Shown here: one piece after another, positions 1 through 64,000 of the stretch
Layout of the letters: every line of letters begins with the position of its first letter
How positions within the stretch are numbered: position 1 is the first letter of the stretch
Assembly (NCBI GenBank): GCA_951406725.2
Contig: OX597821.1
Span: 9,362,001 to 9,426,000 of the forward strand
From: Octopus vulgaris
Lineage: Eukaryota
Direction of reading: 5' to 3'
Length of the DNA: 64,000 nucleotides
Translations under genes and position numbers: made by a program
The notes under the pieces: generated by a model
Told to the model about the DNA's origin: nothing
Database searches by the model: none
Seen by the model: only the letters and a program-made list of their open reading frames with translations

Positions 1-700
1 CTTCATCTTTTTCGTGTTCTATAGCCTGGCTATTTTGTACTATATAAGATAGTATATGTCTATATTTTCACCTTCCTTCTTGATCATTCGTGGTCAAAGG
101 GACACGCAACGTCAATTATGTAGCACATTGCTGCTCGTTGTCCACCACAACTAGGTGAGGGTTGTTATGCTCTTGCACCTGATCTGTTAGGACTGGGAAA
201 TACCACAATATTTTACAGGTCTACCACTCCACTCTCAGTGGTTTCTGCTCTCTAGACCCCACTTTTTGCATAGTTTCCATTGTAGCACTCTCACTACATC
301 ATGTCGCCACTTATAGTTGCTTGGAGTAAGTCTAGGGTATTCTTTTACGATGCTGGCAGTGACATCGTCCGCTCTTTTACAGATGTAGAAAAGTCGAGTG
401 TCTTGCACATTCCTAATGTTGACCTTCTAATTTGTGGCCAAAGCTTGGTTTTGTGCTGCCAGTATGGAGCTATCAGTCTCTTTTTTCAGCGCTCTTTTTT
501 TCAGCGTGTTCTATCTATGATTTCCTGCAACTTTAGTTGTGGCTACATGAAATTGATTGTGTAATCCCTTATCGTGTAATGCTTCTTCTTATCCTTTTTT
601 GTAGTTCTTGTATTGAGTTTTTTACTTTTTCTCTACTTTGAATACGTTCTGATGCCTACATGATACTAACAAGGTTTCCATACTTCGGGCTAGGCAATTT
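1..700 (-). mobile_element. Degenerate R4/Dong-like non-LTR retrotransposon, C-terminal (CCHC zinc-knuckle) region
   Basis: Minus-strand translation across frameshifts gives KKETDSSILAAQNQALATN and RHDVV/RVLQWKLCKKWGL-like motifs. Probably the same element as 2150-3130, split by later insertions. Boundaries are approximate. Confidence 0.6.
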
Positions 701-895
701 TAAAAGATATAGTGTTTGGTGTGCTCACTGTCTTCCACACTTATAATTTCCCTTCCGCCATTTGGTCTCTTCGTGTATATGTGATCAGTATCTGTAGATG
801 TGTGATTGACTCCATGCATTACTGCATGCTTTCTTGTTTTCTAATCCAACTCCTTTAGCTCATTCTCTATCCGCTTCATCCCCATCCCGAAATGT

Positions 896-1605
896 TACGA
901 GTGGGGCGAGTTTACTTGGTTTGATCAATAAGAATTGGGGCTTTTGGGATATTAACGAAGCGACAGTACAGAAAGTGAAGTCGCTTGGTACAGATTAACC
1001 GTGAACTGTGCTGTTCATGCGCATCACGTTTTAACGTTCTAGCTCACTTCAACTCTTTCTAGCAGTGCTTTGAAGGAATGTGTGTAGAGTGTGATTGTCG
1101 CATTGAATATGACAGAGAATGTTGAGCAGAGAATCTGCATCCAATGTTGCCAAAAGCGATGTCTGCTCAGAGTCCCGCGCAATGTTTTCAAAAATGTTTC
1201 ATCGTTCTCGATACTACCAAGGAGACATTGTGCAACTGAACCCCGAGTGAGCTTTTAGTCAGTTGAAAGCAGTTTTGGCACAAACTTACAGACAAGTGTC
1301 TCATACCCAAATCGGTGGAAATAATTCACTGAAATGAACCATAACTAATCTGCACATTCTCGTATAACTCACGGTTGGTAATTCAGCGATTGTCTGTCAC
1401 AGCTGCACATACACTTACTATGTCTTTCTCATTTTAACTGGTTGCAAGTCCCCCCCCCCGAACGTTCGTCAATATCAACAGTTTTTCGGCCATTTTGGAA
1501 ACGTGTGAAACACTCGTGCACTTGTGTACGGCTCATGCACTACTGTTCATAAACTTTCTGCAACTTTGCGTAGGCCTCTGATCAGGTATCACCATGACAA
1601 CTTTA
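896..1605. mobile_element. Rearranged mariner (Tc1/mariner) relic
   Basis: Starts TA-CGAG...GATCAATAAG like the element at 32013. + strand N-terminal transposase motif (EQRICIQCCQK) is followed by an inverted transposase segment similar to 32260-32600. Confidence 0.6.
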
Positions 1606-1781
1606 GCTTTGTATTGTCAAATAATATCTCTGATATTCGGCTTTGAGTCCAATATTTGTCTCATTCACTGCTGGGATTCTTTCTTTGTCTGCTCTGTCAT
1701 CGAATCGTGACTAATTCCACTGCCTCAAGTATCCTCAGGTATTTATATCCGCACACAAGTTCGATTGCCTTCATTTCCCCA

Positions 1782-2145
1782 CTTAGTTAGTTAGTTAGTT
1801 AATTTGGCTCAAAAGCAAATAGCAAGGCCATGTAGGGAGACATGGAGTTATGTACAGGGTGGTGTTCATGTAAAGAGTTCAGGTCACTTGAGGTCAAGGG
1901 AGGCTTTGAACAAAGCGGTCGTCGGCATCTTCACCATCTCGTCTGGCAGCTTGTTCCACGGATCCGCAACCCGGACGGAGAAAGCTCCTCTCCTTCGATT
2001 GAGATGAAATCGTCGCAGGTAGAGCTTTTCGGAATGACCCCGCAGCCGACGCTCTGGAGCAGGAGTGAAGAACAGCTCTTTCAAGAGGTTACACTTTCCG
2101 CTTATGATGCTGTGAGCGAGAATGAGATCACCACGGCGGCGGCAT
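1782..2145 (-). mobile_element. 3' fragment of a CR1-clade LINE
   Basis: ORF 1884-2084 RLRGHSEKL...RRGAFSVRVADPWNKLPDEMV...FKASLD is the typical CR1 ORF2 C-terminus. It is followed by a short UTR and a (TAAC)n tail at 1782-1803. Confidence 0.8.
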
Positions 2146-2149
2146 AGAT

Positions 2150-3443
<1,294 letters not shown>

Positions 3444-3471
3444 ATCAACAATCAGTAGAGCGCGACTGTTA

Positions 3472-3848
3472 TCTCTCTCTATATAAACGGCAGTTTGTCT
3501 GTGTGTGTCTGTGTGTCTGTTAGGTTGTACCCTCACCCTGACCACGGCTTTCAACCGATTCTGATGAAACTTGACACACACATAGCCCAATGTCATAATT
3601 CAAACTAACGCAGCAAAAATTTTGAAAAGTTCCCCCAGTTCTGAAAAATATCGATAAATTCGACATGGGGTCGAGAATCAGAAACACAAACCACAGACTG
3701 TCTAGGGGACGCAACTCGACCTTTTAACTAAAAAAAAATTTACCATAATTTTTTTCCAATTTTTTGCTATTTTTTGGCTATAACTCTCTAAAAATGCTTT
3801 ATAGTTATTTCCCTTACAAACCCGAGCAACGCCGGGTGATACTGCTAG
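3472..3848 (+). mobile_element. Non-autonomous Helitron
   Basis: A|TC 5' end at 3472, subterminal hairpin CCCGAGCAACGCCGGG, CTAG|T 3' end at 3845-3848. The 3' end resembles that of the helicase-bearing Helitron at 39533. Confidence 0.75.
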
Positions 3849-5317
3849 TCTGTAATAAATAGAGATTGACTCTTAAATGGAAGATGAAATGAATGAACAA
3901 TATTTAAACATTTCGGGTGTCTTTTACGAGTTTGAAATACAAAATGAAACGAAGTTCAAAGATAGGAAACGCTAACACATTCAGAATTAAACCGGAATGG
4001 CTGCGTTTCTTTCCAGATTAGACGATGAGATCGGTCCTCAGTCTTTCACAAAATAGAAGGAAGGAAAGAAGAATCAAAGACAAAGAAAGCAATTAGGAAA
4101 AGATATTTGAGAGTAAGTATGGTGGAATTCACCTGCCATTTTATTAATACCTCAAGGTTGAGATGAATTAATAAAATAGCAGGTGAATTCCACCATATTT
4201 TCACTGAACATTTAACTGAATATATCTTTCCCAATTCCATTTTTTTTTTTCTTTTACAAAAATCTGGAAATCCACGAACACAATTACAATCACCACTTCC
4301 CTCATTTCGAAGCAGAAAATGTAACACAAATTAAAAACAACAGTGTAAAAAAAAACCCAAAAAAACATCATTAAAAGAAATCCTAAAATTTCGGGTTTTC
4401 GAAATGTTTCGTCGATCATATTTTGAAAACTCAAACAGTCCGAATCTGCAATTTCTTTCAGGTTATAATTCCGAAGTTATTTTGAGATGAGAAGATTATT
4501 TAAGAGGGATCAAGCTGCTGTTTCTAGCACATCCACAACACCTTTACTTTTGTCATTTCTTTCTCCATCTGAAATATATTGAAGTTTTTCCAACATTTCC
4601 CCCCATAAACACATTTCATTTAGCAATCGTCAATTGCTGCAATTTAAGCAAAACCAACAAACATATTATTTATATCTTTAGCCCTATTCCCCATCAGGCG
4701 TGTCCGTATGTTTGTATCTGTGCATGTGTATTTGTGTGTTTATATGTGTGTGTATGACTGTGCATGTGTGTCAGAATGTGTCTGTATGTATGAGGAAATC
4801 ATATTTACTTGCAGAAAAGTATGCTATTAAGAAGAAAATAAATCTTTTACGTACCATTTTAAAATCACATGCATATATATACAGCCTGAGAAATGCTCAC
4901 ACACTCAGTGTGAGCGATATACTTTTAGAGGGGTCGAAAGCGCCTGAACTTTTCAATTTTGTTATGTTCATATAATATTCTAACAGTGATTCTGAGTTTG
5001 TGATTTATTTATTCCAGAAAAATATTCATACAGAGGTAGACACGTTTAAAGTTTGATCCTTTATATTCAATCAGGAATACGTGTGTGTAAGAACTGTCAT
5101 AAAATGAAAGCAAATATGAGAAGAACAGGTGTTAAATAAAATGAATTCTATGCGTGAGAGTTATTACATATACGAAGAGAGTAAAAAGCAGAGAATGTGG
5201 TAAATAACACAAACCCATACACACACACACACACACATACGGGCACGCGCGCACACGCACACGCACACACACATACGCGCACACACATACGCATACGCAA
5301 GCACACACATGCACATA

Positions 5318-5356
<39 letters not shown>

Positions 5357-5872
5357 ATTTACCTGTCATGAATCATCATAGTCATAACCTTCATGAAGAA
5401 AATGCGTACACGCTTATCTATGGTTCGATAAATAATGTTCAGCGTAACGCATACATACATACATAGCTGTTATCTGATACCACTGCATCTATATTCATGC
5501 ATTGCTTAGCTTATACAAAACAGTATTGATGAGAAAATCAATGAACAGAAACATGATAGAAGAAACGTTTTTTAAGTTATGCACAATTTTCTGTTTAGTA
5601 TTTGCACAAACTACGCGGTGATTTATTCATGGGAGATAACTCTCAATTTTGTAAATACATATTAGTGAGTTGCCTCCCTTGAAAGTAAAATGAAATGGAC
5701 AATTTCGGTTTTGGTTCTTACTTCTTCCAGCGTATTTGTTTTTCTCTTTTATTGGAAAGGTACTTCTCCTTGCCTCAAACTTTTATACTTTCAGAGTTTT
5801 TTTTTTTTTTTTTTTTTTTCACATTCTTTTCTGCATATAGAAATTTCTTGGAAATTTATTATATCTTTATTA

Positions 5873-6142
5873 CGGAGATGTACTCGCATAGCAAGTAATT
5901 TGATCTGAGATCGTGTGCTGAAACGAAAACAATTGCAGCGTGGAAGGTGTTTATAAGCCATTTAAGAAACACACAAAAGCCGTTTGATTCACTTCAACAT
6001 TTAAGTTTAATTTGTCAAAATATTTTCGTCGCTAAAATCCGCGACCTGTTCACTGACAAAGTCCGTGAGATGCAGCACGGACTTTGTCAGTGAACAGGTC
6101 GCGGATTTTAGCGACGAAAATATTCCACGCTGCAATTGTTTG
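5873..6142 (-). mobile_element. Short non-autonomous PLE-like retroelement with 5' inversion and hammerhead ribozyme
   Basis: 13-bp TSD TATATCTTTATTA at 5860-5872 and 6143-6155. Internal perfect ~49-bp inverted repeat (6019-6067/6077-6124). HHR fold present. Confidence 0.75.
6011..6060 (-). ncRNA. Type I hammerhead ribozyme, G3-C8 core variant
   Basis: Minus strand reads UUUGUCA-GUGAACA-G-GUCGC ggauuuua GCGAC-GAAA-AUAU-UU-UGACAAA: 7-bp stem I, 5-bp stem II, minimal palindromic stem III. Confidence 0.75.
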
Positions 6143-6399
6143 TATATCTTTATTATTATTTCTTATTTCTAAAATAAGATAGAATTGTTGATGCAATTCT
6201 ATAGAGAAATTATCGATCAAACAAATGAAAAAAGGAAAACATAACAAGATACTTTCTTTCGAAGGTAACAAGGCAACAAAGGCGCGTGCTCACAAACATG
6301 CATTTACATAGAAGTGTGTGTAAGAGCATGCAAAGGAATACACATACACAAACACACAATAAAGAAAATATGTTTGTATGTATACACTTTTTTCTCATT

Positions 6400-6811
6400 T
6401 TTACTCTTTTTTACTTGTTTCAGTCATTTGACTGCGGCCATGCTGGAGCACCGCCTTTAGTCGTGCAAATCGACCCCGGGACTTATTCTTTGTATGCCCA
6501 GTACTTATTCTATCGGTCTCTTTTGCTGAACCGCTAAGTGACGGGGACGTAAACACACCAGCATCGGTTGTCAAGCAATGCTGGGGGGACAAACACAGAC
6601 ACACAAACATATATACACACACTTATATATATATATACATATATATACGACAGGCTTCTTTCAGTTTCCGTCTACCAAATCCACTCACAAGGCATTGGTC
6701 GGCCCGGGGCTATAGCAGAAGACACTTGCCCAAGATGCCACGCAGTGGGACTGAACCCGGAACCATGTGGTTGGTTAGCAAGCTACTTACCACACAGCCA
6801 CTCCTGCGCCT
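6400..6811 (-). mobile_element. tRNA-derived SINE (bipartite, internal TA/CA microsatellite)
   Basis: Head GGCGCAGGAGTGGCTGTGTGG (A box) ...GGTTCAGTCCC (B box). Near-identical copies at 22722-23172 and 59292-59668. Confidence 0.85.
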
Positions 6812-7182
6812 ATGTATGTATGTATGTATGTATGTATGTATGTATGTATGTATGTATGTATGTATGTATGTATGTATGTATGCATGTATGTATATATGTA
6901 TATATGTAAGCATGTATATATGTATGTATGTATATATGAATATATATGTATGTATGTATGCATGTATGTATGTATGTATATATGTATGTATGTATGTATG
7001 TATGCATGTATGTATATATGTATATATGTATGTATGTATGTAAGCATGTATATACGTATGCATGTATGTATATAAGAATATATATATATGTATGCATGCA
7101 TGTATGTATGTATGTATATATGTATGTATGCATGCATGTATATATTTATATATGTATGTATTTATGTATGCATGTATGTATG

Positions 7183-7216
<34 letters not shown>

Positions 7217-7230
7217 TGTATGTATGTATG

Positions 7231-7265
<35 letters not shown>

Positions 7266-7325
7266 GCATGTATATATGTATGTATGTATTTATGTATGCA
7301 TGCATGCAAGCATGCATGCATGTAT
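6812..7325. repeat. Degenerate (TATG)n microsatellite
   Basis: Directly visible. Source of the many MYVC/HTYI ORFs. Confidence 0.95.
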
Positions 7326-7439
7326 ATTGAAACACACGCTGTGTGCGTGTGTATGTACCTGCCTGCACGCCGGACCGTGTGCATTTGCATGTGCATGTAA
7401 TACTCTGACAGATATGTAATACTCTACATATGTGAAACT

Positions 7440-7715
7440 CTATAAAGTCTAGTACCTAATTTCGGCATACAAATGTCACAACTGGGAGCCAATGAATTGA
7501 ACCAAATGTATGATCCATTAAAGGTCGGTCCAAGTACTGCAATAGCCCAGGGTTTAAAATCCCACAGCTCATCAATGTTGTCATAAAGCTTAAGAAATAT
7601 TCATAATGTTGACGTAGACGTCTTCAAAGAGAAACTAGACATGCTCCTCTACACAATACCGAATGAATCGACTGCACGGCATGAGGTACAGCCCCCTGTA
7701 CCTCAAACCGGCAAT
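7440..7715 (+). mobile_element. Decayed 3' end of a CR1-like LINE
   Basis: Similar to 50400-50690 (PQLINV...LRNIHNVDVDVFKEKLD motif). Confidence 0.55.
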
Positions 7716-7719
7716 CAAA

Positions 7720-8869
7720 CTTACCGCTTTGAAGGTATTCTCCATTTAAGGAAATGCATCGATCTAGACGCGCTTTCCATTGTTCGAAGTAGTCCTGTAA
7801 CTCCTGTGAAGCCATTTTACGCCTCCGTCGCATTTCCTTCATCTCTTCCCCATCTGCCAAATATTTTCATTTTTTCGTTCGTGGGAAGAAAAGAAAAAGT
7901 CGAAAGGAGCAAGACTGGGTGAATAGTTAGTGTGAGTCATGACATATTTAGTAAAAACTGTCTCATAATTAAGGCGGTGTGCGCAGGTACATTGTCGTGA
8001 TATAATCATCACTGTCCACTTTGACACAGGATGGGGTGTTTTCGTCGCGATGCGTCTCACAAACGTTACAAAACTGTCAAGTATAATGATTGGTCAACAG
8101 TTTGAACAGGAGAAACCAATTCCCAGTGGACAATTCCTTTCACATCGCTGAAACAAATCAGCATAGTCTTGAAATTGGACTTCACATTTGGGGCCTGGTG
8201 ATATTGACTAATTCCATTGACTTGATTGCTGCTTTGTTTCCGGGCCGTAGCCGTAGCACCAGTTTTCGTCATCAATTATAACGTTAGAAAAAAGGAACGG
8301 ATTGACTTCTAGGCTCTTCTTTTGGTTCTCGACACATATTGAGTCTTGACGTTTTTTGAGATTCCTCAAGCGAGGCATAAATTTTGCTGCAACTATTTTC
8401 CTTCGCAATTGACAGGGGATGTAGGATACACCAGTCATATCTAGAAGTTCGAGAGTTTTTCGGTCCTCCAAGAGCAGTTCATGAATGTTCGTGATGTTTT
8501 TATTTGTTCTGGTGTCGACGGTGTCCTAATGCGTGAAAACCACTGGTAAACTTGAGTTTTGCTCGTTGCAGCGTCCTTGTAAACTGTTTGAGGTTTGACA
8601 ATTGTTTAGGCTGCCATTTGCCTCGACAGAAATGAAACTTTGGCGGAAGCACGAAGGTCCTTCGTTGCAAACATCGCAAAAATAAAGAACTGGGGAGAAG
8701 CGTTGCAAAACAAAGACGAACCACGTGGCAGTAGGTATATACACAAAGACGCCAATTCGCAGACTGATGCACGACAGCCGCACCAAGCGCCTTCAAGTGG
8801 TGGAAGCGTAAACTGAACCGCGGTTAACCCACAGATAACGTTTCTGGTTACTTTGAGCACCCCCTCGTA
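7720..8869 (-). mobile_element. Mariner transposase pseudogene
   Basis: Fragments VIIDDENWCYGYGPETKQQSSQW, KTMLICFSDVKGIVHWELV and YSPSLAPFDFF. TIR-like TACGAGGGGGTGCTCAAAG at the 8869 end. Confidence 0.85.
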
Positions 8870-9149
8870 TATGTATGTATGTATGCATGTATGTATGCAT
8901 GTATGTATGTATGTATGCATGTATGTATGTATGTATGCATGTATGTATGTATGTATGTATGTATGTATGCATGTATGTATGTATGTATGTATGTATTTAT
9001 GCATGTATATATATATATATATATATATATGAATAGATAGATAGATTGATAGATAGATATACACAGAACATACATATGCTTCGACTAAAGACTGGGCCAG
9101 TCCGGCCATGTCTAACTTAATCGCACCACATTATAGGATTTGCGAAATC

Positions 9150-10700
9150 ACTTCTAAATTAAGTTTTGTGGTATAGTGGCCCATTAGAGTGAGGAGTTCT
9201 TGTTGAATGATTTGTATCCAGATATAGGTGACTTTTCACTTGAAGAAATTTGGCCAAATTCCGTTTAAACGTCATTGCATTAGTTTTCTCCTTGATCTGT
9301 TTCGGGACCACGTAATATAGAGCAGGGGCTGTTGAGGAAAAAGAATGTGTGACAGTGTATTTATGAGTTGTGATCTTGAATTGGGTATGCAACGTATGAG
9401 GTCTTGTCCTAGCCTTAGATGAATTCTGAAACTAATGTTTAGGTCGTTTGGGCAATTCTGGCTGTATATATTCCACATTGTACAAACGATGCGTGTATCG
9501 ATCAGGACAGCACTGAATTGAACAGAGTTCCAATGCTTTAAGACGGTCCCACTATTCTAAATCAGTCATGCCCTTAATTCTATTAGTGAATGCCCTTTGG
9601 GATGATTAAGTATTCGAAATATTTTGTTGTGTGGGGAGACCACAGAAGGAAACACTATTGGAGGTGTGGCCATACAAAGGAGGGGGAAAGTGGAATGATA
9701 GCAACTTGTTCTCTGAACCGGAAGGTTCTCTAATTTCCATGAACTCATCCAACGAGATATGTGAACCTTATTGTTGATGTGGGCACTCCATCTGATATTA
9801 TTGTCAATAATTACACCTGGGTCACTGATATAATTAGATGTTGTGAGTGGATCTCCAAAAGAAGAGAATATGGTTGTTTTAGGGAAGACTTTTTCCCAAA
9901 ATGCGTCAGTTCAAATTTTTCCCTCGGGTAGTCGCATTTTGTTTTTGTCTGTCCATTGACCTACAATGTGTAGATCATGACTGGACTTCAGTTCGGCCTT
10001 TTTTTCCGTTGATAATTTTCGAGAGGTTGGAGTCATCGGCGAATATTTTCAATTTGTTGTACGTATTCTAGTTCTTGACAATTTTGATACTAGAATGTGT
10101 GCAACATTTTACTGAAATCAAGTTATGCCAACTGTGTTCGAACCTAAACCCAAGGCTTTTAAGATATCATAGATGTGGTGTCAGAGCTGTGTTAGACAGT
10201 CTCTGCTGCAGCAAAATCCATGATGGTTTGAATTTAGAAGTCTGTGACTCTTCAAGAAGTCAGTTATACTTGATCTCACTACTCTTTCAAACACTTGGAT
10301 GATATGGGAGGTGAGTGAGATTGAGTGATAGTTCACTGCGAGGGATATGTTTCTCTGTTTGAAAACCGGGATAAAAGACAGGCATAAGAGCTGTTTCGGC
10401 TTATAATCTGAGTGTAAATAATTTCTCCAAAGGTTGGTTAGATTGACTAAAAGTTGGTGTTTACATTCCTTCAGGAAACTAGCAGGGAATATATCAGGGC
10501 CTACAACAAAATAGTAGTTGCTCTCATTTGTTGCTGATATGATGTCTGAGAAAGTAAATATAATGTCTGAGATAATATGTTGAGGATCGACTTCGTTCAC
10601 ATCATTTGCGTCTATATCAGTGGGATCACTAAATGCAGAGCAGTATTATTTGTGTACTACTTCTGCCCTTTGTGTAGCATCATGTTGGAGAATGCTGTTA
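9150..10700 (-). mobile_element. Degenerate LINE reverse transcriptase (CR1/L2 group)
   Basis: ORF 10181-10600 GPDIFPASFLKEC...IPVFK...NYHSISLTSHIIQVFERVV...HGFCCSRDCLTQL, with further RT remnants downstream. Confidence 0.85.
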
Positions 10701-10779
10701 TCAGTCAGTCGACCAACAGGTGAAGCAACAGTCCTATGCTTATTGACATATGGTAGAACGCGTTTGGATTCTGTTTGAT

Positions 10780-10823
<44 letters not shown>

Positions 10824-10869
10824 GCACGTGAACATAAACACACACACAGTTAATGCCATACACGTACAC

Positions 10870-11070
10870 GCAGACACACGCTGCTATCACCCGACGCAAA
10901 CATGCTACCACGCACAATCGCACACACACATTTACTGCCACACACGCACTCACGGACAAACGCTGCTATCACCTGGCGCACACACACTACCACACACAAT
11001 CGCACGCACGCATTTACTGCCACACACACACGCGCTACTATACATACACACGCTACCATACACACACTGA
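10870..11070. repeat. Short CA-rich minisatellite, ~2.5 copies of ~82 bp
   Basis: CGCTGCTATCACC...ACAATCGCAC...CATTTACTGCCACACAC repeated. Confidence 0.7.
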
Positions 11071-11208
11071 CGATTTTCAAACTTTTCTGTCCTGGAAGGC
11101 CCTGTCTCTTCATTGTTTCTACTTCCGGTCACTCTAGAATTGTAGCCGCACGTAATTGTTAGCGTTATGTTTTTGTCTCATTCGTCTTGGAATTTCGTGT
11201 TTTTTCCT

Positions 11209-11243
11209 GTTTCCGAAGAAGAGCTATTCTCGAAATGTAAAAC
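11209..11243 (+). ncRNA. Minimal type I hammerhead-like motif (CCGAAGA core)
   Basis: GUUU-CCGAAGA-a-GAG cuauu CUC-GAAA-ug-UA-AAAC, lying about 110 bp upstream of a (TA)n tract. Confidence 0.5.
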
Positions 11244-11352
11244 TACTACTCTTTTCCTTCTCTTAGCGTACTATTAATACATAGCCTGTACTAAATCGAC
11301 ACGTTTGTTTGCATACTTCTTTTTCTTTTTCTCTGTTTCTTTTTAAATTGAC

Positions 11353-11426
<74 letters not shown>

Positions 11427-12321
11427 CATACATACATACATACATACATACATACATGGATACATACATACATACATACATATATATATATATACATATT
11501 CATTCACACACACTGCAAAACGAAATACATTAGTAACAAAGTCATACATAACTCTTTATCTTCCATGCATTTGTGAGCCCTAGTCCCAATTAATTCACAT
11601 CTGGATCCATTAAGTACTTCCGATGATTATATTCTCAATGCTTCAGAGATGAACTACAAGGATCGAAATCGCTTTCTTGAAATTATCAAATATTTAAAAT
11701 TGAACTAAGATTTTGGAATCTGTTGGTTTAGAATTGCCTTTAGGGTAACTGAAATATATATAAATAGATACTTTTATCCTTGTCGTTGTGGTTACTGCAG
11801 AACTTTCATTGCTGATACAGCTGTTGCGATATGTTTGCTTACCGTTTGTGTTGCCGCTGCTGTTGTATGTTGTGAGAAGACCTATGATCAAAAGGCCATT
11901 GAACCATAAACCTCCGGAGAAAGCATTGCGTTGAACAATATTATTCAAAGTGTGCTCTTTCCTATTAAAGACAGACTGGTGTGAGTTTATGGAAATTAGG
12001 CTGAAAATGGGCGGTTACGTAATATGTCGCTTGTTACTTGAGGCTACAGAAGGCCTATGGTGGCAATAACGTGGCATTTATTTTTATAAGTATATGAAAT
12101 GCAGTAGGGCACAGATTTGTTTCCTATTAATACAAATATAAATATGTTTAGTACATGTAAAGCAATATATATTAGAGAAAATTACCGCAACGTAAGTATA
12201 CTTGAGCTTGCACAAACGTTAGTCAAGATACTGTTCAAACAGTAACAGATATAAATATCAGGACCATTAATTGCAGTAATGCTAAATGAAACCACCACAT
12301 ACAGACACAGACACAGGAACA

Positions 12322-12390
<69 letters not shown>

Positions 12391-12449
12391 ACAATCACAC
12401 ATACACGAATACATGTGTTTATATTTGTAGATGTGTGTGTGTGTATATA

Positions 12450-12500
<51 letters not shown>

Positions 12501-12503
12501 CTA

Positions 12504-12548
<45 letters not shown>

Positions 12549-12634
12549 GCACATATATATATATATATACATACATATGCATATATATATATATATATAT
12601 ATACACACGCATATATATATATATATATATATGC

Positions 12635-12836
12635 TGTTCCGGTGGCACGTAAAAAGCACCCACTACACTTTCGGAGTGGTTGGCGTTAGGAAGGGCATCT
12701 AGCTGTAGAAACATTGCCAAATCAGAATGGGCCTGGTGCAGCCTTCTGGCTTCCCAGACCCCAGTTGAACCGTCCAACCCATGCTAGCATGGAAAGCGGA
12801 CGCTAAACGATGATGGTGATGATGATGATGATGATG
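12635..12836 (+). mobile_element. 3' part of a SINE with (GAT)n tail
   Basis: TGGTTGGCGTTAGGAAGGGCATC central motif (MetaSINE-like domain, from memory) and ...GGACGCTAAACGATGATG tail. Confidence 0.7.
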
Positions 12837-13541
12837 CATATACATACATAGGTACATTCACATGCATATTCATAGATATTAAAGCTTAAAAATACTGACA
12901 TATATCTACAGACACATATGTGTACAAGTAATCACATTAAAAAACAAAGAAAGGAAAATCACAATCTAAAATTAAAGTTTTTTACAAAGAAAGTTAAGAA
13001 TGTTGTGTGAATCATTATTTGAAATTGTATCAAGGTATGTAAATCTTTTTGGAAATACCTCGAAGGTAAAGAAATCAAGTAAGTTCAAAGGAACAAATAA
13101 AAGCGGAAGAAAAGGAAAATCAAATATATAAGAACCTATAAAACAGGCGCAATCGACGTTCAGTCAATATGTGGGAAGAGCGATCAAACAAACGGAGACT
13201 GGGCTAAACGGCATTTTAAACCGGGCAGAAGTGATCTCACCATTGTTGATTCAAGGAAATAAGAAGGGATGGGGACAATCACGACATTTAGGGGTATAAA
13301 GATTTAGAAAGAAACGGAAAAACATTGCGCGAAAAACAATGAATTAAACAGAAGGAAAGTAGCGAGAAGCAGCATACACATATGCACAGGTATGTTAATG
13401 ATGTGTGAAAGTGAGCGTGGGTGTGCATATGTGCTTGTATGGGTGCGTATCTGCGTGAATTACACACATGTACAATAAACATACACGCAGACACTCAGAA
13501 ATACACATTTATATAGACAGTAATAGGAACACAGTCCCATT

Positions 13542-13593
<52 letters not shown>

Positions 13594-13638
13594 ATCGCAT
13601 ACATACATGAATATATGTATACATACATACATACATAC

Positions 13639-13718
<80 letters not shown>

Positions 13719-13831
13719 TCTTATATATCTGTCCGTGTGTGCTTGTGTATATATGTATATATATATGTATGCGTGTGTATATATATATACGTATATATAT
13801 ATATGTCTATATATGTATACATATATATATA

Positions 13832-13873
<42 letters not shown>

Positions 13874-13877
13874 TATG

Positions 13878-13909
<32 letters not shown>

Positions 13910-14231
13910 CACATATATATACTCGAACGTCCACATAGCGGTATATGCCTACGAGTGTGAATGTATGTGCAGATGTAGGTGCAATAAAGTGAGGCAAAGA
14001 GACAGAGGAAAATAACGAAAGGGAGTGAGAGACACAGAGTGCGAATGAGAGGAGACAAACTAAAAATAAAAAATACAATAAAACATTCCAGAAGTACATC
14101 ATAGTGACGGGCAAAATTTGCTAGCAAATGCATGCAATTTTTTTAGCGATCGATGTCTCCTTCCCTTGCCACAACTATTTACTGTTGAAATGTATTTGAA
14201 CCTTACCTCGTTGCCTCTCATTCCACCCTAT

Positions 14232-14232
14232 A

Positions 14233-14317
<85 letters not shown>

Positions 14318-14324
14318 ATATCTA

Positions 14325-14413
<89 letters not shown>

Positions 14414-14420
14414 ATATCTA

Positions 14421-14500
<80 letters not shown>
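14232..14500. repeat. (TATC)n microsatellite
   Basis: Directly visible. Confidence 0.95.
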
Positions 14501-14502
<2 letters not shown>

Positions 14503-15319
14503 CATTTGAAAAAAGAAAAATATGTCTTCTAATCAGCTTAACTTCGTAATATAAATTATATATTTTGGTTTGAAGAAATATGAACAAATGTGTAAAACTT
14601 ACATTACTAAAAAAATCAAGAAATAATAAGTTTAGCTGATTAGAACTACGTGTGAAAGCATTCGTTTTATTTTTTCAAACATACCAAACTATGCCAAGGA
14701 CCTTGGACATTTTCCAATATCTATACATTTGAATTTGACATGGGCGATTGTTTCTTGTCTTGGCATTTATGGTCAAAACGGCTGGGTGGGATTGCGCGAA
14801 AATTTATAGAGATGTGTTGAATGATTCGGTGGTGATGCAGGACTTTGTATTATTTTCATAGCTCCCATGGTTATTGAGATAATCTACTATAATAATACTT
14901 TTGTGTTTATGAATGAGAAAGGAAGGGGGATAGATGAGTAAGGAAGGATGAGGGTGATGTCATACTTGGTAGTGGGATGATGAAAATTGTCGCTGAAATA
15001 ATAAATCAAACAACGTTTCAACAATGTGTGAATATATGTGTGTATGTAAAAGGGGGTTATGTGAATGTGTGTGTATGCGTGTGTGTGTGTGTTTGTGTTT
15101 GGTTCACCTTTGTTTGCTTAGTATTTTAGTTTATTTTTTGATTTGGTTGAATGATGGAATTATTTTGTTGGTCAGTTATTTTTACCGTTTTGACAGAAAA
15201 AAGTATTTCATATTTTTTTTTTAACGCAAGCTTGATCAAACAAATCGAATGCTTATACAGAGCACGTTTTACAGCCACATCATCCAAAACGTCCGGGTGA
15301 TACCGGGCTTAGCTGCTAG
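14490..15319 (+). mobile_element. Probable non-autonomous Helitron
   Basis: 3' hairpin (CCGGGTGATACCGG) followed by GCTGCTAG|T at 15316-15319. The 5' TC is presumably inside the (TATC)n tract. Confidence 0.5.
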
Positions 15320-15339
15320 TATCTATGTATCTATGTATG

Positions 15340-15431
<92 letters not shown>

Positions 15432-15610
15432 CGTCAATATGAGGGTAATAAATTAAAATAATTAAAACACATAAAGAACTGCTTCACCTCTTCAAGCAAC
15501 GTTGCTTTTTAACCCACTATATATATATATGTACATGTATGTATGTATATACACACATATACACATGTATGTATATACACACATACACACATACACACAA
15601 ACACACACAC

Positions 15611-15683
<73 letters not shown>

Positions 15684-15904
15684 TATGCATGTGTTTGTGT
15701 TTATGTGTAGGTTGAGAGAAAATTATATGATTATTGAAAATCTTTCACATTATATCTAAAGACGTCTTCACGCAATACCATGTATGGGCGATCGGTTTCG
15801 CGTACATGTATGAATGTTTCAGTATTACGTATGTACGGATGTATTTGACCTTGCATTCATGTGTATATAATATCATACGTCGCTATATATATATATATAT
15901 ATAA

Positions 15905-16045
15905 TCCTGTGTGGATTGTTTTCGAGTATTTTGGTTTTTCTGGGAGTCCCTTTTTAAAGTAGAAGAAATAGCTAACGGTTTTTGGCTGCTATTTCTAAAC
16001 TTCGGTATGTGGTAAAGCAAATCTTTACTGGACCCTAATTATTAA

Positions 16046-16046
<1 letters not shown>
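15905..16046 (+). mobile_element. Diverged terminal fragment of the family forming the 27371-28768 array
   Basis: Reverse complement aligns with the unit start (CAGTAAA..TTTGCTTTACCACATACCGAA..AGAAATAGCAGC..AGCTATTTCT). Flanked on both sides by (TA)n. Confidence 0.6.
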
Positions 16047-16088
<42 letters not shown>

Positions 16089-17417
16089 TGTATGTACATA
16101 TATATATATATATATAATCTTTTACGTAGCTGTATATGTTTATGTGTGTGTGTCTGTGTATGTGTTTGTATTTGTGTATCGATGTAACATAGCATTGCTT
16201 TTCCAGCATTTCACCGATCTTTGTTACTAAGTATATTTGCTTTTCGCTCTTTACACTGACTGCGACCTTTACACACCAGCTTTCCTCACCTCACTTTTAT
16301 CGCATTCCTCCTGCTTCTCTATCCCCATCGACTTCTAATTCGTAATTCAGTCCTTGTCTTATTTTTGTTTTGTATTTACACAACGTATTCCTGCAAACAC
16401 ATGTCCACCTCTGTCCAGCGCTGTCTCACTCTCTCTCCTCTCTTGTTTCTGTCTATTTCTCTCTCCTTGCTTGTTATTCACATCTAAACACCAACCATCA
16501 ATCAAGCGATGAAGTTCCGTTTTCTCTTTGTAAAAGTTCAACCCATTAGGATGGATAACAAAATAACAAAACAGTATCCAGATGTCAGCAGCAACGGTTC
16601 TCAAGAGAATCGAAACAACTCTGGTAGGAATTAAATTCAATGAATCCTGCTTAACTTCGTTTCCTATTCAAAGAACGGATCACTTACAATACAAGGAAGA
16701 GTTTCATCGAAACGAATTTCCCAGAAAACACTACAAGTTTCTACGGGAGACAGTTGAAGCGAATCATAAGCAGGAGGGATTAGAATATTGACACAAAAAT
16801 ACAAGACAATTTGAAGACAAACGAACTGAAGGAAAATAAGTCTAATCCTAAAACGTAAAAAAGAAACAAATAATATCAATTGACACGGACAACGGAAGTA
16901 TTTGTAATTTACGAGAGGTAGAAATAGCAGCAAAAATATACAAATATGTCTGTACTCTTGTGTATGTATATCGGATTAATAATTCCAATATTTGGTAAGC
17001 AATTTTACGAAGGTAAGCCGAGAAATATATTTATTAAATGATTTGTCTTATTTATATTCGATTTGGATGTATGTAGAAATTTACAGATACATTCGCAAAC
17101 AACCGCAATTATACAATCGAAACCGAATACACACAAACACACACACACACGCACACACGCACGCGCGCGCACACGCACACAGATCAATAACAAATGATTT
17201 GACTTTCAAATTTTGCATTTCAAACTTTAGTGAAAAAGACATGTGGGTTTGGTGCGCATGAAAAATCTTAAACACCTAGTCAACCAGATGTGTACTGTCG
17301 CCAATACATGTAGTTTTAATTGTAATTTCACTTCGTTGCATTCTCACTGACACAGACTCATGTATATAATTACACGCACACACACACACATATAAACATA
17401 TATTCTTTACATTTATT

Positions 17418-17604
17418 CCTTTACTTGTTTCAGCCATTTGACTGCAGCCATGCTGGAGCACGACTTTTAGCCGAACAAATCGACCCCGAGACTTATTCTA
17501 TCGGTTCTTTCGCAGAACCGCCAAGTTGCGGGGACGTAACCACACCAACATCGGTTGTCAACCGATGGTGGGGTAACAAACACAGACACAAATACAAATA
17601 CATA

Positions 17605-17645
<41 letters not shown>

Positions 17646-17756
17646 CGGAAAGGTTTACGAAAATAAACAAAAGACGAAGGCAGGTGGAGTACAAACAAAT
17701 AATGTATTACTATGGCGCTCAGGAATAGAAATAAAACAAGTCTTTTACGTTTCGAG

Positions 17757-17825
<69 letters not shown>

Positions 17826-17985
17826 TATTACACTACTAGCTTCTTTCAATTTTCATCTACCATATCCACTCTCAAGACCTCGGTAGGCCCGGCCGAGGCA
17901 ATAGCAGAAACACTTTCCTAAGTTATCCCGCATTTGAACCAAATTCAGAATCACGTGGTTGGAATGATAGCTTGTTACCACAAAG
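17418..17985 (-). mobile_element. Diverged tRNA-SINE copy interrupted by a PLE-like fragment
   Basis: Same tail and head as 6400-6811. 17642-17760 is a foreign segment within its TA tract. Confidence 0.75.
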
Positions 17986-18028
17986 CGACACATACAAACA
18001 CACACGCATGTATATATTGATGTGTTTT

Positions 18029-18066
<38 letters not shown>

Positions 18067-18871
18067 AGCGTCGCTTTGTGTATGTTTATATCTTTCGCTG
18101 ATGCATATCTGTGTGAGATTCAAAATGACAGAAAACCCATCACTTATAGAAAGGAGGCATATTACATACACTCTCCAGATATCCTTGTTTTCAGAAACAG
18201 AGTAATAGAATGGTTGCCCATGGGAATTATGTTAATCAATACGTTACTATAGAGTACACGTAATTTATATCTTTTCAGTTTCGAAAAGGTAGCCATGAAT
18301 AAACTGCTTTCTGGGCGCCGGTCTGTCAGGTTTTATCCTGTAGCAGCACTTGTGAGGATATGTCCAGCTAAGTTTCTAAAAAGCTTGTAGTAACTTTTTA
18401 AGAATGCATGGCTTCACATTTCTTAACACCCATATTACGTAAATAACACCGATCTAGGTGCGCGACGGTTAGAACCATTGCCATGTATAGCCTCTTTTCA
18501 AGGAGTAAACATCTGGAACGGACACAGCTATGCATCTCCTCCAAGTTTCTTATAGGTCCGCCAATACCCAGCCATAGTTTGACACATATCTTACTGACAC
18601 TAAATGTATAAAGTCAAAATTTAACTGGAAGATTAATGAGAAAAGGACGAGGAGTATGAGAAGTAATACCGCATGGCATCCCATTTAATTATCTTCTTTC
18701 CTATTCTTTATGGAAAAATATGGGTAAATGAACTTTTGTGCATCAATATGTTCGCGCGCGCGCGCGTGTGTATGTATGTATGCATGTATGTATGTATGCA
18801 TGCATGTATGTCTGTGTGCACGGCCTTTTTTTTTATTTGTTATCAGTGAGTATCATTTTATGTCTTTGTAG

Positions 18872-20065
18872 GTCATCGCTCAAATACGTTTAACTCGTCT
18901 GCTTCGTTTCCTAGTCATCTGAAATTTAAGGATGGATATCATCAGGATAGAGTATTTGCTACAGATATCAAACCAAGAACTGACTCCACGAGAACGACAC
19001 CAACAAAGAGAGTAAGAAGGAAAAGGATGACTATATCTACATCGAAAATAACACTATCATTAAAATTAAGGAATAGAACACTTACAATTCCAGAACATGC
19101 GAAACATAGCATTTCAAGGTATCCAGTATCCAACATAAGATCTTCACCATTATCATCTTCATCATTATCATCATCATTATTATCATGGCAGCCCCAGTCG
19201 CCAACGCTATCGTCTTCTTTATTAACAGCACAATTACTGTTCACTCCACCTTCTACCACTTCTTCCATTCCGTCCAACAACTCTAACTACTCATTAACAA
19301 GCCTGTCCTCAACATCTTCACCGTCAAGATCGCAATTATCATTTCATCTGTCAACAGAAAAGACCAAATTGAAACTGAGTCAAACGTTCAACAGATCTTT
19401 TACAAATGATTTAGAACTCGTATACCCAATCATAAGAAATAAAAAGTCAACAATGTCTAAAGCAACATTCACAGCTGAAGACAGGTTGCCAAGTGAATTA
19501 AGGCAATCTAATAGTAATGAGAGCTTTATCTACTCTAATAACTCCAAAATGCCAAGTCGAATTAATATATCTATGATAACAACAACACTTCCAAATAATT
19601 CGACGGTTTCTTACAATTCAAGTGAACTTAAAACAACCACCAACAAAACAGCTGAAGAACCGATACAAAGAGAAACAACAGGTCTTATAAACAATATCAA
19701 CACTGATGTTGCTCTTGCTCATTCTCAAACTTCATGCCGAATGAAATTGACAACAAATGAAGGAGTGATTGTAAATCGGGGTTACCCTTATGCATATGCA
19801 AGCTTCGAAAGCTGCGAATGGAAAGTACAAATTTCTCGTGATTTTCGCATCAAAGTGATTTTTGAAGATTTAGATTTAGAATTTAATAAAGACGTTCTCG
19901 AAATTACGTTCGTTGATGAGAGCAAACGGTTCTTTCGCACTTATACAGGTAGAAAATTACCACCTCCTATGGTTCTTGATACTGATCATCTGACCTTTGT
20001 TTTCCGTTCCGACAGTAAAGGATATGGGAGAGGATTTTACATACGTTTCGAACAGACTCACCAAG
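18872..20065 (+). CDS. Exon of multi-CUB-domain cell-surface/secreted protein: furin site, mucin-like stalk, CUB1
   Basis: Acceptor tctttgtag|, donor CAAG|gtaag, phase 1-1, open frame throughout. GHRSNTF...KRVRRKR, S/T-rich region, then CRMKLTTNEGVIVNRGYPYAY...CEWKV...FEDLDLE..KDVLEI...FRSDSKGYGRGFYIRF. Confidence 0.92.
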
Positions 20066-21159
20066 GTAAGTCGTCATGAATGTTTTTATGCTTGCAATTC
20101 TTCCTGAGAAATTAGGTGTTAGTTAAATACGTAGATATTTCTTTCCTTTCCCAAGAAAGCAATAATCAACTCATTCGAATGCACATCTATGCATTTGTTT
20201 ATATAAATGTATTTATATAAAGGTATACAAACGAATGTAAATGGATTATTAATATATGCAATACAAATATGAATACAGAAATATTGTCCATTATCGTTTC
20301 GCTCCACTTTACGTATGAAATAGTTCATCATCAAGTTCTTGTTTGATTCTGAAAGTATTAGTGTTCTTTATTCTTTTAAAATTATAATGGCGGGGCTACT
20401 TCAATGAGATTTAAATGATATTTCTGTTGTTGAAAAGGCCACTGAACTTCCCACATGCCAAATTCCTAATTACAAATAACAAAACTTAGGGGTGTATGAA
20501 ATTAAACGTTGCCTGGCTAAAATTCCGAATCTTTTCATTATATTACAAATAAAATATACTCAATCACTAAACATTGTATCTGTAAAAAATAGGGTTAGTT
20601 CTGCCACGTTTACCAATTTTATAACGTTGAAAGATATACTTTTCAAACGAACGATAAAGGTGTATCCTAAGTCATCAAAAAGAAAATACAAATCGGAAAC
20701 ACAAACGATTATTTCATTAATTTGGAAGATCATTGTTGTGAAAGCATCAGTTTCAGTTTTGCGAAACATTCCATTCATGATATGGAACCCGTATCAGGAC
20801 CTAATTTTCTGTTTTGCTTCTCACTTCTAACAAAAGCTACATAAACCGATTAGTACTTCACTGTCGTCGTCCTCCGATATATGCGCTCATACACACACGC
20901 ATACACACGCGCACACACGCACACGCGCACACACATATACTCACACCCCAGCGTGCTCACACACACATATAGACACACTCTTGATGCTTCTTACTGCATT
21001 AACAACACAAGCATCTTCATTGCGTCTGTTTTATATAAACGGCAAGCTTCTTACGCATTTCGCTTCCCCTATCTTTGCATACTGTCACTCCCGAAATCCA
21101 AAAGCTTCAATACCCATTTCACAATTTCCAGATCGCAAACACGATGTCATCTACAAACC

Positions 21160-21680
21160 GACGTCCCCTGATCTAGTCATACTTCACTGTGTTGCATTCC
21201 CACCTAATTCCTTATCTAGGTAATCGTTGATGTTGCGTGATTTCCTTCTTCTTCTTTTAAACTATGTCCAGTATTTTATATTCGATGAACATACTTTCTC
21301 CACTTTCGGGCGGAAACGTATTATTCGTGACATTTTAGTCCATAGCTTCTCTACACCTACTAACACGAATCCAGGACATTTACACTGAGGTCCGTCTCAT
21401 GCACCTTACAACCAGAAAGGTAATGGTATCATTGGACCATAAGAATTTTGCTTTCTGATTATTTAACCTGCGGCACTAGAGATGTTATTAACTTGACTGT
21501 CTGTTTAGTGATCTCATATATTGGAAAAACACCAGCTATGGTTTATCGGATTGTCGCAACAACGATTTCTGTTAAATGTTTTTAAAAACCGATTCATTGA
21601 TAGCTGGGTTGCAACTCAAGCCGTCTGGATTCTATGGTGTTATATCCAACAATAGTACGATCCCGATCATACAGAATTAC
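21160..21680 (+). mobile_element. Highly decayed Penelope-like GIY-YIG endonuclease region
   Basis: Remnants resembling IRDILVHS, LTCGTRDVI and SYIGKT, typical of PLE C-termini. Many frameshifts. Confidence 0.45.
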
Positions 21681-22721
21681 CACTATACATTGCATTCCAG
21701 CCTTCCTCTTTGCGCTCCTTCATAATACATCATATACAACTCATTGACCACACAGTATCATATGTATCTGTACCACAACAGTCTGAAAGTACCATAATAC
21801 AGTACTGCACTGACTACTCAAATTCGGATGCATAGTATGCGCACTGTATCGCCTTAGCCCAGAACCAAACCCACTGAAACTAACCTCCACTGCCGATATT
21901 TCTAAACGTAACACATCACAGGCACATCACGTCAGGTACCTGCCCCATCGTTTAATACTAAGCAATTTTATACATTCATGATATGACATAACTTTATTCC
22001 ATCATATATAGTTATAAATATTACTAAAAAAATGTGTACCTCTTTGTTCTGCTCGTGTGTTTCCATCTGTGTGTATCTATCCGATTGTACGTATACGTAT
22101 ATGGTATATATATTCCAATGTTAACTGGATATTGTACTATATAATAGTACAAGAGAAGAACATATACACAACTAAAGAAAATAACCACTATTTTCATATG
22201 CTATATGCTATATTATTATACCACAAAAATGCATTAAATGGTCGTTAAAGAAAATATCACCCGACTATATCTGAATTCATTGAGGAGACGCCAAAACGGA
22301 GAATTATACTACACATCCTGAAATCTGCATACTCAAATATCAAAATAATTCCAAGACCACCACATACACTACCATATCCTTATAACTATTACTTCCTCAC
22401 TTTCCATCACCTTCTACTCCTCCCCACCAAATACAAACAGAAATGCCCACATACCACAATCAAAACTCTAATTGGTCAAAATTGTTAAGCCTCCATTTGT
22501 GCCATATCTCCCGAAGAAATGAATGCAGGAACACCATATAGCCGATGTCCATGGATGCTACATAGTGTATTATTAATCTTCTAAGGAATACGGACTGTCC
22601 TTTCAAGAAAAGCGTAATTTGTTTCTATGAAAATATCATTTCTGACGATTCAAACAAAAAGCAAGAGTTATAAAAGCCATTCCCACGCAAGCATACACAC
22701 AAGCACACACATACGTATATT

Positions 22722-22947
22722 CTTTTACTCTTTCACTTGTTTCAGTCATTTGACTGCGGCCATGCTGGAGCACCGCCTTTTAGTCAAGCAACTTGACCCC
22801 GGAACTTATTCATTTTGTAAGGCCAGTACTTATTCTATCGGTCTCTTTTGCCGAACCGCTAAGAAACGGGGACGTAAACTCACCAGCATCGGTTGTCAAG
22901 CAATGCTAGGGAGACAAACACAGACACACAAACACACACACACATAC

Positions 22948-23007
<60 letters not shown>

Positions 23008-23172
23008 TACGACAGGTTTCTTTCAGTTTCCGTCTACCAAATCCACTCACAAGGCTTTGGTCGGCCCGGGGCTATAGCAGAAGACACTTGCTCAAGATGC
23101 CACGCAACGGGACTGAACCCGGAACCATGTGGTTGGTAAGCAAGCTACTTACCAAACAGCCACTCCTGCGCC
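22722..23172 (-). mobile_element. tRNA-derived SINE
   Basis: High identity to 6400-6811. Confidence 0.85.
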
Positions 23173-24216
23173 TCATATACACATATGTATATTCTTTATA
23201 CATATAATACTGAATTTGATTCATACATGCATTTTTATATCAGTTTTCAAACGAACAAGTTCAATATTTAATATTAAGTAATCTATAATCTCCAAAACAT
23301 ATATTTGTAAAAAGAGCATTTAAATATACCTATTTTGAAGATAAGTGTGGGGCAAAATACAAAGATACCAATCATGACCCCACAAAAATGTTTAAATCGC
23401 AGACCAATTGCTCCAAAAAGTATCTAAGCATCAGCTTTTAAAACTAGCATTAATCAGAAAAGTATATGTAAATATATTTGGGGGCACCGAATTCTAGTTG
23501 TATAAATATAAAAGAAACGTTATGGTGGAAAAGATTTTGTGATATATTTTCCGTTCAATAAAGAAGTACAAAATCTTACGGAACTAAATTTGCTTATGGA
23601 TTCTCTTTCTGTTTTGAATGCATGAGTCATCTTCAATAATAAAGACTGTCATAACGTTGGACAACAAGGACATGCCATTACGCATACACCTTACATACAA
23701 ATACATACATACGTGTATGTATACTACAACCCCACCTTCCCTATCCTTCCACATCTCACGACATCTAACCCCTTACACCCACACCCGCATACCCCACCTT
23801 TACCCCACCCTCAACCTACCCACACCCTACATTTGCTTTCCCCAGTCCCGCCTCCCCCCACCCACAAATAATATCACACCACACTACACACCACTACACC
23901 TTACACCACCCACAAAACACATCACATCACAACACACGACCACACACACATTTGCACTGCCCACTTCCCAGACCCACATTTTCACACATACACACACACA
24001 CACAAGCACACGTCAAGATCACCAGCCCTCATCCACACGCACATACAAACTCTCTTATACACACGCGCGAGCACCTTCGTTTCGGGATCACCACAACTTT
24101 GTTATCTCCCCTTCTCCTTAGCTCTCCTGTGTGACTGTTCTGCTCTGCCTTCACCATGATAGATCGCTAGCCACTACACATTCTTTATTTTCTCCCCCGT
24201 TTTCTTTCTGTCTCCC

Positions 24217-24250
24217 TTTCTGTGGAAGAGCGTATGCTCGAAACGTTAAA
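24217..24250 (+). ncRNA. Minimal hammerhead-like motif (CUGUGGA core variant)
   Basis: UUU-CUGUGGA-a-GAGC guau GCUC-GAAA-cg-UU-AAA. Downstream sequence is homologous to the minus-strand fragment at 17642-17760. Confidence 0.45.
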
Positions 24251-24393
24251 TACTTTTTCACTCCCCGAGCGTCATACTAATACCTCGGTTTGTTGTCTAC
24301 AGCACCTGTCTTCGTCTTTTGTTTTCTTTTGTGAATTCTTCCCCTACATACATAGCGATGGACATCGGTTATTCTTTCTCCTTTCTTCCTCCT

Positions 24394-24628
24394 AGGCGCA
24401 AGAGTGGTTGTGTGGTAAGTAGTTTGCTTACCAACCACATGGTTTCGGGTTCAGTCCCACTGGGTGACACCTTGGGCAAGTGTCTTCTACTATAACCTCC
24501 GTCCGTCCACCATCACTTCACAGCCGATGTTGGTGTGTTTATGTCCCTGTAACGTAGCAGTACGGCAAAAGGGACCGATAGAATAAGTACTAAGCTTACA
24601 TGGAATAAGTCCTTGGTTCGATTTATTC
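24394..24628 (+). mobile_element. Internally deleted tRNA-SINE
   Basis: Head AGGCGCAAGAGTGGTTGTGTGGTAAG...GGTTCAGTCCC joined to a tail segment. Confidence 0.75.
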
Positions 24629-24785
24629 ATACATACGTACATACATACTAAAAACCAATCCATTCTTGTTGCTTCTTTCTCGTTTATATATATATACTAA
24701 TATAGGATCAATTTATTTTACAGAAAAAAATGTCATAAAAAAAGTGGCAGCATATTAAAATACCTTTAAAGGTTAAAATTATAAG

Positions 24786-25022
24786 CAACTTATAAACAAG
24801 GGCAAAACAAAATTATTTCTATGCCAATATGCTGAAAACAGACTTTTAAATCGTCAAATTCCACATATTATTATATATCCACTACAGAAATACGTTGTGC
24901 TGAAATCGAGCACAACGTATTTCTGTAGTGGGTATATAATAATATATGGAAATTGACGATTTAAAAGTCTGTTATGAACATATTGGCATAGAAATAATTT
25001 TCTTTTGCCCTTGTTTATAAGT

Positions 25023-25024
<2 letters not shown>
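24786..25024. repeat. Long palindrome, ~116-bp arms, 7-nt loop, adjacent to (TA)n
   Basis: 24786-24901 is the near reverse complement of 24909-25024. Confidence 0.9.
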
Positions 25025-25055
<31 letters not shown>

Positions 25056-25084
25056 TCTGTTACTCTACTATTATTGTATTTGTT

Positions 25085-25218
25085 TCGAACAAATCGACCT
25101 AATCGACAAATCCAGGACCTATTCTTTGTAAGCTTAGTACATATTTTATCGGTGTCGTAACTACAAGCGATTGCGGGGTAAGGGGACAAATACAGGCACA
25201 CAAACACACACATACGCG

Positions 25219-25277
<59 letters not shown>

Positions 25278-25410
25278 GCATATATATTCGACGGGGTTCT
25301 TACAATTTCCATCTACCAAATCCACTCACAAATCTGTTGTAGATGACACTTCCCCAAGGTGCCGCGTAGTGGGACGGAACACGGAACCATGTGGTTATGA
25401 ATGAAGCTTC
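25085..25410 (-). mobile_element. Diverged partial tRNA-SINE
   Basis: Similar to the 6400-6811 family. Confidence 0.65.
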
Positions 25411-25832
25411 TTGGCCCTGCAATATAATAGGCAGTCAGCGGTTTCGAAATGCCCGAGATCTACCCCTGGAAAATTATGAGTCATATGCTGAGAGCTGCAA
25501 ATACAGTTGAAGCAATCAAGACGACTCCCTCCCGTGTAGGCCTGTTCATCCACACAGATGTTGCCCCGCCATCAGCAGCTGACACAAAATTATCCAGTCT
25601 CAGTTCCACTTTCTTTTACGACTGACGCATACTTATGATATAAATCTTGTAATGTACGTAATGAAACAAATCTTCACAGAGAGTAGTGGAACCTTTAACT
25701 GTTAAAGTGTAAAAACTGCATTATGAAATCCTCTTCGCCTTTTATCATGTAATGTAATCCATCAATAGCTATAGTATGGAAAATTGCGTAGTATGAATTG
25801 AAGTCAACCCATTTATCTTCTGTATTATATTA

Positions 25833-26188
25833 TCACGTGATCACGTGACCGACCAGACTATTATATGTTGGTACACATCGCTGGTCACAATGCGCTTCGC
25901 ATTGTTTTAGCCACCTGGCTAAACAGGTGCCAACAGAAGAGCAGGCCAACAGAACCCGAAACAGAGCAGGCCAACAAAAGAAAGAATGAAAGTTGTGGCG
26001 AAAGAGTACAGCAGGGATCGCCACCACCCCCTGACGGAGCCTCGTGGAGCTTTAGGTGTTTTTGCTCAATAAACACTCACAACACCCGGTCTGGGAATCG
26101 AAACCGCGATCCTACAACCGCGATCCTACAAACGCGATCCTACGACGGCGAGTCCGATGCCCTGACCACTGGGCCATTGTGCCTCCAC
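25833..26188 (-). mobile_element. tRNA-derived SINE (second family)
   Basis: Head GGAGGCACAATGGCCCAGTGGTCAGGGC...GGTTTCGATTCCC with an internal short tandem duplication. Confidence 0.75.
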
Positions 26189-26569
26189 GTATTAAGTGCG
26201 CAGAGTGTGTTTTTACATTCACTGTGTGATAAATATCAAAATATATTTATTTCGTATTGCATTTCTCGTTCTATTTTCTGGATATTGAATTGTGAGTATT
26301 AATATTATATTTTTTGAATACTTTATTAGTCAAATGCGCGTCAGAATGCTACAGGCATAATTGAAAGGTCTTTTTGGGAGACACATTTAATTTTTTTTTC
26401 TTACAATTTAATTTTCTGTGTTTGTTCATTAGTACAATTCAATGAATGGTGGTGTATGCTAATGAATTGCTAAGGAAGAAACATATAGATATATCAAAGA
26501 TGCTATCTTTGAAAACTACAAGAAGCGAATAATGATCTAAAGCAAATTATAACTAATGACTAATTGCAG

Positions 26570-26679
26570 AAGCTTCGGTTCATTTACTACCAAATCCATT
26601 CTGCCATGAATTATTGACATCATCAGAAGGTAGTTTGTCAACACCTGGTTATCCTCTTTGGCATTATTCAAATAGTGAG
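26570..26679 (+). CDS. Exon: N-terminal part of CUB2
   Basis: ttgcag| acceptor, GAG|gtgagt donor, phase 1-0. (E)ASVHLLPNPFCHELLTSSEGSLSTPGYPLWHYSNSE. Not in the ORF track. Confidence 0.9.
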
Positions 26680-27054
26680 GTGAGTTCATTCTTTTCATAA
26701 ACAAATAATTTTAAAAGTAGTCACGAAAAAATTTTAAATTCGCAATTTTTATACATTCAAATATTCTCGATGGATTTTCAGAAAAATCTTTTCAGAATTC
26801 TTTGATAGAAGTGTCAGTAAAGACAATAAAAGTGCAGCAGAAAACTGGATTGAGGAATCTGGTCAAACAAAATTTGTCATTGTTTACTCAGTGAACTGAG
26901 TGCAAAGTTTTCGATAATGTAAACTTAAACTATTTCTCGTTTAAATAAATCGACACATTTATTTAAACAGAATAAATTCTGCACAGAATTTACAATAGAG
27001 GAAATATATATATCAATACCATCTCATACATACCCACACTCATATATGTATATA

Positions 27055-27128
<74 letters not shown>

Positions 27129-27206
27129 TCCCGGGTTGAGTCGGGGTTAACCACAGTAAATAAGGTACTCAATACATAGCAGAGTAAATTAATTTATTTT
27201 ATAGAA

Positions 27207-27263
27207 GGAGCTTCTACAGGACTAGAACTGTTTCATTCTAAAAGAAATCATCAGGAAGCTTCC
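27207..27263 (-). ncRNA. Type I hammerhead ribozyme
   Basis: AGCUUC-CUGAUGA-u UUCU uuu AGAA u-GAAA-CAG uucuaguc CUG-UA-GAAGCU. Confidence 0.8.
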
Positions 27264-27308
27264 TGATGATTTCTTTGAATGAAACAGTTCTAGTCCTGTA
27301 GAAGCTCC
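27254..27308 (+). ncRNA. Type I hammerhead ribozyme
   Basis: AGCUUC-CUGAUGA(27263-27269)-u UUC uuu GAA u-GAAA(27281-27284)-CAG uucuaguc CUG-UA-GAAGCU. GUA cleavage is predicted after 27300. Confidence 0.8.
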
Positions 27309-27317
27309 TTCTATAAA

Positions 27318-27366
<49 letters not shown>

Positions 27367-27554
27367 ATTATATATAAGGGCTTAGTAAAATAAATTACTT
27401 TGCCACATACTGAACTCATTAGAAATAGCAGCTAAAGAAATTTCTTCAGCTATTTCTAATACTTAAAGAAGATCTCTCTCAGATAGTGTTTGCCTAAACC
27501 AACTCACAAAGGTATGGGGGAAAAAACATTAAAAAATCAAGTGCAAAGGTTATT

Positions 27555-27606
27555 TGAGAACGTACGTTTCTAGATTAGTCAATTCGACATTTCTTTCGTC
27601 AGCTCA
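27555..27606 (-). ncRNA. Type I hammerhead ribozyme (array unit 1)
   Basis: UGAG-CUGACGA-aAGAaauGUC gaauu GACuaaUCUa-GAAA-CGUACG-UU-CUCA, with palindromic stem III ACGUACGU. Confidence 0.8.
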
Positions 27607-28113
27607 GAATTCCTTGAATCGGATTTGGGAACACTGGAAAGTTGGGAGCATACCCTTTCGGCTTCTTATCACTTCTAGAATTCTGCTCGAACTAAAAGTG
27701 CTACCAAATTCGAATATGCAAGCGAAGAATTTCTGCTCTCCCCTTTCCACCAGCGTGGGTTAAAATTGACAAACACCATGTATTAACGGTGAAAACCGCA
27801 GCATTTAACAGAGAAAGATGAATTATAATTTCAACAATTGAGGGTAAAATTAATTAATTATTAATCAATTTCACCAAGTATTCAGTATGTAAAGGGACCA
27901 TTTTAGGCGAATTCAAAATATTACATTATATATAAGGGCTTAGTAAAATAAATTACTTTGCCACATACTGAACTCATTAGAAATAGCAGCTAAAGAAATT
28001 TCTTCAGCTATTTCTAATACTTAAAGAAGATCTCTCTCAGATAGTGTTTGCCTAAACCAACTCACAAAGGTATGGGGGAAAAAAACATTAAAAAATCAAG
28101 TGCAAAGGTTATT

Positions 28114-28165
28114 TGAGAACGTACGTTTCTAGATTAGTCAATTCGACATTTCTTTCGTCAGCTCA
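28114..28165 (-). ncRNA. Type I hammerhead ribozyme (array unit 2)
   Basis: Identical to 27555-27606, offset by 559 nt. Confidence 0.8.
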
Positions 28166-28849
28166 GAATTCCTTGAATCGGATTTGGGAACACTGAAAGT
28201 TGGGAGCATACCCTTTCGGCTTCTTATCACTTCTAGAATTCTGCTCGAACTAAAAGTGCTACCAAATTCGAATATGCAAGCGAAGAATTTCTGCTCTCCC
28301 CTTTCCACCAGCGTGGATTAAAATTGACAAACACCATGTATTAACGGTGAAACCGCAGCATTTAACAGAGAAAGATGAATTATAATTTCAACAATTGAGG
28401 GTAAAATTAATTAATTATCAATCAATTTCACCAAGTATTCAGTATGTAAAGGGACCATTTTAGGCGAATTCAAAATATTACATTATATATAAGGGCTTAG
28501 TAAAATAAATTACTTTGCCACATACTGAACTCATTAGAAATAGCAGCTAAAGAAATTTCTTCAGCTATTTCTAATACTTAAAGAAGATCTCTCTCAGATA
28601 GTGTTTGCCTAAACCAACTCACAAAGGTATGGGGGAAAAACATTAAAAAATCAAGTGCAAAGGTTATTTGAGAACGTATTTGAATTCGCCTAAAATGGTC
28701 CCTTTACATACTGAATACTTGGTGAAATTGATTAATAATTAATTAATTTTACCCTCAATTGTTGAAATATATATATATATATATATATATATATTGAAAC
28801 CTTTTGAATTTCTAGTGCTAGAATGAGCCACATAGTGACCATTCTCTTA

Positions 28850-28893
<44 letters not shown>

Positions 28894-28902
28894 CCCACAC
28901 TC

Positions 28903-28957
<55 letters not shown>

Positions 28958-29774
28958 GTAACATATGGTATAATTATAAACAGGGCCAATTTAAGTAATT
29001 TCACCGCAGACTGAAAAACGTTGATGAACGACCTTCATCACTTTTACAATATCCGGAGAAACAAGCAGCCAAACTCTTATAAACTCAAAAACTGCAGCCG
29101 TTGCTCTCTGAAGGAGTCCCTAATTTGCATACCGTAAGTAATTAACACTATACACTATAGATAAGTTTTAAAAATTATTAAAACTAATAATTTATAAAAG
29201 TCATAAGACATAAATATTTTTATAATATAAGGGTGTATAAAAATTTATACATGGAGAGAAGGATACCACGTGGAAATTGTCCATGATAAAAAGGACAGTC
29301 AAATCGCAAACACGAAAACACATTCTTATGGTCCATTGCTAGTAAGCAAGCAGGACATTTGAATGAATAATACTCTCAATTAACCCTATACCCCCAGAAG
29401 TTCACTATTACTGATTAAATAAATCAATTAATAAGTCAATTGATTGCTTAATCAACCCTCTGTGGCTCGTCAGTAAAGTCGCTGTAAAATGTATAATTAT
29501 AAAACTTTACTATGTTCCGCAAACACAGAGTAAACGCATGCGTATTTAGTTTCATCTTTATACATCAAAAATTCAAATCGGATGCCCTTAAACCAACGTG
29601 GTGAATAAATTTAACCGTGTATTATGTGGCCAAAGAATTGAAATATTTAACTATACAAAAAGAAGGCTAAAAATTATTAGAATTGTGGTTTTCAGTTTAA
29701 CGGCCTGAACTGGCGGTCTTCTCACCGTTATAAATTTTGAAACACTTGTGTATTATACACATACACACACATAT

Positions 29775-29848
<74 letters not shown>

Positions 29849-29964
29849 CGTGTCTGTGAATGTGTGTGTGTGTGTGTGAATGTGTGTGTGTATGCGTGTA
29901 TTATATATATATAATATAATATATATATATAATATGGTATATATATATAATATAATATATAATA

Positions 29965-30018
<54 letters not shown>

Positions 30019-30114
30019 GTATATAAATGTGTATGTGTGTATATGCGTATATATTTATACATGTATATGTATATATATGTATGTACACAGACACAAACAC
30101 ACATGCATACCCCC

Positions 30115-30176
<62 letters not shown>

Positions 30177-30179
30177 GCA

Positions 30180-31830
30180 TATACGGGATACAGAAATACA
30201 AGTACCAAAATATACCATACTGCGAAAAGACAGAAGGGAAACGAGCCACGTTGGACATGCTGTATACATCCGTGATGACCTCACACCCCAGGTCTTACTG
30301 TCATACTCAAATTCAGTATGTGAAGTCTAATTGCTTACATAACACAACACAATATAGTCATATGCAATACACCTCGCCAACCGGATGCTCCAAATCCCAA
30401 AGGCAAGTTTGAAGTTTGCCTCACAAGAATTAAGGAAAATTTTCATGAAATTGGAACCTTACGTGAGCGTATTTCTTATGGATGACTTCAACTTCCCAAT
30501 GTCAAATGTCTCGCAGGCTTCATGCTCTGAGGAATGACTCATTGCAAACAAGCACAACAGGAGTCCCTGCTCAACCTCACCAGTGCTCTATTCATGGTGT
30601 AAGTTTTACTCAGACCAACTTGGGCGATTAATATTCTCGACCTCTGCTTCAGAAACAATATAGACGTCGTTCATAATGTGAAAGTGATGGCGACGTTAGT
30701 CTCAGATCACAACATAATAGAGTTGTCTATGTTCGGGCCGGAAGTAGCCAGAAACTTACAGCCTAAACGAAGCACCCAAAATCTCTTCAATCTGAACTTC
30801 CACAAATCAGACGAGAAAACAATCCAAAAAGAGATCCTCAAACAGGACTGGCCGAAATGTCTCTCCACACCAGACATTGGCATGAAACTAGAATATTTCA
30901 TGTCTGTTATGCAACCATATGCCAGAAATATGTCCCAGTGCAAAAGGCCAACACAAGAAGGAACAAGATTCCAAGGGAGAGGAAGATCCTCATGAAATGA
31001 AGGACGAAGGTTGCAAATTGCCCCAACCAACATTCCAAAAGTTGCGAGAAGTCCCGCCTAAAAAGAACACTGATGGAGATTGAAAAACGCCTGTAAGGGA
31101 GAGTGCAGACAAAGAAGCCTGGGTTATAAAAAACATTAAGGCAAATCCAAAGGCATTCATTCATTATGCAAAAGAAACAGAATCAATACGCTGCAAGATA
31201 GGATCGCTCCCAGATAGTCCAACCAGGATCAGTGAGGGACGGAATGAACAGTTCAAAAGAACAGATAAGTGAACGAACCAGCGGATTCCTTTGCCGTCTG
31301 ACCTATAACCAACGAGGCAGTTACGATTGGGTACATCGACATTAGCGAGGAAGATATACTACTAGCCATAGATGAGGTGGACGCAAACTCAACTGCTAGT
31401 ACTGATGGTTTCCCAACAATCCTCCTCATATCGATTAAACGTGTTCTGGCAAAACGCCTCCAGATTCTCTTCCAGAGATTTCTTGGAAATCGCAGACTGC
31501 CAAGCAAGCTGAAGGAAGCAATGATATGCCCAATTTATAAAGGGGAAAGCAGAGTAGATGCCAAATCTATAGGCCTATCTCTATGACTTCACACATCCGC
31601 AAATTCATGGAACGGATAGTCAGAAGGAAACTAATCGCATTCCTTGCTGAATGATTACCCAGCAGAGCTTTCGACCAGGTAGGAGCTGCCTGACACAGTT
31701 CTTACAACATTATGAATGGGTGTTGAGGCAGTCACGCAACAGCTCAAATGTGGACGTAATATACCTTGATTATGTAAAAGCTTTTGATAAAGTAGATCAT
31801 GGTATGATATGCCACAAACCGCGTGATCTT
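30180..31830 (+). mobile_element. Degenerate LINE ORF2 (APE endonuclease plus 5' RT), CR1/L2 group
   Basis: MDDFNFP, NILDLCF, SDHNIIE, DGFPTILL, ICPIYKG, FRPGRSCLTQFL, DVIYLDYVKAFDKVDH. Same family as 47990-50690. Confidence 0.85.
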
Positions 31831-32012
31831 TCAGCCAAAGAAAATCTACATTTATTTGATCCATTCACATAAGGTATGGATGTCAAAAATACTTTCCATT
31901 TAATCACATGCGGTGTTTCCTGATTTACGAGGTGAGAGAGAGAGAGAGATAGAGAGAGAGAGAGGCGGGGGAAATAGTTTTCAAATTGATTACGTGGAAG
32001 AATCTCAAAATC

Positions 32013-32885
32013 TACGAGATCTGATCAATAAGTACCCGGACTATTGCCATAGTAACTAAACTAATGCAGGCAGAGGAAAGCCAGTTGGTAAAGTTTGACC
32101 TCGAAATCTACGCTGCAAGCGACCGAAGTTTTAAATCTCTAGCTCACTTCCGCTGAGAGTACAGCACTCCTTTGAAGGAAGATGTGTAGCGTATGATCAT
32201 CGCATTGACCATGATAGAGAAATTTGTTATGGCAATACCTGCTCAGAGGCCTACGCACGGTTGCAGAAATTGTCTGGAGAGGGGTGCATGAGCTGCACAC
32301 AAGTGAACGAGTGGTTCAAACGTTTCCAATTTGGCCGAAAAATGTCGATATTGACGAACGTCCACGGAGACCCACAACCAGCAGATCTGAGAAAAACCAT
32401 CGCAGATATGCATGCAGCTTTGAGGGGAAATCGTCGAATCACCATCTGTACGAGTTCAGAGAATGGACAGATTAGTTACGTTTCTGTTCACTCTGTTATC
32501 ACTGAAGATTTTAGTATGAGATGCGTGTCTGCCAAATTAGTTTCAAAACTACTTTCAGCTGACCAAAAGGACACTCGGATTTCAACTGAAGAAGATCTCT
32601 TTCAGTGTATCAAGAACGATGAAAACCTTGTTAGAACTTTGCGTAGGGTTCTAAGCAGATATCGCCAAGCTTTTGACAAAACTTGATACTGATTCTTTGC
32701 TTAACTTACCCTGTCATTGTCAATGCGACGATCACCCGTTATACATCTTCCTTCCAAGCACTGTGTACACAGCGGATGTGTGCTAGAACCTGAAAATTTA
32801 GAGCGCATATTCAGCGACTTTAATCTGCGTGTTTTAGCTTCGTTACAATGACAACATTTCTTATACCTATTGATTATACCACGTA
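32013..32885 (+). mobile_element. Internally deleted mariner element with TIRs
   Basis: TA-flanked imperfect TIRs at both ends. ORF 32261-32686 (MSCTQVNEWFKRF...SMRCVSAKLVSKLLSADQK) is the HTH/WVPREL-linker region. Confidence 0.8.
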
Positions 32886-34100
32886 TAAGGCATTTCTTTT
32901 CCCAAGCTTACAAGTATTACATTCGAATCGATAGCTGGTAATTCCTTTGCTGTTTGTGAACAATATTTAAATTGCGATTAAGTAAATATTGGAAAAACTT
33001 TATAAACGTCTAGGATGCTTTTAGAATCCTTCTATAACTCTTACGCTTCATTTCTCTATATCACATTCAGCGTCTCTTGAATTTAAAAATGCTTCCACAA
33101 CCTCACCTAGATTCGTTGTTGTTGCTCAGCTCTACTAGCTTTTTAAAGGATATGTTTGATTAGATGTCTTACGGCCGTCAAACTGCAAGACATTTGATCA
33201 AATTAATTGAGTCAAATTTATCTAAAACTACTATTGTGTTTAACGTATACATCGCTATTCAGTACTATAAAATTTGACATTTAAAGAGATATACTCGCTA
33301 ACAATTACACCGGCTCTCTTCTTCGCTTTGATTCAGCATATAGAAGGAATCTGTCTGATTTGATATCCTGTTTGTGCGTGCTGGCGAATATTTTAGCAAT
33401 TCAAAGCTACACTTATTTATATAATTGTCTCACTATAGGTAATTTTAGCAGTTTTTGATGTCTTATATCCTTTATGTGCCAGCCGTGATCGAGATGCACA
33501 CTCTAAGGCGCTCCCTATCTATTTTCTCTCTTGGAACAAAGTTTATATCAAAATGTGAATATGTTCAAGGAAAAGTATGTTGGCTTAGTAATCTGCGTAT
33601 TAATACGTGTGCGATAATATGTTGCAAGCACCTGTCTATGCAGTCGGAGGGCAATAATATTCCTGGGTGTTTTTAAATCTAAAACCAGGCAATGGGTACA
33701 CTTCTATCAGCATGATTAGATAGAAATGTTTTGACAATATAGACAGTTAATATTGATAACGATTTTGTATTGAAGCCCTTTTATAAATGCAACAGGGGAA
33801 AGTATCCTCAAGCAGAGTTCTGCATAATAAATACAAAGCTACTAGGTTGTTGCATATGTAGCACAATGAACTGGTAATTAGTGTCCTATCAACAGATATT
33901 CATGCGTATTAGAATGCACTAATTTTCGCGTTCTTTTGGTTTAAATTTGGTTTTACACTTTTCATAAGACGAGAGAAAACGCAGAAGTTCCTTCATTGTC
34001 GGAGTATTTCATTTTATTTTGGAGTGAACTTCAATGTTCTAATAACCCTATAATTAATACGGCATAATAATTCCGGACTCGTTTATCATAGTAATTATAT

Positions 34101-34360
34101 TTTAAAAAATGCGGGCATCTTTTTAAAGCCTAGCCAGACTCATGGGTCCGGTTCACCGGTTTCCATGGCGTATGTGTTCCGCAGCCCGATGGGACACCAG
34201 TCCATCGCAGCGTTTCTCATTTTTGCCAGCTGAGTGAACTGGAGCAACGTCAAATGAAGTGTTTTGCTCAAGAACACAACGCGTCGCCCGGTCCAGGAAT
34301 CGAAACCACAATCTTACGATCATGATGCTGACACCCTAAACACTAAGCCACGTGGCTCCA
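34101..34360 (-). mobile_element. tRNA-derived SINE with 14-bp TSD
   Basis: TSD CATAGTAATTATAT at 34087-34100 and 34361-34374. A box TGGCTTAGTG, B box GTTTCGATTCC. Confidence 0.85.
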
Positions 34361-34651
34361 CATAGTAATTATATGACATCTTTATTTCATCTGCAACAAA
34401 ACAATGGCATTCCTAACATATATATAGTTTCTACACTGACCAAATATTGTTTACATGAAAATTTCTATTCTTTAATAGAAATTACTCTACTTTGATAAGC
34501 TAATGGATTTCGTGCATTTGAATATATTATAAGATTTACATTATAATACACTTAACAGCACACAATAATTGCCAGTTATATGTGTAAAAGAAACTGAGAA
34601 CGTGACGCAATTTTATGATTTACATCAGTGAATATTTGATTTATTTTCCAG

Positions 34652-34919
34652 TTCTGCTCTTGGGTAATTGCTGCTCCTGCTAACTCGGTAATCCTTCTAG
34701 AAATCACAGGGTTCCAGACAGAGATATACGACCAGTTGAGTATTGGTATTGGCCTCGATGCTGCTAATAATTCTTCGACAGAACTTCTGAAGCTCTACGG
34801 TTTACTTGATACTCCACAAAACACTACAATTCCAGCTAATGCTATCTGGATTGATTTCCGAAGTGACGAAACAATAACGGCACCAGGATTTCGTATTAAC
34901 TATAAAATCATTGAGAGAA
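34652..34919 (+). CDS. Exon: C-terminal part of CUB2
   Basis: ttttccag| acceptor, AGAA|gtatga donor, phase 0-1. FCSWVIAAPANSVILLEITGFQTEIYDQLSIG...IWIDFRSDETITAPGFRINYKIIER. Confidence 0.92.
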
Positions 34920-35708
34920 GTATGAAAAAATAATCAGGTTCTTTTACGATAGTTTATAGAGACTACCTATTACTTTAGAAAATACACAGAATGATTCATT
35001 GGCAATGCTTTAGAGAATTCTGGTGTGTATAGATGAATCTATAGCGTATAAATGTATCAAGTATATTATATGTTGAATTAATATGTAGGCAGCAGAACAT
35101 ATATCCACTGTGCAGAAAAACAAAAAAAAAATTCTGATGAGTTGATAGGTAAATCGTTGAAGAGAAAATTTCGCAAGTGACAGAGTAAAAGTGAGGGCGA
35201 ACGTGATATACTGCCAAGTTAAACAATATGAACAAATAAATGAAGAAATTATTTTGTACAAAATAAGTTATGTATTAATTAATTTACTCTGTTGTATGAA
35301 TACATGTATTACAGACGACAGCAAGAAGCGCCAATATAATTACATTAGAATACACATTTTTGCTTTCCTTTTAATGAAGTAAGCATATCGTAATATCAGC
35401 TGCATCTTCGATATATCCATTAAAATTATTGTTCATTTTGTACGGATTTATTTCACTTCGAAATCTATCATTCTTTTCTGGATATTGATCGATATTGATT
35501 TAAATGTAATTTAATATCTTATTGAGGGTTTTATATTATTTGAGTTGCTGTTGCTTTTAGTCAAAGATAATATTAAAAAAAACAAACTATTTTTTACATT
35601 GTACAAAATCCATTTAATACATGATTTTGTAATATGCTTCCTGTTAGCTAAAATATAGTTACAATACGCACAATAAATATCTATACAATCCATACATCGC
35701 ATTGAATA

Positions 35709-35756
<48 letters not shown>

Positions 35757-35984
35757 ATACATACATATATCGCACACTCAAAGCGAGAAGTCGCGTACGA
35801 TGTGTGGGAGACTGTTTTTTGAAAATACGATGAATACTATCCCCAACTTCGAAGTCGTAGTTGTCAGCCTTTTTAAAGAACGGGTTAATCTGTAGATTAA
35901 TTGTCTAAAGGAGTCTTTTATACAAGATCGTAGTGTTTACGATCAGAACTTGACTTTACCATGCAGACAATTGCTACAAACAAT

Positions 35985-38900
35985 ATGGCTGGTACAGCAT
36001 CAATAAAACAACCAAAGAACGAAAACAACAACTCACCAGGAAAGCAGATTCGTTCTAGCTGTAGTTGTAGAAGAAACCGTTATGGAGTTATGGATTGAAT
36101 ACTGATTTCTTTAACTGTTATAAAAGAGCAAAACAAAACCCCGCTGTTAGTTATATGACTAAATTGAAATCATATTGGGATGACCTACGTCCAGAATTAA
36201 ATAGTTCTACTGCGAAACAATAACACAAAGAAGCAACGTAGGGGCTAAGTTCATGAATGTAACTTTATTAACAAAAGATCTGAAATTAACCTTCTCCCCA
36301 ACATGATGAATGCCAACGAAAATGTGACAGATGTGAGAACACACCGAGTTTTCTCAGTTAACGATATTTCAAAAGATTCTATACTGGCTGCCTGCCAAAC
36401 TACTTTACTGGCTAAAGTTACTGATCACTGTTCCCCAACTACAACTATGGTGAATACCAGGCACAGCCGCAACGATCACTGCTGTCATATTAGTAGTCAA
36501 GATTATATATCACTGATATATGCCCTTATTGGAACTTTTCGAGGAAAAATAACTTTGGCTTTGAAGCACTCCTTCGGGAAGAGAACTATTTACAGCAGTG
36601 TAATGAATCCTGGGTTTAGAAGACCATCATCCATGTGATTGTTCTTATTATGGGCAAGCAAATCACTACATGTCTCACCAACAAAATGTGATGGTGGCGA
36701 TAACTAAGAAGAAGGCATTTACTTACAAGCTGATCATCCTCAAGCAGGAGCTAAAAGCTGTCAGTAAGAAATTCCGATATCAAGAGAATGACAGAGAAAA
36801 ACAATAAAGCAAGTCGCACTTTACAGAGATGAAAGGAGAAGCAGTGAACATTATTGAAGCCCCTTCAAGCGAAGAGGAGTTTAAAGGATATGCTCTGTGG
36901 CTGGAACAATTTCTAAGACGTTATAGCCCCTGCATTACACCTAAGACATACAACATTGATGGTAGCATCCTTATAAACAGTGATACAGAAACTTAAGGAT
37001 GAAAAAGCACCTGGAACAGACTTGATTGTTGGATACTGGTAATAGAAGCTAAACTTCTACCGACCATATCCTATTAACCTGTACCAGTAAGCTCTTAATG
37101 AGAACAGTAGTATACCACTTTGTCTAACTCTAGCAGAGAAAAATGATCCACAAAAGTAGAGCCACCCACATAGCTAAACATCGCCGAACAATTGCGTGCT
37201 AGAACCTAACGTATAAGATATATACAGGATGTTTAAACCTCTTCCTCCAAGACCATTATGAAAGTAATATCATCACATCAGAACAAGCCTCTGGGAGGAA
37301 AGAAGCCAGCGTATGTCCTGAGCAACTGTTAATAAGCAAAATTGTAATGCCAGAGGTGCGGGAGCATAGGAGGAACCTTATTTCAATGTGGCCGGACTAC
37401 AAGAAAGCTTTTGACTCTGTACTCGATTCACAGATGCTAGAAGCCCTACCACTTGCTAACATCCCAGTGAGCATAGTCAAAGCTAACATAACTTTATCGT
37501 GCCTCACTATCTTGAAGTTAAATACAAGGACTGATTGTATTATTACCGATAAAATTATGTATCACAGAGGTATTTTCGAAAGAAACAGTCTGATATGTCG
37601 TTCATACTTTCTGTAAGACCCTTGTCATTCACGTTAAAGAAGTCTGAAGAAAATCTTACCGCTTCACATGGAAACAAAAATACTAAAAGTAAATACAGTT
37701 TCTTTGTGGATGACTCGAAACTACATGCAAAGAATATGCATGAGATGAAAAGGTGCTTTGACATGGTTACATCATTCTATTAGAATATAGGGTTGAGTTT
37801 GGTCAGGATAAATTTTGCTATATGGTTGAGAAAGGAGAGAAAACTGTAAAACAGACTAACATCTCCATCATTAACTTAACTGTTTACCTTGTATCTGACG
37901 TGGAACGTTACAAGTATCTTGGGGTGGATGGGGACGTACCCTATGGCATCAACTACCACACAAGACGTGTGTTACTAAATACTATTACAGCCAAATAAAG
38001 AAAAAATGGACCTTGGAGCTCTCTTTATTCAATAAAATAAATGGCCCACAATGTATTTACAGTGCCACTTCTCATATCAACATTTGAGCTACTTGATTGG
38101 AGGTTTGATGAGATCCAATCCATTGAAGTTATAACCAGTAAGATTCTAACCAGCGCACATAATTTTCCGCATCAACAGTAAGTAGACCGCCTCTACCTGA
38201 AACGAAAACAAGACAGAAAAGGCTGAAGTTCAATATTTCGGCAACATCTTTTAACCAGCAAGTGTCGAAGTGCATCCTTTGTCCATGTTTGTATACATGA
38301 GGCCAATAACATCATATGACATGAAATGTACCTCATTGAGCAGAATTCCTTGTCTGATAATTTTAAATAAATGCCTGAATGATGCATACGATTCTACAGC
38401 AACATGTCATTTGAAAGGATGAGCGTATATTAGCAGATCATGCATGGATATGTTAGTAGAAACCTCGGAGAAGAAAGTAACATTCAACATCAAAGCAGCC
38501 TATCATAGACCAATAACGGATTATTACTTCTAACCTTGAAAGGTATGCGCTTCCACTTCAGGAACAGGACATATCTACTAAAATGGACAGGGATGCAGGC
38601 AAAGCAGAAAAAATATGACAACAGTGCAGACTTTATGGATTGAACACCAAAGATATCACCCACAGCAGTTGTTCAAAAATTGTCATCACGGTACTATCTA
38701 CCGATTAGACAGGATATTATGCGTAAGACACGGTATAATGAGATCTGTCGGCAGGTTAAACTTGAAACCAAAAAACTTAGACTCCTCAGTATGGTGGAAG
38801 ACATAGCCACTGAAAATGAGGATTGTGATGTTGGAATGTCCCAGTTAAAACCTCAATAAAATGTAAGCATAATAGACTTGACATTATAATTTAGGATAGA

Positions 38901-39355
38901 GAAGAGAAACTTTGTACAGTTTTGGAAATCAGCTTCCCAACGGATGTTAACATAAAGATAACGATCAGCGAAAAAGAAAACCCCTACGCCGGACTATTGA
39001 GAAATCTACCGTTACATTTCCCAAACTAGAAGTTCATACCTGTATTCATTTGGGCACTGGGATCTGTAAGACACTGCTTAAGTACCAACCTCAAGAAATT
39101 AGGCTTCTTACAACCAGAAAGGAGAAGACTATAGATCGAAGATGGCTGGAAATATAGAAATCTGTAAAATTTTCTAGATTATCATTTAAGTATACACGAT
39201 CAGGTCTAGATATGCAGGTACATGAATAAATCAAAACATTCGTAAATCAAACATATGAATCAAAACAGATCAAAACATACAATTTTAAACACATACATAC
39301 ATACATACATACATACATACATACATACATACATACATACATACATACATACATA
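35985..39355 (+). mobile_element. Degenerate R4/Dong-like non-LTR retrotransposon with (ACAT)n tail
   Basis: KAPGTD, RNLISMWPDYKKAFDSV, FVDDSKL, YKYLGV, restriction-like endonuclease KHNRLDIII...LEISFPTD, then (CATA)n at ~39291-39354. Confidence 0.85.
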
Positions 39356-39457
39356 GAAATACACCCGGTTGATGTTGTCGAAATGCCAATGAAGAAGCCG
39401 GCTTTTTACCTACTGGCTCTTACTCTATTGACGTGAAATTTTGAAATGAATTCTAAT

Positions 39458-39529
<72 letters not shown>

Positions 39530-39532
39530 GTA

Positions 39533-40846
39533 CTAGCAGAATTGCCCGGCGATGCTCGGGGCTGAATTGCTTGAAAGTACTGTTAATGATTGCACTGAAT
39601 TATGATGATTATTCAGGCAAATACTGATATAAGTTTACGGTGGGAGATAAGGACATAACGATCAAACGTGTACCATTGTATTGTTTTGGGGGAACCAAAT
39701 TTCTGATGAGCATTATAGGGGCACCAACTTTAAGTTTGAGAAAGTGTGGTGGTAGTCCGGGGTGCTCAAAGGAATTGAGTACCTCTATTGGATAGTTGAT
39801 GACGTCCTCTGGGTCAGGAGTTGTATCGATAGACTTATATACATAGACTTCCCCAGGAATGAGTTTTAGCATTTCATCATTAATATGGTGAACAGTTTTA
39901 TTCCTCGGGGCCAGAATAGCCCTTTGGCCAATCCAATCCATATTCTGATAATTAGCTTGTAGATCTGGGAACACTGCATCTCTGAGATCAGAATGCGTTT
40001 TAACAATGGTACAAATGGAATCGATGGCAATATTACCATTTTCATCCCCTGGTATTTTGCCTTCGCGAAGTGCAAGGAGGGTGTGAGGAAATGCTGCTGA
40101 TGTGATATTAAGTCGCATATGAGCACGCATATTGGTGTGAAGTTGAGAGTCTTCACCAGTGGCCACAATGTGGATGACTTAAGACAGGCACTTACTGCAT
40201 CAGCTGTAGTCCCTTTGGGAATAACGGGAAGTGTTTGTCGGATGTCTCCTGAAAGAAGAAGTGTTATGCCTCCCATGGGAGCTGAAGAGTGTTTGATGTC
40301 TCTGAGAGATTTATCTAGTGCCTCAAGAGCATGTCTGTGGGCCATCGTGCATTCATCCCAAACGATAAGCTTGCATCGTCTGAAGACTTCTGCCTGATCG
40401 GAGCTGTTACTGATGTTGCAAGTTGGTGTCTCAGTCTTCGCTAAGTCAAGCGGAAGATTGAATGTGGAGTGAGCTGTCCTGCCGCCTGGCAACAAAGTAG
40501 CCGCAATTGTAGATGATTCCACAGCTAGGGCAATGCCTTGTGTTCGCCTAATCTCAGCCAATATTAATTTGTTGACAAAAGTTTTCCCAGTGCCCCCAGG
40601 AGGGTCCAGGAAAAAAATCCTCCCAGTTTTGGCCCGGACTGAATTAACAACGGAGTTGTAAGCGAACTTGTGTTCTGGAAGGAGCTTTGGCTCATTGTCG
40701 GCTATGTACTCGGCAAGCTCATCAACATTAAAACATGTCTCACGCAGCAAATGTGAAGACAGAGTGTTTGTGCCTTCCCGGTTTGTTAAAGGTAGGCCAT
40801 AGACCGGCAAGGCACTACCGCCCATATCAAGTACAGTATCTTCGAA
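39533..40846 (-). mobile_element. Helitron 3' portion with PIF1-family helicase pseudogene
   Basis: Two overlapping ORFs (frameshift): FFLDPPGGTGKTF, GGRTAHSTF, IVWDECTM, GDIRQTLPVI; RAILAPRN, GLPPHFLKLKVGAPIMLIRNL..YNGTRL. 3' hairpin CCCGAGCATCGCCGGG and CTAG|T terminus at 39533. Confidence 0.92.
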
Positions 40847-40994
40847 CGTAGTTTGTTACCACACAGCCACACCTGCCCCTATGTATGTGTGCGTGTGTGT
40901 GTATGGGTAGATATATTATGCATGTATATATGTCTATATATATATGTGTACATATAACATGTACATTTATATATATATATATACATCTACACAT

Positions 40995-41583
40995 AAAATA
41001 CAAAATACAAAGTTATATCTTGATATCGCTAGTGATAACAATACTCAAAATATATAACAGACTGGAATTGTAGGCCCGTCTCTTGCAATTTCGATCAATT
41101 GGATCTATAGAAGTGTACGGCTGCAGCGAAATTCATTTTTGGACTTTCTTTTATCGAAGGCATTTTAACAAAAATGTTTCCGTAAAGACGGTGAAAATAT
41201 TGTCAATTTCCCCAAACAGGGACACAATTCAATTTTGAAACAATAACCAAAGCCTCGTCTCGAAAGGGGGAGGGTTACGGTTTACAATTATTTAACAAAT
41301 GCAACACAACAACGATTCCTTGGCGAGGAACCAAGAAACGTGATTACAATGGTCAAACAGTAATAATAATAACAACAAACGTTTTTAATTTATCCCCATT
41401 TATGTGAAACCACTTATTCAAGTTCAAGTCATTGATGCAATTGTATACGAATTGCTAATACACACACACACATAATTGAATATTAATTTGATTAATATGA
41501 ATTAAAAACCAGTGGTGTAGCATATAAGACCATAGGGGATCTTCTAGCAAAAAGGATGACCAGTCTGAATGGCTCATCCCTGT

Positions 41584-41660
<77 letters not shown>

Positions 41661-42261
41661 AAACTTACAATGCGTGTCTATGTGTGTAAATAGGAAGTGG
41701 GAGTAATAGGCAGAGTAAAGGCTTTGAAGTGAAAGAGTGAAATGGTAAAATATTGAGTTTTCTCGAATTTTTTCTTAATTGAGGGTAAAATTGGAAGAAA
41801 TTTTGTATGCCATGACCGAATGGAGGTACTTGGAAAAATCATAGGTAAACTCTAATTGAAGAAATTGTGTGAGGAGTAAATAGTTATGTATTTATTTGTT
41901 TCTGTTTGCTGTGTATTTTTTTTTTTTGAGTAGTGGTTTAAGGTACACTTGCAAAGAGAAAGTAGGAGAAATTAGGGTGATAGCATGATTGCAGACTTGC
42001 AAAGAGAAAGTAGCAGAAAGTGTGGTGGTAATGGTAGGAGTGAAGCAGTTTAAATGAAAGAGGGAAATCTAAAAATATTGAGTTTTCTCGTATTTTTGCT
42101 TAATTGGGGGTGAAATTGGAAAAACTGTACCTGCCACGACCCGATGGATTCTACTCGTAAAAATGATAGGTAAATTCTAATTGAAGAAATTCTATATTGT
42201 AGATTTGTATAAAAAACAAACGATTTGGGAGGCAGATAAAATCTGCCTTTTATCATAAGAG

Positions 42262-42262
<1 letters not shown>
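40995..42262 (-). mobile_element. Probable Helitron 5' region or non-autonomous Helitron
   Basis: Minus-strand A|TCTCTTATGATAAAAGGCAG start resembles the 3472 element's TCTCT..ATATAAACGGCAG start. Internal ~110-bp direct repeat at ~41745 and ~42070. Confidence 0.45.
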
Positions 42263-42300
<38 letters not shown>

Positions 42301-42305
42301 TTATA

Positions 42306-42473
<168 letters not shown>

Positions 42474-42942
42474 GCTTGCGTTTCTAGTATTGGCATATGT
42501 TAGTTTGCACCCGCTTTTATGAAATTTACCTTTCCGATTTTAATTCCTACAGCCACCTATATAATAATTTATTTCATATATTACTAATATATTAATATAT
42601 TATTGTCAAAAGTTGGTTTCAAAATGTGAAAATTGTGTAGTTCAATTGCTGTGTTTTGAAGTAGGAACACGTGTTCCTAGACTTTACACTCCTTCACAAC
42701 ACTCTTGAATATTTATATTTATGGACAACCAGAATGTGTGTATAATTGTAGAGGAAAATTATGTTAATTTTATCTCGTAAAATGTTGTTCAACATTTACA
42801 TATCAGTATTTTAGTTAGCTTGTAACACAAAATGACTTTTTTTTTGTAGACGGCGGAGAATAAATAATGCTTTCATATTATTCAATAACGCTTATAATTA
42901 TTTCTCTTTACACTCACACACAAAAACATACATATGTATATA

Positions 42943-43034
<92 letters not shown>

Positions 43035-43462
43035 TGCAAAATTTATTCATTTCTAACTTAGGAGTATGAGTAGACATTTGTTCCATTTGTTCTATATCGG
43101 GAATGAAGCCAACGCTAGTATTCGATGAGTACTGATTTTTGTTGACACAGAAGGAAACAAAATCAGAACGTGAATATTTATGACTAAATATTTCACGTCA
43201 TTATGTTCGCTACTGTAACTACTCCACGAGAACATGCAAAACATTTGTTTAGATGATTTACGCAAGAATTTAGCTTGGTGTTGTTGATTCCGGATAGAAG
43301 TAAATTTAAACACATTTAAATGGAGATTAACTAGTTGCACTTTAAACAAATATTTAAAAGAACTCAACCATATATCTATGACACATGTTAAAAGAAACCT
43401 AAAAAGTAATGCTGCTTTCTGATGCATTGACTCTTAAACTTGCTTTTCTTTCTCTTTTCCAG

Positions 43463-43651
43463 AAATATGTACGTTCGAGATAGAAGCTGGGACTTCTGTC
43501 GGTTTTATTCAATCTGCAAATTATCCGCAACCTTATCCATTGAATAGCGAATGTCAATGGATTATTTATACTCTAAATGGGTCCAATATAGTGTTAGATC
43601 TCCATGATTTTGATTTACAGAATGGTCATGACTTCTTATTAATAGGCCCAG
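43463..43651 (+). CDS. Exon: N-terminal part of CUB3
   Basis: Polypyrimidine+cag acceptor, CCAG|gtgaga donor, phase 1-1. KICTFEIEAGTSVGFIQSANYPQPYPLNSECQWIIYTLNGSNIVLDLHDFDLQNGHDFLLIGP. Confidence 0.93.
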
Positions 43652-44649
43652 GTGAGAGTGTTACTTCTAATAACATAAATTCTGAGGAGAAATACTTCCC
43701 AGTTGATTTGATACTTTAAACTATTTATCGGAGATACATTTGTTCCTTAATACAAGAGAATCATCATCTCAGAGAAAGCGTGTCCCAGATACTGTAATTC
43801 GTAGTAAACAGATATTTTTAGGCCCAAATTTAATTTTGTATGCTCCCTGTTGTCTGCCGTCAGATTTGATTTGACAAATTTTCGAATATCTTAATCAAGT
43901 AAAGTAATTGTTTCTTCAGTTACAAATTGGTGAAGTATCCATATATTGTTCTCAATAATGAAAGGACACAATATTATTCCAACATCATGTGTGGAATCTT
44001 TAAGAGATCAATGAGTTATAATGAAATTTTGGAACAATCGCGAAAATTTATGTAAGATGCATACAACTATAATTATTAGTAGTTGCATAACAAAACAAAA
44101 CATTCATTTAACAGAAATTTGCTCACAAAGAATAAATTCTTTGAAATGCCATGAAGAAGTTTAGAACATACTCATAAAATATGGTGTTGTGAGCATGAAT
44201 ACAGGAGTTATAAAACAAGTTCCATGTATCTTAAACATCCATTTTCATCGTCAGATGTTTTCTTCGGTTATTTTAATTTGTGCATAGAAGAAATTTAATT
44301 TACTTGAAAACGTAGAGATGATACAGGTCGCGTAGTTCATATTTCCGCCATATCCAATGCCAATATGTATATTGCACAGATAATATGGATAATTATGCAA
44401 GAAAAATATTTACACAAGCACAAACACACACACACGCATCACACATATATATATCACATACACATATATCGCACACACATATATCACACACACATACACA
44501 CACGCACATATCACACATGCACACATACGTGTAGAGGTGTATTCATCTATGCGTGTGCTTCCGTTTGTGTATATACACACATTCACACGTATACATACAC
44601 ACAGATATATACATTCATAGAATATATGAAGATGTATTAATAAGGTGTA

Positions 44650-45800
44650 GAAAATGACATTGGATTAGGGGATCTTACACTAGATTATCCACTACATAAC
44701 TCGTGACTGAATATCAAGTTTGCAAATAAATACAACGAGAATACTTAACCACAAAGCCATTGTCATAACGTGCCATATCGCTTGAAATATATTTAAACAA
44801 TATTTAAATTGACCATGTATATTTAACTACGTTTCTATGTGAGGTTAAATAGAAGATACCAAGTTGAAGACAAGTAGTAGTATTCGGAATATATTAGATA
44901 ACTGGTATAAACTACGAGAATGCATTTGTAATGTAATGCAAGCATTTCTCTCTAAGTTCATGAGATTTGTTGAAGAAATGATTTGAATATTTAAGGTCTC
45001 ATTATTTAATGCTGTAAATTCTGCAGCTATACCTATCATTTGAATAGAGCAATACATATTTTATTATGCTACAGGTATTTTAAATCTAATTTTTAATTCA
45101 CAGATTTTTTGAGTGATGGATGCAATGTTAGCCCTAATATGTTTATTAAAAATTGATGCAGGATTATATAATATCTGCTTAAATCTGCAGGAATTGAAAA
45201 CTATATAGGTAAATATCATTATAACAGTTATTATATCGCATCTATGGCTAATATTTTTAGTGAAACATAGGTTATCTATAGGGTATAACAATTACATAGT
45301 TTAGGAGATTTATTGGGATAATTACTTCCAGTGATATTGAAGGATCACCAAAGGGATAATTATTGTTAGATATGATAGAATAACTCGTAATATACTGGGT
45401 TACGTAAGATACAGTAGGGTTGTTATCATTAGTAATAACACTACAATTGCAATGGCGGAGTGTTATCTTGATTAATAGGTACATAGCAGTTATTGATATT
45501 AGAATCGATGCGCACTTTGTCGGGCATGCTTTCGTCATTATCAGGGTTAAAGTTTACGTTTTCGAAGACACCACAGACTCTATTGTTGGCCCTTGGGCGG
45601 CTTCGTACTATCACAAGCATTATATACATAGTTGGTTGGAGTAGTCGGCTGACAGATAGTAACATACTGCTAATGTTGCATGTTAGACTACCATAGTCAA
45701 CACGATAAACGTGGCATATAACTAGCTACTACTAGTGCCAACTCTGTCAATGCTAGGGTTATGATCAACATTATTGTTACTACCACTATCTCCATCAAAA
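44650..45800 (-). pseudogene. Decayed intronless Cys/Asn-rich glycoprotein-like sequence (possible endogenous viral element)
   Basis: Microsatellite-free segment with consecutive overlapping minus-strand ORFs of 70-90 aa, many Cys and N-x-S/T sequons. No family was established. Confidence 0.35.
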
Positions 45801-46149
45801 CGTTGGGTCTAGAGAATTTTGAAGTCAAAGGGATATACAAATATACATAAATACAGATGTGTAAGTATGCATCATTTTATATATACATATGTACAAACAT
45901 AGCAAATCTTTACGGCATCGACCTGTTACATCATCTCCTTGCGCAGGTACTTAATTCGTTCAACAAAAACTTTTTGCGTGAATATCAATATTAGAGCGGA
46001 CACAATGCAACAATGATCCAGAAATGTTACGTCCTCAAATACCTTACGCATATATATATATGTGTGTGTGTGTGTGTATGTGTGTGTGTGTTAGTGTGTG
46101 TGTATGTTTGTGTGCGTGTGTGTGTATATATATATATATGCATATATAG

Positions 46150-46216
<67 letters not shown>

Positions 46217-46352
46217 ATTCAAAGATCGAGGATGGAATTTCCTCGTAGGGGATATTTAAATAAAAATCCCTATATCAACTGGCGTTATCAAATATATTGA
46301 AAGACAGTTTAGCAATACATATGGATAAAATCTCCAATAATGTGTAAAGTTG

Positions 46353-46857
46353 ATAAAAGAAAATGGAGAAGAAATATAGTGCATACTTGGTTAGTCTTAT
46401 TTGTACCACGACGAAAAGAAGTAATACATATAAGATTCAGGATATGGAGAAACCGTATCAACAAAAGAAATAAACTTAAAAATATCCTACATATGTTTCA
46501 ATCGGGCCACTACGTTTCGATCATCATCATTCAAGCGATGTTAGATGTAAAATAACTCCACATATGTCTGGACTTCATGACGGAGTGAAGTTTAATTTCT
46601 GGCGGTGAACAACGAAATAAAAAAATCACTCCCTGGTGAGATCCGGACATCATGTGGGTTTATTTTACATCTAACATCGCTTGAATGATGATGATCGAAA
46701 CCTAATTGCCGGATTGAAACATATGTAAGATTCTTGTATGCTTATTTCTTTTGTTGATTCGGTTCCTTTATATCTGAATCTTAGACGTATTACTATTTTT
46801 CATCGTGCCACAAATATGATTAACCAAATATCCATTATATTCTCCATTTTCTTTTAT
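46353..46857. repeat. Diverged inverted repeat, ~235-bp arms, 37-nt spacer
   Basis: 46353-46588 vs 46626-46857. The core TTTCGATCATCATCATTCAAGCGATGTTAGATGTAAAATAA is perfectly mirrored. Confidence 0.9.
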
Positions 46858-46892
46858 ATATATATAATTATACATATATATGTATTTGTGTG

Positions 46893-46943
<51 letters not shown>

Positions 46944-47060
46944 GCATGTATTTATAGACATACACATATATATTATATATTTTGCATGCTTGTATGTATG
47001 AATAGAAATATGCATAAACATTTGTAATCACGTAAGTTATTTATTTTTCGTATACCATAG

Positions 47061-47234
47061 GTAGAAATGCATTTGTCGAAAATTTTCACAAATTCACTGG
47101 CAAAGGAGGATTAGTAAAATTATCTATGAATGCGACATCGATGTGGCTTCACTTTACGTCGGATCATATATCTGGTGAACGAGGATATCGAGGATTTAAT
47201 TTGACATATATTGTGGAGAATGAAGAAACAGCAA
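47061..47234 (+). CDS. Exon: C-terminal part of CUB3
   Basis: ccatag| acceptor, GCAA|gtaatg donor, phase 1-1. GRNAFVENFHKFTGKGGLVKLSMNATSMWLHFTSDHISGERGYRGFNLTYIVENEETA. Confidence 0.9.
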
Positions 47235-47647
47235 GTAATGTTGAACGTAAGACATTTCATTCTGAATACACTTTCTGATTTTTTGATCAGCAACAATTTT
47301 TTTATTATGTTAAGATGTATGATGTGCAACAGAATACGTCACCACGAGACAAAATACTGCATCACAATGAAGTATCATACATTCATACACACACACACAC
47401 ACAGACACACGTACATTCATAAACCCACACACGCATATGTATTTAATAACAAAAACAAGAATGAAGAAAAATCACATCTTTAATTAAAACATATCAACAT
47501 ACATCACCGACGGTAATTTCTATATGCCAGCATTTATGAAAGTTATATAGCTGATCCAAAATGTGTTAAATAAAATAAATATCTCTAATTGATGAATGAA
47601 TAGAGAGAAAACGTTAAGAATTAATATAATATATATCAGAATTGATA

Positions 47648-47709
<62 letters not shown>

Positions 47710-47989
47710 ATAAGCTCTTCAAATCTAACGGAGCCCTTAAAAGATAAAGATAGTTTAAGATTCACAATCATCGGAACTTAACTGCAGCTGTTGGTGGTTC
47801 AAATCGGATATGCAATCTCTGTGGTTGTCAGTTCAATACATTATCTGCTTTAAATAGCCATGTTGGATCTGAGGTGTAGGTACTGGAGGGGTCCATATTC
47901 TGCATAAAGAATAGACAACACTTAGTAACAAGCGTAAAATCCATTTCCTGAGAGATCTTGTTGCATGCAATCAAGCCTTATGCATAGCA

Positions 47990-50690
47990 CTTACGGAAAG
48001 GCACCAAAAACCAGATATAGCAAATGCAGAAATACACATACGACAGTATGTGTTATTATGGACCGAGAGAAAAGAAAGGAGTCATGGTACAGTTGCTATA
48101 TATATCCACGAAGAACGTACACCCCAGATACTTTTGTCACACTCAAATTCAGTATATGGCACACGAATTGTACTCGATGTAGTCATATGTTCTACATATC
48201 GTCCTCCAGATGCTCCGTATCACGAGGACAAGTTTGAAGACTACCTTACAAAAATAGAAGTTCTAGTTATATTATGTATTTCTTGCAGGAGATTTTAATG
48301 TGCCCAACGTCGGACGGCGTGTGCACCTTTCTCTCCCATGTCGCACTGGGAACAAGGACAGTTGAAGTCCCTCCTGAACCTCATCAACACTTTATACATG
48401 GAAAAATAGTACTCTAACCAAACAGGGCATGTAATATACTGGATTTATGCTTCACAAATAATATGGATCTTATCCATAATGTGAATGTGACACCGACGCT
48501 ACACTCGGATGCACAATCTGGTAGACATGACCATGTACCGGCCAAAAGAAACCAAAGATATGCAACCTATATGCAACTCTCAAAATCCTTCCAGTTTCAA
48601 CTTCCATAAGGTAAACTGGAAGCAAATCTAAAAAGAGTTCCTCAAAGAAAACTGGCCTAAAAATCTCTCTTCACCGGACACCGACATGAAACTTCAACAA
48701 CTCTTGTCTGTAATGCACGCCATATGCTACAGATATGTCCCTGAGAGCCAGGCCACTTCACACAAGAACAAATTCCCCAAAGGGAGGAAATGTCTTATGA
48801 GATAGTGTACAGAAATTTGAAATTACCTAAACAAACAAATTAAAAGCATAAAAAAATCCTGCCTGAAAATACAAGTGCTGAAGGGTAAAAAAAATGCAAC
48901 TCTAGCATGAAAAGGAAAGAGCAGACAAAGAAGCCTAGGCTATAGAAATATAGCCCAGAAACAATCTCAGTGCACGGTAGTATATGATCTCTCTTCGAAT
49001 TGTTTCACTCACAGGAAACCCACTGAGGAGTAGTAAAATATTGAATGAGCGATTCAAAAGTGCTTTCACGCCACCTGTAGGACACTTGCAAGTCAACAAT
49101 CCAGGTGACGTTTTCGCCACTTCAGATAAAAGCAAAAAAAACAACAGAGGCAGTGATGATTGATTACATAAATATGAAAGAAAACTATATTATAAGGGCT
49201 ACAGATGAAAAGAAACTAAACTCAGCTAAAAGCCCTGATGGATTCTCAAATCATGTAAGAAGTCCTAGCGAGACAGCTGCAGTCTCTCTTCCAGAGCTTC
49301 CTTACAAATAGCAAAAGGGGAAATATGCCCCATCCATAAAGAAGGTAGGTAAAAGTGCAGTGGCCAAAAGACTACAGACCTATCTCTCTGACCTCTCAGA
49401 TCAGCAAAGTCATGGAACAAGTAGTCAGAAGAAAACTAATCACTTTCCTTGAGGAAAATGACTTGCTTACTGACACCCAACACGGTTTCGAAAAGGAAGA
49501 AGCTGCCTGACTCAGCTCTTACAGCACTACGACTGGGTATTGAAACCGCTGCCCAACCACACGAATGTGGATCCAATATACATCGACTTTGCAAAGGCTT
49601 TCGATAAATATATCATGGAATAATATGTCACAATGTACGTGATCTCGGCATAGTTGTGAAATTGGTAGCAAAGCTGCATGACTTTTTGAAAGATAGATGT
49701 CTAGCGGCAGGAGCCAATGGAGCCACCTCCAGTGACAGGCAAATTATGAGGGGTGTTCCACAAGGTACTGTTTTGGGAGCACTCGTGTTCATAATGGCCC
49801 TCACAGATATGCCCTCAGCCACACAGAAATCCACGATCACAAGTTATGCAGATGAGATCAAAGTCTCACTGGTGACAGAGAACTCTGAAGGCGCTATGCA
49901 CCTGTAACTTGAGTTACATGAAATATGCAATCGGGCTAAGAAGAACATCATGCAGTTTAATATTGGAAAGTTTAATGCGTTATGCTATCAAGATACAAAA
50001 CTAAATGCAATACCAATTAAATACACTGGACCTGGAGGGATTGCAATCCCAGAGACACAGTCAGTGCGCGTCCTTCCACGTCCATGCTGCTAAGCTGACA
50101 ATGAAATGCAGGTGGCTACACGGATGGCTTCTTAAAACTTTTAAAGCAGGAGATTAGCAAACCATGAAGGCTCTTCTGGAAGACATTTGTGCAAGGCCGT
50201 TTTGATGTTGATCCCAGCTATCATCACCTCCAGCTTGCAGAACTTGAGGCAATCCAACGACGCAACAAGAAGATAGCCACTACGCAGCATATAAGCTACA
50301 GGGAAATACTTAAGAGATTAAGACTTTATCAGGAGCGTAGGCGAGAAACATATGCCATATGGAAGATCCTGCAAGGACTTGACCCAAAGTTTGGCATTGA
50401 GAGTTAGATTAACGCTAGAATAGGATGCCACTGTATGGTGCCAAAGTCTCCAAATTTGCCATCAAATTATAGGTCAGGATGTTGCAATAGCCTGGACATT
50501 AAAGGCCCTCAGCTCTTCAATATCCTCTCCAATGACCTCGGTGGACTACATGCTGTGGATGTAGATGTTTCCACCTAAAATAGATCTCTCAATGTCAAGA
50601 ATCCCAGGTGAATCAACATCACAGCAGGAAGTGCAAATGAAGTCAGCGGCGGGAAGCTCCCTCAGGCACCAAACGACAAGTTCTAAAAAT
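47990..50690 (+). mobile_element. Degenerate near-complete LINE ORF2 (APE+RT), CR1/L2 group
   Basis: TYRPPD, GDFN, NILDLCFTN, YRPISLTS, RSCLTQLL, YIDFAKAFD, GVPQGTVLG, YADE, LEAIQRR, GPQLFNIL. Confidence 0.9.
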
Positions 50691-50786
50691 AATTAGTCAA
50701 GTAAAATTTTTGTATTAATACGAAATGGTGGGACCCCGAAATGGCCACAGTCCGTGAACTGAAAGTAGTTCAATTCAATTATCAAC

Positions 50787-50863
<77 letters not shown>

Positions 50864-50869
50864 CGCGTT

Positions 50870-50899
<30 letters not shown>

Positions 50900-50902
<3 letters not shown>

Positions 50903-51704
50903 GCAATTATAAATAAGGGCAAATTGAAAATATTTTCTAGTTATACGATTTAGCATCTATTTTTCAGCATATTGACAAAGAAAAAAAAATTCCTTGTCCA
51001 TATTTATAGTTGTATTTGTAATTTTCCCCTTAAAACGTATTTTTTGATATGCTGGACTCTGAAATTTTTTAAAAAGATTTTTATCTTTATATTAGTAGTA
51101 AATTAATTCTCATTCCCTTTGGGGCTGGTTAACAACTTGTGCGTATTTCCTTACCCACTACACTTGTGGTGGGGTTTGCTACGGAATTTCTATTTGGATA
51201 TATTTGGGGTACTTAAACGTATTCATGACTTTGCATCTACTTTTCCATGGGTATGTCTGAGTATATCATATATTTTCGTTTTCTGTTCTACGCTGATGAA
51301 AGGAGAATACTTTTTGGATTAATCCAGAAATCGGAACCGATTCGAGGATGACTATATTTTTATGGATATCTGTTAGCCTGCATTCCTCGTTTTGGCACGT
51401 GGTGTAATAACATAACTGAATAAATTTTATGTCGCTAGAGTATTTAGCTTCCATTTTTCAGCATATTGGGAAAACATTTTTTTATTCGCCCTTCTTTATA
51501 ATTCTAGTTATGGTTTTGACCTTAAGACGTATTTTTCATAAAAATTTTATCAAACAATTTTATCATTGGCCTGCATATGAAAAATACGTCTTAAGGTCAA
51601 AACCATAAATAGAATTATAAAGAAGGGCGAATAAAAAAATTATTTCCCAATATGCTTAAAAATGGAAGCTAAATACTCTAGCGACATAAAATGTATTCAG
51701 TTAT
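50900..51704 (+). mobile_element. (TA)n-flanked PLE pseudo-LTR-like element: diverged direct repeat plus 129-bp inverted repeat
   Basis: ~50940-51090 resembles ~51440-51570. 51412-51540 is mirrored at 51576-51704. An HHR lies in the middle. Confidence 0.65.
51287..51348 (+). ncRNA. Type I hammerhead ribozyme with branched stem II
   Basis: UCUACG-CUGAUGA(51293-51299)-[AAGGAG aaua CUUUUU; GGAU uaau/AUCC hairpins]-GAAA-UCGG aa CCGA-UU-CGAGGA. Stem I has one mismatch. Confidence 0.65.
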
Positions 51705-51928
51705 ATATATATATATATATATATACTTATATATATATATATACATATATATAAACTTTTGTCAATGTACCAAAATGTTTACAAAATTATTACTCGGACT
51801 TTCATATTCCCGGCGAATGGGAACATGAAATTCTAAGTAATAGTTTCCTGAACATTCTTCAGCTGCAATAAAAGCATGTTACACTATCTTTGGTATTCGT
51901 GTACTGTTTAAATGTATATAGCTATACT

Positions 51929-52012
<84 letters not shown>

Positions 52013-52026
52013 TTTAGATATATATG

Positions 52027-52075
<49 letters not shown>

Positions 52076-52947
52076 GCTTAGATGCACACTTGTATGCAAA
52101 CACATACACACACATATATATATCTATGGATATATATATACACACCTACATATATATAAATATATGTACATATACATTTATGTTTATAAGAATACGTATA
52201 TATATACATTCACACATAGAAAGACACATATATATGAAAAGAAGCAGAAGTGACAAACACATACACTCACACACACACGTAAACACGGACACATGCTTTC
52301 ATAAAGAAAATATTACTAACACTAATACGCTGACGGTATAAGATATTGGTTTGTGGCAAACCGTTTCCTTGGAGTCATAAAAAAAATGGAAAATATGAGA
52401 ATGACGAAAATGTCATCGGAAAGTTGCTATCTGCATATTTATAGTTTCGAAAATGCTCTGCATATGACTCGGCGCCTTTAGTAGTAGCTATCTTCCTGCA
52501 CTTTATATAAATTATTCACAAGAATGGTAGGTACAATAGAGAAAAATATTCAAGACGACCTCCGCTTACACTCAATACTGACCATCCTTTTTAAATATCC
52601 AGTGTTACTAGATCAGTCCCTAATAAACTTTATCTCCTTTATTTTTTAAATATACATTAGGAAGTATCTTAATCTTAATTTTTGCATTTGATATACATTT
52701 TGTTCAATTATTATCTTCGTGATTTTTATTTGTATATTCTCATGGTATGAGAATATACAAAATGTTCTAAAAGACGTCGTGAGTCACTAGTGACTTAGAC
52801 TTCTACTTTTAACATATACACCATCATAACAGACCTCTCTCATTCCTATATTTACATAGACGCATAATTACAAGCGCGTATATACATGCTTATGTATATA
52901 TATACATATGAGTGTGTGTGTCTGTGTGTGCATGTGTATAGCTATAT

Positions 52948-53470
52948 TACCTGGTCTAATCAATAAATATCAAGAATGTTGCCATTGATACGATGCTAAA
53001 GCACACAGATTTAAGACGTCTGGCACAAATTGACGTGCAACACTGTTGTACACGTGCTGAAAGTCATAACGTTCTAGTTCACTTCCGTTGTCTACATCAG
53101 TGCTTAGAAGGAAGGCGTGCAGCGTGTAATCATCGCATTGACAAAGACAGACGAAGTTGAACAGAGTCAGCATCAAATTTTGCCAAAGGCTTGGCGATAC
53201 CTGCTCAGAGGCATACGCAAAGTTTTTAAACATTTTCTCTAACACAGTCAAAAAGGTCTTGTGCAATTGAAACCCGAGTGTCATTTTGTTCAACTGAAAG
53301 CGGTTTTGACACATTCTTAGCAGACACGCGTCTCATATCCAAATCTTCAATGATAATGGACTGAACTGAACATTAACTAATCTGCATATCCTCCAATATC
53401 TCACGGATGGTAATTCGACGATTTCCCCTCACAGCTGCACGCATATTTGCGATGTTTTTCTCAGTTCTCC
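52948..53470. mobile_element. Mariner relic truncated by a Penelope insertion
   Basis: TIR-like start and EVEQRVSIKFCQRLGDTCSEAYAK, then an inverted transposase piece. Same family as 896-1605 and 32013-32885. Confidence 0.75.
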
Positions 53471-53471
53471 C

Positions 53472-54460
53472 CGCGTTCTTAACCAGCACACCATATACCC
53501 GTAGGCAATTATGGAGTGAAATTTAGGGCTTATAAATCTAATATTTTCCTATCCTTCCTTAATACCTCTTCCCATATTCTTTTCGTATCTACACTCGGTC
53601 TGCTTAGGAGGTTGTTGTGTCCTAGCATATGTACTGCTTCTTTTAGTTTTCTTATTTTCCAGTGGTGTTCTCTGTTAATTATCTTAACTTCACCCTACAG
53701 CGGGAGGTGGTCTCCATTTTCCCATACATGATCGGCTATACCCGATTTATCAATATCACTTCGTGTCGTAGCTTTGTGATATTCCTCTACCCTTATTTTG
53801 AGGGGGTGGCATGTTTCGCTTTTGTATAACCTACCACAGCTGCATGGGATGGAGTACATACAGTGTTTGGTCATATTCTCTTTTATTGGTGGTTTTACTC
53901 GAAGGAGATATTTGCGAAGTGTCGTATTACTCTTGAATACGGTCTTGATGTCATATGGGCCGCATATCTTTTGTATCTTTTCGGTGAGGCCTTTCACATA
54001 GGGTAGACAGACTGTGGTCAGTTTATTAGCTTCATCCTCTCTTTTCTTCATAATTTGAGTAGATAGTATATTTCTGAGGTAGTGGTTGCTTAATAGATTG
54101 TTATTGAGCTTGATCAGTTCTTCGTGGTGGGTATCAGGTTCGCAACTTTTATTCTTTGCTCGATGTTTTTGGTACTGAGAAATTGCTCTCTTTACACTGT
54201 ATGGATGGTGGGAATTGAAGGTCGGCTTGCGGTATACGGATGTCCTGAATCCATACTTGGTGCGTGTTATTAATACGTTCAGGAATGATAGCTGACTGTC
54301 TTTTTACTTTTCATTTGTGGACTGTATGGATGGCTTTATTGAGTTCACATGATTTAACAGCACTTGTACATCTTCCTGGTGGGGCCAGAGTATAAAGGTA
54401 TCATCAACATATCGCAGCCATAGAGTTGGTTTTAGTGGTGTTGATCCCAAAGCCAAATTT
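53472..54460 (-). mobile_element. Penelope-like element RT C-terminus plus GIY-YIG endonuclease (decayed)
   Basis: WLRYVDDTFILWPH, LSFLNVLI, TSVYRKPT; ORF 53695-54051 CLPYVKGLTEKIQKIC...MYSIPCSCGRLYKSET...LKIRVEE...SGIADHVW. Confidence 0.9.
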
Positions 54461-55249
54461 CTAATTAAAATGTATGTGTGACACCGAATGTCTGAAATTC
54501 CTAACTGAAGAAAGGTTTTGTCGTTAACATTTTGTCTTTAGAATTACAGAACGACGCTTGTCTTTTTTTTTTCTGAAGTGTATAGAATGAGTATGGATGA
54601 GGCAGGACCTTTTTCTGGAGACATCAGTCTGAAATATCATCGTGACAAATACGAAACAAGTGTTAACACGTCTACCAATATGTATTAGCAAGAAAGTACC
54701 AAAATAAACAGTTACCATGTGCTTAAAGCTAACAGTGTGGTAGTTTCATTTACAGTTGTTGCTAGTTTGTTTAAACGCCCGGATTGTCTCTTGTGAACAA
54801 AGTCGTATGATAAGAATGTTTCGTCTGTGACCATCTAATCTTTTTTTCTTTAGATTTCACAATTTCTGAAGTATAAATGTCTCCTGATTTATGTCTTAGA
54901 GGTTATAGTTCAAGAAATATTAGGCAGCTATTTCTAGCAGGTCAGGAGAGCACGAAAATATATGGTCTTTGCAGTGATAATCCTGTTTAATAATTACTTT
55001 TGAAATTCGCTCTATTGAAACTCGAATTATTAGACCTCCGTTTACAAATTAGTTCTTACATGAAAACACATATAATACGAATACGGTGAGCATGATGTGA
55101 AAACAAACATGAAAGATTTTAAGCTGATCTCAGACAGCCAGAGACATTCTAAATTGGACTGTTCATTTACAAATTCAGGTAATTAATAACGGTAACGTTA
55201 TAAACATAAGCAAGAATATTGTATATAGACATACGTATATAAACACACA

Positions 55250-55285
<36 letters not shown>

Positions 55286-57486
55286 CTCATTCACACATAC
55301 ACATTCATACACACGCACTCACTCACACACAGATATATAGTTTAGTGATCTGTGATGCTAAGACCAGCAAAAAGTGTACTCCATTAGGTGTGAGATAAAT
55401 ATTGTTTAAGAAACAATATATATTTATGAGTTACGAATATATTCTTGCGACGAAATCATCTCAAACATGTCCGGTGCCTTCATCCCATCTTGAGCCTGCG
55501 TTCAAAAGTACTATCATTAGCATTTTTGGGTATGAATGAAGTAAAATAATGCATTATAACGTTGTAGTTATAATGCATTTTCCTTTTATATAATGCTATA
55601 AATTAATGTTTATACAATGAGTCATCAGATTGCCATTTGCAATATAATTTCATAACATTATTTATATTCTGAATTCTTAAATCTACGAAGTCGATATGTA
55701 TTTTCATCCTCCATTTTGATCAAGTTAATAAATACAAGTATAAGCTAACCAACATATCAATATTTACGGGATAAGTTAGAAGTATGAGCGAAATTCAAAA
55801 GAAAGGCTTCTATAAATCAATAATTTGCTCATTTCACTTTGATTTCAAACATGCAGGTACCCAGTGTGCCTTTGATTCCTCGGTAATTTAATCTACACAT
55901 TTACTCCCCCCCCCCCATCTGGAGGCGGGAAAGCATATTATGTAAAGCACAAAAGTCCAGGTATAATCAAACAACATCGGTGACGTGGTCTGAATCTCAA
56001 CTTTAAAATGTTGTTGATGATTAAACAGACAGTCTTGACAGATTCGATAAAACCATTTGTGACGATAACATGATTTCGTATTGAAAGAAACCCTCACCGT
56101 AGATGGCAATATATCGATGGGTTTATTATTTTATACAATTTCAGTGCAATATTGTTTGAATGCAAGTGTTTACAGAAATTGTTACTTGGAGCAGATTGAA
56201 GCAAACTTTAAAGAATACACATGATTTCTAAGTGAATCGCCGTTTCACCGCTATTTTAAATCTAATTTCAATGAAAATAAACGTAGGAATTTATCAATAT
56301 TGGCAGGCGCTTCATTGATTCCATCTTATAAAAGTCAACTCTTCAAAGCGAATTTCACCATTCTTAAAATTGTCATACCGAGGCACAATGATATAGTCCT
56401 AGATACACATACAATCGTTATAGATAGAATGAAGTTGTTGCAAATTATTTGACTCTTTCACATCATAAATTCCAAAGCAAATATTATACTTTTTTTTATA
56501 TGTTAATGACGGAAATCAATAGTGCTTATAAAATAAGAGTTGGGTGAATTTCCAGTAAAATTACAGAAAGAGGGAAATTGTATTTTCTCTTCGCAAAAGA
56601 AAACATTCATGCGAGCTAATTACTGAACATCTCGTTTCTATGGAGATATTAAGAGACTATTTTTGAGACAATTAACCTGATTGTCATCAACAAAATCGTA
56701 GCCACAATTACCTCACATACTTACATACATACCTATTTATCTATTTGACTGCCTGTCTATTTATCTGTTTGTCTGTATACGCATCAGAGGTAGCCAACAT
56801 GGAACGGAATATGGCGACTGCTCTCCACTGCCAGAGGAGGATTAGCACAATCGGTCGGCGTCTGCTCTAAAAAGGTGGTGAGATAAAAACTGGTGCAGGG
56901 GATTTGTCTGGGAGTTAAGTCCCCTGGTTAGGTATGTTGTGCCGTCGCCAAGAGTTATCTTAAAATGGAGAAAGTTTGTATTAGAAATCCGGTGTCTCTA
57001 CAGTGACGGGGTGTGTGCTATTTCTAGCAGTGCTATATGTATAATATTTTCTATGGTGGTGTAGATACATATATCGGTGTGTTCGTTCTTCTGTTTTCTT
57101 TCTGTATAAGACAAAACACTTTTTGTGTTGCTGTATATTGTCGAAGCCATCGTAGCATTTGTGAATAAAGAGTCTCTTGTATATCAACTCTGTGGATACA
57201 AAAGTATTCGTGAATTAAATCCACTAGCATATATCTCCGTAGTGTTGTTGACACCAGGTAGTCGAATACTGTGCACAAACCTTAAACAAAATAGTACACG
57301 ATGTATACCCTGTTATGAAATAATTAAGATATGTATACATACATACATATACATACATACATACATGCATACATACATATATATATATGTTTGTGTGTGT
57401 GTGTGTGTGTAAGTGTGTGTTATAGACAAGACATTAAATTTCGAATACGTTAAGACTGTATGAACAGCAGAAACAAATTTTGTATT

Positions 57487-57522
<36 letters not shown>

Positions 57523-57669
57523 TAATACACACACACATACACACACATGCATTGATACATATATAATAATATACATATAGTTGCATGTGTGAACAATAGC
57601 GTAATTTTACATGTGTGTTTATGCTTGTATACATATAATTATATATATATATATGCATAATATTTACAG

Positions 57670-57821
57670 CTGGAAACTACCACAGAGGAGATATTGGTTT
57701 TATGGTGACATTGAATCAGACTAATATACCCGAAGACCATCAACTGATTGCAATCAAAATAAATTCCTCAACTGACAATGCACATTTGGTAATTCGTCTA
57801 ATGAACTTAACGTCACTGAAG
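57670..57821 (+). CDS. Probable next exon of the CUB gene (unidentified N-glycosylated domain)
   Basis: tttacag| acceptor in phase 1, matching the previous exon. AAG|gtaaac donor (alternative TTG|gtaatt at 57788). TGNYHRGDIGFMVTLNQTNIPEDHQLIAIKINSSTDNAHLVIRLMNLTSLK. Confidence 0.6.
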
Positions 57822-59291
57822 GTAAACATAAATTTCATTATACGGACTTTTATTATCCTGTTCCAATTAACATCGTGTCAAGATTTAATACAACCCACTT
57901 TATTATGTATTGTTTGGAATCCCTGCAATATATTGCGACTACACTTCCGCAAATATTCACTTCAAACAACATTAAAAAATCCCAATTCTATTGAGGTAAC
58001 CAGAACTTCTTTTGAAATCTGTGCTAATATTTACGCCATGCCTATATCTGTAGACACATCAAATTCGGTCACTGATTTTTCGTCTGCTAGCTCCACGCCG
58101 AATCACGCACGCATTTTTGACATATAGACCATACCCCATACATGCATATTTACATATCTTTGTGTGTGTGTTAAAGTGTAGGTGCATGTATATGCACAAA
58201 CTCAGGTGCATGTGTATATACACGTATTAATATATATAGCTCATTCCCACTATTCGTTTCTGGGTATATATACGCGTTCGAGTATATTGTGTGTCCTCGT
58301 GTATTTCTGTGTACCTGCATATTCATTATCAGACATACAATAATGCAAACTCCTAGTTAACCGCGTTAGTCTGTTTCTAATGATGACTACAGAAATGCAA
58401 TATCAGTTTCTTGTATTCTTTCAGCGGAAAGCCTTTCCCCGTTGCGGACGGGAGTTGAATTTGAATCTCTTTGCATGTTGAAACTTAAATTACCCAGTTA
58501 AATAGGGTCAATTTTGGAATGGAAAATAGTTTTAGTTTCCGAAATACATTTGCCAGATACAGCAAGTTTATAATTACGAGAATTATAGAATTCTTTTTCG
58601 GAGCCTCGGATTGCGGTTGCAGGAATGCCTGCAAGTTGTAAGAAAATTACTCGGGGAAGGACTGTAGAGGTTTGTCACCTCCAATTTGTGTATAAATACT
58701 GTGTTATAATTGTATGGACATTTTAGTGCAAATATATTGTATTTTAAATTGTAAGAGGGTTAATACCTCTGTATATGGGTTTTTAAAGAACAATGATTTA
58801 GCGAAACTGAATGTCAGCGGGCGCTTTCTGTCTTCTCCCATCTTTAACATTTTTGTAACATAATCATTCGCCTCATCAGTGTCTGTGTCCAGTCCGCAGA
58901 GCTACATTGTCTATGTGCTGCCCACATGGCAAATTTAATAAATAAAAATGAATAAAAGTTGATAATTACCGATTAGCTTAATCAGGCCGAAACCAATACC
59001 AGATTGCAAACACAACTAATGAATGAAGAAATTTACACGGTCAGTTATTTGTAGGACTAGGGTGTTGAGTGTTCAAACTACGGTGCTTTCATAAAATACC
59101 ATATGATAGAGTGTGTATTTTTGCTTATAATATTTCCCTCCTAAAAGATGGGCAGATTTTTGGATTTTATATGTATAATGCAATCATGTCTTGTTCAGTG
59201 TTGATTATCTTTACACTGTGGAATACTTTTAGCAATCGAGCACAGTTTCAAGTTATGCAGCTATTGTGTGTAAAGTGTTTTGAAAGTATTC

Positions 59292-59668
59292 TTTTATTCT
59301 TTTACTTGTTTCAATCATTTGACTGCGGCCATGTTGGAGCACCGTCGTTAGTCGAGGAAACGACCCCTGGGACTTATTCTTTGTAAGCCTAGTACTTATT
59401 TTATCGGTCACTTTTGCCGAACCGCTAGTTAACAGGAACGTAAACACCGGAATCGGCTGTCAATCGATGTTGGGGGCAACAAACACAGACTCAGACACAG
59501 ACACCCACACACATATGACGGGCTTCCTTCCGTTTCCGTCTACCAAATCCACTCACAAGGTTTTGGTCGGTCCGAGAGTATAGTAGAAGTTACTTGCCTA
59601 AGTTGCCACACAGTGGGACTGAACCCGGAAACATGTGGTTGTTAAGCAAGCTACTTACCTCACAGTCA
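59292..59668 (-). mobile_element. tRNA-derived SINE
   Basis: Similar to 6400-6811. Confidence 0.8.
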
Positions 59669-61964
59669 CTCATGTTTAATATTTACTGCGATGACTCATA
59701 TATAAATAAACACTCTCACACACAAAAACACGCACACATTCACACACACAAACGAACACACAAACATATATCAAGTGAGAGAATAAGAGAGAAAGTATGT
59801 GTGTATAATATATATATAGAGAGAGAGAAAGAGAGAGGTCGAATGCGGACATCCAGATAAACAGACAGATATTTATGAGATAATGAAGAGAACGGCATAT
59901 TTTGATATCGCTTCAATTAATTCTCCACATCGTCACATCCCTAGATATTATTAACACATTGCATAATCCCTATCATCCATCAAGGTGCTAAATATGTTTC
60001 TTCGGTTTATTATTTTGAATAGCTTCTTCGTTTGGTCGTACAGCTATTTCACATTGTACAAGAAGGAGTAACCAAAATGATGGGGTATTTTCAGCAATTT
60101 GCTGAATAATCTAAACCCACAGATATTGTGACAGACAAAATACAAGTTTAATCAAATACAAAATACAAACAAATACACACACACAAAATCTCTTATGTCA
60201 AGTTAACTATAACATACAATACTGTTTATATGGTCATATTATTAGTAAGTTCAGGTGAAACAATGAGGGAACCGAATGTGTTTAGAGATAATGCCGTGAT
60301 AACTGAAAAAGACTGGCCATTTCCGTGCTGATCAAATATTTACTTGGAAATTATCTTAAAGAATCTAAGGATGTGCGCAAAGAATTGCAGAGATGTAAAA
60401 AAAAAGAATTTCGTTCAATCCATTCTCTGATATTCATTTCTTTATATAAACTCTATGGATAGTATGGAATTACTGATGTATATCCAGTGGCAAGAGTTTT
60501 CCCATTGTATGATGATATTCGGTATCCCAATATCTCTAGATTAGCTTTGCGTAGCAAACTACAAGGGTTTTGCAGAAAATATTACTGTTTCCGTACGTCT
60601 ATTGGTTAATATCAGGTGGAAAGTAGAAACTATGAGGGAATTATATTTTTTCCCGATATCCTTTTCTTAAAAGTATAGCCATCACCATGAGTTTTAACAA
60701 TATTTTTTGCATCTACCCTACAATTTCTCATTGTAACTTTTATCAGTTTTATTTATTCGCGACGTCAAATCAGCAATCAGTAAATGAATGACTTTTTTAT
60801 AACCAAAGCGTCTACAGAAATGTGTCGTTACCGTTATCTAAAGTCCAGAATATTATTCCTGAACATTCGAAAATGAAAACAGGAGGTGTTTGACCTTTTA
60901 CATGTTTATGCATCTAGAATATTTAATTATATCTCTACAACTGCGATTCCTGAGATCGTCTTCACAAGTTGTTTCTGGAAAATATTAAACTAAAGTGTAT
61001 ATGGAGAAAAGTTTTCGTGATCCGTAAAAAAATCCATATTTTATATGGTATTCCCGTATCTGATTTTCTAACTCTATTCTTGCTAATATCATTCAGAAAT
61101 TTGCGGAAACGTTGAATTCATTAACGAACAGCTGAATTAAATATCTGTTTGACAAGCGATTCTAGAGGAAAATATCAAACACTTACATAAGCTTGGTGCA
61201 AATGAATATTAATGTAAGTTAGATTTACATTTTAATACGCATAGAAAAAGATTCTCATCGCCAGTTTTGAAATCATCTATGCGCAATTTTATAACGAAAC
61301 AAAGGAACATTTACGAGATAGACTTATTTTATAATTATAGACATTGGTTTGTTGTTTGACGAGGTCGAAGATGATGGATAAGTGATATACGGCATACTAG
61401 CTCTAGCAATTATTTGTCGCTTCTTTTGTTAGATAATCCGACGATAGCTTGGTCCGAGAATTTAGATCATGCTACGTATAATGATGTGATAATTATCGGT
61501 TTTCAAAGAATATTTAGCGATAACATCAACTCGGGTTTTACTAGTCCTAAGGGTTGCATTATATAATACAGTTAAAGAACTGATTTGAGACTTAAGGAAT
61601 ACAGAAGTGACACCCATTATTAAAAATGAATAAAAAACAATAGTCCTGAGAAAGAATTCTACTTGTGTAAATCATTTGAATAGGAGTGTGTGACAAAAAG
61701 AGAAGAATAATTGCATTGCAGGCGTAGCGGAAATCATAACAAAGTGAAGATGTTAATGATAAAAACAATATGATGAATAAATAAATTCTAGACAAATGAT
61801 AAAATTAAAATTTAGTGTTCGAAAGGTGGGGATTATGAATGAAAGTGAAATAGAATTGGTAAAATAAATGAGTTATATTTTCTATGTAGTAACGCATGAG
61901 GCAAACTTTAAACGTAGACCATCAATGCGTCAACGACTGGAAACTATTATCGAAACACAATATT

Positions 61965-62092
61965 CTTTTCTGCTCTAGGCACAAGGCCCGTAATTTTAGT
62001 GGAGGGCCAGTCGATTAGATCGACCTCAGTACGCAAATGGTACTTAATTTATTGACCCCGAAAGGATGAAAGGCAAAGTCAAACTCTGCGGT
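61965..62092 (-). mobile_element. SINE 3' fragment
   Basis: GACTTTGCCTTTCATCCTTTCGGGGTCAATAAATTAAGTACC central-domain motif on the minus strand. Confidence 0.65.
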
Positions 62093-62246
62093 GATCGAAA
62101 CACTATTTCGAGTTGAAAGATGAAAGATTAAGAATTACATTACGCAAGAGAACCGTCAAACATACATTCTATGAGTATAAAGTTTTATTATTGGTGACCA
62201 GTCTGTACCTATGTAATGGCATGTATGTTTATAAGATACCATTTCC

Positions 62247-62348
62247 TTAAGGGAACATGAGAACATTTGAATATCATTAAGGACAATATGTGTGCAGTTA
62301 AGGGAACTTGTAATATCTGAATATCAATAAGGACAATATGTGTGCACT
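62247..62348. repeat. Two-copy ~51-bp tandem repeat
   Basis: TTAAGGGAAC...TGAATATCA.TAAGGACAATATGTGTGCA occurs twice. Confidence 0.75.
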
Positions 62349-63129
62349 GGTATGTAAGAAGAACGTATGAGACAGTTTGTTTTTGCTGACTTCGATATAA
62401 GGAAAAGCAAAACAATTCTACTATTCAGTATTACGTACTTTGTTGTATGTATAATAGTAATAGTAGACACCCTATACACAAAATGAGGCAAATATCCAAA
62501 GAAGCTGAAAATTTCGAATAAATTTATAAGTAGCAGAACGTGGATATTCTACTGTAAATAAATGCAGTGTGTTTTTTTGAAAGAATGTTTAAACATAGGT
62601 AGATACTAAATTTCTAAATGTTTCGCTTCTTTAAATTAACGGATTTGCTATGGTTGGCATTTATTCAAATGCTCCGATTTTTTAAAGATGTTTTTCCGAA
62701 AATATAATAATTCGTTAATCATGTGGAAAATACATGTATTTTTCGTTTCGCTTTTATCTGTTAAAAGGTAAAAAATGTTTTCCGTCAGCTGCCAATGAAT
62801 CTTAACCATCTCTACCGGAAATTTTGTGCTACGGTCACTAAGTTACAGTGCAACACAATGTAAGTGGAAATGTATTTACAATATTTGCCATTTTGGAATT
62901 GAAACTGTACAATATCATTTTATGACGGTAATATTGGAGATGGTAACAACTACAACAACAACAACAACAATGACGAAAACAACTATGTAAATATGCAGAC
63001 CATCACAAACATTACTTCCAGCTATACACATAGAAACACCACCACGCCGCTACCATAATAGCAACAATAGACACAACCAAAGAGGTAATAACCAGAGAGA
63101 TGATAGGATAGAAAGTAGTACCACAGGTA

Positions 63130-64000
63130 TAAATAATACTAACCCTTTTCACACCCTGTTCTTCAATTCATGCGATAAATTATACGATATGTGTCGTAAT
63201 TGCCCGACAAATCTACCCTTCAACAAAATATTTTGCATTACTCAACAGACAAGAGAAGGAATACAAGCACTCTTTACCAAAGCCAGCACTAAACTTAGCT
63301 TTTAGAACATTACACTAGAATATGGAGTGGCAGAGAGGCACAACAACTCGACAAGATGTCTGCAAGTGGCACGCATAAGCTCATATAGCAGCACACAAAG
63401 AGAAGGCAATTGTTTGCTTCCCCACGGACAAGTATGGCAGAATATCGATAGACAGCCTGCCGAATTACATCCAAGCGATGCAACCCCACATCAGAAATTT
63501 GTTGGAAACAACAGTACGGCAGTATGAGTTGAGAGAGTATATCCTCAATGCTAATGTGATGATGTGTTCAAACATCCTAGGGGCATAAAAGCGCACGTCC
63601 CACAACTTCCACGCCACTAATAACGACATCCCAGTACTCTATGGGCTCCGCAAGGACTATAAGGTGACCACTGACCTTGTAACAGAAGCCACCAACGAGA
63701 CTAGTCTGCAGATCCAACGTTGCCAACAACTACCGGATCTCTAATCTCCTTTCTATGATCATACGCACTCTTATCAAAATGTCCCCGGATGCGTGTGACA
63801 GCACAGAGGACCTCCTCATCTGAATAATGACTGTTACCATGCCTACGACCTTACGGGATGCATTGTAGGCAATATGGCTCTAGTATCCTTATACTCATCC
63901 ATTGATGTTGATTTTGCTGTGGATAAATATACAGAGGTGATCAGCGAGAGCGGAGTAGAGGTTCGTGGAGTTGACACAGAACAACTGGGCTTCCTCCTGA
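63130..64000 (+). mobile_element. Degenerate Penelope-like RT, N-terminal half (runs off window)
   Basis: PVLYGLRKDYK, PTRLVCRSN..NNYRISNLLSMII, CDSTEDLL, IVGNMALVSLYSSIDVD resemble PLE motifs YGLxKxHK, RPV and GSxDVxxLYPSI. Confidence 0.7.

What the first reader, a model, noticed from the sequence alone, without database searches (positions are those of the whole stretch)
6011..6060. Hammerhead with the catalytic-core C3-G8 pair swapped to G3-C8
Seen: the minus strand reads UUUGUCA GUGAACA G GUCGC-ggauuuua-GCGAC GAAA AUAU UU UGACAAA. Everything fits a minimal type I HHR, but CUGANGA is replaced by GUGAACA. Established: positions 3 and 8 form a Watson-Crick tertiary pair, and the compensatory double mutant rescues activity. 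Inference: this is a natural compensatory variant that standard CUGANGA searches would miss. The covariation itself argues for selection on ribozyme function.
Basis: partly seen in the sequence, partly recalled or inferred. Interest (0 to 1): 0.82.

Follow-up and report, generated by a model that had tools for sequence, protein, structure and literature searches.

The report
Swapped-core hammerhead in Penelope retrotransposon
This 50-base motif is the hammerhead-ribozyme sequence of a high-copy Penelope-like retrotransposon, in which two paired core letters are swapped (G3-C8 instead of C3-G8) in about 5,500 genomic matches while sister elements keep the usual pair, so it is likely a natural, still working variant, though cutting has not been shown.

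Summary
Confirmed. Window 6011-6060 (minus) has the layout of a minimal type I hammerhead with G3/C8 in place of C3/G8. It is not a lone motif. It lies in the pseudo-LTR of a Penelope-like retrotransposon (RT, Cys linker, GIY-YIG), 56 nt before the ORF start. G3-C8 holds in 5,555 of 6,003 genomic matches, and U17 in all but 39 of those. Two sister families carry a homologous hammerhead at the same place with C3-G8, so the swap is a real compensatory change, though probably a single event. The window copy itself is a dead, 5'-truncated insertion with an inverted partner and a 13-bp target duplication. Copies mostly start about 15 nt upstream of the ribozyme (often after an extra G), and only 1 of 73 starts at the cut site. 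They were therefore copied from uncut RNA, and cleavage is slow, conditional or absent. Natural U3-A8 is published, and G3-C8 is a published partial lab rescue. I found no paper on natural G3-C8, but two key papers were unavailable. This scan has noted G3-C8 hammerheads in other genomes (unchecked notes). Verdict: new variant of a known kind; activity untested.

The parts
6011..6060 (-). Minimal type I hammerhead motif with G3 (6053), C8 (6048), an extra G (6046) between A9 and G10.1, and U17 (6018); predicted cut between 6018 and 6017
6019..6024 (-). Palindrome AAUAUU (A15.1 to U16.1); stem III can form only between two copies
   Evidence: sequence; the monomer stem III with a 2-nt loop is not a valid fold, and the self-duplex is only -2.0 kcal/mol
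5869..6067 (-). 5'-truncated pseudo-LTR copy of a Penelope-like element, ending at the family's long 3' end
   Evidence: 98% identical over 199 nt to the pseudo-LTR of tandem element L320; 3' ends
5869..5961 (-). First 31 codons of the element's ORF (MAYKHLPRC...), inside the pseudo-LTR, 56 nt after the predicted cut
   Evidence: the same ATG opens a 200-codon frame in L306/L321 and runs on into the ORF in other junction copies
6068..6124 (+). Inverted second copy, from the family's usual 5' end (AGATGCAG) through the core to U16.1; it lacks the 3' strand of stem I, so it is not a complete hammerhead
   Evidence: 100% over 57 nt to L320; inverted repeat arms 6019-6067/6076-6124
6123..6141 (+). 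End piece of the inverted copy after an internal deletion joined at a TT microhomology; it stops at the family's short 3' end
   Evidence: inverted repeat 5927-5945/6123-6141
5860..5872 (.). Left copy of the 13-bp target-site duplication (overlaps the last 4 bases of the element)
6143..6155 (.). Right copy of the 13-bp target-site duplication

Best explanation
The motif is the hammerhead of a Penelope-like retrotransposon's pseudo-LTR, with the core pair swapped to G3-C8 throughout the family; in intact tandem elements it likely still cuts RNA after UUU, probably slowly and only as a dimer or with the element's protein, while the window copy is a truncated and likely inert insertion. Shown: the parent element (RT, Cys linker, GIY-YIG ORF), the position 56 nt before the start codon and again about 170 nt from the 3' end, tandem elements with two ribozymes 4.3 kb apart, family-wide G3-C8 and U17, and C3-G8 in two sister families. 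Inferred: transcription starts at AGATGCAG, 15 nt before stem I, and the RNA is capped. Two ribozymes would pair through AAUAUU to build stem III. G3-C8 would replace C3-G8 and hold the 2'-OH of residue 8 as general acid, with G12 as base. U17 avoids a G3-C17 mispair. Most new copies are made by internal reverse-transcription starts running back to the cap of uncut RNA, so the element can survive a poorly active intermediate, which is how a two-step swap could be fixed.
For: Family counts: 6,003 matches with 3 and 8 free, 148 without G3, 300 with G3 but not C8, hence 5,555 G3-C8 (92.5%). In 36 copies chosen without regard to the ribozyme, G3 is in 34, C8 in 33 and U17 in 36. Parent: L160 encodes about 1,000 aa with RT motifs, a CxxxCxxC linker and a GIY-YIG-type end; relatives hit Pfam GIY-YIG (4 of 46) and RVT_1 (2 of 46). 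L320 has two complete G3-C8 hammerheads around the ORF. Sister families F2 and F3 share the pseudo-LTR and ORF start and have C3-G8. On a 10-row alignment the 3-8 pair is 5 GC + 5 CG, and stems II and III also show two-sided changes. Subfamily-level changes hit 4 of 8 loop-II columns and 0 of 12 core columns; the two stem changes keep G-U pairs. Stems I and II form in the 207-nt leader with pair probabilities 0.7-1.0. PMC4209133 (parts 1-2 of 4 read) gives the extra nucleotide after A9, G10.1-C11.1 and palindromic stem III as traits of Penelope hammerheads. PMC11167929 (passages, and part 1 of the main text) reports partial rescue by C3G/G8C in a Penelope hammerhead, and cleavage that needs the protein.
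Against: No cleavage data. Only 1 of 73 copies has its 5' end within -3..+2 of the cut site, while 25 end at the AGATG start, so the templates were uncut. The swap is probably one event. Absence of core changes among subfamilies is not significant by itself, since the downstream region has only 4 variable columns of 47. G3 is predicted to pair with U17 (probability 0.67), closing the core. The AAUAUU duplex is weak, and an unconstrained co-fold of two copies did not give the dimeric hammerhead. G3-G8 mismatch copies are more frequent than the mirror change (38 of the first 100 listed non-C8 matches, against 10 C3 among the first 100 listed non-G3), so position 8 is mutable. Sister F3 has C in place of A9 in 41 of 41 matches, so this lineage tolerates core changes that may abolish activity. 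F3 also has U17, so U17 is not shown to be a response to the swap.
Confidence: 0.68

Rival explanations
1. The fold is kept but no longer cuts: the hammerhead-shaped 5' leader serves as a structure, for example a binding or assembly signal for the element's protein, and G3-C8 is kept to preserve that shape.
For: Copies come from uncut RNA. Hammerhead mutants did not affect insertion in vitro, and no RNA-seq reads ended at the cut site, in the anole element (PMC11167929, passage). The successful sister family F3 lacks A9. Predicted G3-U17 closure.
Against: All other catalytic letters (U4 G5 A6 A9 G12 A13 A14 A15.1 U16.1) and a cleavable N-U-H triplet are intact. The double mutant of a Penelope hammerhead keeps partial activity.
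Confidence: 0.22
2. Neutral relic: the ribozyme died, and two unselected substitutions in one source element happened to hit positions 3 and 8 and to be complementary; the family then amplified them.
For: One event only. Position 8 is mutable and G3-G8 copies are scattered over subfamilies. One copy (L330) has changed back to C3-G8 in one arm of its insertion. Dispersed copies decay neutrally.
Against: Against the sister families, whose proteins are only 35% (N-terminus) to 57% identical and whose flanking leader aligns poorly, the rest of the core is unchanged and the stems covary. Neutral change would be spread over the core. Loop II changed at 4 columns through successive subfamilies while the core did not.
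Confidence: 0.08
3. A chance look-alike produced by the local inverted repeat, or a DNA-level promoter signal rather than an RNA motif.
For: The window copy sits in a 49-bp perfect inverted repeat and just downstream of the inferred transcription start.
Against: The motif is complete in thousands of copies without the inversion, lies where Penelope hammerheads lie, and aligns letter for letter with canonical hammerhead cores of sister elements.
Confidence: 0.02

Closest known systems
Minimal type I hammerheads in pseudo-LTRs of Penelope-like elements (Cervera and de la Pena 2014, PMC4209133)
   Same: Location in the pseudo-LTR, type I layout, extra nucleotide between A9 and G10.1, G10.1-C11.1 pair, short palindromic stem III implying dimers, copies in opposite orientation close together.
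   Different: The core pair is G3-C8; the parts I read report C3-G8 and a U3-A8 variant only. Stem I is 7 bp rather than 4-5. The triplet is UUU.
Natural U3-A8 core variants (Perreault et al. 2011, PMC3088659, section 8 read; Schistosoma Cercyon elements, PMC4209133)
   Same: Natural covariation of the 3-8 Watson-Crick pair.
   Different: U3-A8 needs two transitions and keeps pyrimidine-purine polarity; G3-C8 needs two transversions and reverses it.
Engineered C3G/G8C double mutants (Martick and Scott 2006 as cited in PMC11167929 and PMC8495972; anole Poseidon element PAc, PMC11167929)
   Same: Same two letters; partial rescue of cleavage, also in a Penelope hammerhead.
   Different: Laboratory mutants; here the form is natural and fixed in a family of thousands of copies.
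Neptune/Nematis-type endonuclease-bearing Penelope-like elements (Craig et al. 2021, PMC8557442, passages read)
   Same: C-terminal GIY-YIG with a Cys linker, partial tandems, 5' truncation, inverted 5' copies, a tail at one end, insertion in (TA)n.
   Different: Clade not fixed by a tree with named references. 'Nematis-like' is my recalled label for the DKS motif and long A-B insertion, and comes from no call.

Membership tests
Hammerhead ribozyme, minimal type I | Three-way layout with stem I closing both ends and stem II hairpin | tested here: met
   (pair probabilities 0.7-1.0)
Hammerhead ribozyme, minimal type I | Core letters U4 G5 A6 A9, G12 A13 A14 A15.1, U16.1, H17 | tested here: met
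Hammerhead ribozyme, minimal type I | Literal consensus letters C3 and G8 | tested here: not met
   G3/C8 in 5,555 of 6,003 matches; no Rfam hit. Filed as a variant, not as a consensus member.
Hammerhead ribozyme, minimal type I | Watson-Crick complementarity between positions 3 and 8 | tested here: met
   5 GC + 5 CG on alignment A3; probably one evolutionary event; the tertiary pair itself was not observed
Hammerhead ribozyme, minimal type I | Stem III, formed in dimers through a palindrome | tested here: inconclusive
   perfect AAUAUU palindrome and tandem elements with two copies, but a weak duplex and no dimer in the unconstrained co-fold
Hammerhead ribozyme, minimal type I | Site-specific self-cleavage after H17 | not testable with these tools
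   no raw RNA reads were available; genomic 5' ends show no pile-up at the site
Penelope-like element, endonuclease-bearing | Single ORF with RT followed by GIY-YIG endonuclease | tested here: met
   motifs read in P0003/P0004. P0003 itself has no Pfam hit; relatives hit GIY-YIG and RVT_1, and the family profile hits RT structures
Penelope-like element, endonuclease-bearing | Pseudo-LTRs from partial tandems, 5' truncation, inverted 5' copies, tail | tested here: met
Nematis or Neptune clade | Cys linker between RT and endonuclease | tested here: met
   CxxxCxxC before the GIY-YIG motif in P0003; definition in PMC8557442
Nematis or Neptune clade | Placement in an RT tree with named references | not tested
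   no named reference sequences were at hand

The most novel reading that the evidence does not exclude
G3-C8 hammerheads are a working natural class with an inverted cleavage rule (C17 disfavoured instead of G17) that consensus searches have missed. In this family the swap gives a slow, protein- or dimer-gated ribozyme that leaves most capped 5' leaders uncut for reverse transcription and cuts only tandem RNAs, which would tie ribozyme speed to how Penelope elements copy themselves.
Probability: 0.25. Interest if true: 0.72.

Novelty: new variant of a known kind. Interest (0 to 1): 0.5.

Why it matters
The C3-G8 pair was established by a lab double mutant. Here the same swap appears in nature, fixed in a large retrotransposon family with unswapped sisters in the same genome as built-in controls. 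If it cuts, hammerhead search patterns need a G3-C8 option, and Penelope families scored as lacking a hammerhead need a second look. The family also gives a genomic read-out on an open question, what hammerheads do in Penelope elements: copies start at the apparent cap site and not at the cut site, so the copied RNA was uncut. If it does not cut, it shows that a Penelope family can amplify to thousands of copies with a silent ribozyme.

Tried and rejected
Rfam: the whole-window scan listed only microsatellite-driven miRNA-type hits among the 150 of 209 rows shown, and the narrow scan gave no hammerhead. A first candidate parent ORF (P0001, L079) turned out to belong to another Penelope family next to which one copy had inserted; its other copies have a different 3' region. 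G3-G8 copies as a surviving intermediate clade: rejected. The 20 in the tree are spread over at least three subfamilies beside G3-C8 copies; the tree is poorly resolved and includes position 8 itself. 5' truncation at the cut site: not found, 1 of 73. Expression: no RNA holder listed; only contigs were available, which cannot show ends. Relatives in metagenome contigs: one weak 39-residue hit, not followed. Viral contigs: 8 matches to a G3-C8 pattern, none folding as a hammerhead by inspection of the predicted folds. Literature searches for natural G3-C8: 'G3-C8' gave one paper with a lab remark; 'G3C8' and 'G3 C8' gave none; 'C3G'+'G8C' gave lab mutants only; octopus+Penelope+hammerhead gave nothing on it (listing only). 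Lunse et al. 2017 and Przybilski and Hammann 2007 are not held. In the Cervera supplement only 2 passages were seen and one file was not searched; unseen figures or supplements could hold a G3-C8 example.

Full report
Observation. It folds into a 7-bp stem I and a 5-bp stem II at -14.7 kcal/mol, z = -3.4, with 1 of 200 shuffles as stable. The core is G3 U4 G5 A6 A7 C8 A9, one extra G, stem II starting with G10.1-C11.1, G12 A13 A14 A15.1, the palindrome AAUAUU, and U17. Rfam has no hammerhead hit for 5990-6075 up to E 10.

Local anatomy. The motif lies in a 199-nt repeat copy, 5869-6067 (minus), 98% identical to the pseudo-LTR of a tandem element elsewhere in the genome. Head to head with it is an inverted copy, 6068-6124 plus 6123-6141. 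It makes a perfect 49-bp inverted repeat and lacks the 3' strand of stem I. A 13-bp target-site duplication flanks the insertion (5860-5872, 6143-6155). RNA read through this locus is predicted to form one long hairpin (-94.4 kcal/mol) that would sequester the motif, so this copy is likely inert (inference).

Family. The genome G000 is 2.8 Gb. The host is likely an octopus: the closest named relative of the element's protein, P0006 (57%), is labelled Octopus vulgaris by its source, and a stretch of it matches G000 at 100%. A pattern leaving positions 3 and 8 free has 6,003 exact matches and the reversed control 0. Of these, 148 lack G3 and 300 have G3 but not C8, so 5,555 (92.5%) are G3-C8; both arms of inverted pairs count separately. 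None of the first 100 listed non-G3 matches is C3-G8 (10 are C3-C8). One C3-G8 copy of the family exists (L330), and its own inverted arm is G3-C8. Only 39 G3-C8 matches that keep U16.1 have a letter other than U at 17. These patterns presuppose the rest of the core, so I also took copies by an anchor downstream of the ribozyme (6,484 matches; 70 loci from contig C1 examined). Among 36 that reach stem I (6 repeats of one composite insertion dropped), G3 is in 34, C8 in 33 and U17 in 36. Contigs of runs labelled organisms B, C and D also show the G3-C8 letters in loose-end consensus rows; this is weak evidence that related species share it.

Parent element. A first candidate ORF (P0001) belonged to a neighbouring, different family. 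Walking upstream gave the true parent. L160 holds an ORF of about 1,000 aa, broken by one stop and an early frameshift, with a DKS motif, RT motifs including YVDD, a CxxxCxxC linker and a GIY-YIG-type end, then about 1 kb of 3' region and the hammerhead about 170 nt from the end. P0003 has no Pfam hit; among 46 aligned relatives 4 hit GIY-YIG and 2 RVT_1, and the profile hits RT structures. Seventeen matches show the element's 3' end running on into the ORF. The ORF starts at an ATG inside the pseudo-LTR, 56 nt after the predicted cut. L320 has two complete G3-C8 hammerheads 4.3 kb apart around the ORF. This is the layout of an endonuclease-bearing Penelope-like element with a Cys linker (Neptune/Nematis type in PMC8557442, passages read); 'Nematis-like' is my recalled label.

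Covariation. Two sister families have a hammerhead at the same place. F2 was found by forcing C3-G8 in the same context (85 matches; at least 2 are not F2) and has C17. F3 is the P0006 family, with an intact 1,311-codon frame in L319 and 35% identity to our N-terminus; it has C3 in 41 of 41 and G8 in 40 of 41 matches (not de-duplicated), U17, and C in place of A9. The pseudo-LTRs align. On ten hammerheads the 3-8 pair is 5 GC + 5 CG, stem II is 98% paired with one two-sided change, and stem I is only 67% paired because it is imperfect in F2 and F3 in this register. The shuffle control ignores relatedness, and the swap is probably one event. What makes it telling is that the rest of the core is unchanged while the flanks have diverged (inference). 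Within the family, shared subfamily changes fall in 4 of 8 loop-II columns, 0 of 12 core and 0 of 4 stem III columns; the two stem changes keep G-U pairs; the downstream region has 4 of 47. This fits selection but does not prove it. Private differences are as common in the core (16 of 432) as downstream (57 of 1,692), so dispersed copies decay neutrally. G3-G8 copies are 38 of the first 100 listed non-C8 matches but are scattered over subfamilies, so they look like recurrent changes, not an intermediate.

What the copy ends say. Of 73 anchor-selected copies, 25 have their 5' end within 3 nt of AGATGCAG, 15 nt before stem I. Eighteen end between there and G3 (7 of them one composite insertion), 12 inside the ribozyme, 1 at the cut site, 10 further down and 7 upstream (only 2 clearly read through). 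Among 34 junction copies starting exactly at AGATG, the preceding base is G in 21 (binomial p about 2e-8 against 18% G; this set was not chosen blind, and some G's belong to the target or the inverted arm). I read this as a transcription start with the cap copied by RT (inference); the same spot also looks like a 3' splice site. Copies have two 3' ends, 39 long and 33 short of 73, like the two RT start sites of the anole element (PMC11167929). So most copies were made from RNA that still carried an uncut ribozyme.

Mechanism. Established: G12 is the general base and the 2'-OH of residue 8 the general acid (PMC6155905, passage); 3 and 8 pair (PMC3088659, section 8); C3G/G8C partly restores cleavage, also in a Penelope hammerhead that needs the element's protein to cut and whose mutants still insert (PMC11167929); minimal Penelope hammerheads cut weakly and as dimers (PMC4209133, parts 1-2). 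Inferred: in tandem transcripts two copies pair through AAUAUU and cut after UUU, slowly. The palindrome duplex is only -2.0 kcal/mol and an unconstrained co-fold did not give the dimer. G3 is predicted to pair with U17 (probability 0.67); closing this pair gains 1.3 kcal/mol with U17 and 3.5 with C17 in a natural C17 copy. This mirrors the C3-G17 trap, and a remark that G3-C8 works better with G17 than with C17 (PMC3884650, passages, 'data not shown'). F3 has U17 with C3-G8, so U17 may have been in place first and allowed the swap.

Novelty. Natural U3-A8 is published. Searches for natural G3-C8 found none, but Lunse et al. 2017 and Przybilski and Hammann 2007 were not held and the Cervera supplement was seen only in part. 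Earlier notes of this scan describe G3-C8 hammerhead-like motifs in three other Penelope-like elements (two noted as protist) and in a phage; I did not test them, and nothing was noted for this genome or sequence. Verdict: a new variant of a known kind, well supported as a natural compensatory form, activity untested; interest 0.5.

Noticed in passing
L319:1875-1922 and 6458-6505 (G000:C25): Sister Penelope family F3 has young copies with an intact 1,311-codon frame and a hammerhead whose core has C in place of the conserved A9 (41 of 41 matches): a second unusual core variant in the same lineage.
   Followed up: partly
family-wide; window 6068-6075 (+): 5' ends of copies pile up at AGATGCAG with an extra G in front in 21 of 34 junction copies, suggesting a transcription start and copying of the cap; upstream lies a branch-point and pyrimidine tract ending in AG.
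   Followed up: partly
family-wide, position 8 (window 6048): C8 changes to G much more often than G3 changes to C (38 of 100 listed versus 10 of 100 listed); unexplained mutational or RT bias.
   Followed up: partly
L330:247-300 (G000:C18): One copy of the family reads C3-G8 in the direct arm while its inverted arm reads G3-C8.
   Followed up: partly
L332:252-300 (G000:C7): A further hammerhead-like motif with C3-G8 and the same stem II letters as this family but unrelated flanks.
   Followed up: no
L194, L221, L222, L225, L226, L229, L244: One inverted double copy of the element is repeated with identical flanks at several places on C1, so it is carried by another repeat.
   Followed up: no
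L082-L110: A young Penelope family with 784-codon frames (P0001 family) shows no hammerhead by my pattern in its 3' region.
   Followed up: partly
window 63334-63998 (+): Decayed ORF fragment of a related Penelope family, 70% DNA identity to F3, with stops.
   Followed up: partly
window 53698-54303 (-): 202-codon frame that looks like the end of a Penelope/Poseidon-type RT (recalled resemblance, not tested).
   Followed up: no
window 39612-40178 (-), 32135-32683 (+), 10184-10645 (-), 37203-37613 (+): Fragments that look like a Helitron helicase, a mariner transposase and two non-LTR RT pieces (recalled resemblance, not tested).
   Followed up: no
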